Of a stretch of 64,000 nt of DNA, positions 1 through 64,000 are shown piece after piece (within the stretch, counting starts at the first letter, position 1; each line of letters opens with the position of its first letter). The notes beneath the pieces are model-generated. The model saw only the letters and a list, made by a program, of their open reading frames with translations. It did no database searches and had not been told where the DNA came from. This DNA comes from an uncultured Bacteroidota bacterium (GTDB taxonomy: Bacteria > Bacteroidota > Bacteroidia > Bacteroidales > WCHB1-69): positions 1,714,165 to 1,778,164 of the forward strand of contig OW818690.1 in the NCBI GenBank assembly GCA_942493315.1, written 5' to 3'. A program made the position numbers and the translations under genes.

Positions 1-98
1 TATCAATATGATATTCAATATGTTATATCATCTATATGTTATTAACATAATAGTGTTAATAACTTTAATTTTAAATTATTTTTATTAAATATTTTTTG

Positions 99-106
99 TA
101 TTTTTG
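99..106 (+). promoter_or_regulatory. Bacteroidota sigmaA -7 promoter box (TAnnTTTG)
   Basis: TATTTTTG upstream of the 185-2119 operon. Confidence 0.55.
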
Positions 107-184
107 CGGAGCGCGATATGCGTTGTTTTTTGAATGAAATTTTTAAACATATATATATACATTAACCGATTAATTTTGAAAGTT

Positions 185-421
185 ATGTTAGACAACGAAT
201 TTGATTACTTTATTGAAAACAAAGATGTTTTATTTGAAAAATATCCAAATAAATACATTGTAATTCAGAATTGTGAAGTAAAATATTCTACTGACACTTT
301 TGAAGATGCTATTACTTACGGAAATAAAACTTTTGGAATGGGAAATTTTCTAATACAGTTTTGTGGGAATTCCTCTGATTGCTATACTCAAATATTCCAT
401 ACGTCTGCAATTTTTGTTTAA
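185..421 (+). CDS. small DUF5678-like protein
   Basis: MLDNEFDYFIENKDVLFEKYPNKYIVIQNCEV...FEDA pattern resembles DUF5678, which is often paired with aspartyl proteases. Start moved to ATG 185; stop overlaps the next ATG (TAATG). Confidence 0.6.
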   Translation: MLDNEFDYFIENKDVLFEKYPNKYIVIQNCEVKYSTDTFEDAITYGNKTFGMGNFLIQFCGNSSDCYTQIFHTSAIFV

Positions 422-978
422 TGTTTCACATACATTCCATAACAATTCCTTTTAACGGATTATCTCAGCAGATAACTTCTGACATTGTAATTACTAATTT
501 AAATTCAAATACGTCTATTACTACAAAAGGATTATGGGATACTGGGGCTTCCCATTCAGCAATTACTTCACAATTGGCCAAGTCAATTGGATTAACTCCA
601 ATATCCAAAACCATTGCTGTAACAGCTAATGGATCTGTTAGAGCTAATGTTTACAATGTAAAATTAACCTTACATAATGAAAATATTTATCAATATACTC
701 GAATTACTGAATGTTCAAAACTTTCAGATGAAAACATAAATGTATTAATAGGAATGAATGTAATTAATAAAGGTGATTTTATTATTTCAAATTATAATGG
801 TAAAACAGTTTTAACTTTTCGTATTCCATCTATTAAGTCTTATGATTTTGTGAAAAAACACAATAAGAAATCAAAAATAATTAATACGATTGTACATTTT
901 AATACTAAATGTTCCTGTGGAAGTGGAAAGAGGTATTTACGTTGTTGTGGAATTAAAAATGTCAAAAAAATAAAATGA
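421..978 (+). CDS. retropepsin-like (clan AA) aspartic protease with C-terminal SEC-C zinc motif
   Basis: LWDTGASHSAI catalytic motif, VLIGMNVI motif and C-terminal CSCGSGKRYLRCC. Start at ATG 421, coupled to the upstream stop. Confidence 0.8.
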   Translation: MFHIHSITIPFNGLSQQITSDIVITNLNSNTSITTKGLWDTGASHSAITSQLAKSIGLTPISKTIAVTANGSVRANVYNVKLTLHNENIYQYTRITECSKLSDENINVLIGMNVINKGDFIISNYNGKTVLTFRIPSIKSYDFVKKHNKKSKIINTIVHFNTKCSCGSGKRYLRCCGIKNVKKIK

Positions 979-982
979 GAGT

Positions 983-1918
983 ATGTCTGATACTGGGCAA
1001 TTTATAATAGGAATATCTATAGGAATTTTATTTGCTATAATTGGGTTTATTGATATACTTAGTTTTAGGGTTGCTAAAAGGTCGTTTCTAAATTATTTAA
1101 TTCATCTATCAACTAGTTCTTTGCCATTAATTTTACAAACCATCGGTTTGAAAGTATCCGATAAATTTTATATTTCATATTATTTGTCTTTTATTGTTTT
1201 TACAATTTTTATAATTTTTTTCATTTACAAGACTACTTATTCGAAGCTATTGCATCACTTAAATAATTTAAATCCTAATCATAATTTAACATTTCTGGGA
1301 TTTTTAATTTATGGATATAAGAATTTTATTAAGGAAATTGAAAAAGAAAAAAGTAAAGCATTATTAACTATTTCTGAAAATTTTAAAGATTTGCCTACGC
1401 CTTCTCCATTATGGAGCTATTATAAAGATGCAGGCCTATTTGTAAGACAATTATACAACATTAAAAAAGATGATTCTGTTGTTTATGTTTATTGTATATT
1501 ACAATCTTTTATCGATACTTTTATTGGGAACTCTAATGCCCGCTTTACTTTGAGAAAAAATGAAAATGGTGAAATGGTTACTAAATTAACAACACGCACA
1601 GAAACATTTCCTTCACCTATTCCACTTAGCCAGGTAAATATGATTTCAAAATCCTTAGAAATTGGGATTCCATTATTATATTCGATCAACAAAGAATATC
1701 ATTACAGTACTGGAAAAAATACAGTGCCCAAAATTTATCCTGAATATGTAACATATTGTTTGACTAATATTAAAAATGAACCTGAATATAGTGTTTGTTT
1801 AGAAGTAAAATTCGGTTTTGAAGGGCTGTTAAAATCTATAGTAAATTCGGCATTATTTTCAATAATTTGTGAAACCATCGCTTCTGAAATCAGAGGAAAA
1901 GACATTAAATTTAACTAA
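983..1918 (+). CDS. hypothetical membrane protein (about 3 N-terminal TM helices, soluble possibly GAF-like C-terminal domain)
   Basis: 311 aa ORF 4 bp after the protease; hydrophobic N-terminal stretches. The fold is inference only. Confidence 0.65.
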   Translation: MSDTGQFIIGISIGILFAIIGFIDILSFRVAKRSFLNYLIHLSTSSLPLILQTIGLKVSDKFYISYYLSFIVFTIFIIFFIYKTTYSKLLHHLNNLNPNHNLTFLGFLIYGYKNFIKEIEKEKSKALLTISENFKDLPTPSPLWSYYKDAGLFVRQLYNIKKDDSVVYVYCILQSFIDTFIGNSNARFTLRKNENGEMVTKLTTRTETFPSPIPLSQVNMISKSLEIGIPLLYSINKEYHYSTGKNTVPKIYPEYVTYCLTNIKNEPEYSVCLEVKFGFEGLLKSIVNSALFSIICETIASEIRGKDIKFN

Positions 1919-1927
1919 AAATTAATT

Positions 1928-2119
1928 ATGAATATCAAAGTATTTTGTTTTTTTAAGAAAAAAAAATCAAATTTAGTTGAAAACAAAAATTGTGATTCGA
2001 ATGAAAAACTTTCTGATGATAAAATTGACAAAATATCAAAATTGTTATATGAAAATAAAGGTGTCACCATTTCAGAAGAATCACAACAAAAGATTTTTTT
2101 TATAATGAATTCAAAATAA
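1928..2119 (+). CDS. small basic hypothetical protein
   Basis: 63 aa ATG ORF 9 bp after the previous stop, same strand. Confidence 0.35.
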   Translation: MNIKVFCFFKKKKSNLVENKNCDSNEKLSDDKIDKISKLLYENKGVTISEESQQKIFFIMNSK

Positions 2120-2349
2120 TTCATTAAGGTTTTATTTTTTTTCACCGGTAAAACCAGTGCATTTTATTTAATTCATCTTTGCTTCTTTTTTTGTTAAAAA
2201 AGTGTTAAAATACTCTTTTAGCCGATGGGTCGTTGTTTCTTCCTTTCCCTTTAACCCTTTTTTAGGGGAAAACATTTGTAATTATTTTATAATGGTTTAA
2301 ATTTGAGAGAGATTAAAAATTACAAAAGAAATTTGATTTTACCTGATTT

Positions 2350-2416
2350 AGTCCCTCGTCTCCAGTCCTTGTCTCCAGTCATTAGTCTGCAGTCCCTCGT
2401 CTCCTGTCCCTTGTCC
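2350..2416. repeat. degenerate period-7 tandem repeat (nGTCnnn family)
   Basis: agtccct cgtctcc agtcctt gtctcc agtcatt agtctgc agtccct cgtctcc tgtccct tgtcc. Confidence 0.8.
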
Positions 2417-2420
2417 GAAA

Positions 2421-2586
2421 TGCATTAGGGCGGAGGCCAGGTACCCCGCAAGTTGAACAGCATAGTGGTGCACGAGACGGGCAGAGCGACGGAGGAGCTC
2501 CTGCACGGCCGATGCACCACTTGGCTGTGAAACGAGGAGTACAGGCCGGAGACCGACGGCGAGCCTGCGAGCCGGAATGCCCTGAA
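2421..2586 (+). ncRNA. GC-rich structured element A (Flavo-1-like repeat/ncRNA)
   Basis: GCATTAGGG...CCGACGGC...GCCGGAATGCCC termini shared with the 13976 and 14986 elements; internal stems ACAGC/GCTGT and AGTGGTGCA/TGCACCACT. Confidence 0.55.
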
Positions 2587-2649
2587 TAATAAGCTAATGT
2601 GATAATATGTTAATAAGCAAATTAAAATAAAAATTAAAAATGAATTGTA

Positions 2650-3275
2650 TTACAATTTGTACCCAATACTAAAGGAAAAGAAATCATGAAATTCCCACTC
2701 AAAGTTTTGTTTGAATAATTTTGGCTCATCACCTATGATAAAATGAACTCCAATACCGAATTTCTGAGTGATAAAAAAATGTTCATTAATCATGATTTTC
2801 ATCCCAATTCCTAATGTATTTTCAATCCAAAGAAAGGGACCAAAATATTCGATGTAATTCCTATAAAGGTATTGATCAGCAGGATCGGAACTGATAATTG
2901 TTGAATCTATCCTATCAATGATATACATACTTGTTCTTGTTGTTGAGTATTTCATCTGAAAGTCGTAGAATATGTAAGGTTTAAATTGATCAAATTTATT
3001 AAAAACATATTGATTATAGAACAAGTTTAAGTTAAGAAAGTGAACAATATCCGTCGCAAACAATCTTTTATAAAATATATTATTTTGGTCATCCGGTTGT
3101 TTAATAGAATTAATATTACAACCGAGCCCAATCCCAAATTCCATCGTTTTCCATTCTTTTGAATAGGCTAATGTTACATTTTTCCCGGCTCCTGTGGAAT
3201 AATAGATTAGGTTTATATTTTGAGCATTCCCATTAAAACAAAAAAAAGCAATGAATAAAAAAATAGATGTTTCAT
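2650..3275 (-). pseudogene. outer-membrane beta-barrel-like protein, frameshifted in its signal peptide
   Basis: ORF 2650-3144 has alternating beta-strand patterns and a C-terminal FSIGYKL. Adding one T to the T7 tract (A7 at 3257-3263) gives MKHLFFLFIAFFCFNGNAQ..., in frame from ATG 3275. Confidence 0.6.
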
Positions 3276-3403
3276 AAAAACTGATTTAAAGGATTTTCAT
3301 CATTTCTTGATTTACATAACTTCAAAACATGCTGAGATATTGTTTCTGAATTGATTATTTTGAAACCTTGATTTTTTGGAGTTTTAGACAGTTCCATTAA
3401 TTC

Positions 3404-3439
3404 AAAAAAAAAGTGTGTCAGAATTCTGACACACTTTTT
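3404..3439. terminator. palindromic intrinsic terminator downstream of the tRNA
   Basis: aaaaagtgtgtcagaattctgacacacttttt perfect inverted repeat with A/T tails. Confidence 0.75.
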
Positions 3440-3471
3440 AATATCTTATAATTACCTGTCCTTTAGTGTAG

Positions 3472-3545
3472 TGGCGGGAACGAGAGTTGAACTCGTGACC
3501 TCCGGGTTATGAATCCGACGCTCTAACCAACTGAGCTACCCCGCC
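3472..3545 (-). tRNA. tRNA with CAT anticodon (non-initiator Met or Ile2)
   Basis: GGCGGGGTAGCTCAGTTGGTTAGAGCGTCGGATTCATAACCCGGAGGTCACGAGTTCAACTCTCGTTCCCGCCA folds as a cloverleaf; G1-C72 paired; CCA not encoded. Confidence 0.95.
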
Positions 3546-3558
3546 TTTTTTGAGGGTG

Positions 3559-3566
3559 CAAAAATA
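3559..3566 (-). promoter_or_regulatory. -7 promoter box for the tRNA
   Basis: TATTTTTG on the minus strand 13 nt upstream of the tRNA. Confidence 0.6.
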
Positions 3567-3649
3567 CAAAAAAATCATTTACACTCAGCTTTTTGGCTAA
3601 ACAAAAATTGTGAAGATTTATTGTATTGATTTCCTGAATATTAGGCACT

Positions 3650-5173
3650 TTAACGGTACTGCAACCTGTTTATAAAGAATATACTCCTCTTCCCGTTTTT
3701 GCCGTAAAGTGGGTTTTTAATCACTTGATACCCCGTTACCAGAAAATTACTGCCAAACCATCGCTCTACCCTCACCTGACCACTCGCTTCAATGTTGTCC
3801 TTGGCATGAGCTGTACCTAATTTTTCCGTCATGATGGGCTCAATAACCGTGTAATTATTTACTAACGTGGATGTTATAGTACTATTATTGGGATAATAAA
3901 TATACCCATTGTTTTGATTATCCATATACAAACCTACTTTGGCCTGGAGGGTTTGGGTTAACATGTCATTAATTGGCATGTAGTTGTCCCACAATAGATT
4001 ACCATCTTTATCAAAAGTCGTAATATACGCATTTAAAAACCGATACCCATCAAAAGTGGAGACCGGCGTTGAAACATAGTAACTTCCGGGAGCATAATAG
4101 TTGGTCGTGGAGTATTCGGGATAATACACTTCCGTCACAAAACCGAATTGTTGATTGTTGGTGTATAAATCTCCAATCACAAGATTCAGATTGAGTGCAT
4201 TGGATTGTGCTTTGATCTGAGCCTTAGTGTCTTTGGTTTTTAAAGATGTGTAATTGAAAAAATTGGGATACCCCATTTTCCCGTTTTTGTAAGTTAATGT
4301 GTAAACACCGGAGTGTAAATTGGAGGGTTTTTTTTCGGTTTCATTATTGTAACTTCCTATGATTAAATAGGAAGCGGAGTCCGTTTTGGCAATTCTCGCA
4401 GATTTAAACTGATACGAATCGTACTCCGGAAATTGGGTAAAAGTTCCGTTTTGTCCTGAAAAATTAGATTCAAATAACAAAAACCCTTTATTTAATCTTT
4501 CGATCGGTTTGTTGTAGTTATTGATGGTTATGAATAGTTTCTGTAAGGAAGTGTCAATAATAAATGACTCCGTAAAACTATTGGCTAACAATTCATTATG
4601 AGTTATTGTATTGGATCGGGCATCATAAAAGCAAATACTATTTTGTTCCTCTTCCGAACTAAAAAGAAACAATTGTGTACCTACAGCACTCATCTGATGA
4701 ACAGAATTAAGTTCCGGAAAGATCTCTAATGAATTGAAAGGAAGATTTTGAGGAGAGCTTATTTGTAGATTTTCCTGAATCAGAAACCATCTTGGGGTTG
4801 TTTTCCTTGAAGTAGATGTTTGAAAAAGGAGATAAAAACCAGACCCCGAAAAATGGGTAGATGCTAATAAAAGATTACTCAATAATTTAACATCATATTT
4901 TTTGATTTTCATTAAATTGGTGTCATAAATGGTAAAATTCCACAATGCTGTATCCTGATGGATCAGTTTTTCACGGGTTATTACAAGAATACCATATTTA
5001 CCAATTGGCAGATAGCTGTAATCGTACCAATCTTTATCTGATTCCAGCTCCAGACGTATCGGATTGTTATTTTCTGTCTGGGAGTTAGAAATTAATGGTA
5101 AAAGTGTGTATAACAATATTATACACACTTTTACCACATTGTTTATATGTTTGTTATTACATACCACCGTCAC
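3650..5173 (-). CDS. exported hypothetical protein (start uncertain)
   Basis: 507 aa ORF with a signal-like segment ending SNSQ; beta-rich; overlaps the fabG end. Confidence 0.75.
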   Translation of the reverse strand: MTVVCNNKHINNVVKVCIILLYTLLPLISNSQTENNNPIRLELESDKDWYDYSYLPIGKYGILVITREKLIHQDTALWNFTIYDTNLMKIKKYDVKLLSNLLLASTHFSGSGFYLLFQTSTSRKTTPRWFLIQENLQISSPQNLPFNSLEIFPELNSVHQMSAVGTQLFLFSSEEEQNSICFYDARSNTITHNELLANSFTESFIIDTSLQKLFITINNYNKPIERLNKGFLLFESNFSGQNGTFTQFPEYDSYQFKSARIAKTDSASYLIIGSYNNETEKKPSNLHSGVYTLTYKNGKMGYPNFFNYTSLKTKDTKAQIKAQSNALNLNLVIGDLYTNNQQFGFVTEVYYPEYSTTNYYAPGSYYVSTPVSTFDGYRFLNAYITTFDKDGNLLWDNYMPINDMLTQTLQAKVGLYMDNQNNGYIYYPNNSTITSTLVNNYTVIEPIMTEKLGTAHAKDNIEASGQVRVERWFGSNFLVTGYQVIKNPLYGKNGKRSIFFINRLQYR

Positions 5174-5900
5174 AAACTAAAACTTGTCCTGTCATATAAT
5201 CTGATAAATCAGAAGCTAAGAAAACAGCAGTATTAGCGATGTCAGTAGGTTTTCCGGTTCTTCTCAAAGAGATGGTTTTCATGTAAGCGTCTTTCACTTC
5301 CTGAGGAAGTACGTGAGTCATTTCAGTTTCAATGAAACCGGGAGCTATCACATTGCATCTGATATTGCGGCTTCCCAATTCACGGGCTACCGATTTGCTT
5401 AATCCAATGATTGCAGCTTTAGAGGCGGAGTAGTTGATTTGTCCTGCGTTTCCAGTAATTCCAACGATTGATCCCATGTTGATAATCGATCCGAAACGTT
5501 GTTTCAACATGATCGATTGAATCGCTTTAGTGTGGTTAAAAATAGATTTTACATTTACATTCATAACCATATCCCAATCAGTTTCGGTCATACGCAATAA
5601 CAAAGTATCTCTGGTGATTCCGGCATTATTTACCAAAACATCAATTTTCCCAAAAGCTTCCATTGCTTGTTTTATAGCTGCTTCAGTTTGGTCTAATTTG
5701 GAAACATCATAAGCGAGAAATAATCCTTTAACACCAAGATTTTCAATCTCTTCCATCAATTCAATAGAACTGTCCGTTTCTTTCAAATCTGTAACGATAA
5801 GATCTGCACCTTGTTGTGCAAAAGTTAAAGCGATCTGTTTTCCGATTCCTCGTCCGGCTCCTGTAATCATTGCCGTTTTTCCTGTTAATAGTTTGTTCAT
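5157..5900 (-). CDS. fabG: 3-oxoacyl-ACP reductase
   Basis: TGAGRGIG, NNAGITRD, NYSASK and VIAPGFIETEMT SDR motifs. Confidence 0.93.
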   Translation of the reverse strand: MNKLLTGKTAMITGAGRGIGKQIALTFAQQGADLIVTDLKETDSSIELMEEIENLGVKGLFLAYDVSKLDQTEAAIKQAMEAFGKIDVLVNNAGITRDTLLLRMTETDWDMVMNVNVKSIFNHTKAIQSIMLKQRFGSIINMGSIVGITGNAGQINYSASKAAIIGLSKSVARELGSRNIRCNVIAPGFIETEMTHVLPQEVKDAYMKTISLRRTGKPTDIANTAVFLASDLSDYMTGQVLVCDGGM

Positions 5901-5919
5901 AATTATTAAATTTGGTTTT

Positions 5920-6849
5920 TTACTTTTGATCAGTAAATATTATTTGTCTTGTTGTTGAGGCTAATCCCATCCAGGCTCCTAAACACTTATCGTTTGTTTC
6001 CGAGGTGATATTGGAGTATATCTGAGGAGGATTCGTAAATGGGTTCACACCAAAATACATGGTTGTTCCGGCACTGGATAGGAACCGGAAGGAAGGGTAG
6101 TCAATTTTGGCAGTTTTGATATAAATGGTATCTCCCGGTTGATAAAAAGGTCTTTGATAAGCAAACTCTTCATCCGGTGATAAATTTGTAGGTTTATAAA
6201 AATCTGATGTGCCAAATCTTAACACATCTGCAATGTATGGAGTTCCTGAAAAGGCTACATCATCTAAAGCTATGGGAAAAGAGGTGAGCCACACTCGGTC
6301 TGCATATTTGGCATTGGCTACTTTAACCTTAAACATGTAATAATCCTTTTGTCCTGCAGGATCTGTAAATTTTAACTTCAAAGTTTTTATACTATCGATT
6401 GGGATTCCCTGAAAATAGTCCAAATATAGTGAATCTATAGTCATAGTGTCCTTTATGGTTGTGATGGCACTGTATTTTTTGGAATTCCAGTTAATTTTTA
6501 AGGTATAGGATGTATTGAGTTTCCCTTTCATCGTATTAGAGGTATAATACCAATATAATGGTGCTTCATCACTTTGAACCAAATGTAGGGTATCGGTTTC
6601 GCCATCTCCTGAGATCACTGTAACAATGGCATCTTTTACAATGACATCCTCATATAGTGTTGTCAGATTGATTGTTGAAAGATAAGGAACACTTTTATAA
6701 AGACTCACTTTAGGAGCTTCACCGGGTTCAATCCACCCCTCTACCACCAATTCACTTTTATATTCGGGTAATGAAACATCAATCTCTGTTTCACAAGAAA
6801 CAAAAAGAAGTACGATTGCAAAAAACCAATATTTTTTTAACTGTTTCAT
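5920..6849 (-). CDS. DUF4249-family lipoprotein
   Basis: Lipobox FVSC, LVVEGWI motif; TAATG-coupled to the upstream TBDT as is typical. Confidence 0.8.
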   Translation of the reverse strand: MKQLKKYWFFAIVLLFVSCETEIDVSLPEYKSELVVEGWIEPGEAPKVSLYKSVPYLSTINLTTLYEDVIVKDAIVTVISGDGETDTLHLVQSDEAPLYWYYTSNTMKGKLNTSYTLKINWNSKKYSAITTIKDTMTIDSLYLDYFQGIPIDSIKTLKLKFTDPAGQKDYYMFKVKVANAKYADRVWLTSFPIALDDVAFSGTPYIADVLRFGTSDFYKPTNLSPDEEFAYQRPFYQPGDTIYIKTAKIDYPSFRFLSSAGTTMYFGVNPFTNPPQIYSNITSETNDKCLGAWMGLASTTRQIIFTDQK

Positions 6850-9233
6850 TATTTAATTTTAAAATTCCAGGTAATGGAAGGGATAATAGGGAAAAGACTC
6901 ACTTTGTAGGCTTTGGTGGTTAGTTCAGAGGGGGTATATTCTTTGGTACTGAAATAGATATAGAATGGGTTTTTCCTGTTGTAAACGTTATAAATGGAGA
7001 AATTGATACCTGACTCGAAATTTTTTCTTTTCCAGAACTGCCAGTTAATCGAAAAATCTAACCGGTGGTAAGCGGGCATTCTGTAGGCATTTCTGTCACT
7101 GAACTCAGTCATCAGATGCCCATTATAGAAATAGTATCCTACAGGAATGGTCATCGTATTACCGGATGCATAGATCCATACCACAGAAACAGTAAGTATT
7201 TTGGGTAAAATGTCGTAATTAAGATTGATAGAAACATCGTGTCTGCGGTCATATTTCGCATAAAACCAGTTGCCATTATTCAGATCATCAAATTGTCGTT
7301 GGGTATATGAGAGGGTATATCCAATAAACCCATGGAACTTCCCTTGCGTTTTATTCAAAAAGACCTCCACTCCATAAGATCTGCCTCTACCGAAAGTGTA
7401 CATTTGATCCTGATTACCCATTAAAGATGCAAAAGCAAGATTGTCCTTGTATTCAGCAAGGTTATTCATGATTTTATAATACCCGTCAATGTAAGTTTCA
7501 TAGGTATTATCTTTAAAATTTTTAAATATTCCCAAAGAAAAATGGTGCCCTTGCTGCGGTTTTATAATATCTGTTGATGGAATCCAAACATCGGTAGGAA
7601 GAGTAATGGATGCCAAAGAAATTTGATGAAGGGGCTGATAATTAATGGTATAGGAAGCTTTTATAGAAGTATTTTTATCTAATGTTATTCTTGTTGAGAT
7701 GCGAGGTTCCAGATAGTTGTACTGCTTAATCACTTCCCCTTTTTTATATACAATAGAATCAATAATATACCCTTCCTCATCCTGAACAAATCGGGTAAAT
7801 GAACCAATATGCTGAAAAATAGTAAAACGCAAACCTGCATTGATGGACAACCATTTCGTTACATCGTATTGATCAGTAACATAGAATGATAGGTCATTGG
7901 CGTAATAGGGAGGGGCATCGGGAAGTTTAATCGCATTTTGATTATTATCAGAATCAAATTTTGTAGGATAAAAACTATGATAAATATAGTGTACTCCTGC
8001 TTTAATAACATGCTTAGGATTAGGAATATACGAAAGCTCTGTTTTTAAAGTATAGTCACGAATGCCGGAATTGATAGAAAACTTGGTTTGATCTTGTTGC
8101 ATGAGGGTTTCAAACTCATAATTGCTATAGATGGCAGTCGTATGTAAGAACATTTTGGGTGTAACAATCCAGGTCCATCGGGCGGAAAGGGCGCTGTTAC
8201 TCCATAAAAAGTTAGCACTCATCCCCTGGTCTTTTGATTTAAAACCATAAGTATCATCCCCAAAATAGCCTCCAATAAAGATTCTGTGTTTATCATTTAA
8301 AATCACATTCACTTTGGCATTCAGATCGTAGAAATAGAATTTGGTTCCTTTCATAGGTGAAGAATCTTTCAGAAATGGTTGAACCAGATAATCGATATAG
8401 GTTCTTCTGCCGGAAACGATAAAAGAGGCTTTGTCTTTTTTGATAGGTCCCTGCACTGTCAATCGGGAAAAAATGAGTCCAACGCCACCATCCACTTCAT
8501 ACTTTTTCATATTTCCCTCTTTTTGAGTCACATCGAGAATGGAAGAGAGTCTGCCTCCATAATTAGCCGGGATTCCGGATTTCAAGATCTCCACACTTTT
8601 AACTGCATCTGCATTAAAAATGGAGAAAAATCCGAACAAGTGACCCGCATTGTAGATAGGAGCATCATCCAATAAGATCAGATTCTGGTCTGCATTTCCA
8701 CCTCTGACATAAAATCCTGAATTTCCTTCTGACCCTGATTGAATACCGGGCAGTAACTGAATCGACTTCAAAATATCCACTTCTCCCATTAATGCCGGTA
8801 AAGCTTTGATGGTTTCAATTTTCATCTCCATTTTCCCAACCTGCACGGTAGAAACATTTTGATCCATTTTCTTTCCTGTCACTTCCACTTCATCAACTTG
8901 GATAGTTTCAGATTCTAATTCAATATTAAGATTTTGATTATTAGATAGTTTTAGTATTCTTTCAAATTTTTTAAAGCCTATATATTGAACATTAATTAGA
9001 TACACTCCTTTTGGTAAAGAGATGGAGTAAAATCCTGAAGAATTTGTATAGTTCCCCTGGATTATTGACTTGGTAGTTGTATCTTTAGCCAATACAACTG
9101 CACCGACAATAGTTTCCCCATTATCATTATCTTTTATAGTTCCGGAGATGGTAAATTTCTGAGAATATGCAGTAAATACCGTCAGGATTAAAATACAAAA
9201 TACTAATAATAAATGTTTTATATTTAATAACAT
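6849..9233 (-). CDS. TonB-dependent receptor with N-terminal carboxypeptidase-regulatory-like domain
   Basis: ISGTIKDNDNGETIVGA, LPALMGEVDILKSIQLLPGI, VRGGNADQNLILLD, C-terminal SITWNFKIK. Start moved to ATG 9233. Confidence 0.9.
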   Translation of the reverse strand: MLLNIKHLLLVFCILILTVFTAYSQKFTISGTIKDNDNGETIVGAVVLAKDTTTKSIIQGNYTNSSGFYSISLPKGVYLINVQYIGFKKFERILKLSNNQNLNIELESETIQVDEVEVTGKKMDQNVSTVQVGKMEMKIETIKALPALMGEVDILKSIQLLPGIQSGSEGNSGFYVRGGNADQNLILLDDAPIYNAGHLFGFFSIFNADAVKSVEILKSGIPANYGGRLSSILDVTQKEGNMKKYEVDGGVGLIFSRLTVQGPIKKDKASFIVSGRRTYIDYLVQPFLKDSSPMKGTKFYFYDLNAKVNVILNDKHRIFIGGYFGDDTYGFKSKDQGMSANFLWSNSALSARWTWIVTPKMFLHTTAIYSNYEFETLMQQDQTKFSINSGIRDYTLKTELSYIPNPKHVIKAGVHYIYHSFYPTKFDSDNNQNAIKLPDAPPYYANDLSFYVTDQYDVTKWLSINAGLRFTIFQHIGSFTRFVQDEEGYIIDSIVYKKGEVIKQYNYLEPRISTRITLDKNTSIKASYTINYQPLHQISLASITLPTDVWIPSTDIIKPQQGHHFSLGIFKNFKDNTYETYIDGYYKIMNNLAEYKDNLAFASLMGNQDQMYTFGRGRSYGVEVFLNKTQGKFHGFIGYTLSYTQRQFDDLNNGNWFYAKYDRRHDVSINLNYDILPKILTVSVVWIYASGNTMTIPVGYYFYNGHLMTEFSDRNAYRMPAYHRLDFSINWQFWKRKNFESGINFSIYNVYNRKNPFYIYFSTKEYTPSELTTKAYKVSLFPIIPSITWNFKIK

Positions 9234-9250
9234 TTCTTCAAAATTAACGG

Positions 9251-9258
9251 CAAAGATA
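9251..9258 (-). promoter_or_regulatory. -7 promoter box for the TBDT-DUF4249-fabG operon
   Basis: TATCTTTG on the minus strand. Confidence 0.6.
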
Positions 9259-9324
9259 CAAAAAAAACCTGTATGAAGTGCTTTTTTGATTCTTGTAAGG
9301 GGTAAAGGTTTCAAAAAAATAGTG

Positions 9325-9332
9325 TAATTTTG
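9325..9332 (+). promoter_or_regulatory. -7 promoter box for the pssA operon
   Basis: TAATTTTG 12 nt upstream of ATG 9345. Confidence 0.6.
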
Positions 9333-9344
9333 CAAAAAAAAAGT

Positions 9345-10058
9345 ATGAAAAAACATATTCCCAACATCATCACCTGTTCGAATTTGATAACCGGCTGTAT
9401 TTCGATCGTTTTAGCATTAAAAGGACACATTGATATCGCTGCTTTGCTCATCATTTTAGCTGCCATTTTTGACTTTGGGGATGGATTGAGTGCCCGATTA
9501 TTGCATGTAAAATCAAAAATTGGGGTTGACTTAGACTCTCTCGCGGATGTTGTATCTTTTGGAGTAGCACCGGCAATGATCCTATTTACATGGATGGAGA
9601 TCAATTTTTATAATCTCGCTCCGGGCTTACAAATTCCGATTATTGAGAATTTAAAATATCTCGTTTTCCTTGTACCGGCTATATCAGCAGTTCGTTTAGC
9701 CAAATTCAATCATGATGAAAGACAATCAGAAAATTTTATTGGGTTAGCAACACCTGCAAATGCCCTATTTTTAGGGTTTATCCAATATGCTGCTGTAAAA
9801 ATTCCAATTTTTGCCAACTATTGGGTTATCATCGGTGTTACCATCGTTTTCTCTTTACTTTTAGTCTCCAATTTGCCCATGTTTTCATTAAAATTTAAAC
9901 ATTTTAAATTTAAAGAAAATCTACCTAGATATATCCTGATTGGACTATCAGCCCTTCTATTGATCATTTTTCAATGGGGTGCTTTTCCGGTAATTATATT
10001 AACCTACATTTTAATCTCACTGATCATGGTGATGGTCTCAAAACTACATTGGATATGA
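9345..10058 (+). CDS. pssA: CDP-diacylglycerol--serine O-phosphatidyltransferase
   Basis: IPNIITCSNL and DFGDGLSARLL...GVDLDSLADVVSFGVAP CDP-alcohol phosphotransferase motif. Confidence 0.9.
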   Translation: MKKHIPNIITCSNLITGCISIVLALKGHIDIAALLIILAAIFDFGDGLSARLLHVKSKIGVDLDSLADVVSFGVAPAMILFTWMEINFYNLAPGLQIPIIENLKYLVFLVPAISAVRLAKFNHDERQSENFIGLATPANALFLGFIQYAAVKIPIFANYWVIIGVTIVFSLLLVSNLPMFSLKFKHFKFKENLPRYILIGLSALLLIIFQWGAFPVIILTYILISLIMVMVSKLHWI

Positions 10059-10642
10059 AATTGGAATCAATTGCTCTTTTTTGCGGATCTTCAGAAGGTA
10101 ACGATCCCAAATATATTCAAATTGCTGAAGATTTTGGACAGTCCTGTGCGGCTCAAGGACTCTCCTTATACTACGGCGGCGCAGCTTTAGGACTCATGAA
10201 AGCTGCAGCACATGCTTGCAGAAATCAGGGAGGTCGAATAATTGGGATAACTCCCAGTTTTTTTTCCGATGGTACTGTTGTAGATAACAGCGTTCAAGAG
10301 CTTTATATGGTTGATACCATGAGTGAAAGAAAACAACTTTTGGAACGATCCGCTGATGCTTTTGTGATTCTTCCCGGTTCTTACGGAACTATGGATGAAT
10401 TTTTTGAAGTGCTCACGGATGCCCAGTTAGGACTACACCATAAACCGATCGCTATTTTGAATGTTTTTGGGTACTATGATCATCTGATTGCACTCATCAA
10501 TCATTTTGCAAATGAGGGTTTTCTTCGTGATTTTCATCTTAAATTAGTGATTGTGGCGGACTCCGTTGAGCAACTTTTTCAAAAACTGGATCAATATGAA
10601 AATCCTAACAATTTTCATTGGTTAGATAAGATTAAAAAATAA
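10055..10642 (+). CDS. LOG-family phosphoribohydrolase (TIGR00730-type Rossmann fold)
   Basis: IALFCGSS, YYGGAALGLM, ERKQLL and PGSYGTMDEFFE; ATGA overlap with pssA. Confidence 0.9.
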   Translation: MKLESIALFCGSSEGNDPKYIQIAEDFGQSCAAQGLSLYYGGAALGLMKAAAHACRNQGGRIIGITPSFFSDGTVVDNSVQELYMVDTMSERKQLLERSADAFVILPGSYGTMDEFFEVLTDAQLGLHHKPIAILNVFGYYDHLIALINHFANEGFLRDFHLKLVIVADSVEQLFQKLDQYENPNNFHWLDKIKK

Positions 10643-10648
10643 TCCACT

Positions 10649-12685
10649 ATGTTTAAATGGATTATCTTTCCGGTAATTTTTTGTTTATTCATTGGGCTCA
10701 ACGCTCAGAATGATACCCTTTTAACCGGGAAAATGACCGAATTTGTGGTGGAAGCAGAGCCTATTCCTGCTCAAATTTTTGCCATACAGCCGATTCAAAA
10801 AATGAGCAAAGAGGAAATGAAACAGATCTCCACTTTTCAACTTTCCGATGTCATCAAACATTTTGCCGGTACCATTGTCAAGGATTATGGTGGCATTGGC
10901 GGAATGAAAACAGTGTCTGTTAGAGGGTTAGGATCACAACACACAGGAGTATTATTTAATGGAATTCCGTTAACAGACAGTCAGACCGGACAAATAGATA
11001 TCGGGAAAATGGCTATGGAATACTTAGAATCGGTTTCTTTATCCAACGGATCAACCAGCAACATGTTGGCATCTGCCAGAGAACACGCTTTTGGAGCTGT
11101 TTTAAATATTGTTTCTGAAAACCCTGTCTTCCAGAATAATAGAAAGTTAGATCTCAAAGGAACATTCTCTTTAGGCTCATTCGGATTTTTAAATGGATCT
11201 TTAAAAATCAATAACCGTGTACTCACTTCGACTTTAAAAAACTGGAATTGCATCACTTCTGTGGCAGGACATTACACACAATTCAAAGGGAACTATCCGT
11301 TTACTCAGTTTTTTGGTGGAGCCAATGACAGTACTTCACAGGAAATTAGATCCAATTCAGATCTGAAATCACTCCAAACCGAAGGATCCATTTTGTTCAG
11401 TCATAAAACCAAAAAAGAGATTTTTCGGCTTCATCTTTTCTATTTTCATTCTGAACGCGGATTACCTGGAGCAGCTCTTTTTTACAACATTGAATCAGAT
11501 CAAAGGTTGTGGGATGATAACCTATTTATCCAATCCAAATATTACAAACTATTTTCTAAAAAATGGGACTATTTGAATTTGATGAAATTCAATCAATCGT
11601 ATATTCGGTACTTAGATCCATCCTATTTAAATGAAGAGGGAAAAATGGATAACCGCTACACCCAGAACGAATGGTATATCTCCAATATTCTTCATTACAA
11701 AGGAGATTTTATTCATATTTCATTAGCTAATGATTTGTTTTACAACAATTTATTTTCAAATGCTCCCCAATTTATTGCCCCTTCCAGAATATCCTGTTTG
11801 ACAGCTTTATCATCTGAATGGAGTTATAAATGGTTAAAAATCAATGTTAACTTATTACATACTCTTGTTTTTAATCAGGCAAAATATGGAGAAGCAGCCC
11901 CCAACAACAATAAGTTATCTCCAACTGCAGGAATCTCTTTAAAACCTTACTCTAAAAAGGAGTTTTACATCCGGGCATTCTTCAAAAACATATTTCGGTT
12001 ACCCACTTTTAATGACTTATATTACCGGGAAGTGGGCAATTTGAATTTAAAACCTGAGAACACCTATCAATACAGTATAGGAATAACCCATTTTTACAGG
12101 GAAAAAAATGAAAAATACTCTATTTCAACCACTTTAGATGGCTATTTTAACATCATTCACGATAAAATTGTTGCCATTCCTTCCAAAAATTTATTTATCT
12201 GGACGATGATCAACTATGGAAAAGTGTATGCATCCGGAATCGATTTTACCTTACAGGGGGACTATAAATGGAGTAAAAAGGTAAAAACCACATGGATGGG
12301 ATCTTACAGTTTTCAAAAAGCGATAGATATGACCGATCCGGAATCCAAAACCTATAAAAATCAGCTCCCTTACACGCCACTTCATTCCGGATCTGTAGGA
12401 TTTGGGTTATTCACCAACTGGGTAGATATCCATTACAGCGCCATCATTTCAGGGTATCGGTATGTATTAGGACAAAATATTCCACAAAACTGGATTTCAG
12501 GCTACATAGATCACACGATCAGCATTGGAAAAGAGTTCACGCTATTCAAAAACAAAGAAAACAGCAAACCAAAAATAGGGATCAAGCTGGATATCAACAA
12601 TTTCACCAACACACAATACCAGATCATCAAAAACTATCCGATGCCGGGCAGAAATTACAGGTTAAAGATTCAGTTTCAGTTTTAA
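10649..12685 (+). CDS. TonB-dependent receptor, possibly BtuB-like (cobalamin)
   Basis: Plug motif KDYGGIGGMKTVSVRGLGSQHTGVLFNGIP and C-terminal YPMPGRNYRLKIQFQF; substrate is inferred. Confidence 0.85.
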   Translation: MFKWIIFPVIFCLFIGLNAQNDTLLTGKMTEFVVEAEPIPAQIFAIQPIQKMSKEEMKQISTFQLSDVIKHFAGTIVKDYGGIGGMKTVSVRGLGSQHTGVLFNGIPLTDSQTGQIDIGKMAMEYLESVSLSNGSTSNMLASAREHAFGAVLNIVSENPVFQNNRKLDLKGTFSLGSFGFLNGSLKINNRVLTSTLKNWNCITSVAGHYTQFKGNYPFTQFFGGANDSTSQEIRSNSDLKSLQTEGSILFSHKTKKEIFRLHLFYFHSERGLPGAALFYNIESDQRLWDDNLFIQSKYYKLFSKKWDYLNLMKFNQSYIRYLDPSYLNEEGKMDNRYTQNEWYISNILHYKGDFIHISLANDLFYNNLFSNAPQFIAPSRISCLTALSSEWSYKWLKINVNLLHTLVFNQAKYGEAAPNNNKLSPTAGISLKPYSKKEFYIRAFFKNIFRLPTFNDLYYREVGNLNLKPENTYQYSIGITHFYREKNEKYSISTTLDGYFNIIHDKIVAIPSKNLFIWTMINYGKVYASGIDFTLQGDYKWSKKVKTTWMGSYSFQKAIDMTDPESKTYKNQLPYTPLHSGSVGFGLFTNWVDIHYSAIISGYRYVLGQNIPQNWISGYIDHTISIGKEFTLFKNKENSKPKIGIKLDINNFTNTQYQIIKNYPMPGRNYRLKIQFQF

Positions 12686-12773
12686 CTTATTTTTTTAGAT
12701 GAAATAAAATTTAAAAAAAAATTACTCAAAAAATCATATTTGTTTTTAATAGATGTACTTTAAAAAAAAATTG

Positions 12774-12781
12774 TATGTTTG
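12774..12781 (+). promoter_or_regulatory. -7 promoter box
   Basis: TATGTTTG upstream of 12879. Confidence 0.45.
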
Positions 12782-12878
12782 CAAAAAGTTCAACATAGAA
12801 TAAAATGAAAAATGTTTTGATTCTAAATTTGAAGTAAAGTAACTCACGTTTAATAACCTTTAAAATTAAAATTTAAAA

Positions 12879-13859
12879 ATGAGAAAAATAGTATTAACAT
12901 TTCAATTAGTTGTGATTTATTTTCTTTCAAATTGCCAACCCTATTCATCATACTTTGCAGAAAATATAACGAAATACAGTGTTGCTCATACTGTAACTTG
13001 TAAAACAAAAGATTACTCTCCCAATAATTTGGGTGCTTGTATATGGACATTTGAATATAGAATAATAAAATCATTTGCTACAGCTTTTAATGGGAAAATA
13101 TATTATGTAGCATTTAATGAGGCAAATACACTAATGCTTCCTTATCCAAATGAACATGAGGGAATTGTTCTCAGAGAGGACACATCAACAGGAAAACTAT
13201 TTAGATATATAGAATCAATTAATAATGAGGTTTTAATTTGTGATATGTCTCTAAATGAAGGAGATACTTTTCAACTTTTCCCAGCTTACGATATTTCATT
13301 ATCGTATTGGAATGATTATTTTGAAAGAGGGATGAAAGTGGTTGTCGACTCTGTTCGATTTGTCAATGGGAAAAAAGTCATTTACTTTCCCAATATACCT
13401 CAAAGTCATTTTTACAATTCTCCAATTCAATATAATATTTCACTTCGGTTTATTGAAGGAATTGGTCCAACTTATGGTCCTTATGGATATTTTGATTATC
13501 ATGGTTTGGAAAAAGATTTACCTTTGCTTTTATGTGTTGAAAAAGATAATAATCAAGTATTTATGTTGCATGAAGATTTACAATGTCTTCAGTATAGCAC
13601 GTCTGTTAATGATATTGAAACATTAAAATTCAACATATACCCAAACCCGGCTTCCGATCATATTTTCATCTCTTCTGAAAATAATAATTCTGAAATCAAA
13701 CTTTTTATATATGATTTTATTGGGAATGCCGTTGGTCAATATACATTTAACAATAGTATCCAAATTCCAATAAATGATCTTTCAAATGGGATATATACAT
13801 TCATATTTTTAGATCAACAAAATAATCAAACAATAAAAAAAATTGTGATTCAAAAGTAA
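12879..13859 (+). CDS. secreted protein with T9SS type A C-terminal sorting domain
   Basis: C-terminal FNIYPNPASDHIFI...LSNGIYTF...KKIVIQK. Confidence 0.85.
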   Translation: MRKIVLTFQLVVIYFLSNCQPYSSYFAENITKYSVAHTVTCKTKDYSPNNLGACIWTFEYRIIKSFATAFNGKIYYVAFNEANTLMLPYPNEHEGIVLREDTSTGKLFRYIESINNEVLICDMSLNEGDTFQLFPAYDISLSYWNDYFERGMKVVVDSVRFVNGKKVIYFPNIPQSHFYNSPIQYNISLRFIEGIGPTYGPYGYFDYHGLEKDLPLLLCVEKDNNQVFMLHEDLQCLQYSTSVNDIETLKFNIYPNPASDHIFISSENNNSEIKLFIYDFIGNAVGQYTFNNSIQIPINDLSNGIYTFIFLDQQNNQTIKKIVIQK

Positions 13860-13938
13860 TGGATTACAAACTATATACGGACATAATTCGGTTAATGATT
13901 AAATGATTGCTCAATGTGCTCATTTTTTATTTTTCATT

Positions 13939-13970
13939 CGTCCGTAGTCTGTTGTCCGCAGTCCGTAGTC
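13939..13970. repeat. period-7 nGTCnnn tandem repeat
   Basis: cgtccgt agtctgt tgtccgc agtccgt agtc, preceded by TTTTTCATT as at 34461 and 16513. Confidence 0.75.
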
Positions 13971-13975
13971 TTTTT

Positions 13976-14153
13976 TTCAGGGCATTCCGGCTTCCTCCCC
14001 ACAACCCCGCCCACGCCGTCGGCCTACGCCTACAAGTACGCAGTTGCAAAGCGTGGGCTGACTGGTCGTAAAAGGAGCTCACAAGTTCGCTCTTTTACTC
14101 CCACATCCCATCGCTTTGCAACTTTGCGCGCTTTCCGGCTCCGTCCTCACGCG
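13976..14153 (-). ncRNA. GC-rich structured element B (Flavo-1-like repeat/ncRNA)
   Basis: Minus strand GCGTGAGGACGG...CCGACGGC...GCCGGAATGCCCTGAA; 12-bp stem AGTTGCAAAGCG/CGCTTTGCAACT; inner GTAAAAG/CTTTTAC. Confidence 0.55.
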
Positions 14154-14298
14154 AACATAACCACAGGTTTTTGGGTTTTAGGTTTTAGTTTTCAGTTTTT
14201 GGTCCGGTCTACAGTCCCTCGTCTCTTGTCCATTTTCCATTATTAATTATTCACTATTCATTAGTTTGCCGTCCGCCGACTGCAGACTTTCCCCCAAA

Positions 14299-14340
14299 TT
14301 ATTCATTATTCATTATTCATTATTAATTATTCATTCTTCA
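14299..14340. repeat. period-7 TTATTCA tandem repeat, 6 units
   Basis: ttattca x3, ttattaa, ttattca, ttcttca. Confidence 0.85.
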
Positions 14341-14390
14341 TTTAAGATCTCAGGGCTACGCCCCTCTAAATCATCACACACTATTCATCT

Positions 14391-14455
14391 GCTACAAAGA
14401 TCGCACTCCTACGGAGCTGAAAAAGACTACGGACTACGGACCACAGACTACAGAC
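14391..14455. repeat. REP-like half site (ctacaaagatcgcactcctacggagct) followed by period-7 GACTACG/GACCACA repeat
   Basis: Short ctcc/ggag hairpin resembling Bacteroidota REP-like repeats, then gactacg gactacg gaccaca gactaca gac. Confidence 0.5.
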
Positions 14456-14503
14456 ATTCAAATCGCAAAATAGTAGAAAATTTGTAAAACTATACATTTT
14501 TGT

Positions 14504-14794
14504 TGGCATCGGCGTTTCGATACGAAGCTAATTATTTCTTCGATTCATTCATCTATCGTAAAGGCGCTTCTACTCAACGACCTTAGCTTTGTGCAACAAA
14601 TGCTCTACTCTAAGGTCGCTGAGTAGAAACCGCATTTTAGACAAAACTTAAAAATTAAGACAAATCAGGTTTCGTATCGAAGCGCCGACGCCATGAAATC
14701 ACCAAACCAAGGTCGCTGAGTTGAAACCGCATTTTTGACAAAACTTAAAAATTAAGACAAATCAGGTTTCGTATCGAAGCGCCGACGCCATGAA
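14504..14794. repeat. REP/BIME-like cluster: one forward and two reverse ~82-bp units
   Basis: Units 14504-14584 (+), 14612-14693 (-) and 14709-14790 (-). The last two differ at 2 positions with a 97-bp period. All share TTCGATACGAA and CT(A/T)CTCA(A/G)CGACCTT-type ends. Confidence 0.85.
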
Positions 14795-14796
14795 AA

Positions 14797-14824
14797 AGAC
14801 TACAGACTTCGCTGTTTAAAGGTT
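14797..14824 (+). repeat. 28-bp direct repeat, left copy
   Basis: agactacagacttcgctgtttaaaggtt; matches 16480-16507 with 2 mismatches; partial third copy at about 14829-14846. Confidence 0.75.
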
Positions 14825-14896
14825 GAACGCTTCGCTGTTGAAAGGTTTAAAAGTTGAAGATCTGTCAATGCCTAAAAATGGTTGACCGTTAGAAAA

Positions 14897-14980
14897 CTGA
14901 TAGCTGATAACTGATAGCTGATAACTGATAGCTGATAACTGATAACTGATAGCTGATAGCTGATAACTGATAGATGATAA
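14897..14980. repeat. period-7 CTGATA(G/A) tandem repeat, 12 units
   Basis: ctgatag/ctgataa array ending just before element C. Confidence 0.92.
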
Positions 14981-14985
14981 CTTAT

Positions 14986-15164
14986 TGCGTTAGGGATTGG
15001 AAGGGCGCGAAGCGGTACGAGCTGGAACGAGCGCCGCGATGATTAATCCGATTCTGAATGAACCATCTTAAGCGAAGTGCAGCGAAGTACGGGAGCGAAG
15101 CGGACCCCTGAAAAGCCCGACGGCAGCAGGGTTGGGTTGTGGGTTGGCTGGTGCCGGAACGCCC
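14986..15164 (+). ncRNA. GC-rich structured element C (closest to canonical Flavo-1 termini)
   Basis: GCGTTAGGGAT...AAAGCCCGACGGCA...TGCCGGAACGCCC; GCGTT/AACGC and CGGCA/TGCCG pairings. Confidence 0.6.
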
Positions 15165-15168
15165 TTAT

Positions 15169-15208
15169 TAATGTGCTAATATGCTAATGTACTAATATGC
15201 TAATATGC
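15169..15208. repeat. period-8 TAAT(A/G)T(G/A)C tandem repeat, 5 units
   Basis: taatgtgc taatatgc taatgtac taatatgc taatatgc, between element C and the ATPase stop codon. Confidence 0.85.
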
Positions 15209-15210
15209 TC

Positions 15211-16404
15211 TTATCCATTCAAAAGCCATTCCAAGGCATTAATTTTGGTGATCCCATTAAAATCAGTTATAAAATCTTTATCCATGGTGATTAAATATTT
15301 TTGATAATGATCATTGATTTGTTGAAATGGGTATAATTCCCTGTCTAATGTTTCTTTTGATTGATTAACAGAGTAGGATACTTGATAGTATTCCAATTTG
15401 TCATTTTTACGAGCTATAAAATCTATTTCATTTTGGTTTACCTTTCCAATATCAACCTTATACCCCCTTCGTAATAGCTCAAAATAAACGATATTTTCTA
15501 GCGCATGAGTTACTTCTATCTGTCTGTACCCAAGTAAATTATTCCTTAATCCTAAGTCGGACACATAGTACTTGTTTAATGTTTTTAGATATGCTTTTCC
15601 TTTAATATCAAATCGTACAGCTTTGTTTAAAATAAATGCATTACAAAACATATCTATATATTTTTCGACAGTTTCATTTGTCACTCTTTTTCCTTCATTT
15701 TTTAACATTTTTGAAATAGAATGTGGAGATATAAGACTACCTACAGATGACAATACCATCTTCAATATATTCTCTAATAAGTTGATATCATTGACATTAT
15801 TTCTTTTAACAACATCTTTTAAAACGACTGTATTATAGATCCCATCCAAATAGTTAATGATGATGTTTTCATTCGTTTCATTTGATAAAAATGGAAAACC
15901 TCCATACTTCATGTATCTATTGAAAGATGTTTCATGATCTTGTTGAGGCTACTGTGTAGCGTACTCTTTAAAAGATAAAGGTAACATGTTAATTTCTACA
16001 TATCTACCGGATAGCAATGTGGATATTTCGCTCGAAAGCATATATGCATTTGATCCGGTTAAATAAATATCTACGTTATAATCAACGGATAAACTATTCA
16101 CTGCTTTTTCAAATTGATCTACATTTTGAACTTCATCGATAAAAATATAGGAATGATTATTTTTTGATATTTTTTCGGAAATAAGTTCGTATAAACTACT
16201 ATATTCTCTAATAGAATCATATTGAAATGATTCCAAGTTGATATAAATGATTTCATTCTGATCAATTCCGATTTTTTTTAAAAAATCAATATACTGTAAT
16301 AACAGTGTAGATTTACCACATCTTCTGATTCCTGTAATCACTTTAATGACCGCTTTGTCTTTAAAGTCAATGAGCAAATTTAAATAGTTTTCACGTGCAA
16401 TCAT
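15211..16404 (-). pseudogene. AAA_14/DUF4143 ATP-binding protein interrupted by one in-frame TAG
   Basis: GIRRCGKS Walker A, IFIDEVQ, LTGSN, YGGFP and EIDFIA motifs. The two ORFs share a frame: ...ACA CAG TAG CCT CAA... at 15949-15951. Confidence 0.85.
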
Positions 16405-16426
16405 GTTGTTTTTTATATTAAAGACG

Positions 16427-16434
16427 CAAAAATA
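16427..16434 (-). promoter_or_regulatory. -7 promoter box for the ATPase gene
   Basis: TATTTTTG on the minus strand 22 nt upstream of ATG 16404. Confidence 0.55.
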
Positions 16435-16479
16435 CAAAAAATGTTATAGTTTTACGGTTATGGAAGTAAAATAATATTC

Positions 16480-16507
16480 AGACCACAGACTTCGCTGTTG
16501 AAAGGTT
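16480..16507 (+). repeat. 28-bp direct repeat, right copy
   Basis: agaccacagacttcgctgttgaaaggtt. Confidence 0.75.
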
Positions 16508-16540
16508 TTTTCATTTTTCATTCGTCTTTTGTCCTTCGTC

Positions 16541-16574
16541 AAAAAAAAAAGCACCCTTTTGGGATGCTTTTTTT
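16541..16574 (-). terminator. intrinsic terminator after the arcE-like gene
   Basis: aaaaaagcaccc tttt gggatgctttttt hairpin with A/T tails. Confidence 0.7.
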
Positions 16575-16597
16575 ATTCATAAATCTATAGAATCTAC

Positions 16598-17947
16598 TTA
16601 TTTTTTAAGATTGTGTTTTTTAACAAAATCTATAAGAACAGTTTCTAAAGTTGGAGTTCCAATTTCTTGAAGTTCGTATCCAATTTTAACAACTGGTTGT
16701 TTGATGTTTACGAAACGTGGAAGGTCAATTGGAGTACCAATAACTACTGCATCACAAGGAGTGTTAGCGATAGTTTGTTCTAAGTCTTTCATTTGAGCAT
16801 CACCGTATCCCATAGCTGGAAGTAATGTTCCAATGTTTGGATAATGTTCGAAAGTGGTTGTTAATGAACCAACAGTGTAAGGTCTTGGGTCGATTAATTC
16901 AATAGCACCATATTTCATAGCAGCAACAGTACCTGCTCCGATTTTCATTTCACCATGAGTTAAAGTTGGACCATCTTCAACAACTAATACTCTTTTTCCT
17001 TTGATTAGTTCTGGTTTGTCAACAGTTAATACAGAAGCAGCATCAATCATGATCGCTTTTGGATTAATTCTAGCAAGGTTAGCTCTAACTGTATTGATAT
17101 CAGCTAAAGAAGCTGAGTCAATTTTATTAATAACGATAACGTCAGCCATTCTGGCAACTACTTCACCTGGATAGTAGCTAACTTCAGCACCTGGACGCAA
17201 TGGGTCAGCAACACCTACATATAAGTCTGGAGTATAGAAAGAGAAGTCATTATTTCCACCATCCCAAAGGATAATGTCACAACCATCAGGATCATTTTCA
17301 GCAGCACGAACGATAGCTTCATAATCAACACCTGCATAAATCACATTTCTTTTTGTAACTACGTGTGGTTCATACTCTTCCATTTCTTCGATTGTACAGT
17401 TGTGTTTTTTAAGATCTTCAACAGTAGCAAATCTTTGAACTTTTTGTTTGTTCAAATCTTGATCGTAAGGCATTGGGTGACGGATAGCAACCACTTTAAG
17501 TCCCATTCCTACTAAATACTCAATAATTCTTCTTGAAGTTTGAGATTTACCACAACCTGTACGAGTTGCACCAACTGCGATAACAGGTTTAGTAGATTTG
17601 ATCATAGTGTCGTTAGGTCCCATTAAAGTGAAATTTGCACCGGCAGCATTCACAATTGCACTAACACCCATAACATAAGCATAAGGTTTGTCACTATATG
17701 CAAAAACACACTCATCAACATTGAATTTTTTGATTAATTCAGGAAGTTCAGATTCTTTATAAATTGGAATACCACTTGGATAAAGATCTTCACCAGCTAG
17801 TTCTTTTGGATAAGGTCTTCCGTCAATACCGGGGATTTGTTCTGCTGTAAAAGCAACAACGTTATAATTAGCGTTGTGTCTGAAATACGTATTGAAGTTG
17901 TGGAAATCTCTTCCTGCCGCTCCAATAATGATCACGTTTCTTTTCAT
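16598..17947 (-). CDS. arcE: arginine synthetase ArcE-like / cyclic 2,3-diphosphoglycerate synthetase-family P-loop NTPase
   Basis: IIGAAGRDFHNFN, RTGCGKSQTSR, IRHPMPY, WDGGNND, VEDGPTLTHG and LPAMGYG motifs; codon bias typical of high expression. Confidence 0.8.
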   Translation of the reverse strand: MKRNVIIIGAAGRDFHNFNTYFRHNANYNVVAFTAEQIPGIDGRPYPKELAGEDLYPSGIPIYKESELPELIKKFNVDECVFAYSDKPYAYVMGVSAIVNAAGANFTLMGPNDTMIKSTKPVIAVGATRTGCGKSQTSRRIIEYLVGMGLKVVAIRHPMPYDQDLNKQKVQRFATVEDLKKHNCTIEEMEEYEPHVVTKRNVIYAGVDYEAIVRAAENDPDGCDIILWDGGNNDFSFYTPDLYVGVADPLRPGAEVSYYPGEVVARMADVIVINKIDSASLADINTVRANLARINPKAIMIDAASVLTVDKPELIKGKRVLVVEDGPTLTHGEMKIGAGTVAAMKYGAIELIDPRPYTVGSLTTTFEHYPNIGTLLPAMGYGDAQMKDLEQTIANTPCDAVVIGTPIDLPRFVNIKQPVVKIGYELQEIGTPTLETVLIDFVKKHNLKK

Positions 17948-18001
17948 AAAATTTTGATTTTAAGTTATATAAATAATTATCAAGTATTTTCTAGAGGTGC
18001 G

Positions 18002-18009
18002 CAAAGATA
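18002..18009 (-). promoter_or_regulatory. -7 promoter box for the arcE-like gene
   Basis: TATCTTTG on the minus strand. Confidence 0.6.
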
Positions 18010-18097
18010 CTAAAATTTTTTCAACTAACCATTTATTTATATAAAAATCTATGAATAACTATTTAATTTTTTTAAAGTTATTATTAAAATATTTTTA

Positions 18098-18105
18098 TAA
18101 CTTTG
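18098..18105 (+). promoter_or_regulatory. -7 promoter box
   Basis: TAACTTTG upstream of 18151. Confidence 0.55.
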
Positions 18106-18150
18106 CAAAAATATTTTAAACACATATTATAAATCTAATCACAGTTTTTT

Positions 18151-18660
18151 ATGAAAAAATTTATTGCATTTTTCGTTTTAATTTCCCTTTTTGTAGGGAT
18201 TTCTGCTCAGGAAGAGGAGTTTCAAGTACCCAAAAAATACAAAATTAAGACAGAGGAGGATTGTACCCAGTATAAGGAGGATTTTAAAAAATGTGTAAAT
18301 TGGTTGTTAGAAACTCCTTTAAATCAGGATGTAAAAAAAAGAAAATTGGCTAGTGCATTTTTTATGCAATGGCTTACCGTTACAGAAACTGTCACCATTG
18401 AAATGAATACAGATGTTGTTAAATTTGGCAAAGATGGAAATCTTATGATCATCTTTATGGCTGCTTGGGCTAAAGATGTTCTTGATTCAGAAGATAATCA
18501 TAAAGATATCCTTAGAGGTAGTTTAATTGGTATCAATGCAATGATCGATTTTTACGAAAAGAACAAAGATGATATGGACAAAAATAGTGACATTGAGAAA
18601 TATATCAAGTTAAAAGCAAAAGGAAAACTGGATGAAACCATTACAAAAAAATTAAAATAG
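18151..18660 (+). CDS. exported hypothetical protein
   Basis: Signal peptide MKKFIAFFVLISLFVGISAQ; helical charged body. Confidence 0.8.
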   Translation: MKKFIAFFVLISLFVGISAQEEEFQVPKKYKIKTEEDCTQYKEDFKKCVNWLLETPLNQDVKKRKLASAFFMQWLTVTETVTIEMNTDVVKFGKDGNLMIIFMAAWAKDVLDSEDNHKDILRGSLIGINAMIDFYEKNKDDMDKNSDIEKYIKLKAKGKLDETITKKLK

Positions 18661-18709
18661 ATTTTTGTTTATTTTTTAATTCTAACCTCATATACTAAAC
18701 AACAATTTA

Positions 18710-20158
18710 ATGCTATTTAGTTCTCCTTTATTTTTGTATTTATTTCTCCCGATAACACTTTTGGGATACTATTTAATGATTCCCAAATTGAGAAACTACT
18801 GGCTTCTCGCTGCCAGTTTGGTTTTCTTTGCCTGGGGAGGCGTTACTTTTACTTTTATCCTTTTGGGATCTATTCTTCTTAATTATTTTTTTGGATTATG
18901 GATTCAAAAACAAAAAACTTCTGATAAAGGAAAACTTCCCCTTATCTTAGGAGTTTCAACCAACATTGCCATACTTGCAGTATTCAAATACACCAATTTT
19001 CTGGTACAAAATTTGAATCAATTATTGGATTGGATCCATATTCCGCTCATACCTCAAACGAACATTATTCTTCCAATTGGTATCTCTTTTTATACCTTTC
19101 ATTCTCTTTCCTATTTAGTCGATATATACCGAAATAAGGCAGTTGCTCAAAGAAACTTTTTCGATTTATCCCTTTATATCACTATGTTTTCTCAACTTAT
19201 TGCCGGCCCAATTATTAGATATAGTGATGTGGATCAGCAATTAAGAGGAAGAACACATACCCTTGAAAAATTCTCTTATGGGATTGAAAGATTTCTAATT
19301 GGATTAGGTAAAAAAGTGCTTCTTGCCAATACCTTTGCCAAAATTGCAGATCAAATTTTTGCTACTAATCCAATGGATTTAGGAGCTCCTCTGGCTTGGC
19401 TTGGAATCGTATGTTATTCTTTGCAAATCTACTGTGATTTTGCCGGTTATTCCGATATGGCAATCGGATTAGGGCGCATGTTTGGGTTTGAATTTATGGA
19501 AAATTTTAATTTTCCTTATATAGCGAAGTCTGTAAAAGAATTTTGGCGTAGATGGCACATTTCACTATCTTCCTTTTTTAGAGATTATGTATATATCCCT
19601 CTTGGGGGCAATAAAATTACTATTTCAAGAACCTATATCAATTTACTCATCGTGTTTTTTCTCACAGGATTTTGGCACGGCTCGAGTTGGTCGTTTGTAG
19701 TTTGGGGTTTATTTCATGGGTTTTTTATGGTGATTGAAAGATTGGGATTTGGAAAAATTTTGGATAAAACGTGGAAACCTCTTGCCAATTTATATACTCT
19801 TTTAGTGGTGATGTTTGCCTGGGTTCTTTTCCGTGCAGATTCTTTAGGTTACGCTCTCGATTATTGGAAAGCGCTTTTCGATTTTAAAACTACCTCTGAA
19901 CAAATGATCATTTTCAGAAGTTATCTGGATATTGAGTTTTATTTAACCTTTAGTATTGCAGTTTTGGGATCTTTTGGAGTGTACCAATTTATCGCACAAT
20001 TTTTTAAAAAAATCATAAATTTCCCCAAATGGGCTGCACATACTTTTGCTTACGGATTTCATTTCATTTCGGTGATCTTTTATATCCTGATCTTGTATTT
20101 ATCAACCATGTATTTAATATCCGGCACCTACAACCCTTTTATTTACTACAGATTTTAA
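18710..20158 (+). CDS. MBOAT-family O-acyltransferase (AlgI/PatA-like)
   Basis: LPIGISFYTFHSLSY, FSQLIAGPIIRY, DFAGYSDMAIG, EFWRRWHISL and GFWHG. Confidence 0.92.
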   Translation: MLFSSPLFLYLFLPITLLGYYLMIPKLRNYWLLAASLVFFAWGGVTFTFILLGSILLNYFFGLWIQKQKTSDKGKLPLILGVSTNIAILAVFKYTNFLVQNLNQLLDWIHIPLIPQTNIILPIGISFYTFHSLSYLVDIYRNKAVAQRNFFDLSLYITMFSQLIAGPIIRYSDVDQQLRGRTHTLEKFSYGIERFLIGLGKKVLLANTFAKIADQIFATNPMDLGAPLAWLGIVCYSLQIYCDFAGYSDMAIGLGRMFGFEFMENFNFPYIAKSVKEFWRRWHISLSSFFRDYVYIPLGGNKITISRTYINLLIVFFLTGFWHGSSWSFVVWGLFHGFFMVIERLGFGKILDKTWKPLANLYTLLVVMFAWVLFRADSLGYALDYWKALFDFKTTSEQMIIFRSYLDIEFYLTFSIAVLGSFGVYQFIAQFFKKIINFPKWAAHTFAYGFHFISVIFYILILYLSTMYLISGTYNPFIYYRF

Positions 20159-20162
20159 TAAA

Positions 20163-21311
20163 ATGAGACCGATAAAATTCAGATATTTTTCCATTACACT
20201 TGTTTTTCTTGTGCTGATATCATTTCCAATAATCAATCAATATTTTCATTTGATTCAGGATGCAAAAAATACTGAAAACAAAGCGCCTTTGCCCAAACCT
20301 AAAATCATGGAACATGATCTTGATAGTTTTCCTGCACTTTTTGAACCCTATTATAGCTCCAATTTTACGATTCGACAACGATTAATCAAAGATTATTATG
20401 AATTTCATTTGGGAATTTTTAAAAAATCGCCACATCCGGATCAGGTTTTTATCGGCAAATATGATTGGCTGTTTATGGGGAGTGAGGAAAATGATTCTTA
20501 TACCGGATCACATCCTTTAACACCGGAAGAGCTTGAAAAATTTAAAAAAGAACTGGAATATCGGCAACAATATTTACAAAAGAAAGGGATTCAATTTTAT
20601 TTTGTAATTGCGCCTATAAAAGCATCCATTTATCCTGAATATATTCCGGAATCTGTTATTCGAAAAACTAAAAAAACTTGGGCTCAAACGTTAAATGAAT
20701 ATTTGCAAAAAAACAGCACCATAAATGTTATTGACTTACATACCACATTATGGAATGCCAAAGATGGGGGAAATGTGTATTTCAAAAATGACAACCATTG
20801 GAATTACAGAGCCGGATTGTTTTCTACCAATTGTATTCTAAAAACTATTCACAAAGATTTTCCGCAAGTATCAGAAATTCCATTTACAGATTTTAAAGAG
20901 ATTGTAAGAATAGGAAATTTAAGTGGTAATTTAACTTTAATGTTAGCTCAAACAGAACGTTATATTGATTCTATTTACGAATATGATCCATACAAAGGTT
21001 TTCAAGCAGAAGATCTTCCAGCTATTGGGTATCCTGTTTCACCGGGATTTCCTTATCGTCAGGATTATGAACTCCATAAAGGGATTAAAGGCTCTTCTCT
21101 TCCCAAATTACTTATGATTTCGGATTCCTTTTCCAATTACTTGTTTCCTTTTATTTCAGAAAGGTTCAGAGAAACTACTAAAATATTTGATAATTGGGAG
21201 TACAAACGAAATGAGTTTATTATTGAAAACGAAAAACCTGATATTGTAATTCTGGTTGTTTGGGAAGCCAATCTGCGACATATCTTATGGTATGCAGAAG
21301 AAAAGAAATGA
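20163..21311 (+). CDS. AlgJ/AlgX-like (SGNH-like) O-acetyltransferase
   Basis: N-terminal TM, VFIGKYDWLF, APIKASIYPEYIP, NDNHWN and ISDSFS. Confidence 0.8.
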   Translation: MRPIKFRYFSITLVFLVLISFPIINQYFHLIQDAKNTENKAPLPKPKIMEHDLDSFPALFEPYYSSNFTIRQRLIKDYYEFHLGIFKKSPHPDQVFIGKYDWLFMGSEENDSYTGSHPLTPEELEKFKKELEYRQQYLQKKGIQFYFVIAPIKASIYPEYIPESVIRKTKKTWAQTLNEYLQKNSTINVIDLHTTLWNAKDGGNVYFKNDNHWNYRAGLFSTNCILKTIHKDFPQVSEIPFTDFKEIVRIGNLSGNLTLMLAQTERYIDSIYEYDPYKGFQAEDLPAIGYPVSPGFPYRQDYELHKGIKGSSLPKLLMISDSFSNYLFPFISERFRETTKIFDNWEYKRNEFIIENEKPDIVILVVWEANLRHILWYAEEKK

Positions 21312-21336
21312 TTATCAATTTAGAAAAACAGGCTCT

Positions 21337-22638
21337 CTATTCAAAAAGTTTTTCCAGATGAACTCCTCTGGATCCTTTTACAAGAATTGTTTTTTGGTTC
21401 CATTGGAAGGTTTGAAATACTGATTTAAATTGTTCCACTGATTCATAAAAATGAGTTGGATCATTTTTAAAACTATAGAATTGATTCCCAATAAAATAGG
21501 TTTCAATTTGATACTCTTTACACAGATTTACCATTTTTTCATGTTCATCCATAGAAAAATCACCTAATTCAAACATATCTCCCAAAATAGCTACTTTTTC
21601 AGAAGAAGTGATCATTATAAAGTTTTCAATAGCCGCTTTCATGCTGGTTGGATTTGCATTATAATAATCAGCAATGATCGTGTTGTTTCCCACTGTTTTT
21701 ACTTGTGAACGTTGATTATTGGGAGCATAAGATTTTATCGCATCCATAATTTCTGTATCTGAAACACCGAAAAAACGACCAATAGAGGCAGCACATAAGA
21801 TGTTATCCAGATTATAAGCTCCTGTTATTTGAGTTTTGATGTTTTGATTAAAAATTTGTATCGTTAAATAGGGATCAATTGCGGTAACTGAACCATTTAT
21901 AAAAGGATCCTGATCAACCCCATAAAACTGTATTTGGGTATTATTATGTCCCGTTTTTTTAAAAGATGTTTCGATTCTTGTTTTTGCTTCTTTCACTAAT
22001 AGTAGATCTTTCCCATTAACAAAAAGAACGCCATTATCATGGATAACGGCATCATAGAGACCCATTTTAGTTTCTACAATATTTTCATAAGATTTAAATC
22101 CTTCCAAATGAGCATTGCCGATATTGGTAACCACACCATGAGTTGGATAAGCAATGGTACACAATTCTGAAATCTCGTTGACATGATTGGCACCCATTTC
22201 AACAACTGCAATTTGATGTTCTTTGGTTATTGAAAGAATAGTTAATGGTACGCCAATATGATTATTCAGATTTCCTACCGTAGATTGAACGTTATATTTT
22301 TGAGATAATACTTTAGTAATCAATTCTTTTGTAGTTGTTTTTCCATTTGTGCCTGTTATTCCAATAATCGGAATTTTCAATTCTAAACGATGGTTTGTAG
22401 CTAAAATCTGAAGAGTTTCCAAAACATTTTTCACAACGAAGCATTGAGGATGATCTGTAAAAGATGAATTTTCAGTAACTACAAATTTTGCTCCTAATTC
22501 AAGAGCTTGATTTACAAATAGATTACCGTCAAATTGTTCCCCTTTTAAACAGAAAAAGATTGAATCAGGAATAATTTTTCTAGTATCTGTTGAAATAACA
22601 GGGTAATTTAAAAATTGAGAATAAATTTCACTTATCAT
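21337..22638 (-). CDS. murF: UDP-N-acetylmuramoyl-tripeptide--D-Ala-D-Ala ligase
   Basis: ISTDTRKI, GITGTNGKTTTKEL, GNLNNHIGVP, EMGANH, DYYNANPTSM and VKGSRG. Confidence 0.95.
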   Translation of the reverse strand: MISEIYSQFLNYPVISTDTRKIIPDSIFFCLKGEQFDGNLFVNQALELGAKFVVTENSSFTDHPQCFVVKNVLETLQILATNHRLELKIPIIGITGTNGKTTTKELITKVLSQKYNVQSTVGNLNNHIGVPLTILSITKEHQIAVVEMGANHVNEISELCTIAYPTHGVVTNIGNAHLEGFKSYENIVETKMGLYDAVIHDNGVLFVNGKDLLLVKEAKTRIETSFKKTGHNNTQIQFYGVDQDPFINGSVTAIDPYLTIQIFNQNIKTQITGAYNLDNILCAASIGRFFGVSDTEIMDAIKSYAPNNQRSQVKTVGNNTIIADYYNANPTSMKAAIENFIMITSSEKVAILGDMFELGDFSMDEHEKMVNLCKEYQIETYFIGNQFYSFKNDPTHFYESVEQFKSVFQTFQWNQKTILVKGSRGVHLEKLFE

Positions 22639-22674
22639 AATCTGTTTTTTTAAAAATCATTTTCTACTTAAAAA

Positions 22675-22697
22675 AAAAACGGCTTTTCGCCGTTTTT
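22675..22697 (-). terminator. intrinsic terminator after gldJ
   Basis: aaaaacggc ttttc gccgttttt. Confidence 0.7.
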
Positions 22698-22703
22698 ATT
22701 TTT

Positions 22704-24191
22704 TTAGTTGCTTGTTGGAGGCCCTAATCGTGCCATAGCACAACGGAATCCGATATAGTCGGTAGCTTCATCTTCATCAAGATAACGTCTTTGTCCGGGA
22801 GCAGCCCAATATTGAAGGTCTTTCCATGAACCACCTTTTACAACACGTGCATTATCTCCAACTAAAGAATATTTATAATCTTCATTACGTTTTCTGTACA
22901 TGTAATCTGTACTCACTTTAGTAGAATCACCACCTATCCATCTGTCACTTTCAAGAACGGAAGCCCAGTCGCCATCTAAGAAATTTTTATTATCAGCAGT
23001 TCTATAATTTCTTCTTCTATCATTTTTAAAATCAGAAACAGGAACCATAGGTACACGGCCTACACTATCTCTCTCTTCAACAGTGCCATCTTCCAATAAT
23101 TTCTTTGTTTCATAATAGTTACCTCTGAATGGGTTTAAGTCAGCAGCATCTAATGCAGTATTAGGACGATATACATCTAATACCCATTCTGCAACGTTAC
23201 CACCCATATTATAAAGACCGTAGTCATTAGGCCAGAAAGATTTTACAGGAGCAGTTTTTTCAGCAGCATCATTTAAGTGACTGGCAACACCCATATAATC
23301 ACCTCTTCCTCTACGAAGGTTAGCAACATTGTCACCCATATATTTTTTCTCTTCAGTACGAACATAAGAGCCGTTCCAAGGATAGATTCTTCTTTCAAGA
23401 ACTCTTTCGTTGTATGTATTACCAATTAAGCCATAAGCAGCATATTCCCATTCAGCTTCGGTGGGGAGTCTGTACTTAGGTAAAAGAATACCATCTTCCA
23501 TTTTAACATTTCTGTATTCCCCTGAAGTGATATATTGTAATCTTCTGTCAGAGTTGGATTCATAAGCATTATCTCCGTAAGTTAAATATGCATCAGTATT
23601 GAAATAACCTTCTGGAGATGGAGCAACATTATAATTAGCAAATCCCATATCCACCAATATTCTTTCATTAACACGGTCAGTTCTCCATGCGGCATAATTA
23701 ACAGCTTGTAACCAGCTCACACCAACCACAGGATATTCTTGGAATGCAGGGTATCTTAAATAATACTCCACATAAGTTTCTTCCATAGCCATTTTTTTTC
23801 TCCAAACATTTTCATCTGGTAATGCATTGTCATAAACCACTTTAAGGTCAGCAGGAACAAAAACTCTTTCCAACCAGTTGAGATATTCTAAATAGTTTAA
23901 ATTGCTAATTTCGCATTCGTCCATATAGAATGAGGAAACGGTAACACGTCTAGGATCGTTATTCCAATCATACATTACATCTTGTTCTACAAGTCCCATT
24001 TGAAAAGTACCACCTTCAATCAAAACCAAGCCCGGGCCTGTTTCTTGTTCAGTGAAAGGGAAAACTTCAAATCCTCCATTTTCAGGATCATTAAATTCCC
24101 AACCGGTAGTTGAACTGGATTCACTAGAGCAAGAAGCAAAAAGAACAGCTGCAAAGATGGATAAACCTAAATACTTTGTGATCTTATTCAT
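22704..24191 (-). CDS. gldJ: gliding motility/T9SS-associated lipoprotein GldJ (SUMF1/FGE fold)
   Basis: Lipobox FASC, TGWEFND, GPGLVLIEGGTFQMG, RLPTEAEWEYAA and IGFRCAM; murF/porU neighbourhood. Confidence 0.82.
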   Translation of the reverse strand: MNKITKYLGLSIFAAVLFASCSSESSSTTGWEFNDPENGGFEVFPFTEQETGPGLVLIEGGTFQMGLVEQDVMYDWNNDPRRVTVSSFYMDECEISNLNYLEYLNWLERVFVPADLKVVYDNALPDENVWRKKMAMEETYVEYYLRYPAFQEYPVVGVSWLQAVNYAAWRTDRVNERILVDMGFANYNVAPSPEGYFNTDAYLTYGDNAYESNSDRRLQYITSGEYRNVKMEDGILLPKYRLPTEAEWEYAAYGLIGNTYNERVLERRIYPWNGSYVRTEEKKYMGDNVANLRRGRGDYMGVASHLNDAAEKTAPVKSFWPNDYGLYNMGGNVAEWVLDVYRPNTALDAADLNPFRGNYYETKKLLEDGTVEERDSVGRVPMVPVSDFKNDRRRNYRTADNKNFLDGDWASVLESDRWIGGDSTKVSTDYMYRKRNEDYKYSLVGDNARVVKGGSWKDLQYWAAPGQRRYLDEDEATDYIGFRCAMARLGPPTSN

Positions 24192-24245
24192 AATCTATTT
24201 TAATATAATTTTATAAACGATTTTTTTAATTTTTTATTATAAAGA

Positions 24246-25235
24246 CTAGTAATGTGGACATTCCAAATCTTTAATATGTTTTACTTTTTCAGGACAAGGT
24301 AATAATAATTGGAAAGTAACTTCATGAGCACCGCCTGAGCTTCCGGAAAGTTCATTTACCGTAATATCATAAGAGTATCCAATTCTGAATTGTTCGTGTT
24401 GTAACCCACTGGTAAATATTAAAGCATCTGAACCTTGTAAACTATGACGATACCATAGACCTACAGTAAACGGATAGAAGTTCAAATAGAAACCTTCGTT
24501 AAAATAGTGGTAAGTCATTTGTTGTTGGTAGATAAAATTAGGGCTAATAGAAACATCTCCGAATGTCAATTCTTTTTTACTTTTTCTAAAAATATCGAAA
24601 GAGCCTCCAACGTGTGCTGTATATTTAATGGGGTGTCTATATGTTTCTGAAATAAAACCAACATACATAGGTACGAGGTGATGAGCGGCAAATCCAAAGT
24701 AGAAATTTTTGAAATAGCCTAACATCCCGGCAGAGATATCCAGCTGAGCTTTAACTAAATCTCCGGGAGGAACTTCAGCAGTTTGATAAACAAACCCATA
24801 TTTTGGATCAATCATATCTCCAAAGGTAAGCTTACTCCAGTCCAAAGTTCTTTGATAATAACCGGCAGAGAGGGCAAATCTCATATTGAATTTTCTGGTC
24901 ACTTTCAACTTAAATGAATACATAAAGTTGGCACTATAGGTATTAAATGTTCCAGTACCTTCACGGTCACCATACAACAAAATACCAATACCCCCATTAA
25001 TTTTATCAAAATGTTGATCGTAACTTACCGAATAAGTTACAAATTCACTCGGCATGCTGGGCCACTGATCTCTGAAACTGGTTGCTATTCTAGGACAAAC
25101 ATTTGTCCCTGCCATAGCCGGATTCAAGTAGAGCGGATTAGCATAGAACTGTGAAAAATGGGCATCTTGTGCGTTTACCAAACTTGTGGTAAGTAATAAT
25201 GCCGTGGTTAATAGAACACAAAATAGTCTTGACAT
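24246..25235 (-). CDS. PorP/SprF-family T9SS membrane protein
   Basis: AQDAHFSQFYANPLYLNPAMAG, YRDQW-like motif and IGYSYD...GAHEV. Confidence 0.9.
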   Translation of the reverse strand: MSRLFCVLLTTALLLTTSLVNAQDAHFSQFYANPLYLNPAMAGTNVCPRIATSFRDQWPSMPSEFVTYSVSYDQHFDKINGGIGILLYGDREGTGTFNTYSANFMYSFKLKVTRKFNMRFALSAGYYQRTLDWSKLTFGDMIDPKYGFVYQTAEVPPGDLVKAQLDISAGMLGYFKNFYFGFAAHHLVPMYVGFISETYRHPIKYTAHVGGSFDIFRKSKKELTFGDVSISPNFIYQQQMTYHYFNEGFYLNFYPFTVGLWYRHSLQGSDALIFTSGLQHEQFRIGYSYDITVNELSGSSGGAHEVTFQLLLPCPEKVKHIKDLECPHY

Positions 25236-25258
25236 ATTAAAATTCGATTTTTGCGTTG

Positions 25259-25266
25259 CAAAAGTA
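25259..25266 (-). promoter_or_regulatory. -7 promoter box for porP-like/gldJ
   Basis: TACTTTTG on the minus strand. Confidence 0.55.
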
Positions 25267-25377
25267 ATTATTTTTTTCTAATATTCGTTGGATATTTATC
25301 ATTAATCTTATAATTTTTTTCTTTTTTAATCGTTATTTATCAAAAACATAAACGAATATCAATTATTATAACGGAAT

Positions 25378-28300
25378 ATGAAACAAAAATCTTGGGTACT
25401 GATACTATTTTTTATTAGTTTTTTGCTTTTGTCATTTGATAATCAAGCACAAAATATTAATAAAACCTATACCATTGAGTGGGAAAATCCTCAAATTAAC
25501 ATCAATGAAGATGGATCTGAGGTACAATTATTGTATTTTAAAGAGGCTTTTTATGAAAATGAATTCCCTTCTTTACCTGTTTATGTCGATAAAATTTTAG
25601 TTCAGGCAAATTATAATGCATATCAGTATGTCATTACAGATTTAATAACTGAACCTTTCAGTGCCGAGGATGCCACATTGATACCACCCGGATATCGTAA
25701 AAATGATATTTCCGTTCAAATCAGTACTGCTTCCTCAAAAAATCAGAATTTTGCAATAATTCATTTTATACCTATTATATACTCAGGGAATAAAGCACAA
25801 AAAGTAACTTCATTTAAAATTGAGATTACACCAAGTAGTGTTGCACCTATCAAAAAATACAAAGGAGTTTCAAACTCAGTTTTATCTTCAGGAAACTGGT
25901 ATAAAATTGGAATAGTTAATTCCGGAATTTATAAAGTTACTTACGAAAATCTTGTTGCTTTGGGAATATCTTCATCTGCAATGAATTCTTCCCATTTATC
26001 CCTTTTCGGAAATGGGGGCAATATGTTACCTGAACCGAACAATATTGACAGACCTTCCGATTTGGTTGAAAATAGCGTCTGGATTCATGATGGAGGTGAT
26101 GGCGTTTTTAATTCGGGTGATTATTTTTTATTTTATGGTAAAGGAATCCATTCCTGGAAAGTTGATGCTTCATTACAAACTTTTATTCATGATTATAATG
26201 TATTTGCTGATAAAACCTATTATTTTATCACTTTTGATCCCTCCATCGGTTTAAAGAAGAGAATTACTCAAATTGATAATTCTGGTTTAGTGGATAACAT
26301 ATCCATTAATTCATATACTCATTACGATTTTTATGAAAACGACAAGTATAATTTTGCTGAATCGGGAAGACAATGGTTTGATGAAGGATTTGAAATTGAA
26401 AATACAAAGTCGTATAACTTTAACATACCTGAACCAACAGGGACACCTTTAAAATTAACTTTTGTGGCAGGAACAACCATTAGTCAAAGTTCCTCATTTT
26501 CGATTGTTGTTAACAATACAACTTTACAAAACATGACCTTGTCTGCTGTAATGTCAGGGAATTTTGGTGTTTTCAATGTAAAAAATTACTCAGTTCCTAA
26601 TCCTACTGCTCCTTTACATATTACTATGACCTACAATAAGCCTCAATCTTCTTCAATTGCCTATCTGGATTATATTGAACTACAATTGGAATGTTATCTA
26701 AAATTCTATAAAGATCAGTTTCCATTTTGTGCTCCCCAGTCAGTTGGTGAAGGAAATATTGCACTTTTTGAGATGAGTAATGCCAATAGTGCAACAAAAA
26801 TCTGGGATATCTCTAACCCTTATGAACCGGTTCAAATACTAGGTAACTTAACAAATTCTGTGTTTACTTTTAAATCTTCCACCAACACTTTAAAGTATTT
26901 TCAGGCATTTAATGGAAATAGTTTTTTAAGTATCTCAACCATCGGAAAGATCAACAATCAAAATCTTATTGGAACCTCTGATGTAGATATGATCATCATC
27001 ACACATCCTGATTTTCTGTCTGAAGCAAAAAGACATGCCCAGTTGAGATCCAACAGTGATGGATTGTCTATTGTTGTGGTTACTCCTGAACAGGTTTATA
27101 ACGAATTTTCATCCGGAACCGCAGATCCTACAGCAATAAGAGATTATATGAGAGCTGTTTACAAAAAAACTGAAGGTGAATTTCCTCAATATTTATTGCT
27201 TTTTGGCAGACCTTCTTATGATTATAGAGGGAGAGTTACAGGCACAAAACTTTACGTTCCAAACTACCAATTACAAGAATCTTTCAGTGAAAACAATCTG
27301 AGAGCTAATGACGATTATTTTGGGGTATTGGATGATAATGAAGGGGATTCCGGTTTTGGATTGATAGATATTGGGATCGGTAGATTTCCGGTAACAACAT
27401 TAAATCAGGCAGCCATCTGTGTAGATAAAACAGCCAATTATACTGCCAGACAAAGTTTAGTTTCCGATAATTCTACCATTATTTCTAATTTTGGGGATTG
27501 GAAAAATGTAATCACTTTTGTTGGTGATGATGAAGAGGATAATTATCACATGATGACTGTGAATGCAGGAGCTATCAAAGTTGGGGCCAGATATCCCCAT
27601 TTCAATTTTGACAAAATCTATTGTGATGCTTATGAACAAGTTTCTTATGCCGGAGGACAAAGATATCCTGAAGTGAACAAAGCTATCAATAACAGAATGC
27701 AAAAAGGTTCATTGATTTTTGCGTATGCTGGTCATGGTGGTGCAAATGGATGGGGCCATGAACGTTATCTTGAAATTTCAGATATCAACAAATGGACCAA
27801 CAAATACAATCAGCCCTGGATGTTCAATTTTACCTGCTCTTTTGGGTGGATTGATAGAAAATCTATTTCTCCTTCAGAATTGATATTTATAAATGACAAA
27901 GGGGGAGCTTCCGCTATGCTCACCACCTCAAGAGTTGCTTTTGCAGGACCCAATTATACTTTTTGTGAACATCTTTTTAATGTGCCTTTTATTGATGAAG
28001 ATAACAACGTTATCACAATAGGTAATTTGAATAAGGAGGGGAAAAACAGAGCTGGTAATAATGATAATTTAAAAATGTTTGTTGTAATAGGGGATCCCTC
28101 TTTAAAATTAAGTTTTCCTCTCTATAATGTAGTAACAGATTCTATCAATGGTATTTCTGTTTTTCAGGAATCTGATACCATCAGAGCACTTGAAAAAGTA
28201 ACGATTAAAGGGCATGTTACCGATTTGAATGGCAATACGTTGAACCAATTCAATGGATCTATTTTTCCTTCTGTTTATGATAAAAGTGTCAGAGTCACTA

Positions 28301-29205
28301 CCTTAATGAATGATCCTGATCGTGTAGATGGACCCTTTGAATTTGATGTACAAAAGAACATTATTTTTAAAGGAAATGCTTCTGTAACAAACGGCTATTT
28401 TGAATTCTCTTTCATTGTGCCTAAAGATATCAATTATGCTTATGGAAATGGGAAGATTAGTTACTATTTCAAATCTTCCAATTTGGACGGCAAAGGATAC
28501 ACTTCAAATTTCATTATAGGTGGTGTGAGTTCAAATCCCATAACTGATGAAAAAGGTCCGGAAATTCACATATTTTTAAATGATGAAAAATTTGTCAACG
28601 GAGGAATTACCAATCCTGATCCTCAATTGATTGTAAAACTAAAAGATGATAATGGTATTAACACTACCGGAAACGGAATTGGACACGATTTAATTGCGAT
28701 TTTAGACAATAACTCTGACTCTCAAGTAACCCTCAACGACTTTTATCAAGCAGAAAAAGATAGTTTTAACACAGGAATTGTTAGATATCCTTTGACCGAT
28801 ATAGCTCCAGGTACCCATACTTTAAAAATCAGAGCCTGGGATATTGCCAATAATGTATCGGAATCTACCATCGAATTTACAGTTATGAATGATGAAAATC
28901 TTGAAATTGAACATGTTCTCAATTATCCAAATCCATTTACAACCCATACTCAATTTTTCTTTGAACACAATCAACCCGGTCAAACTTTTGATATTATGGT
29001 TCAAATCTTTACCATTTCCGGGAAATTAGTCAAAACAATCCACTCCACACAATTTTTAACAGGTACCCGTTCGGAGGGTATCGACTGGAATGGATTGGAT
29101 GATTTTGGAGATAAATTGGCAAAAGGAACTTACATATATAAATTGATGGTTCGAAATGCAAATCATGATACCGTAGAAAAATTTGAGAAAATTGTAATCT
29201 TATAA
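25378..29205 (+). CDS. porU: T9SS sortase PorU (peptidase C25 family)
   Basis: SVLSSGNWYKIGI, IYNEFSSG-like motif, YAGHGG (His), FTCSF (Cys) and CTD LNYPNPFTT. Confidence 0.93.
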   Translation: MKQKSWVLILFFISFLLLSFDNQAQNINKTYTIEWENPQININEDGSEVQLLYFKEAFYENEFPSLPVYVDKILVQANYNAYQYVITDLITEPFSAEDATLIPPGYRKNDISVQISTASSKNQNFAIIHFIPIIYSGNKAQKVTSFKIEITPSSVAPIKKYKGVSNSVLSSGNWYKIGIVNSGIYKVTYENLVALGISSSAMNSSHLSLFGNGGNMLPEPNNIDRPSDLVENSVWIHDGGDGVFNSGDYFLFYGKGIHSWKVDASLQTFIHDYNVFADKTYYFITFDPSIGLKKRITQIDNSGLVDNISINSYTHYDFYENDKYNFAESGRQWFDEGFEIENTKSYNFNIPEPTGTPLKLTFVAGTTISQSSSFSIVVNNTTLQNMTLSAVMSGNFGVFNVKNYSVPNPTAPLHITMTYNKPQSSSIAYLDYIELQLECYLKFYKDQFPFCAPQSVGEGNIALFEMSNANSATKIWDISNPYEPVQILGNLTNSVFTFKSSTNTLKYFQAFNGNSFLSISTIGKINNQNLIGTSDVDMIIITHPDFLSEAKRHAQLRSNSDGLSIVVVTPEQVYNEFSSGTADPTAIRDYMRAVYKKTEGEFPQYLLLFGRPSYDYRGRVTGTKLYVPNYQLQESFSENNLRANDDYFGVLDDNEGDSGFGLIDIGIGRFPVTTLNQAAICVDKTANYTARQSLVSDNSTIISNFGDWKNVITFVGDDEEDNYHMMTVNAGAIKVGARYPHFNFDKIYCDAYEQVSYAGGQRYPEVNKAINNRMQKGSLIFAYAGHGGANGWGHERYLEISDINKWTNKYNQPWMFNFTCSFGWIDRKSISPSELIFINDKGGASAMLTTSRVAFAGPNYTFCEHLFNVPFIDEDNNVITIGNLNKEGKNRAGNNDNLKMFVVIGDPSLKLSFPLYNVVTDSINGISVFQESDTIRALEKVTIKGHVTDLNGNTLNQFNGSIFPSVYDKSVRVTTLMNDPDRVDGPFEFDVQKNIIFKGNASVTNGYFEFSFIVPKDINYAYGNGKISYYFKSSNLDGKGYTSNFIIGGVSSNPITDEKGPEIHIFLNDEKFVNGGITNPDPQLIVKLKDDNGINTTGNGIGHDLIAILDNNSDSQVTLNDFYQAEKDSFNTGIVRYPLTDIAPGTHTLKIRAWDIANNVSESTIEFTVMNDENLEIEHVLNYPNPFTTHTQFFFEHNQPGQTFDIMVQIFTISGKLVKTIHSTQFLTGTRSEGIDWNGLDDFGDKLAKGTYIYKLMVRNANHDTVEKFEKIVIL

Positions 29206-29216
29206 AATATTATTAG

Positions 29217-29224
29217 TATTTTTG
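29217..29224 (+). promoter_or_regulatory. -7 promoter box for porV-ispF-dcp
   Basis: TATTTTTG 37 nt upstream of porV. Confidence 0.5.
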
Positions 29225-29261
29225 CGTTTCTTTTGAATTATTATCAGCAATACATATCTAT

Positions 29262-30509
29262 ATGACAAACAAAAGCATAATTTTAACTTTAATTATCTTA
29301 CTATCAATAACTTTCGCTCATTCTCAGGACTCTTTTGATTTTGAAAATCCTTCCGCTCCCTATTATAATGCCATGACTACAGCAGTTCCATTTCTTATGA
29401 TTTCACCTGATTCAAGAGGTGCAGGAATGGGAGATATTGGTGTTGCTTCTTCAGCAGATATCAATTCTCAACACTATAATGCCGCTAAATACGTGTTTAG
29501 CAAAAGTAAATTCGGGATCTCTATGTCTTATACCCCTTGGTTAGCCGAGTTGGTGAATGATATTGACTTAGCTTATGTGTGCGGATTTGTAAAATTAACT
29601 GACATGGATGCCATTGCATTTTCATTAAGATATTTTTCATTAGGTGCGATTCAATTTACAGATTATTTTGGATACAATATCGGACCGGAAAGAACACCAC
29701 ACGAATTTGCTATCGATGCTTCCTATTCCAGAAAATTCTCTGATCATTTTTCTATGTCTTTAACTCCTCGATTTATATATTCCAATCTTGCATCTGACGT
29801 AGTGGTAACCGGTGTTGAGATGAAACCGGGAACAGCTATCGCTGCTGACTTAGGAATGTTTTATGAACAAGATTTTGATTCTCAAAGTTTTGAAAATCAA
29901 ACTGTTAGAGCAGGTTTATGTTTTTCCAATATAGGAAACAAAATTTCCTATACCGATGGTAGTATCAATAAAGATTTTCTTCCTACCAATCTTAGAATTG
30001 GTCTTTCCTACACTATGGATATTGACAAATACAACAAATGGAGTTTCTTAGGAGAAGTGGGAAAACTTTTAGTACCAACCAACCCTGTGAAAAAGGTCAA
30101 TGAATTAGGAACTCCCATTACCAATCCGGATGGAAGTTATGTATATTATGGTAATGGAATGAATCCAAAAGATATCAGTACTTTTCAAGGTATTTTAAGA
30201 TCTTTCTATGATTCACCCGGTGGTTTTAATGAAGAGATGAGAGAAATTGTATTTGCTGTAGGTACAGAATACATATATAATGATCTTTTCTCCATTAGAT
30301 TAGGAACCTTTTTTGAAAACCAATATAAAGGAGATCGAAAATTTGGAGAAGTGGGCGTTGGTTTGAAATACAATGTTTTTATTATTGATGTTTCATACTT
30401 GGTTACATTCACAAACAGAAATCCATTAGCCAATACATTAAGATTCTCCTTATCATTTGATTTTGAATCGTTTTATGCTAAAGATATAAAAAGACAAGGT
30501 AAAAAATAG
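29262..30509 (+). CDS. porV: T9SS outer-membrane shuttle PorV
   Basis: TTAVPFLMISPDSRGAGMGDIGVA, SYTPWL, LRYFSLG and PLANTLRFSLSF; between porU and ispF. Confidence 0.93.
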   Translation: MTNKSIILTLIILLSITFAHSQDSFDFENPSAPYYNAMTTAVPFLMISPDSRGAGMGDIGVASSADINSQHYNAAKYVFSKSKFGISMSYTPWLAELVNDIDLAYVCGFVKLTDMDAIAFSLRYFSLGAIQFTDYFGYNIGPERTPHEFAIDASYSRKFSDHFSMSLTPRFIYSNLASDVVVTGVEMKPGTAIAADLGMFYEQDFDSQSFENQTVRAGLCFSNIGNKISYTDGSINKDFLPTNLRIGLSYTMDIDKYNKWSFLGEVGKLLVPTNPVKKVNELGTPITNPDGSYVYYGNGMNPKDISTFQGILRSFYDSPGGFNEEMREIVFAVGTEYIYNDLFSIRLGTFFENQYKGDRKFGEVGVGLKYNVFIIDVSYLVTFTNRNPLANTLRFSLSFDFESFYAKDIKRQGKK

Positions 30510-30515
30510 AGTTTC

Positions 30516-31010
30516 ATGAAACTGAAAGTTGGGTTAGGCTACGATTCTCATAAATTGGTTGATAAGGATATCAACCAATTTCCATTTATATTAGGTGGTA
30601 TTATCATTCCTTATGATAAAAGTTGCGTGGCTCATTCTGACGGCGATGTTGTGATCCATGCTGTATGCGATGCATTGTTAGGTGCAGCAGGATTAGGAGA
30701 TATTGGCACGCTTTTTCCTGATACAGATCCTCAATTTTTTAAAAAAGATAGTCAGGAACTACTTGACCATGTCGTTACTCTCATTTCAGATCAGGGATTT
30801 ATCGTCAATAACATCGACATCACGATTATTTTAGAAAAACCGAAACTTTTCCCCTATAAACAATCTATGGCCAACAATCTGGCTCGGATTCTCAAAATTA
30901 CCCCCGATTCCGTTTCTGTAAAAGCCAAAACCAATGAAGGATTAGATGCTGTTGGTAATGGTGATGCAGTTGTGGTTCACGCTATTTGCTTATTAATAAC
31001 CAATCCTTAA
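30516..31010 (+). CDS. ispF: 2-C-methyl-D-erythritol 2,4-cyclodiphosphate synthase
   Basis: GLGYDSH, AHSDGDVVIHAVCDALLGA, DIGTLFPD and KAKTNE. Confidence 0.95.
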   Translation: MKLKVGLGYDSHKLVDKDINQFPFILGGIIIPYDKSCVAHSDGDVVIHAVCDALLGAAGLGDIGTLFPDTDPQFFKKDSQELLDHVVTLISDQGFIVNNIDITIILEKPKLFPYKQSMANNLARILKITPDSVSVKAKTNEGLDAVGNGDAVVVHAICLLITNP

Positions 31011-31013
31011 ATT

Positions 31014-33158
31014 ATGAAAAAACTTTTTTTATTCACCCTTTTAAGTCTGACCGTCATGTTGTCGAATGCACAAAAACCTAAAGACCCAAATACTACAAAA
31101 CCTGAAACAAATAATCCTGTTTCTATAGATATTCAAAACAATCCTTTAGTAGCAGAATGGAACACTCCGTTTCAAACGCCACCATTTGACTTGATTAAAT
31201 TGGAACACTATATGCCTGCTTTCGAATATGCTTTGAAGCAAGCTAAAAAGGAGATCTATATGATTGCCAATCAAAAATCTGTTCCTACATTTGAAAATAC
31301 TGTTGTAGCCATGGATCGTAGTGGTGCATTGTTAAATAGAATTTCTAATGTTTTCTTTAATATGTTATCGGCCAACACTTCACCTGAAATTCAAAAAATT
31401 GCACAGGAAGTGAGCCCATTATTAACCCAACACTCTAATGATATTTATCATGACAAAGCTCTTTTCAATAGAGTAAAGGAAGTTTATAAAATAAAAGAAA
31501 AATTGGAAAAATCGGAAGATAAAATGTTGTTGGAGAAAACTTACAAAGCATTTATCAATAGTGGTGCTGAACTTTCCTTGGAAGATCAGGAAGTATATAA
31601 CAACATCTCCATGCAACTCTCCAAACTTTCCTTACAATTCAGTGAAAATGTGTTATCAGCAACTAATGCTTTTGAGATTGTTTTTTCTAATATTGAAGAA
31701 TTAAAAGGATTACCTGAAAATGAGTTGGAAATTGCTAAGGAAAAAGCAAAAGCAAAGGGACAGGAGGGGTATCTATTTGATCTTTCAGCTCCCAGTTATG
31801 GTGCTATTATGAAATATGCCGATGATCGTAAAATGAGAGAAAAATTTTACAAAATATACAATTCCAGAGCCTTCGAAGGCGAGTTTGACAACAATGGAAT
31901 CATAGCTGAAATCGTAAGTTTAAGATTCAAAATGGCCCATCTTATGGGATTTGAAAATTATGCAGAATATGTTCTTCAGGATCGAATGGCAGAAAATTCT
32001 AAAAATGTATATAATCTGTTGGATCAACTTTTAAAAGTTTCCTATACAGCAGCAAAAGGGGAGATTGATGAAATTACAAAATATGCACAAAGCATTGGTT
32101 TTAAAGGAGCTTTAGAAAGATGGGATTTCACTTATTATTCAGAAAAATACAAAAACTTTAAGTTTAACATTTCTGATGAGATGGTAAAACCTTATTTCAA
32201 ACTGGAAAATGTGATTGATGGTGTATTTAAATTGACTAACAAATTGTATGGCATTACTTACAAACAAAATAAAAAAATTGCAGTTTATCATCAAGATGTA
32301 ACCGTTTATGAAGTTTACAGAAATAAAAATCTGATTGGAATATTATATTTAGACTTTCACCCAAGAGCTTCTAAAAGAGGAGGTGCCTGGATGACATCAT
32401 TCAGAGAACAATCGATTGATGCTAAAGGGAATAACATCAGACCTCTTGTTTCATTAGTGATGAACTTTACACCTTCCACTCCAGGAAATCCTTCTTTGTT
32501 AACTTATGATGAAGTGACCACTTTCCTTCATGAATTTGGACATGGGTTGCATGGATTGCTTTCCAATGTAACTTATGAATCTATTTCCGGAACAAGTGTT
32601 CCCAGAGATTTCGTAGAATTACCTTCTCAAATTATGGAAAATTTTGCTTCCAATCAAGAATTTTTAAAATTGTTTGCGTACCATTACAAAACTAAAAAAT
32701 TGATTCCTGAAGAAACTATTTCAAAATTGAAAGCTATGGACAATTATTTATCTGGGTACTCTTTCTGCAGACAATTAACTTTTGGATATCTGGATATGAT
32801 GTGGCACACTTTAACTCCTGAAAGATTATCACAAATAACAGAATTGGAACGTGAAGCTGTTGCAAAAACCGAACTTCTTCCAAGAGTGGACGGAACCTGT
32901 GTTAGTACTGCATTCAGTCATATTTTTGCTGGTGGTTATGCAGCAGGTTATTATGGATACAAATGGGCAGAAGTATTAGATGCTGATGCATTCTCCTATT
33001 TTGCTGAAAATGGGGTATATGATAAAAAAATTGCAGATTCCTTTGTTGAAAACATCCTTTCCAAAGGGGGAAGTTTAAAAGCGATGGATATGTACACCAA
33101 CTTCCGTGGTAGAGAACCTCAGGTAGATGCTCTTTTAAAACGTAGTGGATTAAAATAA
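31014..33158 (+). CDS. dcp: M3-family peptidyl-dipeptidase Dcp-like metallopeptidase
   Basis: Signal peptide; KRGGAWM, HEFGH, DFVELPSQIME and GYAAGYYGYKWAEVLDADAF. Confidence 0.9.
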   Translation: MKKLFLFTLLSLTVMLSNAQKPKDPNTTKPETNNPVSIDIQNNPLVAEWNTPFQTPPFDLIKLEHYMPAFEYALKQAKKEIYMIANQKSVPTFENTVVAMDRSGALLNRISNVFFNMLSANTSPEIQKIAQEVSPLLTQHSNDIYHDKALFNRVKEVYKIKEKLEKSEDKMLLEKTYKAFINSGAELSLEDQEVYNNISMQLSKLSLQFSENVLSATNAFEIVFSNIEELKGLPENELEIAKEKAKAKGQEGYLFDLSAPSYGAIMKYADDRKMREKFYKIYNSRAFEGEFDNNGIIAEIVSLRFKMAHLMGFENYAEYVLQDRMAENSKNVYNLLDQLLKVSYTAAKGEIDEITKYAQSIGFKGALERWDFTYYSEKYKNFKFNISDEMVKPYFKLENVIDGVFKLTNKLYGITYKQNKKIAVYHQDVTVYEVYRNKNLIGILYLDFHPRASKRGGAWMTSFREQSIDAKGNNIRPLVSLVMNFTPSTPGNPSLLTYDEVTTFLHEFGHGLHGLLSNVTYESISGTSVPRDFVELPSQIMENFASNQEFLKLFAYHYKTKKLIPEETISKLKAMDNYLSGYSFCRQLTFGYLDMMWHTLTPERLSQITELEREAVAKTELLPRVDGTCVSTAFSHIFAGGYAAGYYGYKWAEVLDADAFSYFAENGVYDKKIADSFVENILSKGGSLKAMDMYTNFRGREPQVDALLKRSGLK

Positions 33159-33194
33159 TCGATTTCATTTTTTGGAAATTTGGTTATTTTTATG

Positions 33195-33202
33195 TATATT
33201 TG
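33195..33202 (+). promoter_or_regulatory. -7 promoter box for kdd
   Basis: TATATTTG upstream of 33279. Confidence 0.55.
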
Positions 33203-33278
33203 CCGCGCTATAAAAAAAGACAAAAAAGAAACATAAAACATTAAAAATTAATTATTTACATTTTAATTCTTATTAAAA

Positions 33279-34322
33279 ATGCAAAAAAAAGGAAACAAAT
33301 ACGGAACTCACCGCGTAATTGAGCCAGTTGGAGTATTACCACAACCAGCTAATAAAATTGACAACAATATGGATGAGATCTATGACAATGAGATCTTAAT
33401 TGATGTACAAACATTAAATGTTGACTCTGCTTCATTTACTCAAATCAAAGAACAAGCCGGTGGCGATCATGAAAAAATAAAAGAGATCATGTTAAGCATT
33501 GTTGCTAAACAAGGAAAACATAGAAATCCTGTAACTGGATCAGGCGGAATGTTACTTGGAACAGTTGAAAAAATCGGAGATGCATTAAAAGGAAAAATTG
33601 ATCTTAAAGAGGGTGATAAAATTGCTACATTAGTATCTTTATCTTTGACTCCTTTAAGAATTGATAAAATTAAAGCGATTCGTGACTCTATCGATCAAGT
33701 TGATATTGATGGAAAAGCGATCCTTTTTGAAAGTGGTATTTATGCTAAAATACCTACTGATATGCCTGAAACATTAGCATTGTCAGCACTTGACGTGGCT
33801 GGTGCTCCTGCTCAAACTGCCAAATTATGCAAACCCGGTCAAACTGTTTTGATTATCGGTGCCGGTGGTAAATCAGGTATGTTATGTTGTTATGAAGCTA
33901 AAAAACGTGTTGGTGTTACGGGAAAAGTGATAGGAATGTGTGGAAGTAAACATTCAGCAGAAAGACTTGAAAAATTAGGATTCTGTCATGATGTATTTGT
34001 TGGAAATGCAAAAGATCCAGTTGCAATGATGACCAAAATTGAAGAGTTAACTAACGGTCAAATGGCTGATTTAACTATCAATAATGTAAATGTTCCTGAC
34101 ACTGAAATGACCAGTATTCTATGTACTAAAAATGACGGTTTGGTATATTTCTTCTCTATGGCAACCAGTTTTACAAAAGCAGCATTAGGAGCTGAAGGAG
34201 TTGGAAGTGATGTTACTATGATTGTTGGTAATGGATACACTAAAGATCATGCTGAAATCACATTAGAATTACTACGTGAAAGCAAAGAATTACGCGAATT
34301 ATTCACAGAATTATACGCATAA
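33279..34322 (+). CDS. kdd: L-erythro-3,5-diaminohexanoate dehydrogenase (lysine fermentation)
   Basis: GNKYGTHRVIEP, LNVDSASFTQ, NPVTGSGGMLLG, ATLVSLSLTPL, LDVAGAPAQ and IGNGY-type C-terminal motif. Confidence 0.92.
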   Translation: MQKKGNKYGTHRVIEPVGVLPQPANKIDNNMDEIYDNEILIDVQTLNVDSASFTQIKEQAGGDHEKIKEIMLSIVAKQGKHRNPVTGSGGMLLGTVEKIGDALKGKIDLKEGDKIATLVSLSLTPLRIDKIKAIRDSIDQVDIDGKAILFESGIYAKIPTDMPETLALSALDVAGAPAQTAKLCKPGQTVLIIGAGGKSGMLCCYEAKKRVGVTGKVIGMCGSKHSAERLEKLGFCHDVFVGNAKDPVAMMTKIEELTNGQMADLTINNVNVPDTEMTSILCTKNDGLVYFFSMATSFTKAALGAEGVGSDVTMIVGNGYTKDHAEITLELLRESKELRELFTELYA

Positions 34323-34341
34323 TTTCTTTATATCAAAAAAT

Positions 34342-34372
34342 AAAAAAAGGCTCCGTTTGGAGCTTTTTTTTT
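34342..34372 (+). terminator. intrinsic terminator after kdd
   Basis: gctcc gttt ggagc followed by a T-run. Confidence 0.8.
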
Positions 34373-34502
34373 GACTAGGGACAGGTGACTGGAGACGGGG
34401 GAATCTCGATTGCTCGGAATGCTCGATGTGCTCAATGTGCAATTGTACTCGATTGCTCTATTTTTCATTAGTCTGTAGTCCGCAGTCCGTTGTCCGTAGT
34501 CC
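34373..34502. repeat. mosaic of period-7 GAC/GTC and period-8/9 CTCGATTG repeats
   Basis: gactagg gacaggt gactgga gacgggg; ctcgattg ctcggaatg ctcgatgtg ctcaatgtg; agtctgt agtccgc agtccgt tgtccgt agtcc. Confidence 0.8.
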
Positions 34503-34630
34503 ATACTCCTTCATCGTATAATCCGTTGATTGAAATGATTTTAGAATAAATCCTTAGATTCTATGGGGCTTTTTTTTTATCAAAAATACTTATTTAAGGT
34601 TTTTTAATAAAATTTAATCTAAAAAAGGGG

Positions 34631-34638
34631 TACTTTTG
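34631..34638 (+). promoter_or_regulatory. -7 promoter box for ruvX-def
   Basis: TACTTTTG; implies a start at TTG 34657 rather than 34636. Confidence 0.55.
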
Positions 34639-34656
34639 CAATCCAAAATTGTAAAC

Positions 34657-35100
34657 TTGGGTAGAATATTGGCAATAGATTATGGACAAAAACGCGTGGG
34701 GTTCGCCGTGACTGACGAACTTAGAATTTGCGCCAATGGATTGGATACAATTCATGTTTCTAAAGCTTTTGATTTTCTTACCCATTACATCGCTTCAGAA
34801 AATGTTGATATCATCGTAGTCGGGGAACCTAAAACCATGGATTTTAATGATTCTGCTTCTGCCAGATTTATTGAACCATTCGTTAACAGATTGAAAAAAA
34901 CATTCCCCAATCTTAAAATTGACCGCTTTGACGAACGTTTTACTTCCAAAATGGCCTTCCAAACCATGATCGATGCGGGCTTAAGTAAAAAACAAAGAGC
35001 CGATAAAGGTTTGGTGGATAAGATTAGTGCTACCATTATCTTGCAATCTTATTTACAACAATTGGAAATTGAAGCAGAAAGAAACGTACCTAAAAACTAA
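34657..35100 (+). CDS. ruvX: YqgF/RuvX family nuclease
   Basis: ILAIDYGQKRVGFAVTD, VVGEP, DERFTS and DKISATIILQSYL. Confidence 0.93.
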   Translation: MGRILAIDYGQKRVGFAVTDELRICANGLDTIHVSKAFDFLTHYIASENVDIIVVGEPKTMDFNDSASARFIEPFVNRLKKTFPNLKIDRFDERFTSKMAFQTMIDAGLSKKQRADKGLVDKISATIILQSYLQQLEIEAERNVPKN

Positions 35101-35110
35101 AAAATAAACT

Positions 35111-35656
35111 ATGCTACCTGTTTACTTAATAGGAAATCCTATACTTAGAAGAAAATCTTATGAAATCCCAATGGATTATCCAAATCTGAAAGTTTTAATC
35201 GAAGACATGTTTGAAACTATGTATGCAGCTGAAGGTGTTGGCTTAGCCGCTCCTCAAGTTGGTTTTAATATTAGACTTTTTGTAATGGATTCTCACCCAT
35301 TTGTTGAGTCATATCCTGAATTGGTGCCCCTTAAAAAAGTATTCATCAATCCTACCATTGAAGAAGAATTCGGCGAATTGTTTGCCTTTACCGAAGGATG
35401 TTTAAGTGTTCCTGAAATTCATGAAGAAGTGATCCGCAAATCTAATATCAAAATCACATTCCAAGATGAAAAAGGAGATAAACATACTGAATATTTTTCA
35501 GGAATAAATGCCCGAGTGATCCAACATGAATATGATCATCTCGATGGTAAATTATTTACTGATAAAGTGTCAACTATCAAAAAAATGATTCTTAAAAAGA
35601 AACTGACCGATATTACCAACGGGAAAGTAAAACCCAGATATAAATCAAAAATTTAA
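35111..35656 (+). CDS. def: peptide deformylase
   Basis: GVGLAAPQV, EGCLSVP and QHEYDHL. Confidence 0.96.
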   Translation: MLPVYLIGNPILRRKSYEIPMDYPNLKVLIEDMFETMYAAEGVGLAAPQVGFNIRLFVMDSHPFVESYPELVPLKKVFINPTIEEEFGELFAFTEGCLSVPEIHEEVIRKSNIKITFQDEKGDKHTEYFSGINARVIQHEYDHLDGKLFTDKVSTIKKMILKKKLTDITNGKVKPRYKSKI

Positions 35657-35660
35657 GCTC

Positions 35661-36248
35661 ATGAAGCAAAATCTATTTTTTGTTTTTCTAATTTTACTGA
35701 TTTCACTGAATTCATGCAAAAAAGCAAAGGATGTTAATCCAATTGAAGAGAAAAGTAAAATGCAATCGGAATTGATTCAATCCTATTTATCCGTTGATTC
35801 CATCCGTAAAATTGGTGTTGTGGATACCAATATTTTCCTCAATTTTGTTGATCATGCCAAAATATTTGGATTGAAATATCCGGAAGAACCTATTGTTCCT
35901 AAATATTTATTGGAAGCAGGTCGCTTTATGAAGATTATGGCAGATATTGCAGATAGACAAGAGGATAGAAAAATATATGCGAAAGAAGCCATTGAGATTT
36001 TTAACAACATTCAAAAGATATACCCTGAGTATGAAGGCGTTAAAGCTTGTATCTATTTCAGAGGTACAACTTATGACTTAATTCAGGATTATAAAAGTGC
36101 TGAAATTGAGTTTAGAGACTATATCCATAAATATCCGGATGATTCTTTATCTGTTTCTTTAAAAGAGTACTTGAACTTTGGTTTAGGAAAAACAGAAGAG
36201 GAGATCTATCAAGAGATTGTTAAAAAGAACAAATCAAGGAAAAATTAA
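35661..36248 (+). CDS. TPR-like lipoprotein
   Basis: Lipobox LNSC; helical repeats (YPEYE...IYFRGTTYD...KYPD). Confidence 0.75.
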   Translation: MKQNLFFVFLILLISLNSCKKAKDVNPIEEKSKMQSELIQSYLSVDSIRKIGVVDTNIFLNFVDHAKIFGLKYPEEPIVPKYLLEAGRFMKIMADIADRQEDRKIYAKEAIEIFNNIQKIYPEYEGVKACIYFRGTTYDLIQDYKSAEIEFRDYIHKYPDDSLSVSLKEYLNFGLGKTEEEIYQEIVKKNKSRKN

Positions 36249-36839
36249 TTTCAATTGACTTTTTAACTGAAAACTTTTTCGGTGATGAATCGTTCTGCCG
36301 TGCTGAAAAATAGCATTTTGATGCTCTTCAGTCGGATACCCCTTATTTGATTTCCAATTGTATTGAGGATATTCTTTATCCAAATTCCGCATATAGTCAT
36401 CCCTAAAAGTTTTAGCTAATATTGACGCAGCTGCAATCGATACATACTTTCCATCTCCTTTTACGATACAATGAAAAGGGATTCCGGTCTGAGTATGAAA
36501 TCGGTTTCCATCAATGAGGAGCAGTTCCGGTTTATTTGACAATTGTAAAACAGCATCATTCATCCCTTTTATGGAAGCCTGTAAAATATTAATGGAATCG
36601 ATTGTTTCTGCACTGATTTCTACAACTGCATAAGCAATAGCATCTTTAATGATCTCCTCCCTTAATTTTTCTCTTGTCTTTTCTCTAAGCTGTTTAGAAT
36701 CATTAATTTGTGAATTGATATAATCATAAGGCAAAATTACAGCAGCTGCAAACAATGAGCCGGCTAAACATCCTCTCCCGGCTTCATCACAACCACACTC
36801 AATAATACGATTTTCTGAAAAATGAGAAGCTAAAGACAT
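36234..36839 (-). CDS. rnhB: ribonuclease HII
   Basis: GCDEAGRGCLAG, INDSKQL, LLIDGN, IAAASILAK and WKSNKGYPT. Confidence 0.95.
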   Translation of the reverse strand: MSLASHFSENRIIECGCDEAGRGCLAGSLFAAAVILPYDYINSQINDSKQLREKTREKLREEIIKDAIAYAVVEISAETIDSINILQASIKGMNDAVLQLSNKPELLLIDGNRFHTQTGIPFHCIVKGDGKYVSIAAASILAKTFRDDYMRNLDKEYPQYNWKSNKGYPTEEHQNAIFQHGRTIHHRKSFQLKSQLKLIFP

Positions 36840-37789
36840 AATCCTACTAAGAAAAGTGCAACAATGATCTCGTTGATAAAAAATTTGCTTTTTAACTGAG
36901 AGAATAGACTGATTACTATTGCGAATGGGATAAAATAATACCCGGTAAATTGAAATATCGTACAGTTTGAAATGAGAAATGTAGTAAATAAAATTAAAAT
37001 CAAAGCATTAAATGTGATGATTTTTTTTCTGAGTACAATCACTTTGTTATCATAAAATTTATTGATGCTAAAAACAATAAATAGAAAAATGAAAATATTT
37101 AATGGGATAAAAACCCATTGGAATATGGATAATTTGATTGGTTGTCTGAAAATGGAAAATAGTTGAATTTGTTTAAAATTAGTAAATAAAATATCCAATT
37201 GATCAAAGAAAAAGAAAAAGGATAGTATAAATATAAGAACTGTTAATAATCCCATTAAAGCAATATATAAATCTTTAGGATTAATTACAGTGTTGATAAT
37301 CATAGCAATGATTAAAAATAAAATTAAAAATATGGCAGATGGATCAAACAGAACCGCAATTCCAATCAGAATACCGGAATAAAAAATATTACTTTTTGAA
37401 TTAAATCTGAAATAATAGTCGTTGATTACCAATATTAATATGATAAAAAAATTGGTAAATAAAATGGGAGTGACGGGTGTTAATGATCGTGTTAATAGCA
37501 ATACGGAAACATAAACAATTGAGGGAATAATCGATGGTTTTTGAGAAAATTTATTGTTAGAATAGTAAATCTGAATAAACAGTAGGGTTAATAAAATAAT
37601 AAAAGAAACAATTATTTTATAAGCAATTATTGATTTTTCGGCAATCTGATAAATAAAGTTAAAAAAAACGGGAAATCCTATCGGCTCTTTTGGTATTTGA
37701 ATATTGATGATTTGATATCCTAAAATCAAAAGCCCAACAGCCAATAAAAACCATTGAAAAATGATATTTTTATTTAAAATTTTAAACAT
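36830..37789 (-). CDS. polytopic membrane protein (DUF6427-like)
   Basis: Multiple TM segments; start moved to ATG 37789, downstream of a TATTTTTG box at 37804-37811. Confidence 0.75.
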   Translation of the reverse strand: MFKILNKNIIFQWFLLAVGLLILGYQIINIQIPKEPIGFPVFFNFIYQIAEKSIIAYKIIVSFIILLTLLFIQIYYSNNKFSQKPSIIPSIVYVSVLLLTRSLTPVTPILFTNFFIILILVINDYYFRFNSKSNIFYSGILIGIAVLFDPSAIFLILFLIIAMIINTVINPKDLYIALMGLLTVLIFILSFFFFFDQLDILFTNFKQIQLFSIFRQPIKLSIFQWVFIPLNIFIFLFIVFSINKFYDNKVIVLRKKIITFNALILILFTTFLISNCTIFQFTGYYFIPFAIVISLFSQLKSKFFINEIIVALFLVGLCL

Positions 37790-37898
37790 TCTATTATTTT
37801 TTGCAAAAATATGAAAAACCATTCAATTTTTTTAAAATATAGAATTGAAAAAAGTTGTAATTTAGCAGATTAATTTGAAATCTAAACAATTTATTTCA

Positions 37899-39764
37899 AT
37901 GTCTTGTAAATTAAATTCTTATCTATTGTTCATCCTTTTAGTTTGGTTTGTTATACCTACACAAGGACAATCAGATTCAAATGAACAACTTAAGGATTCA
38001 ACCATAACTTTATCTCCTGAATATCTTCCCGTTTATACAGCCCCGGTTAAACAACATTTTTTCTATCCATTACAGTATGAATTGATTGATACACAAATGG
38101 TTGAAGTAAACCATTATTCACCGACTCTTCATTCCGAAAATATTTACCAAACACTGGGAATCTTTGGACAGGCTCATCAAACCATGATTTTTGATTTTTC
38201 AAGATCCATGGGATTTCAATATATCCGATATCCTTATCCATTATTGTTTAAAACACAAGATGATTTGCTAAGTTATAAATTAGAAACCTCCTATACAAAA
38301 ATTGGCTATTTTTATGGGTTTTCTGATGAAAATGCCTTGCAAGTTAATTTTGCTCAAAATGTAAAAAATGCAATTGTATCTATAAATATAATGGCTAATA
38401 GCAATGTTGGTTATTATGTACATCAGGAAACTCAGGGAATTGTTGGGGATGCACAGATTCAATACTTGTTACCTAATAAAAAATATGGATTTAGAGCAAG
38501 TTATATCATCAATAGAACTGCTAATAACGAGAATAATGGATTAGCCAATACAGGAGGGAGACTCGACACTATACAAGATCCGGAAGCTTATCCAGTTAAT
38601 TCCAGTAATGGTGTTATGCATGTTTTAACTCAAGATATGAATTGGCAACATTTTTATACCATTAAAACTAAAACATTAAACTTAGGAACTATAACACATA
38701 ATGCACAATTTCAGACTATTACATCTAGTTTTTTTGATTTTCTGGACACCAATGCCTTGTCTCAAATCTACACATTTGCATCCGATTCCACTTTTGATAC
38801 TTTAAGTTGTTATAAGATTGTTAATTCTATACAATGGTCCAATTTTACTCCTTTTACTCCTATCAGTACAGCCAATAATTTCATAAAAGTGGCAACAGGT
38901 ATCATGCATGAATATTTTGAAGATCGTAGGACTTACTACTCTTTTCACTCATTTACCCCTTTTGTCAGAGGGAATATCAGATTGATCAAAAATGTGGATC
39001 TTTATGGTAATTTTTCTTACTCTTTCGGAGGGTATATCCATAATGATGCGATTGCAAATCTGTCCGGAGAATGGAAATTTCCCCAATTAAAATTCACAGT
39101 TGGATTACAGACTGACTTTTATCGGGTTTCACCTGATTATATCTATACCCGTTTTCAATCCAATCACTTTCAATGGGATACCACTTTTAAAAAACAAAAT
39201 ATTGCCATCTTAGGAGCTTATATAAAATTCAAAGAGTTTAAGTTTACTGCCAAAATTTTCCTTTTAGATCAACTCGTGCTCTTTGGACCCGAAATGACTC
39301 CTATCCAATTGACACAATTTTCAAGATTGGTACAACTTGATCTGTATGTACCATTTAGATATAAAGGATTTGGAATCACTACCCATTTAACTTTACAAAA
39401 TGCTTCTTCAGATACCATTCAGGTTCCCCTTTTATCTGGGAAAATGAACCTTTTCTATATTTTTGATATTTTTAAACGAAAATTAAAACTCCAGTTAGGC
39501 GTTGATGTGATGTATAATACTACCTATTATGCTAACGGTTATTCTCCTGCCATCTATTCCTTCTATTATCAAAACTCAGCCCAAATTGGAAATTATTGGT
39601 TTGTAGACGCTCATGCAACTCTAAGAATATCAAGACTATACGTTTTTGCAAGAATTGGAAACTTGTTATCTCCTTTTCAAAATAACAATATGTTTACCAC
39701 TCCGGGATATCCTGTCAAAAATTTTGTAGTCAACTTGGGTGTTAACTGGAGATTTCACGATTAA
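37899..39764 (+). CDS. putative outer-membrane porin (Bacteroidota Porin_10-like)
   Basis: Signal peptide; QTLGIFGQA, C-terminal YVFARIGNL...PGYP...LGVNWRFHD. Confidence 0.8.
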   Translation: MSCKLNSYLLFILLVWFVIPTQGQSDSNEQLKDSTITLSPEYLPVYTAPVKQHFFYPLQYELIDTQMVEVNHYSPTLHSENIYQTLGIFGQAHQTMIFDFSRSMGFQYIRYPYPLLFKTQDDLLSYKLETSYTKIGYFYGFSDENALQVNFAQNVKNAIVSINIMANSNVGYYVHQETQGIVGDAQIQYLLPNKKYGFRASYIINRTANNENNGLANTGGRLDTIQDPEAYPVNSSNGVMHVLTQDMNWQHFYTIKTKTLNLGTITHNAQFQTITSSFFDFLDTNALSQIYTFASDSTFDTLSCYKIVNSIQWSNFTPFTPISTANNFIKVATGIMHEYFEDRRTYYSFHSFTPFVRGNIRLIKNVDLYGNFSYSFGGYIHNDAIANLSGEWKFPQLKFTVGLQTDFYRVSPDYIYTRFQSNHFQWDTTFKKQNIAILGAYIKFKEFKFTAKIFLLDQLVLFGPEMTPIQLTQFSRLVQLDLYVPFRYKGFGITTHLTLQNASSDTIQVPLLSGKMNLFYIFDIFKRKLKLQLGVDVMYNTTYYANGYSPAIYSFYYQNSAQIGNYWFVDAHATLRISRLYVFARIGNLLSPFQNNNMFTTPGYPVKNFVVNLGVNWRFHD

Positions 39765-39775
39765 AAAATATCATT

Positions 39776-41128
39776 ATGAAATTTAGAATTGAAAAAGATA
39801 CTCTAGGTGATGTGCAAATTCCATTAGATGCCTTATGGGGTGCACAAACCCAAAGATCTGTGGAAAACTTTCATATTGCCAATGAAAAGATGCCTTATCC
39901 GGTTATTCGGTCACTAATAGAAGTGAAAAGAGCTGCTGCAAAAGCAAATTTTGAATGTGGTGTTCTTCCGGCTGAAAGAGTTCAGATGATAGAATTAACT
40001 TCATTGGAATTGCTTAAAGATCAATATGTTGATTCGTTTCCATTATGTGTATGGCAAACAGGTTCCGGTACCCAAACCAATATGAATGTCAATGAGGTGA
40101 TAGCAAATCTCGCATTGCAATTGTTCCCGGATGCTGCCAAATTGTCTACAAACGATGAGGTTAACAAATCACAATCCACTAATGATGTGTTCCCCACAGC
40201 CATGAGAATAGCTACTGTTGATGGAGTTGTAAATCAGTTATTTCCGGCTTTAGAGAAATTAATAACATCATTTAAACAAAAACAGGCTGATTTTGCAGAG
40301 ATTAAAAAAATTGGTAGAACGCACTTGATGGATGCCACTCCTTTGACTTTAGGAGATGAATTTTCCGCTTTTGTATCTCAATTAGAGCACTCTTTAGATG
40401 CGATTCAACATGGAATGGCTCATTTATATGAATTACCTACCGGAGGAACAGCTGTTGGAAATGGAATCAATACACCAAAAGGGTATGATCAAAAAGTAGT
40501 AACCATCATAGCAGAAAACCTAAACTTGCCTTTTATCCCGGCTTCCAATAAATTTGAAGCGATGGCTTCTCACGATTCATTTGTGGAACTTTCAGGGTCT
40601 CTAAAAAGATTGGCTGTTTCTCTGATGAAAATCGGAAACGATATCAGATTGCTCTCGTCAGGCCCAAGATGTGGAATAGGGGAGATCACTATCCCTGAAA
40701 ATGAACCCGGTTCCTCTATTATGCCCGGCAAAGTGAATCCTACTCAAAGTGAAGCACTTACCATGGTTTGCTGTCAAGTGATTGGAAATGATTCAGCAAT
40801 CACAACAGGAGCTTTACAAGGTCACTTACAATTGAATGTTTTTATGCCTCTCATCGTTAAAAATATCCTTCACTCCATTACCCTTTTATCAGATGCTATG
40901 GTTTCCTTTGGTGATAAATGTGTTATCGGGATTAAACCAAATTTACCCATAATTGATCATTATTTAAAAAATTCACTTATGCTGGTTACAGCATTAAATC
41001 CCCATATTGGCTACTATAATGCTGCTAAAATTGCACAACATGCTCATAAAAATGGTTTAACATTAAGAGAAGCGGCCATAGAATTAAATCTTTTAACAGG
41101 AGAACAATTCGATCAATTAATGAATTAA
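39776..41128 (+). CDS. fumC: class II fumarate hydratase
   Basis: WGAQTQRS, QTGSGTQTNMNVNEV, GRTHLMDATP and GSSIMPGKVNP. Confidence 0.95.
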   Translation: MKFRIEKDTLGDVQIPLDALWGAQTQRSVENFHIANEKMPYPVIRSLIEVKRAAAKANFECGVLPAERVQMIELTSLELLKDQYVDSFPLCVWQTGSGTQTNMNVNEVIANLALQLFPDAAKLSTNDEVNKSQSTNDVFPTAMRIATVDGVVNQLFPALEKLITSFKQKQADFAEIKKIGRTHLMDATPLTLGDEFSAFVSQLEHSLDAIQHGMAHLYELPTGGTAVGNGINTPKGYDQKVVTIIAENLNLPFIPASNKFEAMASHDSFVELSGSLKRLAVSLMKIGNDIRLLSSGPRCGIGEITIPENEPGSSIMPGKVNPTQSEALTMVCCQVIGNDSAITTGALQGHLQLNVFMPLIVKNILHSITLLSDAMVSFGDKCVIGIKPNLPIIDHYLKNSLMLVTALNPHIGYYNAAKIAQHAHKNGLTLREAAIELNLLTGEQFDQLMN

Positions 41129-41152
41129 TAATTAATATTACAATACATTACA

Positions 41153-42610
41153 ATGGAAAATAAACAATTTATCAACTTAGACAATATCACTGATTTACTT
41201 CCTAAAGAGTTTACTGAAGAACAAATTGCTAAATCTAAAACCTTGTTTTTTAAAGAGATGGCTTTAGCAATGCACCAGTTTTATGGTGGCAAAATGCAAA
41301 CCCTTCCTAAAGCTCCGATTTATGGTTTTAATTGGTTTAATGTGTGGTACACTCCCGGTGTTTCGGCTGTTTCAACTACAATCAGGGATGATAACGACAC
41401 TTCGTTCCAATTGAGTAATCGTAAAAATATCGTAGCAGTGGTTAGTGATTCCACAAGAGTTTTGGGTGATGGTGATTGTACACCTTCCGGAGGACTTGGA
41501 GTAATGGAAGGGAAGGCGATGTTGATGAAATATTTGGGAGGAGTGGATGCTGTTCCCCTTTGTATCAATAGTAAAGATGCCAATGGAGAACCCGATCCTG
41601 ATAAAATTATTGAATTTGTCAAAATGGTACAACCCAGTTTCGGAGCCATTAATTTAGAAGATATTTCTCAACCCAACTGTTTTAAAGTGCTTGATGTTCT
41701 TAGAAAAGAGTGTGATATTCCTGTATGGCACGATGACGCTCAGGGAACAGCCTGTGTAACTTTAGCAGGTGTTATCAACGCCCTTAAATTGGTAGGTAAA
41801 AAAATGTCTGAAATCAAAGTGGTTTTATATGGAGCCGGCGCTTCTAATACCAGTATTGCCAGATTAATGATCACTGATGGCGTGGATCCTAAGAAAATTA
41901 TCATGTTTGATAGTAAGACAACCTTACATATCAACAACGAAAGATATAAAAATGATCCTCGCTTTTATGTACAGTGGAATTTGTGTCAGATTACCAATCC
42001 GGATTGTGTGACTGAACCGGAAGAAGCGTTTAAAGATGCCGATGTTTTGGTAGCTTTATCCAAACCGGGTCCCGATACCATTAAACCGGAGTGGATCCGA
42101 TTGATGGCTGAAAAACCAATTGTATTTGTTTGTGCCAATCCTGTTCCTGAAATATATCCTTATCAGGCCAAAGAAGCCGGAGCTTATATTGTGGCAACCG
42201 GAAGAGGCGATTTTCCTAATCAAGTGAATAACTCCGTATGTTTTCCGTCTATTTTAAAAGGTACATTGTTGGTGTCTGCTAGAAAAATTACCGATACAAT
42301 GGCTATAAAAGCAGCGCACTCCATTGCTGAGTTTGCTGAAAACAGAGGAATCACTATTGATAATATTATGCCCAATATGCTCGAATGGGAATTGTTTCCC
42401 AAAGTAGCTGCAGATGTGGCCATGCAAGCAATCAAAGAGGGTGTTGCATTAAAAAACCTAACCTGGGATGAAGTGTATCAGGAAGCTAAACAAGATATTA
42501 TGGATACTCATGAAATTACCCAAATACTTCAGGACAAAGAATTTATAAAACCTATTTCTGATGAAATTGTGATCAACATCATGAATAAAGTGATCCAAAA
42601 AGTACAATAA
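41153..42610 (+). CDS. NAD(P)-dependent malic enzyme (no PTA domain)
   Basis: YTPGV, VMEGKAMLMKYLGG, INLEDI, WHDDAQGTA, ANPVPEI and GRGDFPNQVNN. Confidence 0.92.
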   Translation: MENKQFINLDNITDLLPKEFTEEQIAKSKTLFFKEMALAMHQFYGGKMQTLPKAPIYGFNWFNVWYTPGVSAVSTTIRDDNDTSFQLSNRKNIVAVVSDSTRVLGDGDCTPSGGLGVMEGKAMLMKYLGGVDAVPLCINSKDANGEPDPDKIIEFVKMVQPSFGAINLEDISQPNCFKVLDVLRKECDIPVWHDDAQGTACVTLAGVINALKLVGKKMSEIKVVLYGAGASNTSIARLMITDGVDPKKIIMFDSKTTLHINNERYKNDPRFYVQWNLCQITNPDCVTEPEEAFKDADVLVALSKPGPDTIKPEWIRLMAEKPIVFVCANPVPEIYPYQAKEAGAYIVATGRGDFPNQVNNSVCFPSILKGTLLVSARKITDTMAIKAAHSIAEFAENRGITIDNIMPNMLEWELFPKVAADVAMQAIKEGVALKNLTWDEVYQEAKQDIMDTHEITQILQDKEFIKPISDEIVINIMNKVIQKVQ

Positions 42611-43200
42611 TGAAAAGATTAAGTTTAGTTTCTTTCTTGTTTTTATTCTTAAATATTATGTCAATGATGAATACCAATGCCCAAAATGATACTTTTAAAG
42701 AGATCTCCATTAGAGAACTGAATCAAAATGTGGTTAAATTGATCGCAGACGACTGGATGTTAATTACTGCCGGGCAAATCGATTCTTGTAATATGATGAC
42801 TGCCAGTTGGGGTGGAATCGGTAATCTTTGGAATGAACCGGTTGCCTTTATTTTTATTCGCCCTCAAAGATATACTTATCAATTTACTGAAAAAGAGGAG
42901 TACTTTACGCTCACTTTTTTTGAAGAGAAAGATCGCTCCATTTTGAACTTTTGTGGTTCAACTTCCGGCAAATTTGTGAATAAAATTTCCGAAACAGGAC
43001 TGATTCCAATCGAAACAGAATTGGGAAATGTTTATTACAAACAAGCGCGTTTAGTTATTGAATGTAAAAAGGTATATTCAGATAATATTGAATATCAAGG
43101 ATTTGTAGATAAAAGTATTCCCGAATCGGTGTATCCCAAGAACGATTTTCATAAAATGTATATCGGAAAAATTATTAAAGTTCTAATACGTGAAAATTAA
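42610..43200 (+). CDS. flavin reductase-like protein with N-terminal signal
   Basis: DDWMLITAG, NMMTASWGG, RPQRYT, GSTSGK and FHKMYIG; TAATG-coupled. Confidence 0.85.
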   Translation: MKRLSLVSFLFLFLNIMSMMNTNAQNDTFKEISIRELNQNVVKLIADDWMLITAGQIDSCNMMTASWGGIGNLWNEPVAFIFIRPQRYTYQFTEKEEYFTLTFFEEKDRSILNFCGSTSGKFVNKISETGLIPIETELGNVYYKQARLVIECKKVYSDNIEYQGFVDKSIPESVYPKNDFHKMYIGKIIKVLIREN

Positions 43201-43211
43201 AAATTATTTTA

Positions 43212-43219
43212 TATCTTTG
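43212..43219 (+). promoter_or_regulatory. -7 promoter box for mutA
   Basis: TATCTTTG; supports a start at ATG 43261. Confidence 0.6.
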
Positions 43220-43260
43220 CAGCCTGATTGTGTCCTAATTTTTTAGCACTAATAAAACTT

Positions 43261-45108
43261 ATGAGTAACCAAAATTTGTTTCAACAGTTTCCTGAAGTCT
43301 CTACCCAAGAATGGGAGGGGTTGATCATGAAAGATCTCAAGGGTGCCGACTACAACAAAAAGTTGGTTTGGCACACTGATGAGGGATTTGATGTTCGTCC
43401 TTATTATAGAGCTGAAGATCTGTTGAATATCTCATATTTAGACTCACTACCTAATGAATTTCCTTATACCAGAGGGTATAAAACTCATACAAATGATTGG
43501 GAAATTGTTCAGGAAATTACCGAAAAAGATCCAAAAAAAGCGAATCTAATTGCAATTGATGCTTTAACCAGAGGCGCTAATATGATTGCATTTAATAGTG
43601 CAGATATCACTACAGCTTCTGATATGGAGTTGCTTTTAAACGGTATTGATCTTGAAAAAAATGGAGTGCAATTTAATCATTCCAAATCTTATATTGAACT
43701 AGTTAAGCTTTTTGTAGCTTATATTGATAAAAACAATTTTAATAAAGAAACAATCATCGGAGCGATTAACTTTGATGCAATTGTTTTTGCATTAAAACAA
43801 GGTAAATTTTACCGTTCTAAACAAGAAGATCTTGATCAGGTAAGTGAATTACTTCAATTAACTAAAGATCTTAAAAAGTTCAGAATTATAAACGTAAACG
43901 GGTTGGCATTGCATAACGCCGGAGCAACTATTATTCAGGAATTAGGATATGCACTCGGTATTGCCGGGGAATATATCGCTTACCTTTCTGAAAAAGGGGT
44001 TCCTGTTCATGAAATTACCAGTAAATTACAGTTTACCCTTTCAGTTGGCACTAACTATTTCATGGAAATAGCTAAAATTAGAGCCATCAGATTACTTTGG
44101 TCAACAATTGTTGATCAATATAATCCACAGTCTGATTGTGCTTATCAGCTAAAAATCAATACAGTTGCTTCTTCATGGAATAAAACCTTGTATGATCCTT
44201 ATGTTAACATATTAAGATCAACAACTGAGGGAATGGCTGCCGCTATTGGTGGAGCTGACTCTATTGCATTGAAACCATTTGATATGGTTTACAAACAAGA
44301 AGATGACTTTTCTTCCAGAATCAGCAGAAATATCCAGGTAATTCTTAAAAAAGAATCTTACTTTGATGAAGTTGTTGATCCTGCTGCAGGTTCTTACTAT
44401 ATCGAAAATTTAACCAATTCTATTGCTGAATATGCATGGAAATTATTCCAACATGTTGAAAAAAATGGTGGTATGATCGCTTTGGTTGAAAATGGTGAGG
44501 TTAAAGCAGAAATATTACAAAGCTGTAATAAAAGAAATATGGATATAGCGACCCGTAAATATATTTTATTGGGAACCAATCAATATCCAAATACTAATGA
44601 GATGATGCTTGACAAAATGGAAAGATCTTGTGATTCCGATTCATCCGGATTACAATCTTACCGTGGCGCTAAAGCATTTGAAGATTTAAGAATCGCAACT
44701 GAACTGTTTGCAAAAGTAAATGAAAGACCAAAAGTGTTCTTGTTCAAAATTGGCAACTTAGCTATGAGACAAGCAAGAGCAGGTTTTATCACTAACTTTT
44801 TCGGATGTTCCGGTTACGAAATTATTGATAATGACGGTTTTAATACCATTGAAGAGGGTATTGAAGCTGCAAAAAATGCACAGGCCAATGTTATTGTAAT
44901 GTGCAGTTCTGATGAAGAGTATGCTAATTTAGGTGTTAAAGCGGCTCAATTATCCAAAGAAAAAATGCAAAATGCACTCTTTGTGATTGCCGGTTACCCT
45001 TCAGAATGCATCGAAACTCTAAAATCTGCAGGTACTAATGATTTTATTCATGTAAAAGTGAATGTATTGGAAACCCTCAGAAGATATAACGAGTTACTCC
45101 TAAATTAG
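43261..45108 (+). CDS. mutA: methylmalonyl-CoA mutase small subunit
   Basis: LFQQFPEVSTQEW...KDLKGADYNKKL, HNAGA, DPYVNILRSTTE, DPAAGSYYIE and CSSDEEY; lacks the DxH B12 ligand. Confidence 0.9.
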   Translation: MSNQNLFQQFPEVSTQEWEGLIMKDLKGADYNKKLVWHTDEGFDVRPYYRAEDLLNISYLDSLPNEFPYTRGYKTHTNDWEIVQEITEKDPKKANLIAIDALTRGANMIAFNSADITTASDMELLLNGIDLEKNGVQFNHSKSYIELVKLFVAYIDKNNFNKETIIGAINFDAIVFALKQGKFYRSKQEDLDQVSELLQLTKDLKKFRIINVNGLALHNAGATIIQELGYALGIAGEYIAYLSEKGVPVHEITSKLQFTLSVGTNYFMEIAKIRAIRLLWSTIVDQYNPQSDCAYQLKINTVASSWNKTLYDPYVNILRSTTEGMAAAIGGADSIALKPFDMVYKQEDDFSSRISRNIQVILKKESYFDEVVDPAAGSYYIENLTNSIAEYAWKLFQHVEKNGGMIALVENGEVKAEILQSCNKRNMDIATRKYILLGTNQYPNTNEMMLDKMERSCDSDSSGLQSYRGAKAFEDLRIATELFAKVNERPKVFLFKIGNLAMRQARAGFITNFFGCSGYEIIDNDGFNTIEEGIEAAKNAQANVIVMCSSDEEYANLGVKAAQLSKEKMQNALFVIAGYPSECIETLKSAGTNDFIHVKVNVLETLRRYNELLLN

Positions 45109-45114
45109 AACGTT

Positions 45115-46002
45115 GTGAAGGCTATCCACCTGTTAAAGGTAATAGTATATTTTTATTTTATTTCTCTGTGTGTAGCCTGCCGCTCCCCCCAAAAGGAGTC
45201 GGCGGGCTTCTTTTTAGAAGTTCAAGATTCGTATAATAGAACGGTAACCCTTGAAAAAGAGCCACTTAGAATTGTTTCCCTCTCACCGGCAATAACCGAA
45301 CTCATTTTTCTACTTGAGTCGGAACAAAAATTAGTTGCCGTTTCTGAATTTTGTAAATACCCTCCTGAAACCGATAAAATCCCCAAAACAGGAGGCCTCG
45401 TTCAAATTAATATTGAAAAATTACTCTCGTATAATCCAGACCTTGTACTTATTGGATCCATTATCTCTAAAGCCGATGTGGATAAGATGGAAAAATCAGG
45501 AATCAAAGTGATTGCAATAAAAGAGGAAAATGAAATTACCGGAATATACTCTGCAATCCAAAAATTGGGAAAAATATTGAATCAGGAGGATTTGTCTGTT
45601 CAAAAAGTTATTGAACTTAAACAGCAAATGTCCCAAATTAAAATAGATACAACAAAAAAAAGAAAATCTGTTTATTATATTGTGGGATATGGACCAGCAG
45701 GCGACTTTACAGCACCCAAAAACACCCACATTCATGATATGATCATACGCGCCGGAGGAAGAAATGTTGGTGAAAAACTAAAAACATGGAGCGTGAGCAG
45801 AGAGTTCCTTTTTGATGAAAATCCTGACCTTATTTTTGTCAGAAAAGAAGATTTCCAATATTTTGTAACCACATACCCCTATACCGAACTTCAAGCAGTA
45901 AAAAATAAAAGAACCTATCCCATTGAATCAGGATGGATCGATGTAATATCACCACGTAATATTTTAGCGATCCGACTGATCAACCAAAAGTTAATGGAAT
46001 AG
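45115..46002 (+). CDS. ABC substrate-binding lipoprotein, BtuF-like
   Basis: Lipobox CVAC, QDSYNRTV, RIVSLSPAITE and NIEKLLSYNPDLV. Confidence 0.82.
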   Translation: MKAIHLLKVIVYFYFISLCVACRSPQKESAGFFLEVQDSYNRTVTLEKEPLRIVSLSPAITELIFLLESEQKLVAVSEFCKYPPETDKIPKTGGLVQINIEKLLSYNPDLVLIGSIISKADVDKMEKSGIKVIAIKEENEITGIYSAIQKLGKILNQEDLSVQKVIELKQQMSQIKIDTTKKRKSVYYIVGYGPAGDFTAPKNTHIHDMIIRAGGRNVGEKLKTWSVSREFLFDENPDLIFVRKEDFQYFVTTYPYTELQAVKNKRTYPIESGWIDVISPRNILAIRLINQKLME

Positions 46003-46052
46003 ATTCATCTCTATTAGAATCTATTATTGTTTAATCATTTAAAGTTGAAAAA

Positions 46053-47693
46053 ATGGAAAAATTTCAATTCAAAAATAGCCTTAAGCTAAACTGGAAATCG
46101 GGACTCACCGTTGCCTTCATAAGTATTCCACTTTCACTTGCCTTGGCTATTGCATCAGGGGCAACACCTGTACAAGGAATTATTACCGCATTTTGGGCGG
46201 GTTTAATTGGAGCATTCTTAGGAGGAAGCCCATTTAATATTATTGGTCCAACGGGAGCATTGTCAGGAATCCTAATCTCTTTTGCTATTACCAGTGGGTA
46301 TTATGGTTTGCCGGTAATTGCTTTTTTGTCAGGTTTAATCATTTTGTTGTTTTATATTTTTAAATTTGATAAATATATCATTTTCATACCCCGAAGTGTT
46401 GTTCAAGGTTTTACACTTGGGGTTGCTTTTTTGATCGCCTTTGGCCAGTTGGATTCCATTTTAGGTGTTACCGGTGTAGAAAAAGGGGAAAATATGATTG
46501 AAAATATTGTAGCTACTTTATCCCATTTTTCTGAAATTAGATGGTCTATCTTTGCTATTTTTCTCGGAAGTGTCCTTTTTATTATCGTTTGGGATAAACA
46601 TATTAAAAAGTTACCTGGATCCATTATCATTGCTTTTGTCGGAATTATAGCTGCAATTATACTACAGAAGTCTCATTCTGCCTACCTTATGACCGTTTTA
46701 TCTGATAAATTTCCTGATATTAAGCCGGTTTTTTTTGATAACTTTTATGCCCATATTAAACCGGAACTTTTTTTGACTAAAAAGATTTGGTCCACCGCTT
46801 TTGCAGTGGCTGTAATCGGAATTCTCGAAACTTTATTATCGGGACAGATAGCCAAACAAATGACTAAAGTGCCCTTCAACAGAACCAGAGAAGTTTTTGG
46901 TTTGGCTATAGCAAATATCGGATCGGGGTTAATGGGTGGGATTCCTGCTACTGCAGCTTTAGCAAGAACCGCTTTAAATATCAAAAGTGGCGCAATAAGC
47001 AGAATCTCCGGCATCTTAAGTGCTTTCTTTTTAGCAATTATTGTATTGTTTTTGTTAACCTTCTTTAAAATGTTACCTATGGTGGTTATTGGTGCTATTC
47101 TATTTGTAGTTGCTTTGAGAATGTCTGAAGTGAAACACTTTATTAAACTGATTTACAATGAAAAAGCTGCTTTTACCATTACAACTACTGTAGCTGTTAT
47201 TACCGTTGTTCAAGATCCCATTATTGCGTTATTGGTGGGTAGTTTTATCTCCTTGTTGATTTTTGTAAACCACGTTTCTTATGGAACTACTGAAGTTACC
47301 TTGTGGAAAGATGCTAAATTGGTTGAGACCTTATTAAGTCCGGCTATTATCAAGAAGGATAAACTCGAAGCAGAACTGATTGTTTATAAAATTTCAGGAA
47401 CACTTACCTATATCAATATGCCGGCACATATTGATGCTGTCAGTAAAATTGTGAATAATAAGTATGTGATTATCTCTTTAAGAAATGCTTTTTATGCGGA
47501 TAGTGACGGTGTTGAGTACTTAGGAGAGCTAGTAGAAATATTAAAATCTTCTAATGAAACCATTTATCTTTCCGGCGTCAATGATATGATTCTAAAAGCG
47601 ATAGAAAAAGAACAATTCTATAAACAAAAGCTTTCTGAAAATAAAATCTTTGAAAGAACCTCTGATGCGATCAGAGAAGTATACGGGATTTAA
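46053..47693 (+). CDS. SulP-family anion transporter with STAS domain
   Basis: GLTVAFISIPLSLALAIASG, IGPTGA, ETLLSG, GGIPATAALART and C-terminal STAS-like domain. Confidence 0.9.
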   Translation: MEKFQFKNSLKLNWKSGLTVAFISIPLSLALAIASGATPVQGIITAFWAGLIGAFLGGSPFNIIGPTGALSGILISFAITSGYYGLPVIAFLSGLIILLFYIFKFDKYIIFIPRSVVQGFTLGVAFLIAFGQLDSILGVTGVEKGENMIENIVATLSHFSEIRWSIFAIFLGSVLFIIVWDKHIKKLPGSIIIAFVGIIAAIILQKSHSAYLMTVLSDKFPDIKPVFFDNFYAHIKPELFLTKKIWSTAFAVAVIGILETLLSGQIAKQMTKVPFNRTREVFGLAIANIGSGLMGGIPATAALARTALNIKSGAISRISGILSAFFLAIIVLFLLTFFKMLPMVVIGAILFVVALRMSEVKHFIKLIYNEKAAFTITTTVAVITVVQDPIIALLVGSFISLLIFVNHVSYGTTEVTLWKDAKLVETLLSPAIIKKDKLEAELIVYKISGTLTYINMPAHIDAVSKIVNNKYVIISLRNAFYADSDGVEYLGELVEILKSSNETIYLSGVNDMILKAIEKEQFYKQKLSENKIFERTSDAIREVYGI

Positions 47694-47783
47694 TTAGCAA
47701 ATTAGCAAATTAGCAAATTAATAATAATAATTCGAGCATTCGAGCACACGAGCACACGAGCATTCGAGCATTCGAGCATTCGA
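47694..47783. repeat. intergenic region made entirely of simple repeats
   Basis: (TTAGCAAA)x3, (AAT)n, then TTCGAGCA/CACGAGCA x6 plus a partial unit, between two convergent stop codons. Confidence 0.9.
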
Positions 47784-49097
47784 TTATTTGCGTTGTTTAA
47801 TCTCCTGAATTTTAATTTGAAGGTACTTTTCAAATGGAATGCCTAAGCGAATAGCTTCGATTCGGAGTTGGTTGTAAAAGTTGTTATCCCGGAATAAATC
47901 GTTGATAATCAATAAATCAGGATCAATTTTTTCGTTAGGAACAAATTGTGCTAAAGCTTGTTCTAAGAACTCCCATCCAAATTTGTATAAGTTAGCATCT
48001 GTAATCATGATCAATACGATCTGATGTTCTAAAACCTGCTGTTTCAACTGCGTTATATTAACGGTATCGTTCCATGCCCAAATATTGGGCCATTTCGTTT
48101 TGTTGTAATACCAATAATCGTGTTGAGAAAACATTTGTCCCGTGTACCCGGAATTGATGAGTCCCCAATAGTAACTATCTCCAATGGTTAACACTTTTGG
48201 TCTGGTAGTGTTGTTGTTAGCCACTATTTTTTTGATAGGGAAATTCATCTTTTCATGGGGAAGTTCACATAATAAATTCATCGGCGGCTCTAAGTCAAAA
48301 TCCAAATCTTTGTTGAATGTGGAATTGGTATCACCTACCTGGATAATCTCCGGTAAATGGATGTTACATTGATTTTCAATGAAATGAGTTAAAGTATCAG
48401 CAGCTTGCCACAATCCATAAGTGCTCCAATGTACTCCATATTTTGAATATAATTGATGAGGAGCATGCTCTTTCAATTCCTTAAAATATTGATTAAGATC
48501 TAAATAGGATACACCAAGTTTTTTAGACCAATCTACAAAACTTTCATAATTGGAGCGTCCTTTTTGGTCAGGATGGTATCTGTCCGGTATAAATTCCGGA
48601 CTGAAATGCGCTTTACCGGGTTCAATAACTGGAATTAAATCAATTTGATACTCTTTTTTTAGAATATCCTGAAGTTTTTTCAACTCTTCAACCCGTTTTT
48701 TCATCAACTGATCTCCTATGAAGTTATGTCCAAGATATTCTGTAATATACATCTCTTCATAGAAATAATCCTCTTTTCCTAATATCAGTTTTTCAGTTTT
48801 GGATGCTCTGAATAACCGATATTGCCATTCATTGTGAAACCGTACCCAATAGTTCCCAAAAGAGATGGGATTTTTACAGGCAGATTCCATTTTATCCTGA
48901 AAACTATTATTGATAAAATCTTTTAAAGTTAAATCTTTAATTGATACGCTCGATCTATTGATACTGTTTAATTCAGGGCCATACCCATTTTTAAACCATG
49001 AAAACCCTAAAGGAATCAATAAAACAAAAAGAATAATCCCAAATATAATTTTGGTGATTAATTTTCTATTTTTGAAAGAATCTCGAATTTTTGTCAT
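47784..49097 (-). CDS. AlgX/AlgJ-like O-acetyltransferase
   Basis: N-terminal TM, ILGKEDYFYE, IEPGKAHFSPEFIP, YGVHWS and LTIGDSY. Confidence 0.78.
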   Translation of the reverse strand: MTKIRDSFKNRKLITKIIFGIILFVLLIPLGFSWFKNGYGPELNSINRSSVSIKDLTLKDFINNSFQDKMESACKNPISFGNYWVRFHNEWQYRLFRASKTEKLILGKEDYFYEEMYITEYLGHNFIGDQLMKKRVEELKKLQDILKKEYQIDLIPVIEPGKAHFSPEFIPDRYHPDQKGRSNYESFVDWSKKLGVSYLDLNQYFKELKEHAPHQLYSKYGVHWSTYGLWQAADTLTHFIENQCNIHLPEIIQVGDTNSTFNKDLDFDLEPPMNLLCELPHEKMNFPIKKIVANNNTTRPKVLTIGDSYYWGLINSGYTGQMFSQHDYWYYNKTKWPNIWAWNDTVNITQLKQQVLEHQIVLIMITDANLYKFGWEFLEQALAQFVPNEKIDPDLLIINDLFRDNNFYNQLRIEAIRLGIPFEKYLQIKIQEIKQRK

Positions 49098-49105
49098 AGT
49101 TATTA

Positions 49106-50527
49106 TTAAAATCTGAAGTATATAAATGGATTAAAACCTCCTGCCATTAAAGAACCACCGCATAAAACATATAAGACAACAGCACATAAAACGGAGAAAA
49201 TTAAAGGTTTTAGTTTTATATTTTTATTGTAAAGATTATATTGAAAGAGTTCCACTTTTTTAATAATTCCCATAAAGGAGAAAAGAGCAGCCAGTGAAAG
49301 AATAGTGATTAATCGGCTATCGAAATAAAATTCATCCATACGGTTATCGAAGCTGAACAGTTTACGGTAAAAGCTTATCGCATAAGAGATTGATTCGGAA
49401 CGAAAGAGAACCCATCCCATAATTGCAAAGAAGAATGTGATGATGGTTGCCGGAATTTTCCCTATTTTACGAAGTGTTTTTAGAAGAAAAATCCGATCAG
49501 CAATCAGGAAAATGCCATGATATGCTCCCCAGGCAATGAATGTCCAGGCTGCACCATGCCAGAAACCGGAAATGGTAAAAACGATGATCAGATTTAAGTA
49601 AATCCTTTGAATTTTCACCCGATTTCCACCCAAAGGGATATATAGATAATCTTTCATCCAGTTTCCTAAAGTGATGTGCCATCTTCTCCAGAACTCTGAT
49701 ATACTCTGTGAAATGTATGGAAAATTAAAATTTTCAGGAAATTCATATCCAATCATTTTGCCAATTCCTAAAGCCATATCAGAATAACCGGAGAAATCAA
49801 AATAGATCTGGAACGTGTATGCTAATAATCCTATCCATGCTGTACCCGTTGAGAAATAATCGGGTGATACTGCAAAAATGAGATCCGCTTCTTCAGCTAA
49901 AACGTTAGCAATTAAAACTTTTTTGGAAAGACCAATAGAAAATCTTATAAATCCGACCAAACGATTATCGAAACCATTATTTTGAGTTCTATCATATAAT
50001 TGTGACTCCACTTCCTTATATCTAACGATTGGACCTGCAATGAGTTGTGGAAACATCAGAATGTACAGGGCATAATCAAAAACTGTTTTTAACGGATTCC
50101 CATTTTTGCGATATACGTCAATGGTGTAGGACATTTTTTGGAATGTAAAGAACGAGATTCCAATCGGAAGTAACACTTTGGTCCACGAAACAGCTTCAAA
50201 TCCGAACCAACTCATGATGTTATTGACATTGTCAACAAAGAAATTAGCATATTTAAAATACAACAGAAATCCGGTATTTAAAATAATGGAAGCGATAAGA
50301 AACCATCTCCGTTTTTTCCCTTCGTAGGTACTCATTTTTTTGATGATATAAAAATCGATCAGCAAAGAAGTAAGAACGATCAGGATAAACTTTGGGGCGC
50401 CCCAGGTATAGAAAAAGATACTAAAAACCAACAATAAAACATTTTGGATTTTATGATTGGAAAAATAATAAAATACCAAAAAAACAGGTAAAAAGTAGAA
50501 TAGGAAAAGGGGAGTGGAGAAAACCAT
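49106..50527 (-). CDS. MBOAT-family O-acyltransferase (AlgI/PatA-like)
   Basis: LPIGISFFTFQKMSY, FPQLIAGPIVRY, DFSGYSDMALG, EFWRRWHITL and GFWHG. Confidence 0.92.
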   Translation of the reverse strand: MVFSTPLFLFYFLPVFLVFYYFSNHKIQNVLLLVFSIFFYTWGAPKFILIVLTSLLIDFYIIKKMSTYEGKKRRWFLIASIILNTGFLLYFKYANFFVDNVNNIMSWFGFEAVSWTKVLLPIGISFFTFQKMSYTIDVYRKNGNPLKTVFDYALYILMFPQLIAGPIVRYKEVESQLYDRTQNNGFDNRLVGFIRFSIGLSKKVLIANVLAEEADLIFAVSPDYFSTGTAWIGLLAYTFQIYFDFSGYSDMALGIGKMIGYEFPENFNFPYISQSISEFWRRWHITLGNWMKDYLYIPLGGNRVKIQRIYLNLIIVFTISGFWHGAAWTFIAWGAYHGIFLIADRIFLLKTLRKIGKIPATIITFFFAIMGWVLFRSESISYAISFYRKLFSFDNRMDEFYFDSRLITILSLAALFSFMGIIKKVELFQYNLYNKNIKLKPLIFSVLCAVVLYVLCGGSLMAGGFNPFIYFRF

Positions 50528-50545
50528 TAGTTAGTTGAGAAGCAA

Positions 50546-53500
50546 TTAGTTTTTGATCACTTTAACATTTTGAACAGCTTGATTTTCAGTTCTGATTTTC
50601 ACAAAGTAAATCCCTGAACTGATTGAACTAAGGTTTAGATCCACTATATTTTGGTTAACAGATTGTTCCCATAACAGTTTCCCATTTACATCAAAAATTT
50701 GAACAGATTGAATCATTTGGTCCCGGTTGCTGATGGTTATGAAGTCTTTCGTAGGATTTGGATAAACTAAAGATAGATTGGAACTATTATGATCATCAAT
50801 GCCCAAACCAGACACAACTTTCATCTGAATAGGGGTAATCACTTGATTCCCATCAGTTACAGTTGTAATCATATTGGCAAGATAAATTTCGCCCACTACT
50901 TTATTGCGGGTGTTAAAAGAGAGTCTTATTTGTCTGGATTGAAGACTATTAACACTTCCATTTGGATAATTTGAAGTACACCAGTTTACAGGATTATTAA
51001 GCGTATCTAAAATAGTATTGGTAAAAATGGCATAAATAGGGGTTGTAGAGGTTAAAGTTACATTTGAATCTAAAGTGGACCCCATAGGTAATTCAATATA
51101 AATGGTTTCAGGTGTTACATTTAAAGTGGGGATTGCATTATTATCTGTTGGAAAACAGATATCATCTACCCAGGCTTTATCGCTACCGGTATCAACAGAT
51201 AAATCTTTATAATATTGCCATTGGAATAAGTGGTTCCCGGTAGTAACAGGGTAAGAAACTAAAGCCCAATTTAGTTCACCACTCCATTCTGCTTTTTTCA
51301 CTCCATCGATAAAGAAGCGGAGGAAATCATAAGTACTTTCAGAAGAAACTTTTCTTTGGAAGCTGATTTCTCCATCAACTACAATATTTTTTTGCCAATA
51401 CATACTGGATTGTTGAAGGTGAGTAATCACACCTGATGCAGCAGACTGTAACCCGCCTGCACTTATTGTATTGGATATCACCCATGCTGTATCTGAAAAA
51501 GTTATAGGAGCAGGAAATCCGTCTTCAAATCCATCACAATTCGATTCACCGACTAACGTGATAATGATTGTTTTAAAGAAACTATTATTTACATATACAT
51601 CAATAAGGGCATCAACAGTAGTTCCAGATACAAAATTATTATTTACACTGATTTCAAAAGGCAAATTAGTAGTAGCTTCTATACCTAATGTAGTTATATC
51701 TATTTGTGCTAAAGTTGTGGTTAATTCAGGTTCAGCAAAATGAAGTACAAAACGTAAGTTATTAATTTCAGAAGCTCCTGTATTTTTTGCAACAACAGTA
51801 AAATTACTATTTTCACCCGGGTCAAATACATTATTATTGCCGGAAACTAAATTAAAATCTATGACATTTACATCTCTACCTTTGATAATGAAATTTTGGA
51901 CACCATTAGAGTTGATGTTATTTGATGAAGTTATCAATGTTGCAAATTCAGCATTATAGTTATTTGGAGTTGCTCCATCAACAACGAATTTAATACTATT
52001 GTTTAAAATATATTCATTTCCACCTGCAATATATCCAAAGTATTCAGAACTATCTATTAAGGTGATATAATCATCTTGTATAGAAAATTTAAGATTACAA
52101 CCGTCTAAGCCGACAACATCCACATTTCTTACTGTAACTGATAAAATAACGGTATCACCGGCACTGATGTTTGTGCTTCCGTTGGCATTTACATCAATGT
52201 TTGAAATCAGTAATGCAGAATTATAAGTACTGGAGAAATTGATTATTTTGGTTGTTCTAACTTCGTTGTTATCACAGCAGGTAACGGCCACAGGAACATG
52301 ATCTAAAGCCATATCCATTCTTCCGGTAAGTTCACCGGTTCGTGTTAAAGTTAATCCTGCAATTGAAGGGGGAGGAGTAAATCTGAAATTTCGATTAGCA
52401 CAAGAAGCAGCAGATACACCTGAAATGGCAGTTTTTGCAAAAATGATGGCATCACCTCTAGATAAAACAGATATAAAACTGGACCCGGTGTAACTCATAT
52501 CTCCGTAGTAATACTCAATGACGCCTGTGTTGTATAATTTGACAGTAAATTTAACACTATTAGCGGTTTGAGTTTTAATATTAGCGCTAAAAGTTAATGT
52601 GATACTATTGGCATCAGCAGTTTTTTTCACAGAAGAAATCACCAAATCACCTCTAAAAGGCCCTATAAATCTGGAAGTTCTCAATTGATTATCAGCATCT
52701 TTCAAAAATGGCCAGTTGTAAGTATCGTATCGGAATGCGATATATCCATCAGCAAAAACGACAATTTGATTGTATTTGGTTTCAAAAAATGGAAAACTAA
52801 ATGAGAGTGGAATGGTGGCATACCCATTGTCAGAACTGGATAAAGAAACAACGGTACCTTCATTTGTAGGGTAAGGTGCAGCAAATTCTTCCAGATTGTA
52901 TTCATGAGAAAGCTCCCAGCGATAAGGAGGTAAGCCATTTTCAGCGTCTAATTGTTCTGAAAAATTCTCAAAAGCACTTATGGTAATGGTATCAGTTGTA
53001 ATATTGGGTTTTGAAAAGTTCAAAGTATGACTAACCCCAAGATAAGTAGTTGTATTATTTGTGATATTGGTATTGGTATTACTGCATGCAATTTCAACGG
53101 GAGTTGTTCCTGTGTAATCCATAACGGAGAAATTTGCAATTTGACCGGTTCCGGTTCCACTAGGATCGTTTTCTGTAACACCTAAGAAAAACTTATAAGG
53201 AGCACCAGGTTCCATTGAGTTAAGCAAAGGGGTTACATCCAAACCTAATTCCAGTATTTTATCTGCCTCTGTTGTGCCACCTTGCATAGATAATTCACCA
53301 CCTTGAAAATTAAAAACATTAAATCCAATGGTAGTACTAGGAGTTGTTGCATTAACATCAGGATTAATTCCGGCAGTAAGTCGGATCATTCCACGTTTAT
53401 CGTGTTTGATGGTTGCTTTGTATGTGATTTGAGGGAATACTTCATCTCTTAAATTTACGATGTAAACACAAGCATTCCAGACTCCTCCGTTTTCAGTATG

Positions 53501-54463
53501 AGTTTCTGCTAATTTTTTGTAAGGAAGGTAAGCAAATCCGTTGTTTCCCCAACCGGTTCCGAAAGAGTTGCAAAAGATAACACCACCAATTTCCCAATCT
53601 TTTACATTAAGAACTCCATCTCCATTGATATCAATATTGTTCGTATATTGACCATCACCATTATAATCATAACGAATGGAATCATTATAACCAACAATTG
53701 TTTGAGAGTGATTTACATAAGAAGAGAAAGTGGTCATTACTGCTTTTCCACCTTCAGGAGTTCCGGCAGGTAAAGTGCCGTTTGTTCCTTGATAAGTACA
53801 GTAAAAATGGGCCATTCCTCCTTGTCCTTCACCCGTGCAGTGATTGGCAATCCAATGTCTTAATGTATTGATTCCTTCTGCTGTTGTTGTAGGAATTGCA
53901 TACATATCGACAATTCTGTTTTGCATACCTCTATAATACTTGTCATATCCGGAGATCCACTTACTGGCACCACCGGCAGCATAAGAGGTACCCCAGTCTG
54001 GTGTAAATGGAGAGCCTGCTGTTCTGATTACCTGCCAGGTATCCATAGCACTAACACCGGAACTGGCTCCACCATTACAAAAATTCCAGGCAAAATGGGA
54101 AGGAATATGATAGGTGTTAATTGGATTGTCAAATAAAACAAAACGATTTCTTCTCACAGCCAATTCATAAGTGAATAAATAGGTGAGCGTACTGGCTTGA
54201 CCACACTCTAAAGCTGATTGGTAGAAAATATATGGGAAATAATAGGTTTGTGAATTGTCAACCATGGATGGTATGGTAGAATTTCTTTGAACTGCATCCA
54301 TCGAAAAAACCGGCAAGTCCTGCAACATAGATTGATCTTTGACTGAAAGTAACTGCGGTGCTATTGTGTATAATGAATCTAAAAAGATCTCATTTACAGG
54401 TTGTTGACTATAACCTGAGCAGGTTAAAAGAATAAATAAAATAACAGATAAAATTTTTTTCAT
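50546..54463 (-). CDS. T9SS-secreted papain-like (clan CA) cysteine protease with adhesin/Ig-like domains
   Basis: YQSALECGQAS (Gln/Cys), NHSQTIVGYND (His), CNSFGTGWGNNGFAY (Asn); CTD VYPNPTKDFITI...KVIKN. Confidence 0.8.
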   Translation of the reverse strand: MKKILSVILFILLTCSGYSQQPVNEIFLDSLYTIAPQLLSVKDQSMLQDLPVFSMDAVQRNSTIPSMVDNSQTYYFPYIFYQSALECGQASTLTYLFTYELAVRRNRFVLFDNPINTYHIPSHFAWNFCNGGASSGVSAMDTWQVIRTAGSPFTPDWGTSYAAGGASKWISGYDKYYRGMQNRIVDMYAIPTTTAEGINTLRHWIANHCTGEGQGGMAHFYCTYQGTNGTLPAGTPEGGKAVMTTFSSYVNHSQTIVGYNDSIRYDYNGDGQYTNNIDINGDGVLNVKDWEIGGVIFCNSFGTGWGNNGFAYLPYKKLAETHTENGGVWNACVYIVNLRDEVFPQITYKATIKHDKRGMIRLTAGINPDVNATTPSTTIGFNVFNFQGGELSMQGGTTEADKILELGLDVTPLLNSMEPGAPYKFFLGVTENDPSGTGTGQIANFSVMDYTGTTPVEIACSNTNTNITNNTTTYLGVSHTLNFSKPNITTDTITISAFENFSEQLDAENGLPPYRWELSHEYNLEEFAAPYPTNEGTVVSLSSSDNGYATIPLSFSFPFFETKYNQIVVFADGYIAFRYDTYNWPFLKDADNQLRTSRFIGPFRGDLVISSVKKTADANSITLTFSANIKTQTANSVKFTVKLYNTGVIEYYYGDMSYTGSSFISVLSRGDAIIFAKTAISGVSAASCANRNFRFTPPPSIAGLTLTRTGELTGRMDMALDHVPVAVTCCDNNEVRTTKIINFSSTYNSALLISNIDVNANGSTNISAGDTVILSVTVRNVDVVGLDGCNLKFSIQDDYITLIDSSEYFGYIAGGNEYILNNSIKFVVDGATPNNYNAEFATLITSSNNINSNGVQNFIIKGRDVNVIDFNLVSGNNNVFDPGENSNFTVVAKNTGASEINNLRFVLHFAEPELTTTLAQIDITTLGIEATTNLPFEISVNNNFVSGTTVDALIDVYVNNSFFKTIIITLVGESNCDGFEDGFPAPITFSDTAWVISNTISAGGLQSAASGVITHLQQSSMYWQKNIVVDGEISFQRKVSSESTYDFLRFFIDGVKKAEWSGELNWALVSYPVTTGNHLFQWQYYKDLSVDTGSDKAWVDDICFPTDNNAIPTLNVTPETIYIELPMGSTLDSNVTLTSTTPIYAIFTNTILDTLNNPVNWCTSNYPNGSVNSLQSRQIRLSFNTRNKVVGEIYLANMITTVTDGNQVITPIQMKVVSGLGIDDHNSSNLSLVYPNPTKDFITISNRDQMIQSVQIFDVNGKLLWEQSVNQNIVDLNLSSISSGIYFVKIRTENQAVQNVKVIKN

Positions 54464-54491
54464 AAACCGGTATATTAGGAATATTAACCTG

Positions 54492-54499
54492 CAAATATA
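54492..54499 (-). promoter_or_regulatory. -7 promoter box for the protease gene
   Basis: TATATTTG on the minus strand. Confidence 0.55.
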
Positions 54500-54525
54500 C
54501 GATTTATTTTAGAAAAAAATGAATT

Positions 54526-56211
54526 TTAAACAGTCTGATAAGGTATTGTAAAATAAAAAGTTGAACCAATCCCTTCTACTGATTCAACACTAATTGTTCC
54601 ACCTAACATTTCAACATAAGATTTTGCGATTGAAAGCCCTAAGCCAGACCCTTGATAGGACCTTCTATTATCCAAATCAACTTGTATAAAACGCTCAAAT
54701 ATTGATTCTTGACGATCAATTGGAATTCCTATTCCGGTATCAGTGACATAGAACTGAAGCTCATTGATCTTTGAATTTTTATTTATTACCTTATATCCAA
54801 ACTCGATATATCCCTGATGAGAATATTTGATGCTGTTTTTTACCAAATTGGTTAATATGGAATAAAATTTATCTGCATCTGTAATAATTGTGGAATCAGA
54901 GTCTTCTAAATCATATTTAAGAATCAATTCCATTCCTTTTGCTTCCACTTCCGGTTTAAAAAAATGATAAATTAATTGAATCTGATCATTTAAATCCATG
55001 ACATCTTTTCTTACTTCAACCATACCGGCTTCAATTTTTGAAACATCAATAATATCATTAATCACATTCAATAACTTATGACAACATTGATGTATGATAG
55101 AACTGTAATGTTTTTGCTCATTATAAGTTAATTCTGTTTGACTCATCAAGTCTGTAAATCCAATGATCCCATTCATCGGAGTTCTTATTTCATGGCTCAT
55201 ATTGGCTAAAAATGAAGATTTTAACCGTTCACTCTCTTCAGCCTTTTTTTTAGCCTCTTTCAATTCTATCTCTTTTTGTTTTAATTCGGAAATATCCCGA
55301 AAAACCATTAAAGTTCCTAAAAAATCTAAATGTTTGATGTTATATAATGATTCAGTTACTAATAAAGTTTTAGATTCTTGATTAGAAGTTTTTACATCAA
55401 GTTCAAAAGATTGAAGTGTGTTTTTAGAATCTAATTGGGAACGATTTAAAAATGGATCTAAACAATCCTTTTTTATAAAATCTGCTATAGATTTTCCGGT
55501 TACTTGAGATGCTTCAAAATTTAAAATATAATGAGCTTGTGGATTTGCATATTGAATCATATCTTTTTGATCAACAATAATAATCCCTTCGCCTAATACT
55601 TCTATTAAATTTCTCATTTTCATTTCACTGTCAATAAGTATTGACTCTGAGTCCTTTTTTGATTTTAAAATCAAATAGATAACAAATTGAATTGTAAATG
55701 TAATAACAATAATAGTATAACCTAATTCAGGATCAATTTTAAACTGAAAAAAGAATAAAATCATTGTTAATAGGGATAAAATAGAATAATAAATAATATA
55801 TTTTACATTGGAGACTGCTGCTGCATTAATAGATGCAACCAAAATGAATGTTATAGAAGTGATCAGAGAAAAATCGTTTACACTAGCAATATAAATGGCC
55901 CAAATAAATACAAAGAAGAGACAAAGATTAAAAAATGATATGATATGATTAGTTACAAATTTAATTTTAAAACTAAGAAAATAAATTGAAAAAAATAACC
56001 CTGAAATAATAATTCTTAAGCCAATAGGATCAATGAGTTCTTTTTCTACCAGTTTATAAACGAACCCTGTAAAAGGGAATAATAGGGCTATATAGAAAAT
56101 TGCTAATCTGTAATATTTAATATGTGAATCCAAATAATCTGTTTTAAAAAAAGTGATTTCTTTAGGGGTAGAACCTTTTTTAAATTTTCTAAATATCGAA
56201 TGATAATCCAT
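54526..56211 (-). CDS. membrane PAS-domain sensor histidine kinase
   Basis: N-terminal TMs, PAS region, FLANMSHEIRTPMNG, NLVKNSIKY, DTGIGI and GSGLGLSI; no receiver domain. Confidence 0.92.
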   Translation of the reverse strand: MDYHSIFRKFKKGSTPKEITFFKTDYLDSHIKYYRLAIFYIALLFPFTGFVYKLVEKELIDPIGLRIIISGLFFSIYFLSFKIKFVTNHIISFFNLCLFFVFIWAIYIASVNDFSLITSITFILVASINAAAVSNVKYIIYYSILSLLTMILFFFQFKIDPELGYTIIVITFTIQFVIYLILKSKKDSESILIDSEMKMRNLIEVLGEGIIIVDQKDMIQYANPQAHYILNFEASQVTGKSIADFIKKDCLDPFLNRSQLDSKNTLQSFELDVKTSNQESKTLLVTESLYNIKHLDFLGTLMVFRDISELKQKEIELKEAKKKAEESERLKSSFLANMSHEIRTPMNGIIGFTDLMSQTELTYNEQKHYSSIIHQCCHKLLNVINDIIDVSKIEAGMVEVRKDVMDLNDQIQLIYHFFKPEVEAKGMELILKYDLEDSDSTIITDADKFYSILTNLVKNSIKYSHQGYIEFGYKVINKNSKINELQFYVTDTGIGIPIDRQESIFERFIQVDLDNRRSYQGSGLGLSIAKSYVEMLGGTISVESVEGIGSTFYFTIPYQTV

Positions 56212-56267
56212 ATTGTTGTTTTATGAGTTTTTAAAAACAAAAATTTGACTTTTTTACAAATAAATTG

Positions 56268-56275
56268 CAAATATA
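56268..56275 (-). promoter_or_regulatory. -7 promoter box for the histidine kinase
   Basis: TATATTTG on the minus strand. Confidence 0.5.
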
Positions 56276-56379
56276 GTAAAAAATTGAACACTTTAACAAT
56301 GAATATGTTAAAATGAATTTTTTTTTCACATTCAAAGTATAACTTATAATTTATTACTCAAAACTTATAACTTTTTTTT

Positions 56380-56387
56380 TATCTTTG
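56380..56387 (+). promoter_or_regulatory. -7 promoter box for the helicase
   Basis: TATCTTTG 52 nt upstream of ATG 56440. Confidence 0.55.
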
Positions 56388-56439
56388 CATGATGAAAAAA
56401 TAAATATAAAACTAAATTTACTAATCAAAACTCAACATT

Positions 56440-58548
56440 ATGACGATACCTGAAATCAGAGAAATTGCGATCAACAGCGCTGAAGCGTATTACAACTATT
56501 TAAATCAAAATGATAAAGGGATCCAGGAATTGGATGTCATTGAACTGGAATATATTCATAAAAGTGACATGATTATTAAAATTAGAATTTCCGGAAAAAT
56601 AGTTGACACGGAGACTCTTTTTTTTAAAAATTTAAGAAATGGAAAAAGATATGATACGACAGCTGTAAAATTACTGGAATACGATACAGATAAAAATTTT
56701 CTTTTGATCAAACCCGGAGAAAAGGCGAAAGATGCATTTCAATCTTTGAGGCATACCGATTTGAAAGTGATTTCCGATTTGAAATTCTTGGTAGTGAGGG
56801 TAAAAACATGGTTTAAAATGAATGGCGGAAAAGTTGAACTCCCATCATTGGCTTCCAAATATGCCGAAACAGTAGATAATATTACTTTTTTTGAGGAAAA
56901 GCACTTACAACCATCTGAAAATCAGAAGCAAGCCATTAAAACTTTGTTTACTCATCCCTTTACGTATGTTTGGGGAGCGCCCGGCACCGGAAAAACACAA
57001 TTTGTGCTTGCCTATGCGATTCTTCACTACATTAAAAATGGAGATAAAGTGGCCATCATTGCGCCAACGAATAATGCGCTGGAACAAGTACTGAGAGGGG
57101 TGCTCAAAATGACAGATAAAGCAGGTGTTGATCGAAGTAAACTGTTACGTTTAGGTTCTCCTTCTAAGAGTTTTGTGGAAATGTATCCTGAAGTTTGTGA
57201 AGAACGAGGGATCAATAAAAATCTAATTGATATTGATAATCAGATAGATATTCTGAAAAGAGTTCAGAATTTTAATGAAACTTGGGATATGTATGATCAG
57301 ATTAAACATCTACCCACACTATTTGATGAACTGGTAGAACTCTCAAAAAATATGAAAAGTGAGAAAAAAGAGCGAAAACAGATTCAGGAAAAAGCACAAC
57401 CGATCATTGATTCCATTAAAAAAAGTTTTGATCCGTTTCAGGAATGGGAAATGTTTGTGAATGAACTCTCCCTCTTCAATTGTAAGATGGTTCAAAAACA
57501 ACTGACAACATCGATTCAAATGGTTGAAAAACAATTGGAAACAGATGAAACTCTATTTAAAGAGTACATGAATACCAGTATGGATGTATTGGAAGCCGAT
57601 ATTGAAGCATTGCAAGAGATCCGGAAACATATTGCCAGTAACTCAACGGAAGAACGGTTACGACTGGTAAATGTAGTAGCCTGTACGATTGATGGTTATA
57701 TTGGTCGTTATACCGATTCCAAATTGATAGTGGATCATCTGTTTTTAGATGAAGCAGGATATGCCAATATTGCCAAAACACTCACTCTCTTCAATCGCTC
57801 TACGCCTATTACCTTTTTTGGGGATCACAAACAACTTCCACCTGTATGTGAAATCAACGATTTTGACATTGAAAAGGAGGAACAATACCATAATGTGTTT
57901 TTATGGGGACAATCTTCAATCTTTTTAGATACACTTTATAGATTTGAGCGAGATGTTTGCAGAGATCAATACTTAAAAAACGCTCCATATTCTCCCTTTT
58001 ATATGGTGCAAGCTTCGTTGGATGCGACATACCGATTTGGTGATAATCTGGCACAAGTGTTAGCCCGCTATGTTTATACTCCCTCTTTTCATTCGTTGAA
58101 TCCAAATGGGGAGACACAAATCTACTTTGTTCATGCAAAAAAAGTGGATGAGTTAAGGTCGAGGTGTTCCATCAATGAAGTTCATGAAATTAAAAAAATT
58201 GTTACGAATCTGAAACAACGCATTCCGAACGATTTTATCATACTAACACCCTATAAAAACCAAGTGAAATTATTGGGTAAAAACATGACACAGGAACGTA
58301 ATGAATACAAAATATTAACGGTTCATGGGTCACAGGGGCGGGAGTGGGATACTGTTATTTTGAGTGTGGTGGATACATTCGACAAGTGGTTTGTAGATAC
58401 GCAAAGGCCAATCAGTAAAGGGTTGCACCTTATAAATACTGCTGTCAGCCGTGCCCGAAAAAATCTGATAATTGTTTGTGATTTGGAGTATTGGAGCACT
58501 CAACGAGGACAATTGATTACGGAGTTATATAATATAAGTAAAAAATAA
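56440..58548 (+). CDS. superfamily 1 Upf1/DNA2-like helicase (AAA_11/AAA_12)
   Basis: QKQAI, GAPGTGKT, APTNNA, LDEAG, GDHKQLPP, TYRF, LTPYKNQ, TVHGSQGRE and NTAVSRAR. Confidence 0.9.
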   Translation: MTIPEIREIAINSAEAYYNYLNQNDKGIQELDVIELEYIHKSDMIIKIRISGKIVDTETLFFKNLRNGKRYDTTAVKLLEYDTDKNFLLIKPGEKAKDAFQSLRHTDLKVISDLKFLVVRVKTWFKMNGGKVELPSLASKYAETVDNITFFEEKHLQPSENQKQAIKTLFTHPFTYVWGAPGTGKTQFVLAYAILHYIKNGDKVAIIAPTNNALEQVLRGVLKMTDKAGVDRSKLLRLGSPSKSFVEMYPEVCEERGINKNLIDIDNQIDILKRVQNFNETWDMYDQIKHLPTLFDELVELSKNMKSEKKERKQIQEKAQPIIDSIKKSFDPFQEWEMFVNELSLFNCKMVQKQLTTSIQMVEKQLETDETLFKEYMNTSMDVLEADIEALQEIRKHIASNSTEERLRLVNVVACTIDGYIGRYTDSKLIVDHLFLDEAGYANIAKTLTLFNRSTPITFFGDHKQLPPVCEINDFDIEKEEQYHNVFLWGQSSIFLDTLYRFERDVCRDQYLKNAPYSPFYMVQASLDATYRFGDNLAQVLARYVYTPSFHSLNPNGETQIYFVHAKKVDELRSRCSINEVHEIKKIVTNLKQRIPNDFIILTPYKNQVKLLGKNMTQERNEYKILTVHGSQGREWDTVILSVVDTFDKWFVDTQRPISKGLHLINTAVSRARKNLIIVCDLEYWSTQRGQLITELYNISKK

Positions 58549-58574
58549 ACACGATTGATAATCTCAAATTAATT

Positions 58575-59165
58575 TCATCTATTTAGTAACCCACATGCTT
58601 GACAATATTTGTCTGTTGGTTTTAATGGAGCTCCACAACCATCACATTTAGAATCATCAGCGATCCATACTTCTTGTTCTTTTGTAAATAATGGTTTCTC
58701 TTTTTCAATAACACAGGCAATTGTTTTTTTTATAAAATGCTGATACCTTAAAATGCAAATTAGTACATTCAAACCATAGTATAACAAAAACATGATACAT
58801 GGGAATAGTATCTTATCAAAAATGGTATCAGAAACATTAAAGGAAACAATGAAAGAAGCAAAAGCCATAAAACAGGCAATAAAAAAAAGGTCGTTAAATC
58901 TGATCTGGTAATTTACAACTATTTTATTTTTTATGGGTTCAATTTCAATATACCCATCTGAAATAGGGCTAAGTAAATTCCAGTTTGAAACAAATCTAAA
59001 AACTTCCACAGTGTATGAAATATAGCTTTCTTCCTGATTTATAGTGGAAGCTTTTAGATTTTCTAGTTTAGATTGAAACGATTTAAATAATCCATTTTTA
59101 ACTATTTGAGGATCGTTAATTGTAGTAAAATATGCAGAATTTTTATATTTTGTAATATTTTTCAT
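58575..59165 (-). CDS. two-TM hypothetical protein with C-terminal zinc ribbon
   Basis: Two hydrophobic helices; CDGC...CQAC. Confidence 0.75.
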   Translation of the reverse strand: MKNITKYKNSAYFTTINDPQIVKNGLFKSFQSKLENLKASTINQEESYISYTVEVFRFVSNWNLLSPISDGYIEIEPIKNKIVVNYQIRFNDLFFIACFMAFASFIVSFNVSDTIFDKILFPCIMFLLYYGLNVLICILRYQHFIKKTIACVIEKEKPLFTKEQEVWIADDSKCDGCGAPLKPTDKYCQACGLLNR

Positions 59166-59167
59166 TG

Positions 59168-59191
59168 TTGGCTTTTCGGTTCGCCTCGTTT
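59168..59191 (-). repeat. 24-bp leader repeat, copy 1
   Basis: ttggcttttcggttcgcctcgttt, identical at 59861-59884; 2 nt upstream of the ATG. Confidence 0.85.
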
Positions 59192-59226
59192 CAATGTTTT
59201 TTAATGTACATTTTTTTTGAACAATA

Positions 59227-59826
59227 TTAAACTTGTTGAGTTTCTATATAGTTGGATTTAACATCATCATAGAATTTAGCGTAAGTAACTTGCATATATG
59301 GAAATAACCAAAAGAACCCAATACCTAGAGTTAAAATACAAAGCAATGCTAATAAGAAAAATCTTAATCCTAAACAGAATAATTTCCATTTGTACCCATC
59401 CATCATTTTTTTACTTTTGTCTATTGCATCATTGGCTCCAATGTTTTCGTCATCAACTAAAATAAAGTAAGTCATTGAATAAGAAAGAGCTGCAATAATG
59501 CCGGGGATTATTAATAGTAAAGTCCATAAAAGTGTAAAAAGTGCCATTAAGAGATATGTGCCTAACGCTGTACCATATCTATTAAAACCTTGGAATATTT
59601 GTTCCAATTTTGCTTCTTGATTTCTGGATATAGCTAGAGAAAAAATTGCCAAACCTAAGGAGAATTGACCCATTATGAATATTGAAAGGAGTCCACCTGC
59701 CATTGGGATCAATTGGATAGCTCCGACAATCATCATAAAAACAACAAAAGTTCCAATAGCTAAACCCCATTTTCCTTTTAAAGATTCTCTAGCCATGCGC
59801 ATTAATTCTACATTTTCTGTACTCAT
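59227..59826 (-). CDS. DUF975-family membrane protein
   Basis: ARESLKGKWG, LWTLLLIIPGIIAALSYSMTYFIL, SKKMMDGYKWKLF and LTLGIGFFWLFPY...FYDD. Confidence 0.9.
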   Translation of the reverse strand: MSTENVELMRMARESLKGKWGLAIGTFVVFMMIVGAIQLIPMAGGLLSIFIMGQFSLGLAIFSLAISRNQEAKLEQIFQGFNRYGTALGTYLLMALFTLLWTLLLIIPGIIAALSYSMTYFILVDDENIGANDAIDKSKKMMDGYKWKLFCLGLRFFLLALLCILTLGIGFFWLFPYMQVTYAKFYDDVKSNYIETQQV

Positions 59827-59860
59827 TTTTTTATTTTTTAAATTTTAAATCCCTACTCTT

Positions 59861-59884
59861 TTGGCTTTTCGGTTCGCCTCGTTT
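59861..59884 (-). repeat. 24-bp leader repeat, copy 2
   Basis: Identical to 59168-59191; upstream of the DUF975 gene. Confidence 0.85.
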
Positions 59885-59914
59885 GAATGGTTTCTGAACT
59901 CCATAAATTTTTTG

Positions 59915-59922
59915 CAAATATA
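59915..59922 (-). promoter_or_regulatory. -7 promoter box for the DUF975 operon
   Basis: TATATTTG on the minus strand. Confidence 0.5.
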
Positions 59923-60022
59923 ATTTTTTTTTTACAAAGAACAATTTTTTTTATTATGGTTTAAAAAAGAATATAATTCATCGTCAAAACCTCGTATCTG
60001 TTATCAAAATGCTTATAGTCTT

Positions 60023-60586
60023 TTAACTTGGTTCATTCTGATTAAAGTGTAAAAACTCTTTGGTACTGATTACTGAAGCATAATAATAGCTTAGAGCAGC
60101 CATAAAACTATAATGGACATCCCTAGCTTTTATTTTTTGATCTCCAATCTGTAAATCCTTAGTGGCGCAAGCATCCTCAATTAAAGTGATTTGGTATCCC
60201 AAATCTTTGGCTGCTCTTACTGTTGCATCGATACACAAGTGGGACATCATACCACAAATCACTAAATCTGTAATCTCGTTAGTTTTTAAATATTGTTGTA
60301 ACTCTGTGTCAATGAAGCTATTAGAAAAATGTTTGATGATCACTTTTTCCTGATTATCTGGTTTTAAGGAGCTATAAATTTCAGCTCCTAAAGTTTGAGG
60401 AAGAAAAAAAGTGGCGGATGGTCTTGTAGCAATATGTTGTATATAAACTATTTCCATTGATTCTTTCCGGAATTTTGATAAGATTAATTGTGCATTTTCT
60501 GCAGCCTGAAGTGCCCCATGAAGAGGCATAGTTCCATTTTCAAAATAATCATTTTGAATGTCAATTAGAAGTAATGCTGTTTTCAT
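60023..60586 (-). CDS. isochorismatase-family cysteine hydrolase
   Basis: ALLLIDIQNDYF, KHFSNSF, GMMSHLCIDATVRAAKDLG and DACAT. Confidence 0.93.
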   Translation of the reverse strand: MKTALLLIDIQNDYFENGTMPLHGALQAAENAQLILSKFRKESMEIVYIQHIATRPSATFFLPQTLGAEIYSSLKPDNQEKVIIKHFSNSFIDTELQQYLKTNEITDLVICGMMSHLCIDATVRAAKDLGYQITLIEDACATKDLQIGDQKIKARDVHYSFMAALSYYYASVISTKEFLHFNQNEPS

Positions 60587-60637
60587 ATTTGTTCTGTTAG
60601 AAAATAAATTGGAATATTTGAAATAGATTTTTAGATT

Positions 60638-63600
60638 TTATTCTTTTAATAATTTTAAATTTAGGATGGTATCACTGTTTTCAATTTGTAAAATGTAAAT
60701 TCCGGAAGCAAGATGTGCAATATCAATCAGGTTTTGTTGTTCAGAGATTTCAATCTCCATAATAATTTGACCATATAGATTTAAAAAACGAACCTTTGCT
60801 TTTTCAGGGATCTCTTTTTCAAAACGGATCTCCACAAATTGATGTGCAGGATTTGGGAATAATAATATACTAGTTTGATATTCCGAATTTTGGATACCAT
60901 CAAACATAAATTCGGCATGAATGGTATGATTCGCAGAAATGTTGGTGAAGGTGTAGGAATATTGTATTTCAACAGGTTCATTATCAACCATTAAACTAAA
61001 AAGAACATGATTTGGATCAGGTGTTATTTGAAAAGTTCTGCTAAATCCTGATTGAACAAAGATCTCCCCATTGGGTGTAATGGTGCCGTAAGGTGTTGAT
61101 GTAGCAACAATGGAATAATAATATATTTCCGGAGTTGTAAATTGCATGATTTGAGTATAGTTACTTTCTCCAAGAGTACATAAAGATTTTACTCTAATGT
61201 TGTAATGGGTGTTGTTTTCCAACTCTTGTAATTGAACTACTGGATTCTCATTTACAATCTGGGTGTTCCATATTGCAGTTCCATTTGGTCGATATTCAAA
61301 TTGCCATCTGTTTTCTGTAGAACCCGGGGACCAAGATATAGTAGCAGAATGATCTGTTAATGAATCCACAGTTAGGTTTGTGGGTGTAATACAATAAATG
61401 ATTCCATCTGATGTGAGGTATAAATTATCAACAGCAGCTGGAGGTTGAGTTCCGGAATTACTATCATTTCTCCAACAGAAAAACAATCTTTTTACCGTCC
61501 CGGAACAGAAACTAACCGGAATATTAAAATCTTCAGAGCCCCAATCAGGTTGCATATTTAACAAATTTCCAATCAATATAGCACCGTCCGGAACACTAAT
61601 GATACCGGAATTAGTAGCAAGTGGAGCAACTAAATCCCCTAAGTAAATATTCATGTAATCACGCTTACTATTGGATGTAGTTTCACCATTACCTTTCCAG
61701 TCAATCGTTAAAATATAATCTGATGTACTGGGCGTAAAATATATATCCCGATAGGCCCATACAACAGATGCACTATTTGTAATATATTGATTATTCAACC
61801 CATTATTCCCTGATACATAAAGAGCTTTAGTACCACTCATTGTATTGTTTGTTGCTGTTCCAACAAACCAACCATTCCCGGAGCTCAAATTTTCAAATTG
61901 AAATCCTGAAGGATTCTCAAAATCAAGTGTATAGGGTGTTATAGCAGGAACTTGAATTGTGGTAAATGTCGTTTTCGAAGACCAGATACTCGTATCACCG
62001 GGAGAACATACGGATCGTATATAAAGATCATACGAGGTAGCAAGGGTAAGGCCATATAAAGTACAAGGATTTGATATGGTTTGAATAGTGGTTCCATTGC
62101 CCTGTGTAAAACCGGTCGGACCATATTCAATCGTCCAATATAGAGGGTTGCTTTCGCTATTCCATTGTAAAAGAACAGAATCACCCCAATTTTGTGCAAT
62201 TCCGATTTGATTAGGTTGAATACAGGAAGGGTTTTTATCCAGCACTACATTATCTAAATAAATTTGACTAGAAATACCTTGATAAATTGTTTTAAATGCA
62301 ATGTATTTTCCTGTGCCTGAATAGTTATTAAAATAGATGACATGATCATACCAATTATTTATTGTAGGATTTCCAACAATTTCAATTAAAGTAAATGATG
62401 AAATATCGGTTGGACTGTTCATTACACCGATTTGTATAGAATCGGTTGTATAGGAGGTTCTTAACTTGAAACTTATATGGAGTGTATCAAGCGAAATGGA
62501 ATTGCTAACAGGCGGAATTATTGCATAATTATATAATGCATTCGTCCAATTATCAAATTTAAGTGACCCGGGAGGAGTGTTGTATATGGATGTAATTTGA
62601 GGAAGATAAGATACAGAACTCAATCTTCTCCAACAGGTTGGAAATGTATTGTTTGTGCCATACGTATCAAATGATTCACTCCAGGGTAATGTATTGATAT
62701 CTGAACATCCGGTAGTAAATGAATATGGAATAGACCAAAAAGTGTCAACAATAGAAGTGCATAAGGTTCTTATATAAAATTGATAGGTAGTTGTTGGAGT
62801 TAATCCGATAATCAGAAATGGATTTGTAGAGATATTGGTTATGATCGTTCCATTTCCGTGACTGAACCCGGTTGGGCCATATTCTATTTCCCACAAAGAG
62901 CCATTTCCATGTGCTTGAAAACCAAGTGTTATGCTGTTTGATGTAATATTGCTTGCTAACAAATGAGTAGGAGCAGGACAAACGGGAATTGTGTCAATAA
63001 TTAAATTATCCAGACAAAGACTAGTGAGTGCACTATTGGTTCTATTTAAAAAAGCTACATATTTTCCGGTTCCGTTATAGGAGTCTAATAAAATTTCAAC
63101 ATCTTGAAATGAATTAATGGAGGGAAGCGTAACTTTATGAATGGTATCAAAACTATTAATATCTGTTTTATCCGTTAAAACACCAATAAAAAGTGTATCA
63201 GTTAAGTTTGAAGTTCTTAATTTAAAATTTAATTTCCATTTATTGATATTTATGTTTCCTCCCAATCGAGGTAGAATAATGCAATTGAAGGCTCCAATAC
63301 TATTGATATAAAATGATAATGAACCGGGAGCACTAAAATTGGGAGAAGATACAATTTGAGGATAGGATCCAAAAATATTGTAAGATAATTTACTAAAACA
63401 GGGAGGAATTATTCCGGAACCGGTACCATAAGTATCAAAAGTTTCACTCCAGGGAACTGAATTTAAAGGAATACACTCTGTCGTAAAAGTATAGGGATCA
63501 GAATATAAACTGATATCATTACCCCCACAATTAGCTTGTGCATAGAATTGATATGTTGTATTAGGTAATAAACTGTTAATAGTGACAAATGTATCTAAAA

Positions 63601-64000
63601 TTGTTGAAATTAGCGTCCCTGTTCCCGGTACAAAATTGGCCAACCCATATTCCACATTCCAGATAGAGGCAGTATTAGCTTCCGTCCAATGGAATACAGC
63701 AGACGTATCTGTTATATTGGAACAAGTCAGCTGGCTGGGGGTGATACAATTGGGAGTCTGCCTTATTTTAAAATTATCAATATAAAAACTGGAAAAATAA
63801 TTCAGATTTTTAGTTTTAATCACTATATAGTTACCGATCCCTGTATATGTATTAAGGTTAACACCAACATTTGCATATTGAGTTGAAGTTAATACAACTG
63901 GGGCAATTAAAGTAAATGTAGCAGTATCTAAAGGATTGCTCATAACTCCAATATAAAGGGTGTCTGTTAAGGAACCTCTTGCTTTAAATTCTACCCTTAA
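60638..64000 (-). CDS. large T9SS-secreted adhesin-like protein with fibronectin type III repeats (5' end outside the window)
   Basis: Frame stays open to 64000. Repeated C..P..L...IT..S...W...W.IEYG FN3 units alternate with PW.E.FDTYGT modules; CTD LFPNPAHQFV...LKLLKE. Confidence 0.9.
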   Translation of the reverse strand, partial: LRVEFKARGSLTDTLYIGVMSNPLDTATFTLIAPVVLTSTQYANVGVNLNTYTGIGNYIVIKTKNLNYFSSFYIDNFKIRQTPNCITPSQLTCSNITDTSAVFHWTEANTASIWNVEYGLANFVPGTGTLISTILDTFVTINSLLPNTTYQFYAQANCGGNDISLYSDPYTFTTECIPLNSVPWSETFDTYGTGSGIIPPCFSKLSYNIFGSYPQIVSSPNFSAPGSLSFYINSIGAFNCIILPRLGGNININKWKLNFKLRTSNLTDTLFIGVLTDKTDINSFDTIHKVTLPSINSFQDVEILLDSYNGTGKYVAFLNRTNSALTSLCLDNLIIDTIPVCPAPTHLLASNITSNSITLGFQAHGNGSLWEIEYGPTGFSHGNGTIITNISTNPFLIIGLTPTTTYQFYIRTLCTSIVDTFWSIPYSFTTGCSDINTLPWSESFDTYGTNNTFPTCWRRLSSVSYLPQITSIYNTPPGSLKFDNWTNALYNYAIIPPVSNSISLDTLHISFKLRTSYTTDSIQIGVMNSPTDISSFTLIEIVGNPTINNWYDHVIYFNNYSGTGKYIAFKTIYQGISSQIYLDNVVLDKNPSCIQPNQIGIAQNWGDSVLLQWNSESNPLYWTIEYGPTGFTQGNGTTIQTISNPCTLYGLTLATSYDLYIRSVCSPGDTSIWSSKTTFTTIQVPAITPYTLDFENPSGFQFENLSSGNGWFVGTATNNTMSGTKALYVSGNNGLNNQYITNSASVVWAYRDIYFTPSTSDYILTIDWKGNGETTSNSKRDYMNIYLGDLVAPLATNSGIISVPDGAILIGNLLNMQPDWGSEDFNIPVSFCSGTVKRLFFCWRNDSNSGTQPPAAVDNLYLTSDGIIYCITPTNLTVDSLTDHSATISWSPGSTENRWQFEYRPNGTAIWNTQIVNENPVVQLQELENNTHYNIRVKSLCTLGESNYTQIMQFTTPEIYYYSIVATSTPYGTITPNGEIFVQSGFSRTFQITPDPNHVLFSLMVDNEPVEIQYSYTFTNISANHTIHAEFMFDGIQNSEYQTSILLFPNPAHQFVEIRFEKEIPEKAKVRFLNLYGQIIMEIEISEQQNLIDIAHLASGIYILQIENSDTILNLKLLKE

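Follow-up and report, generated by a model that had tools for sequence, protein, structure and literature searches.

Background

The Flavo-1 motif was described by Weinberg et al. 2010 and classed by its curators as likely RNA (PMC2864571). It has been in Rfam (RF01705) since 2010 as an abundant “sRNA” without assigned function and counts among the commonest sRNA families (PMC9029176), and its matches in Flavobacterium psychrophilum occur in either sense, many of them untranscribed (PMC9723704); the published literature on Flavo-1 yielded nothing further than that its function is unknown. The Flavo-1 hairpin has the base GGGAUUG-AGCGGAAAGCC...GGaCUUG-AGCGgAAAGCCC and two 3x3 purine-rich internal loops. 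REP sequences are species-specific, imperfectly palindromic simple hairpins of 20–40 nt that carry GTAG or CGTC as a tag. In IS200/IS605 elements, tnpA is flanked in direct orientation by two subterminal hairpins that resemble each other and lie on one strand. Cyanobacterial STRRs are intergenic tandem heptamers that fall into several sequence families, and we know of none that is tied to a structured GC-rich core.

Three cores of one repeat family

The window, i.e., the whole stretch of 64,000 nucleotides that was analysed, derives from a Bacteroidota host as judged by its T9SS components (Por_Secre_tail, PorV, PorP/SprF) and contains three cores in 64 kb: A (2422–2582, plus strand), B (13980–14152, minus strand), and C (14987–15164, plus strand). 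They are three subtypes (types A, B, and C) of one large GC-rich repeat family with units of 85–200 nt. R1, a covariance model of full-length short relatives with 93 positions by which we define an extended Flavo-1 superfamily, matches all three from end to end (positions 1–93 of 93; 26.7, 29.5, and 45.4 bits for A, B, and C, respectively) and has no other match in the 64 kb. The boundaries lie within 1–5 nt of those given in an initial annotation of this DNA, and the R1 strands confirm its observation that B and C point apart, with 5′ ends toward each other and 3′ ends outward. GC content of the cores is 0.60–0.65 vs ~0.33 for the window. CCGACGGC and CCGGAAYGCCC were each found at exactly three places in the 64 kb, namely A, B, and C, where chance would give 0.19 and 0.37 occurrences.

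The modelled scaffold is a three-way junction formed on one strand only, in which P1 closes the ends, P2 is a long arm with the Rfam Flavo-1 hairpin as its base and a variable tip, and the CGGC/GCCG hairpin P3 has a free tip; the ends read 5′ GCRUKAGG and 3′ CCGACGGC-hairpin-GCCGGAAYGCCC. In core A (plus strand), P1 would pair 2422–2426 (GCATT) with 2576–2580 (AATGC), P2 spans ~2428–2554, and P3 pairs 2557–2560 (CGGC) with 2571–2574 (GCCG) below a short GAGCCTGCGA tip, with a CC tail 3′ of the core. On the minus strand, P1 of core B joins 14152–14148 (GCGTG) to 13986–13982 (AATGC) with one G-U pair, the long P2 arm comes next, and P3 (14018–14015 CGGC with 13991–13988 GCCG) bears the G-rich tip GTGGGCGGGGTTGTGGGGAGGAA. 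Core C (plus strand) has P1 at 14987–14991 (GCGTT) and 15158–15162 (AACGC), the P2 base GGGATTGGAAGGG...CCCCTGAAAAGCCC, and P3 at 15121–15124 (CGGC) and 15153–15156 (GCCG) with the G-rich tip AGCAGGGTTGGGTTGTGGGTTGGCTGGT; four GCGAAG(C/T) mini-hairpins start at 15007, 15072, 15082, and 15095. The end pairing proposed earlier (GCATT/AATGC in A, GCGT(G)/(A)ATGC with a G-U in B, GCGTT/AACGC in C) is as claimed and covaries over 105 sequences, and GGGTTGTGGG, said to be shared by the last loops of B and C, is indeed present in the P3 loop of both. Folding energies of A and B are far better than those of shuffled sequences (z −4.38 and −4.25). By nearest-neighbour energy C folds no better than shuffles (z +0.7), despite which it is dense in GCGAAG(C/T) mini-hairpins.

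Since relatives were gathered with the 3′ motif, the columns of that motif are invariant by construction; with this proviso, 95.5% of paired positions were paired in an alignment of 35 sequences, with compensatory changes in 13 of 21 pairs, and 96.7% in 105 sequences, with 15 of 21 pairs compensatory, compared with 30–50% in slid controls. P1 alone occurs as GCGUU/AACGC, GCAUU/AAUGC, GCGUG/CACGC, GCGCC/GGCGC, GCGCG/CGCGC, GCGAU/AUCGC, and GCGUC/GACGC. Purines left unpaired in the internal loops and at the junction are conserved, G-U exceeds A-C by 15:7, and which P3 tip a core has is independent of its P2 type. R1 found nothing in a specificity control of 746 kb comprising 100 high-GC loci with a chance 3′ pattern; this null result and motif counts above those of shuffles led us to reject a chance motif. 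The expectation that the scaffold would extend to other copies is thus borne out, with strong covariation and more than 150 loci.

Compensatory covariation, conserved junction and loop purines, and the G-U preference would all suit functional structured RNAs, and the cores might be such RNAs, expressed from the plus strand as a multi-copy sRNA or acting in cis as a UTR element (stabiliser, processing site, or protein sponge) whose fold is bound by a conserved host factor. The retention of the scaffold across the phylum and in phage contigs, the better folding of one strand, and the likely-RNA class assigned to Flavo-1 by the Rfam curators point the same way. Given the evidence described below, we regard this explanation as unlikely.

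Flavo-1 covers one arm of the scaffold

Rfam Flavo-1 had no match in the window at the gathering threshold, and a search of 13800–15300 and 2250–2700 with this model found no match even at E ≤ 10. Flavo-1 in the form modelled by Rfam therefore does not include cores A, B, and C, since membership needs a score of at least 42 bits. The resemblance to Flavo-1 noted initially is nonetheless real: short relatives score above the gathering threshold of 42 bits (L038 61.4, L031 58.2, L040 49.5, and L101 47.7 bits; L numbers denote loci), and R1, built on full-length relatives of this kind, matches A, B, and C throughout. The Rfam model has 76 positions and comprises the P2 arm only, leaving P1, the junction, and P3 outside. 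Core C retains the Flavo-1 helix base (GGGAUUG...AAAGCCC) and keeps its outer tier (GGGAUUGGAAGGG...CCCCUGAAAAGCCC). A and B have a single GGA/GGA loop; unlike in Flavo-1, their P2 base is remodelled (GGGCGGAGGCC / GGACGGAGCC), and their arms are 80–100 nt longer. Both Flavo-1 and the family described here are multi-copy and belong to Bacteroidota. Viral members of the family matched neither Flavo-1 at E ≤ 0.5 nor any other Rfam family, and all 4227 Rfam covariance models, when run against the elements, gave only chance microRNA-like matches far below thresholds. These comparisons show that what the Rfam Flavo-1 model represents is a single arm of a larger element, a three-way junction, whose long subfamilies are missed by current annotation. 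A hammerhead reading was dropped because the sequence contains no catalytic core.

Strand asymmetry and the folded form

In predicted stability the plus strand exceeds the minus strand in 97 of 109 cores with RNA parameters and in 107 of 109 with DNA parameters. GCGNAGC occurs 82 times on the plus strand of cores and never on the minus strand, and GCGAAGC was observed 49 times vs 2.4 in shuffles. GCGNAGC forms an extraordinarily stable DNA mini-hairpin, is much less stable as RNA, and in nature marks ssDNA recognition sites (PMC13037366), which speaks against functional RNAs. The elements are most likely folded as single-stranded DNA, a form to which the mini-hairpins point indirectly.

GCGNAGC and CGGC...GCCG mini-hairpin motifs are also typical of ssDNA priming sites such as the G4 origin and ssiA, and bind SSB poorly (PMC13037366). 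Together with the strand-specific fold and the copies in phage contigs, this would suit single-strand initiation or priming signals (ssi/sso-like), or other host sites of ssDNA handling, spread passively by recombination. No chromosomal system with hundreds of such sites is known to us, and the alternation of A (plus), B (minus), and C (plus) within 15 kb is not what a signal dependent on replication direction predicts; we give this explanation only a slim chance.

Modular surroundings of the cores

The region from B to C (13860–15215) shares its modules with 3–35 other loci, and 13940–15210 is a mosaic built wholly of repeat modules that also occur in other genomes. All modules are given on the plus strand. 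At the 3′ end of core B lies a heptamer array of the GTCCGTA type (13940–13975; TRF period 7 at 13940–13970), which forms an inverted pair (36 nt, 92% complementary) with an AGACTAC-type heptamer array at 14420–14455 and is retained in the orthologous locus L284. Four further heptamer arrays detected by TRF follow on the other side of B, namely TTTTAGG (14169–14200), GTCCNNN (~14205–14235), CATTATT (14238–14263), and ATTATTC (14298–14342), the last with matches at 17–21 other loci. A small repeat, designated D-type (14345–14418), consists of the GNA/TAC-loop hairpins AGGGCTACGCCCCT and CTCCTACGGAG plus CTACAAAGATC, and is 86–97% identical to three copies in L006 that adjoin the Y1 gene of that locus. 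The E element (14497–14797) combines a long hairpin (arms 14499–14526 and 14671–14698, inner hairpin 14568–14628) with a 97-nt tandem duplication; its Rfam matches are spurious and microRNA-like, as for a generic long hairpin, and it is absent from L284. The module CGCTGTTTAAAGGTTGAACGCTTCGCTGTTGAAAGG (14800–14860), with GCGAAG(C/T) on the minus strand, is 90% identical to L284 1331–1391 but inverted there, and has a relative at 16470–16500 in the window. Core C is preceded by ~12 units of a CTGATAG/CTGATAA heptamer array (14895–14982; TRF period 7 at 14897–14979, score 124–155) and followed by a 3′ module, the octamer array (TAATRTGC)5 (15169–15209; TRF period 8), which trails cores of all types in 16–26 loci. 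Core A is similarly framed by an AGTCNNN heptamer array on its 5′ side (2350–2415; TRF period 14, i.e., 2x7), of a kind that also precedes type A cores in L174, L252, L253, and L278, and by the 3′ module AATAATAAGCTAATGTGATAAT... with an octamer-type (TAATNNGC) array (2586–2615; TRF period 8), which recurs after cores in L006, L248, L253, and others.

It had been stated that each copy abuts a tandem array. This is true of A, B, and C (TRF periods 14, 7, and 8) and not of the family as a whole: short-period arrays lie next to 49% of the 103 cores and next to 13.7% of the intergenic positions used as controls, and follow the 3′ end in 38% of cores. Arrays are enriched family-wide without being obligatory. 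Spread together with simple-repeat flanks, as suggested initially, is only partly borne out, because cores with unique flanks and lone arrays both occur. The arrays resemble cyanobacterial STRRs: the CTGATAG array has counterparts in 7–9 loci and matches arrays on plasmids of Microcystis, Nostoc, and Fischerella. Unlike STRRs, they are two- to threefold enriched beside cores and sometimes reside inside P2.

Period-8 arrays after an A-rich tail could also be products of reverse-transcriptase slippage, if a plus-strand transcript were reverse-transcribed into new sites in a SINE-like manner. The A-rich sequence beyond the 3′ end, the frequency of arrays on that side, the stereotyped 3′ module (TAATNNGC)2-6 with its variable number of units, and the strand-specific fold would all fit such retroposition. 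It leaves the 5′ and internal arrays and those far from cores unexplained, and neither target duplications nor evidence of a promoter accompany it. No reverse transcriptase was seen near any copy or among recurrent neighbours, for which reason a retron-like reading was dropped as well. We consider retroposition very improbable.

Dispersal, site polymorphism, and gene context

Copies were identified in more than 150 loci from Bacteroidota MAGs and metagenomes and in 8 viral contigs, whereas plasmid and phage collections yielded array matches and one weak phage copy only. As had been surmised, the elements are multi-copy with longer, divergent subfamilies, types A, B, and C each recurring in many metagenome contigs. 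Core A is matched at 23–46 other loci, including a 94.7% identical copy in unrelated flanks (L095); core B is homologous to L006 4530–4711 and other type B copies, and core C is 90.8% identical to a copy in L062, with type C present also in L176, L248, L181, and others. Cores have sharp ends, and their flanks are either unique or modular. Target duplications, suggested as a mark of insertion, were found in none of 33 and none of 100 flank pairs. At position −1, 89% of cores have a pyrimidine and 2% a G.

L284 is the orthologous locus of a close relative, with flanks 92–93% identical to those of the window. Where the window has the type B body, L284 carries one of type A, with site, orientation, and outer boundary unchanged. 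The two loci further differ by the presence or absence of 1.65 kb including C, and C and an ATPase gene are absent from L284; one breakpoint lies exactly at the conserved junction, and one module is inverted. Body swaps and presence/absence differences between close relatives would be unexpected for a needed RNA.

The breakpoint and the inverted module are what would be seen if the cores were recombination sites bounding exchangeable or invertible cassettes, with a site-specific or structure-specific recombinase acting at the ends and junction and doublets marking cassette limits. Shuffling of P2 and P3 modules and the excess of divergent doublets with varied cargo (see below) agree with it. 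A duplex site has no need of single-strand covariation, most copies are solo, many doublets enclose no gene, and no recombinase or integrase recurs near copies, making this a rather improbable explanation. The end motif order GTT...AAC is moreover the reverse of that in integron attC sites: with ends 5′ GCGTT...AACGC 3′ on either strand compared with RYYYAAC...GTTRRRY, and no integrase among recurrent neighbours, attC identity was rejected. A classical, DDE-derived MITE was likewise rejected, as complementarity is confined to the 5 nt of P1, with no TIR of at least ~10 nt and no TSD.

The gene context does not support the noncoding RNA reading proposed initially. The Bacteroidota promoter TAnnTTTG occurs anywhere within 120 nt upstream in only 8 of 100 copies and at no fixed distance, for which reason an independent sRNA gene with such a promoter was rejected. 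Where the nearest gene has its 3′ end toward the core, the core is antisense in 50 cases and sense in 23, and cores are depleted in divergent intergenic regions (11 of 84). Flanks are T-rich before and A-rich after the core; as this is the case on either strand, an intrinsic terminator was rejected, the order of U-run, structure, and A-run being that of a terminator reversed. With the F. psychrophilum matches in either sense or untranscribed (PMC9723704), the family probably does not consist of conventional sRNA genes. When 490 ORFs near cores were compared all against all, the recurrent families were only generic ones such as T9SS-tailed proteins and COG1373-type ATPases. Among the enzymes put forward as possible partners of the elements, no GIY-YIG nuclease, reverse transcriptase, or transposase, and equally no recombinase or integrase, recurs beside the copies; a Y1 transposase is present at two doublets.

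Doublets and a possible Y1 transposase link

Inverted core pairs are divergent like B and C by 12:1, and the B...C form, divergent with 3′ ends outward and other small repeats between, is the recurrent doublet of the family. Cargo of doublets includes a Y1 gene, a membrane protein and HTH pair, ORFs without assigned function, and small phage ORFs. Inner genes of divergent doublets exit through a core in sense orientation, which would suit functional RNAs. In L006, a Y1_Tnp gene sits between a divergent core pair, and in L150 a Y1 gene is located between inverted arms (132 nt, 94%; 76 nt, 93%) that end exactly in cores. The L150 layout could equally result from a Y1 gene landing inside a pre-existing palindromic doublet; the L150 composite was rejected as a multi-copy transposon, as its inner arm has one partial match elsewhere and there is no second whole copy. 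The Y1 proteins pass the NCBI IS200 model and not its RAYT model. Within the L006/L150 Y1 clade, cores are found at two of four loci and are absent from the readable side of L147-149 and L290. In those loci a different repeat, a small hairpin plus GCGTTATATTTGT, adjoins the Y1 gene and is a more obvious cognate REP than the cores, and more distant Y1 homologues have REPs of their own and no cores. Any Y1 gene lies nearby at only two more of the ~150 loci. The Y1 association is thin and comes from two loci, L006 and L150. In the window itself, tblastn found no Y1 transposase gene, and the 25 commonest of 53 Pfam families listed for 41 ORFs include no transposase or other mobility family.

The family resembles REP/BIME/REPIN sequences in being high-copy, intergenic, and structured, in forming mosaics of alternating orientation with other small motifs, in its rarity in promoter-containing spacers, and in lacking target duplications. 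Its inverted doublets, two of them around a single Y1 (HUH) gene, may recall REPs with RAYT. Unlike REPs, its units are branched three-way junctions of 85–200 nt that are conserved across a phylum and do not have the palindromic form of a REP, and unlike with RAYT, the Y1 passes the IS200 model and a separate small hairpin repeat is closer to the gene. Strand-specific ssDNA folding, lack of classical terminal inverted repeats and target duplications, and a pyrimidine before the left end are also common to IS200/IS605 ends and PATEs. Differing from IS200/IS605, the units here are closed three-way junctions that are inverted around the gene and do not lie as ends on the same strand.

Sharp ends, dispersal, a polymorphic orthologous site, and two Y1-carrying doublets fit the non-autonomous mobile element also considered at the outset. 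A mobile or recombining family of structured DNA repeats related to Flavo-1 is, in our judgement, highly probable. The fuller statement, that these are non-autonomous REP/BIME-like ssDNA repeats mobilised and reshuffled via an HUH Y1 enzyme, we put forward tentatively, with slightly less than even confidence, and the HUH (Y1) step as the mobilising agent is more doubtful, if possible. Under the REP/BIME-like explanation, the plus strand of a core would fold as ssDNA when exposed during replication or repair, with GNA-loop mini-hairpins and sheared G-A pairs lending stability. An IS200-family Y1 (HUH) transposase of the RAYT kind may then recognise, cut, and rejoin the folded core in trans, which would give insertions with sharp ends and without target duplication, and ectopic recombination at the junction (CCGACGGC) and ends may swap P2 bodies and P3 tips among copies. 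We know of no HUH transposase that uses a three-way junction as substrate. Classical REPs are species-specific, whereas the present scaffold is retained throughout Bacteroidota and in phage contigs; such phylum-wide conservation looks more like that of a constrained functional RNA or of a conserved host partner.

If the ssDNA/HUH explanation is right, thousands of Bacteroidota “sRNA” annotations would be mislabelled mobile DNA, and the cores a new type of HUH substrate, for the test of which one purified protein and a few oligonucleotides would suffice. A bolder and unlikely proposal is that the Flavo-1 superfamily constitutes the ends of an unrecognised HUH (Y1) transposon or cassette system, in which closed ssDNA three-way junctions with GNA mini-hairpins would serve as ends and divergent doublets as a cargo-capable mobile unit. 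Such a system would be active in phages of other phyla as well as throughout Bacteroidota, and would leave the 7/8-nt arrays behind as by-products when it acts on DNA. The orphan Rfam “RNA” would then have a function, and HUH enzymes a new substrate architecture.

These repeats drive local rearrangement, and they break short-read assemblies, contigs of relatives ending beside cores. Mosaics like that of the window are also present in L006 and L080. The 507-aa gene neighbouring A has orthologues at 91% and 68% identity, one on a contig that ends just past the gene.

Architecture of the three GC-rich cores and their relation to Flavo-1

The window is chromosomal Bacteroidota DNA of ~33% GC, encoding T9SS-tailed proteins, PorV, PorP/SprF, FabG and other housekeeping proteins. 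Its three structured elements (core A, 2422–2582, plus strand; core B, 13980–14152, minus strand; core C, 14987–15164, plus strand) form islands of 60–65% GC. The initial annotation had ascribed to them a common 5′ GCRTKAGG, a common 3′ block and complementary ends, all of which were found, and its observation of the structured elements is confirmed. Both CCGACGGC and CCGGAAYGCCC occur exactly three times in 64 kb, always at A, B and C, with 0.19 and 0.37 occurrences expected by chance, respectively. Equally as described, B and C have GGGTTGTGGG in common in their last loop, an array of period 7 or 8 adjoins each core, and B and C are divergent, with 5′ ends pointing towards each other.

The termini had also been likened to the Flavo-1 RNA motif (Rfam RF01705). 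At the gathering threshold, Rfam searches of the window returned no Flavo-1 match, and relaxing the cut-off to E ≤ 10 gave none in the two regions holding A and B/C. A pattern scan of 185,579 species genomes (CCGACGGC-N(8–38)-GCCGGAAYGCCC) yielded many chance matches in high-GC genomes and at least ~35 low-GC loci, most of them in Bacteroidota MAGs, whose element is clearly related and laid out as 5′ GCGTTAGGGATTGCAGCGGAAAGCC, variable hairpin, GGACTTGYAGCGGAAAGCCCGACGGC, hairpin, GCCGGAACGCCC 3′. Four short relatives score 47.7–61.4 bits on the Rfam Flavo-1 model (threshold 42), whose 76 positions span only their central hairpin. For 15 full-length members, RNAalifold predicted a three-way junction composed of P1 (5 bp, linking both ends), P2 (the Flavo-1 hairpin with GNA/GNA internal loops) and P3 (CGGC...GCCG). 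A full-length covariance model of this junction, R1, aligns over its whole length to A (26.7 bits), B (29.5 bits) and C (45.4 bits); it has no other hit in the window, and none in 746 kb of high-GC loci carrying the chance 3′ pattern. The proposed resemblance holds insofar as R1 places the three cores as longer and divergent relatives of Flavo-1, and fails insofar as they fall outside the family as Rfam models it. The orphan Flavo-1 motif, of which A, B and C are a variant, was already known; to it are now added the complete architecture, long subtypes that Rfam does not detect, the doublet rule, occurrences with Y1 genes and in phages, the polymorphic site and the strand bias of the mini-hairpins. 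In our reading, the three cores belong to an extended Flavo-1 superfamily of structured, REP/BIME-like DNA repeats.

Alignments fitted to the model, with the 3′ block set by the search pattern, have 95.5% of cells paired and two-sided changes in 13 of 21 pairs for 35 sequences, and 96.7% and 15 of 21 for 105 sequences; sliding the 3′ partner by 1–3 columns left just 24–50% paired. P1 and P2, which bear most of the covariation, lie outside the search pattern. P1 occurs in seven variants (GCGUU/AACGC, GCAUU/AAUGC, GCGUG/CACGC, GCGCC/GGCGC, GCGCG/CGCGC, GCGAU/AUCGC and GCGUC/GACGC), and the compensatory changes bear out the covariation claimed initially. Of 109 distinct cores, 97 (RNA parameters) and 107 (DNA parameters) fold more stably as the strand reading 5′ GCGTTAGGG than as its complement, and this better-folding strand is purine-rich (G 36%, A 24%). 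The core structure is under selection, on one strand.

Several other features were noted in the window. A 110-aa ORF (13914–14246, plus strand) crossing a heptamer array as well as core B in reverse complement is very likely spurious. A tRNA gene (3472–3545, minus strand; 65.9 bits; anticodon loop CAU) sits between a 507-aa gene and the small ORF adjoining core A, and contigs of relatives stop near this region. Rfam further identified a DUF805 RNA motif (RF03081) at 59846–59909 on the minus strand (60.7 bits, threshold 51.1).

Core subtypes and genomic context

A metagenome scan added 120 loci. Cores fall into type A (GCATTAGGGCGGAGGCC...), type B (...GGGAGTAAAAGAGCGA...GAGCTCCTTTTACGACC...), type C (several GCGAAG mini-hairpins) and type D (103 nt). 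P3 tips are either short (GAGCTTGCGA) or long and G-rich (AGCAGGGTGGGNTTGTGGGTNGGNTGGT), and tip form assorts independently of P2 type. Long tips, such as those at 13992–14014 and 15125–15152 in the window, are unpaired, G-rich and hypervariable among copies; their G-tract pattern, GGG-N-GGG-TTGT-GGG-N-GG, could form a G-quadruplex.

Core ends are sharp (|GCRTTAGGG...GCCC|), and a copy 94.7% identical to core A lies in another MAG between unrelated flanks. No target duplication was found at core flanks; 89% of cores are preceded by C or T and 2% by G. Both neighbouring genes are known for 84 cores, and they are arranged in tandem at 49, convergently at 24 and divergently at only 11. Measured against the closest gene with its 3′ end towards the core, antisense cores outnumber sense cores by 50 to 23. 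A Bacteroidota −7 promoter motif was present within 120 nt upstream of only 8 of 100 cores, at no fixed position, and no recurrent gene family was found next to cores. In the Flavobacterium psychrophilum transcriptome map, Flavo-1 matches lie in either sense, many without transcription (PMC9723704). All these features of the cores are typical of REP/MITE-like DNA repeats, not of sRNA genes. Of the two identities initially suggested, ncRNA or non-autonomous mobile element, the second is mostly favoured.

Members also occur on viral and phage sequences, so the family reaches beyond Bacteroidota. On viral contig L136 (6271–6876), a NUMOD4+HNH_3 endonuclease gene begins beside a partial core. The cultured Sphingopyxis phage VSN-002 (MZ127829) carries a weak member (2501–2581, 21.9 bits) within the annotated 5′ end of a hypothetical gene.

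Strand-biased mini-hairpins

A functional RNA is the main rival to the DNA-repeat reading. In core helices, G-U exceeds A-C by only 15:7, C-G-closed GNRA tetraloops have no strand bias, and UUCG loops are absent from the 109 cores. GCGNAGC occurs in these cores 82 times on the plus strand (that carrying the 5′ GCRTKAGG end) and never on the minus strand, and GCGAAGC 49 times versus 2.4 in shuffles; core C by itself contains four GCGAAG(C/T). Such d(GCGNAGC) “mini-hairpin DNA” is extraordinarily stable, nuclease-resistant and weakly bound by SSB, its RNA counterparts being far less stable; natural examples are ssDNA recognition sites, e.g. the G4 origin, ssiA and N4 promoters (PMC13037366). C-GNA-G loops are also found in REP-like hairpins adjoining Y1 genes. 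Given the GCGNAGC strand bias and mini-hairpin DNA stability, the balance tilts, short of proof, towards a single-stranded DNA fold of the cores. A cassette-recombination site, a retroposon or a priming signal are possible too, and we give them lower weight.

Tandem arrays and turnover of the mosaic

A period-6–10 array lies within 60 nt of 49% of 103 cores, compared with 13.7% of control intergenic positions (5′ side 23%, 3′ side 38%). All core subtypes can be followed by a stereotyped 3′ module, namely a 4-nt linker, (TAATNNGC)2–6 and TAATTATAAATGAA, the alternative being AAAAAGAC(GACNNNN)n; a small hairpin, AAAACC-GNA-GGTTTT, often lies 5′ of types A and B. Arrays can form inverted pairs and can substitute for the P2 tip within a core (L094, L252, L006). 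Two window arrays stand alone without a GC-rich core: 34369–34502, hairpin-like, with heptamers, octamers and inverted heptamers, and 47692–47783, where AATTAGCA and ATTCGAGC octamers fill the spacer of two convergent genes. The array–core association is real but not obligatory, since only 49% of cores have arrays and arrays also stand alone. At L290 4540–4585, heptamers and the small hairpin AAAAACCGCTTATGCGGTTTTG, a module that elsewhere directly precedes a type A or B core, are followed by no core; this may be an empty core site. The CTGATAG/CTGATAA heptamer array of the window (14895–14982) has 86–89% matches on Microcystis, Nostoc and Fischerella plasmids and is also matched on a Bernardetia replicon; it is reminiscent of cyanobacterial STRR repeats.

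Nearly every segment of the mosaic around B and C (13860–15215) has homologues in 3–35 other loci; the segments are heptamer arrays, a small D-type repeat also present in L006, hairpin E, a CGCTGTT... module and the octamer array after C. Element E (14497–14797), a long hairpin with a 97-nt tandem duplication, has 1–3 homologous loci, is missing from L284 and gave only spurious, microRNA-like Rfam matches.

Metagenome contig L284 encodes a T9SS protein with 90% identity to that of the window and aligns at 92–93% on either side of the mosaic; being a mirror-image (fold-back) assembly with genes and cores duplicated in inverted order, it was used arm by arm, either arm being informative. Both sites have in common the left flank, heptamer array, outer boundary ...TTTTTTTCA|GGGCATTCCGGC and core orientation, and homology continues through P3 up to GCCGTCGG, past which L284 has a type A body and the window type B. 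Such a breakpoint, at the conserved junction, accounts for P2 and P3 modules assorting independently. Farther inside, a 61-nt module is inverted between the two, and L284 has REP-like hairpins in place of window 14861–16506, a segment with the array, core C, the octamers and an AAA_14/DUF4143 ATPase gene in split form. In more distant relatives (57% identity), the T9SS protein gene is not followed by a repeat. The body swap, inversion, presence/absence differences and repeat-free distant relatives show that the locus turns over quickly, and copies are probably reshuffled by ectopic recombination. The AAA_14 (15949–16437) and DUF4143 (15211–15912) ORFs, both on the minus strand, look like one split COG1373-type ATPase gene (15211–16437); comparable ATPases are encoded close to cores in L176 and a few further loci.

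Divergent doublets and a Y1 transposase gene

Of the inverted core pairs within a few kb, 12 are clearly divergent in the manner of B/C (the window, L006, L150, L080, L185, L216, L174, L263, L276, L138, L136 and L145) and only one is convergent (L191). Their inner spacing ranges from 19 nt to 1.4 kb, and they enclose nothing, small ORFs or a membrane-protein/HTH pair. Those of L006 and L150 enclose a Y1_Tnp protein of 146–156 aa, above the NCBI IS200 model cut and below the RAYT model. The L150 gene lies within an almost perfect palindrome, its arms measuring 132 nt (94%) and 76 nt (93%) and its outer limits being exactly GGGCGTTCCGGC...GCCGGAACGCCC, an arrangement of the RAYT/REP type. Outwards from the gene, the arms contain a repeat made of a small hairpin plus GCGTTATATTTGT, then a GC-rich segment, a 10-mer array and finally the core. 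The P2 arm of the right-hand core was later interrupted by an IS21-type element (L150 4825–7335, IstA/IstB genes). We read the B...C region as a transposase-less divergent doublet set in a repeat mosaic; A, B and C would probably be handled as folded ssDNA by a Y1 HUH enzyme.

Evidence tying the Y1 gene to the cores is thin, because two further loci of the L006/L150 Y1 clade have no core on the readable side, more distant Y1 homologues have REP hairpins of their own and no cores, and only 2 further loci among ~150 have a Y1 gene nearby. A separate dispersed repeat, made of the small hairpin (GNA/ANA loop) plus GCGTTATATTTGT and often accompanied by CTAC at a distance of 10 nt (L290 4340–4585; L148 3800–3950; L006 4871–4899 and 5458–5490), forms arrays beside Y1 genes and occurs singly in 7 other loci. 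More obviously than the cores, this repeat is likely the REP cognate to that Y1 clade, and it has the hexamer GCGTTA in common with the 5′ end of the core.
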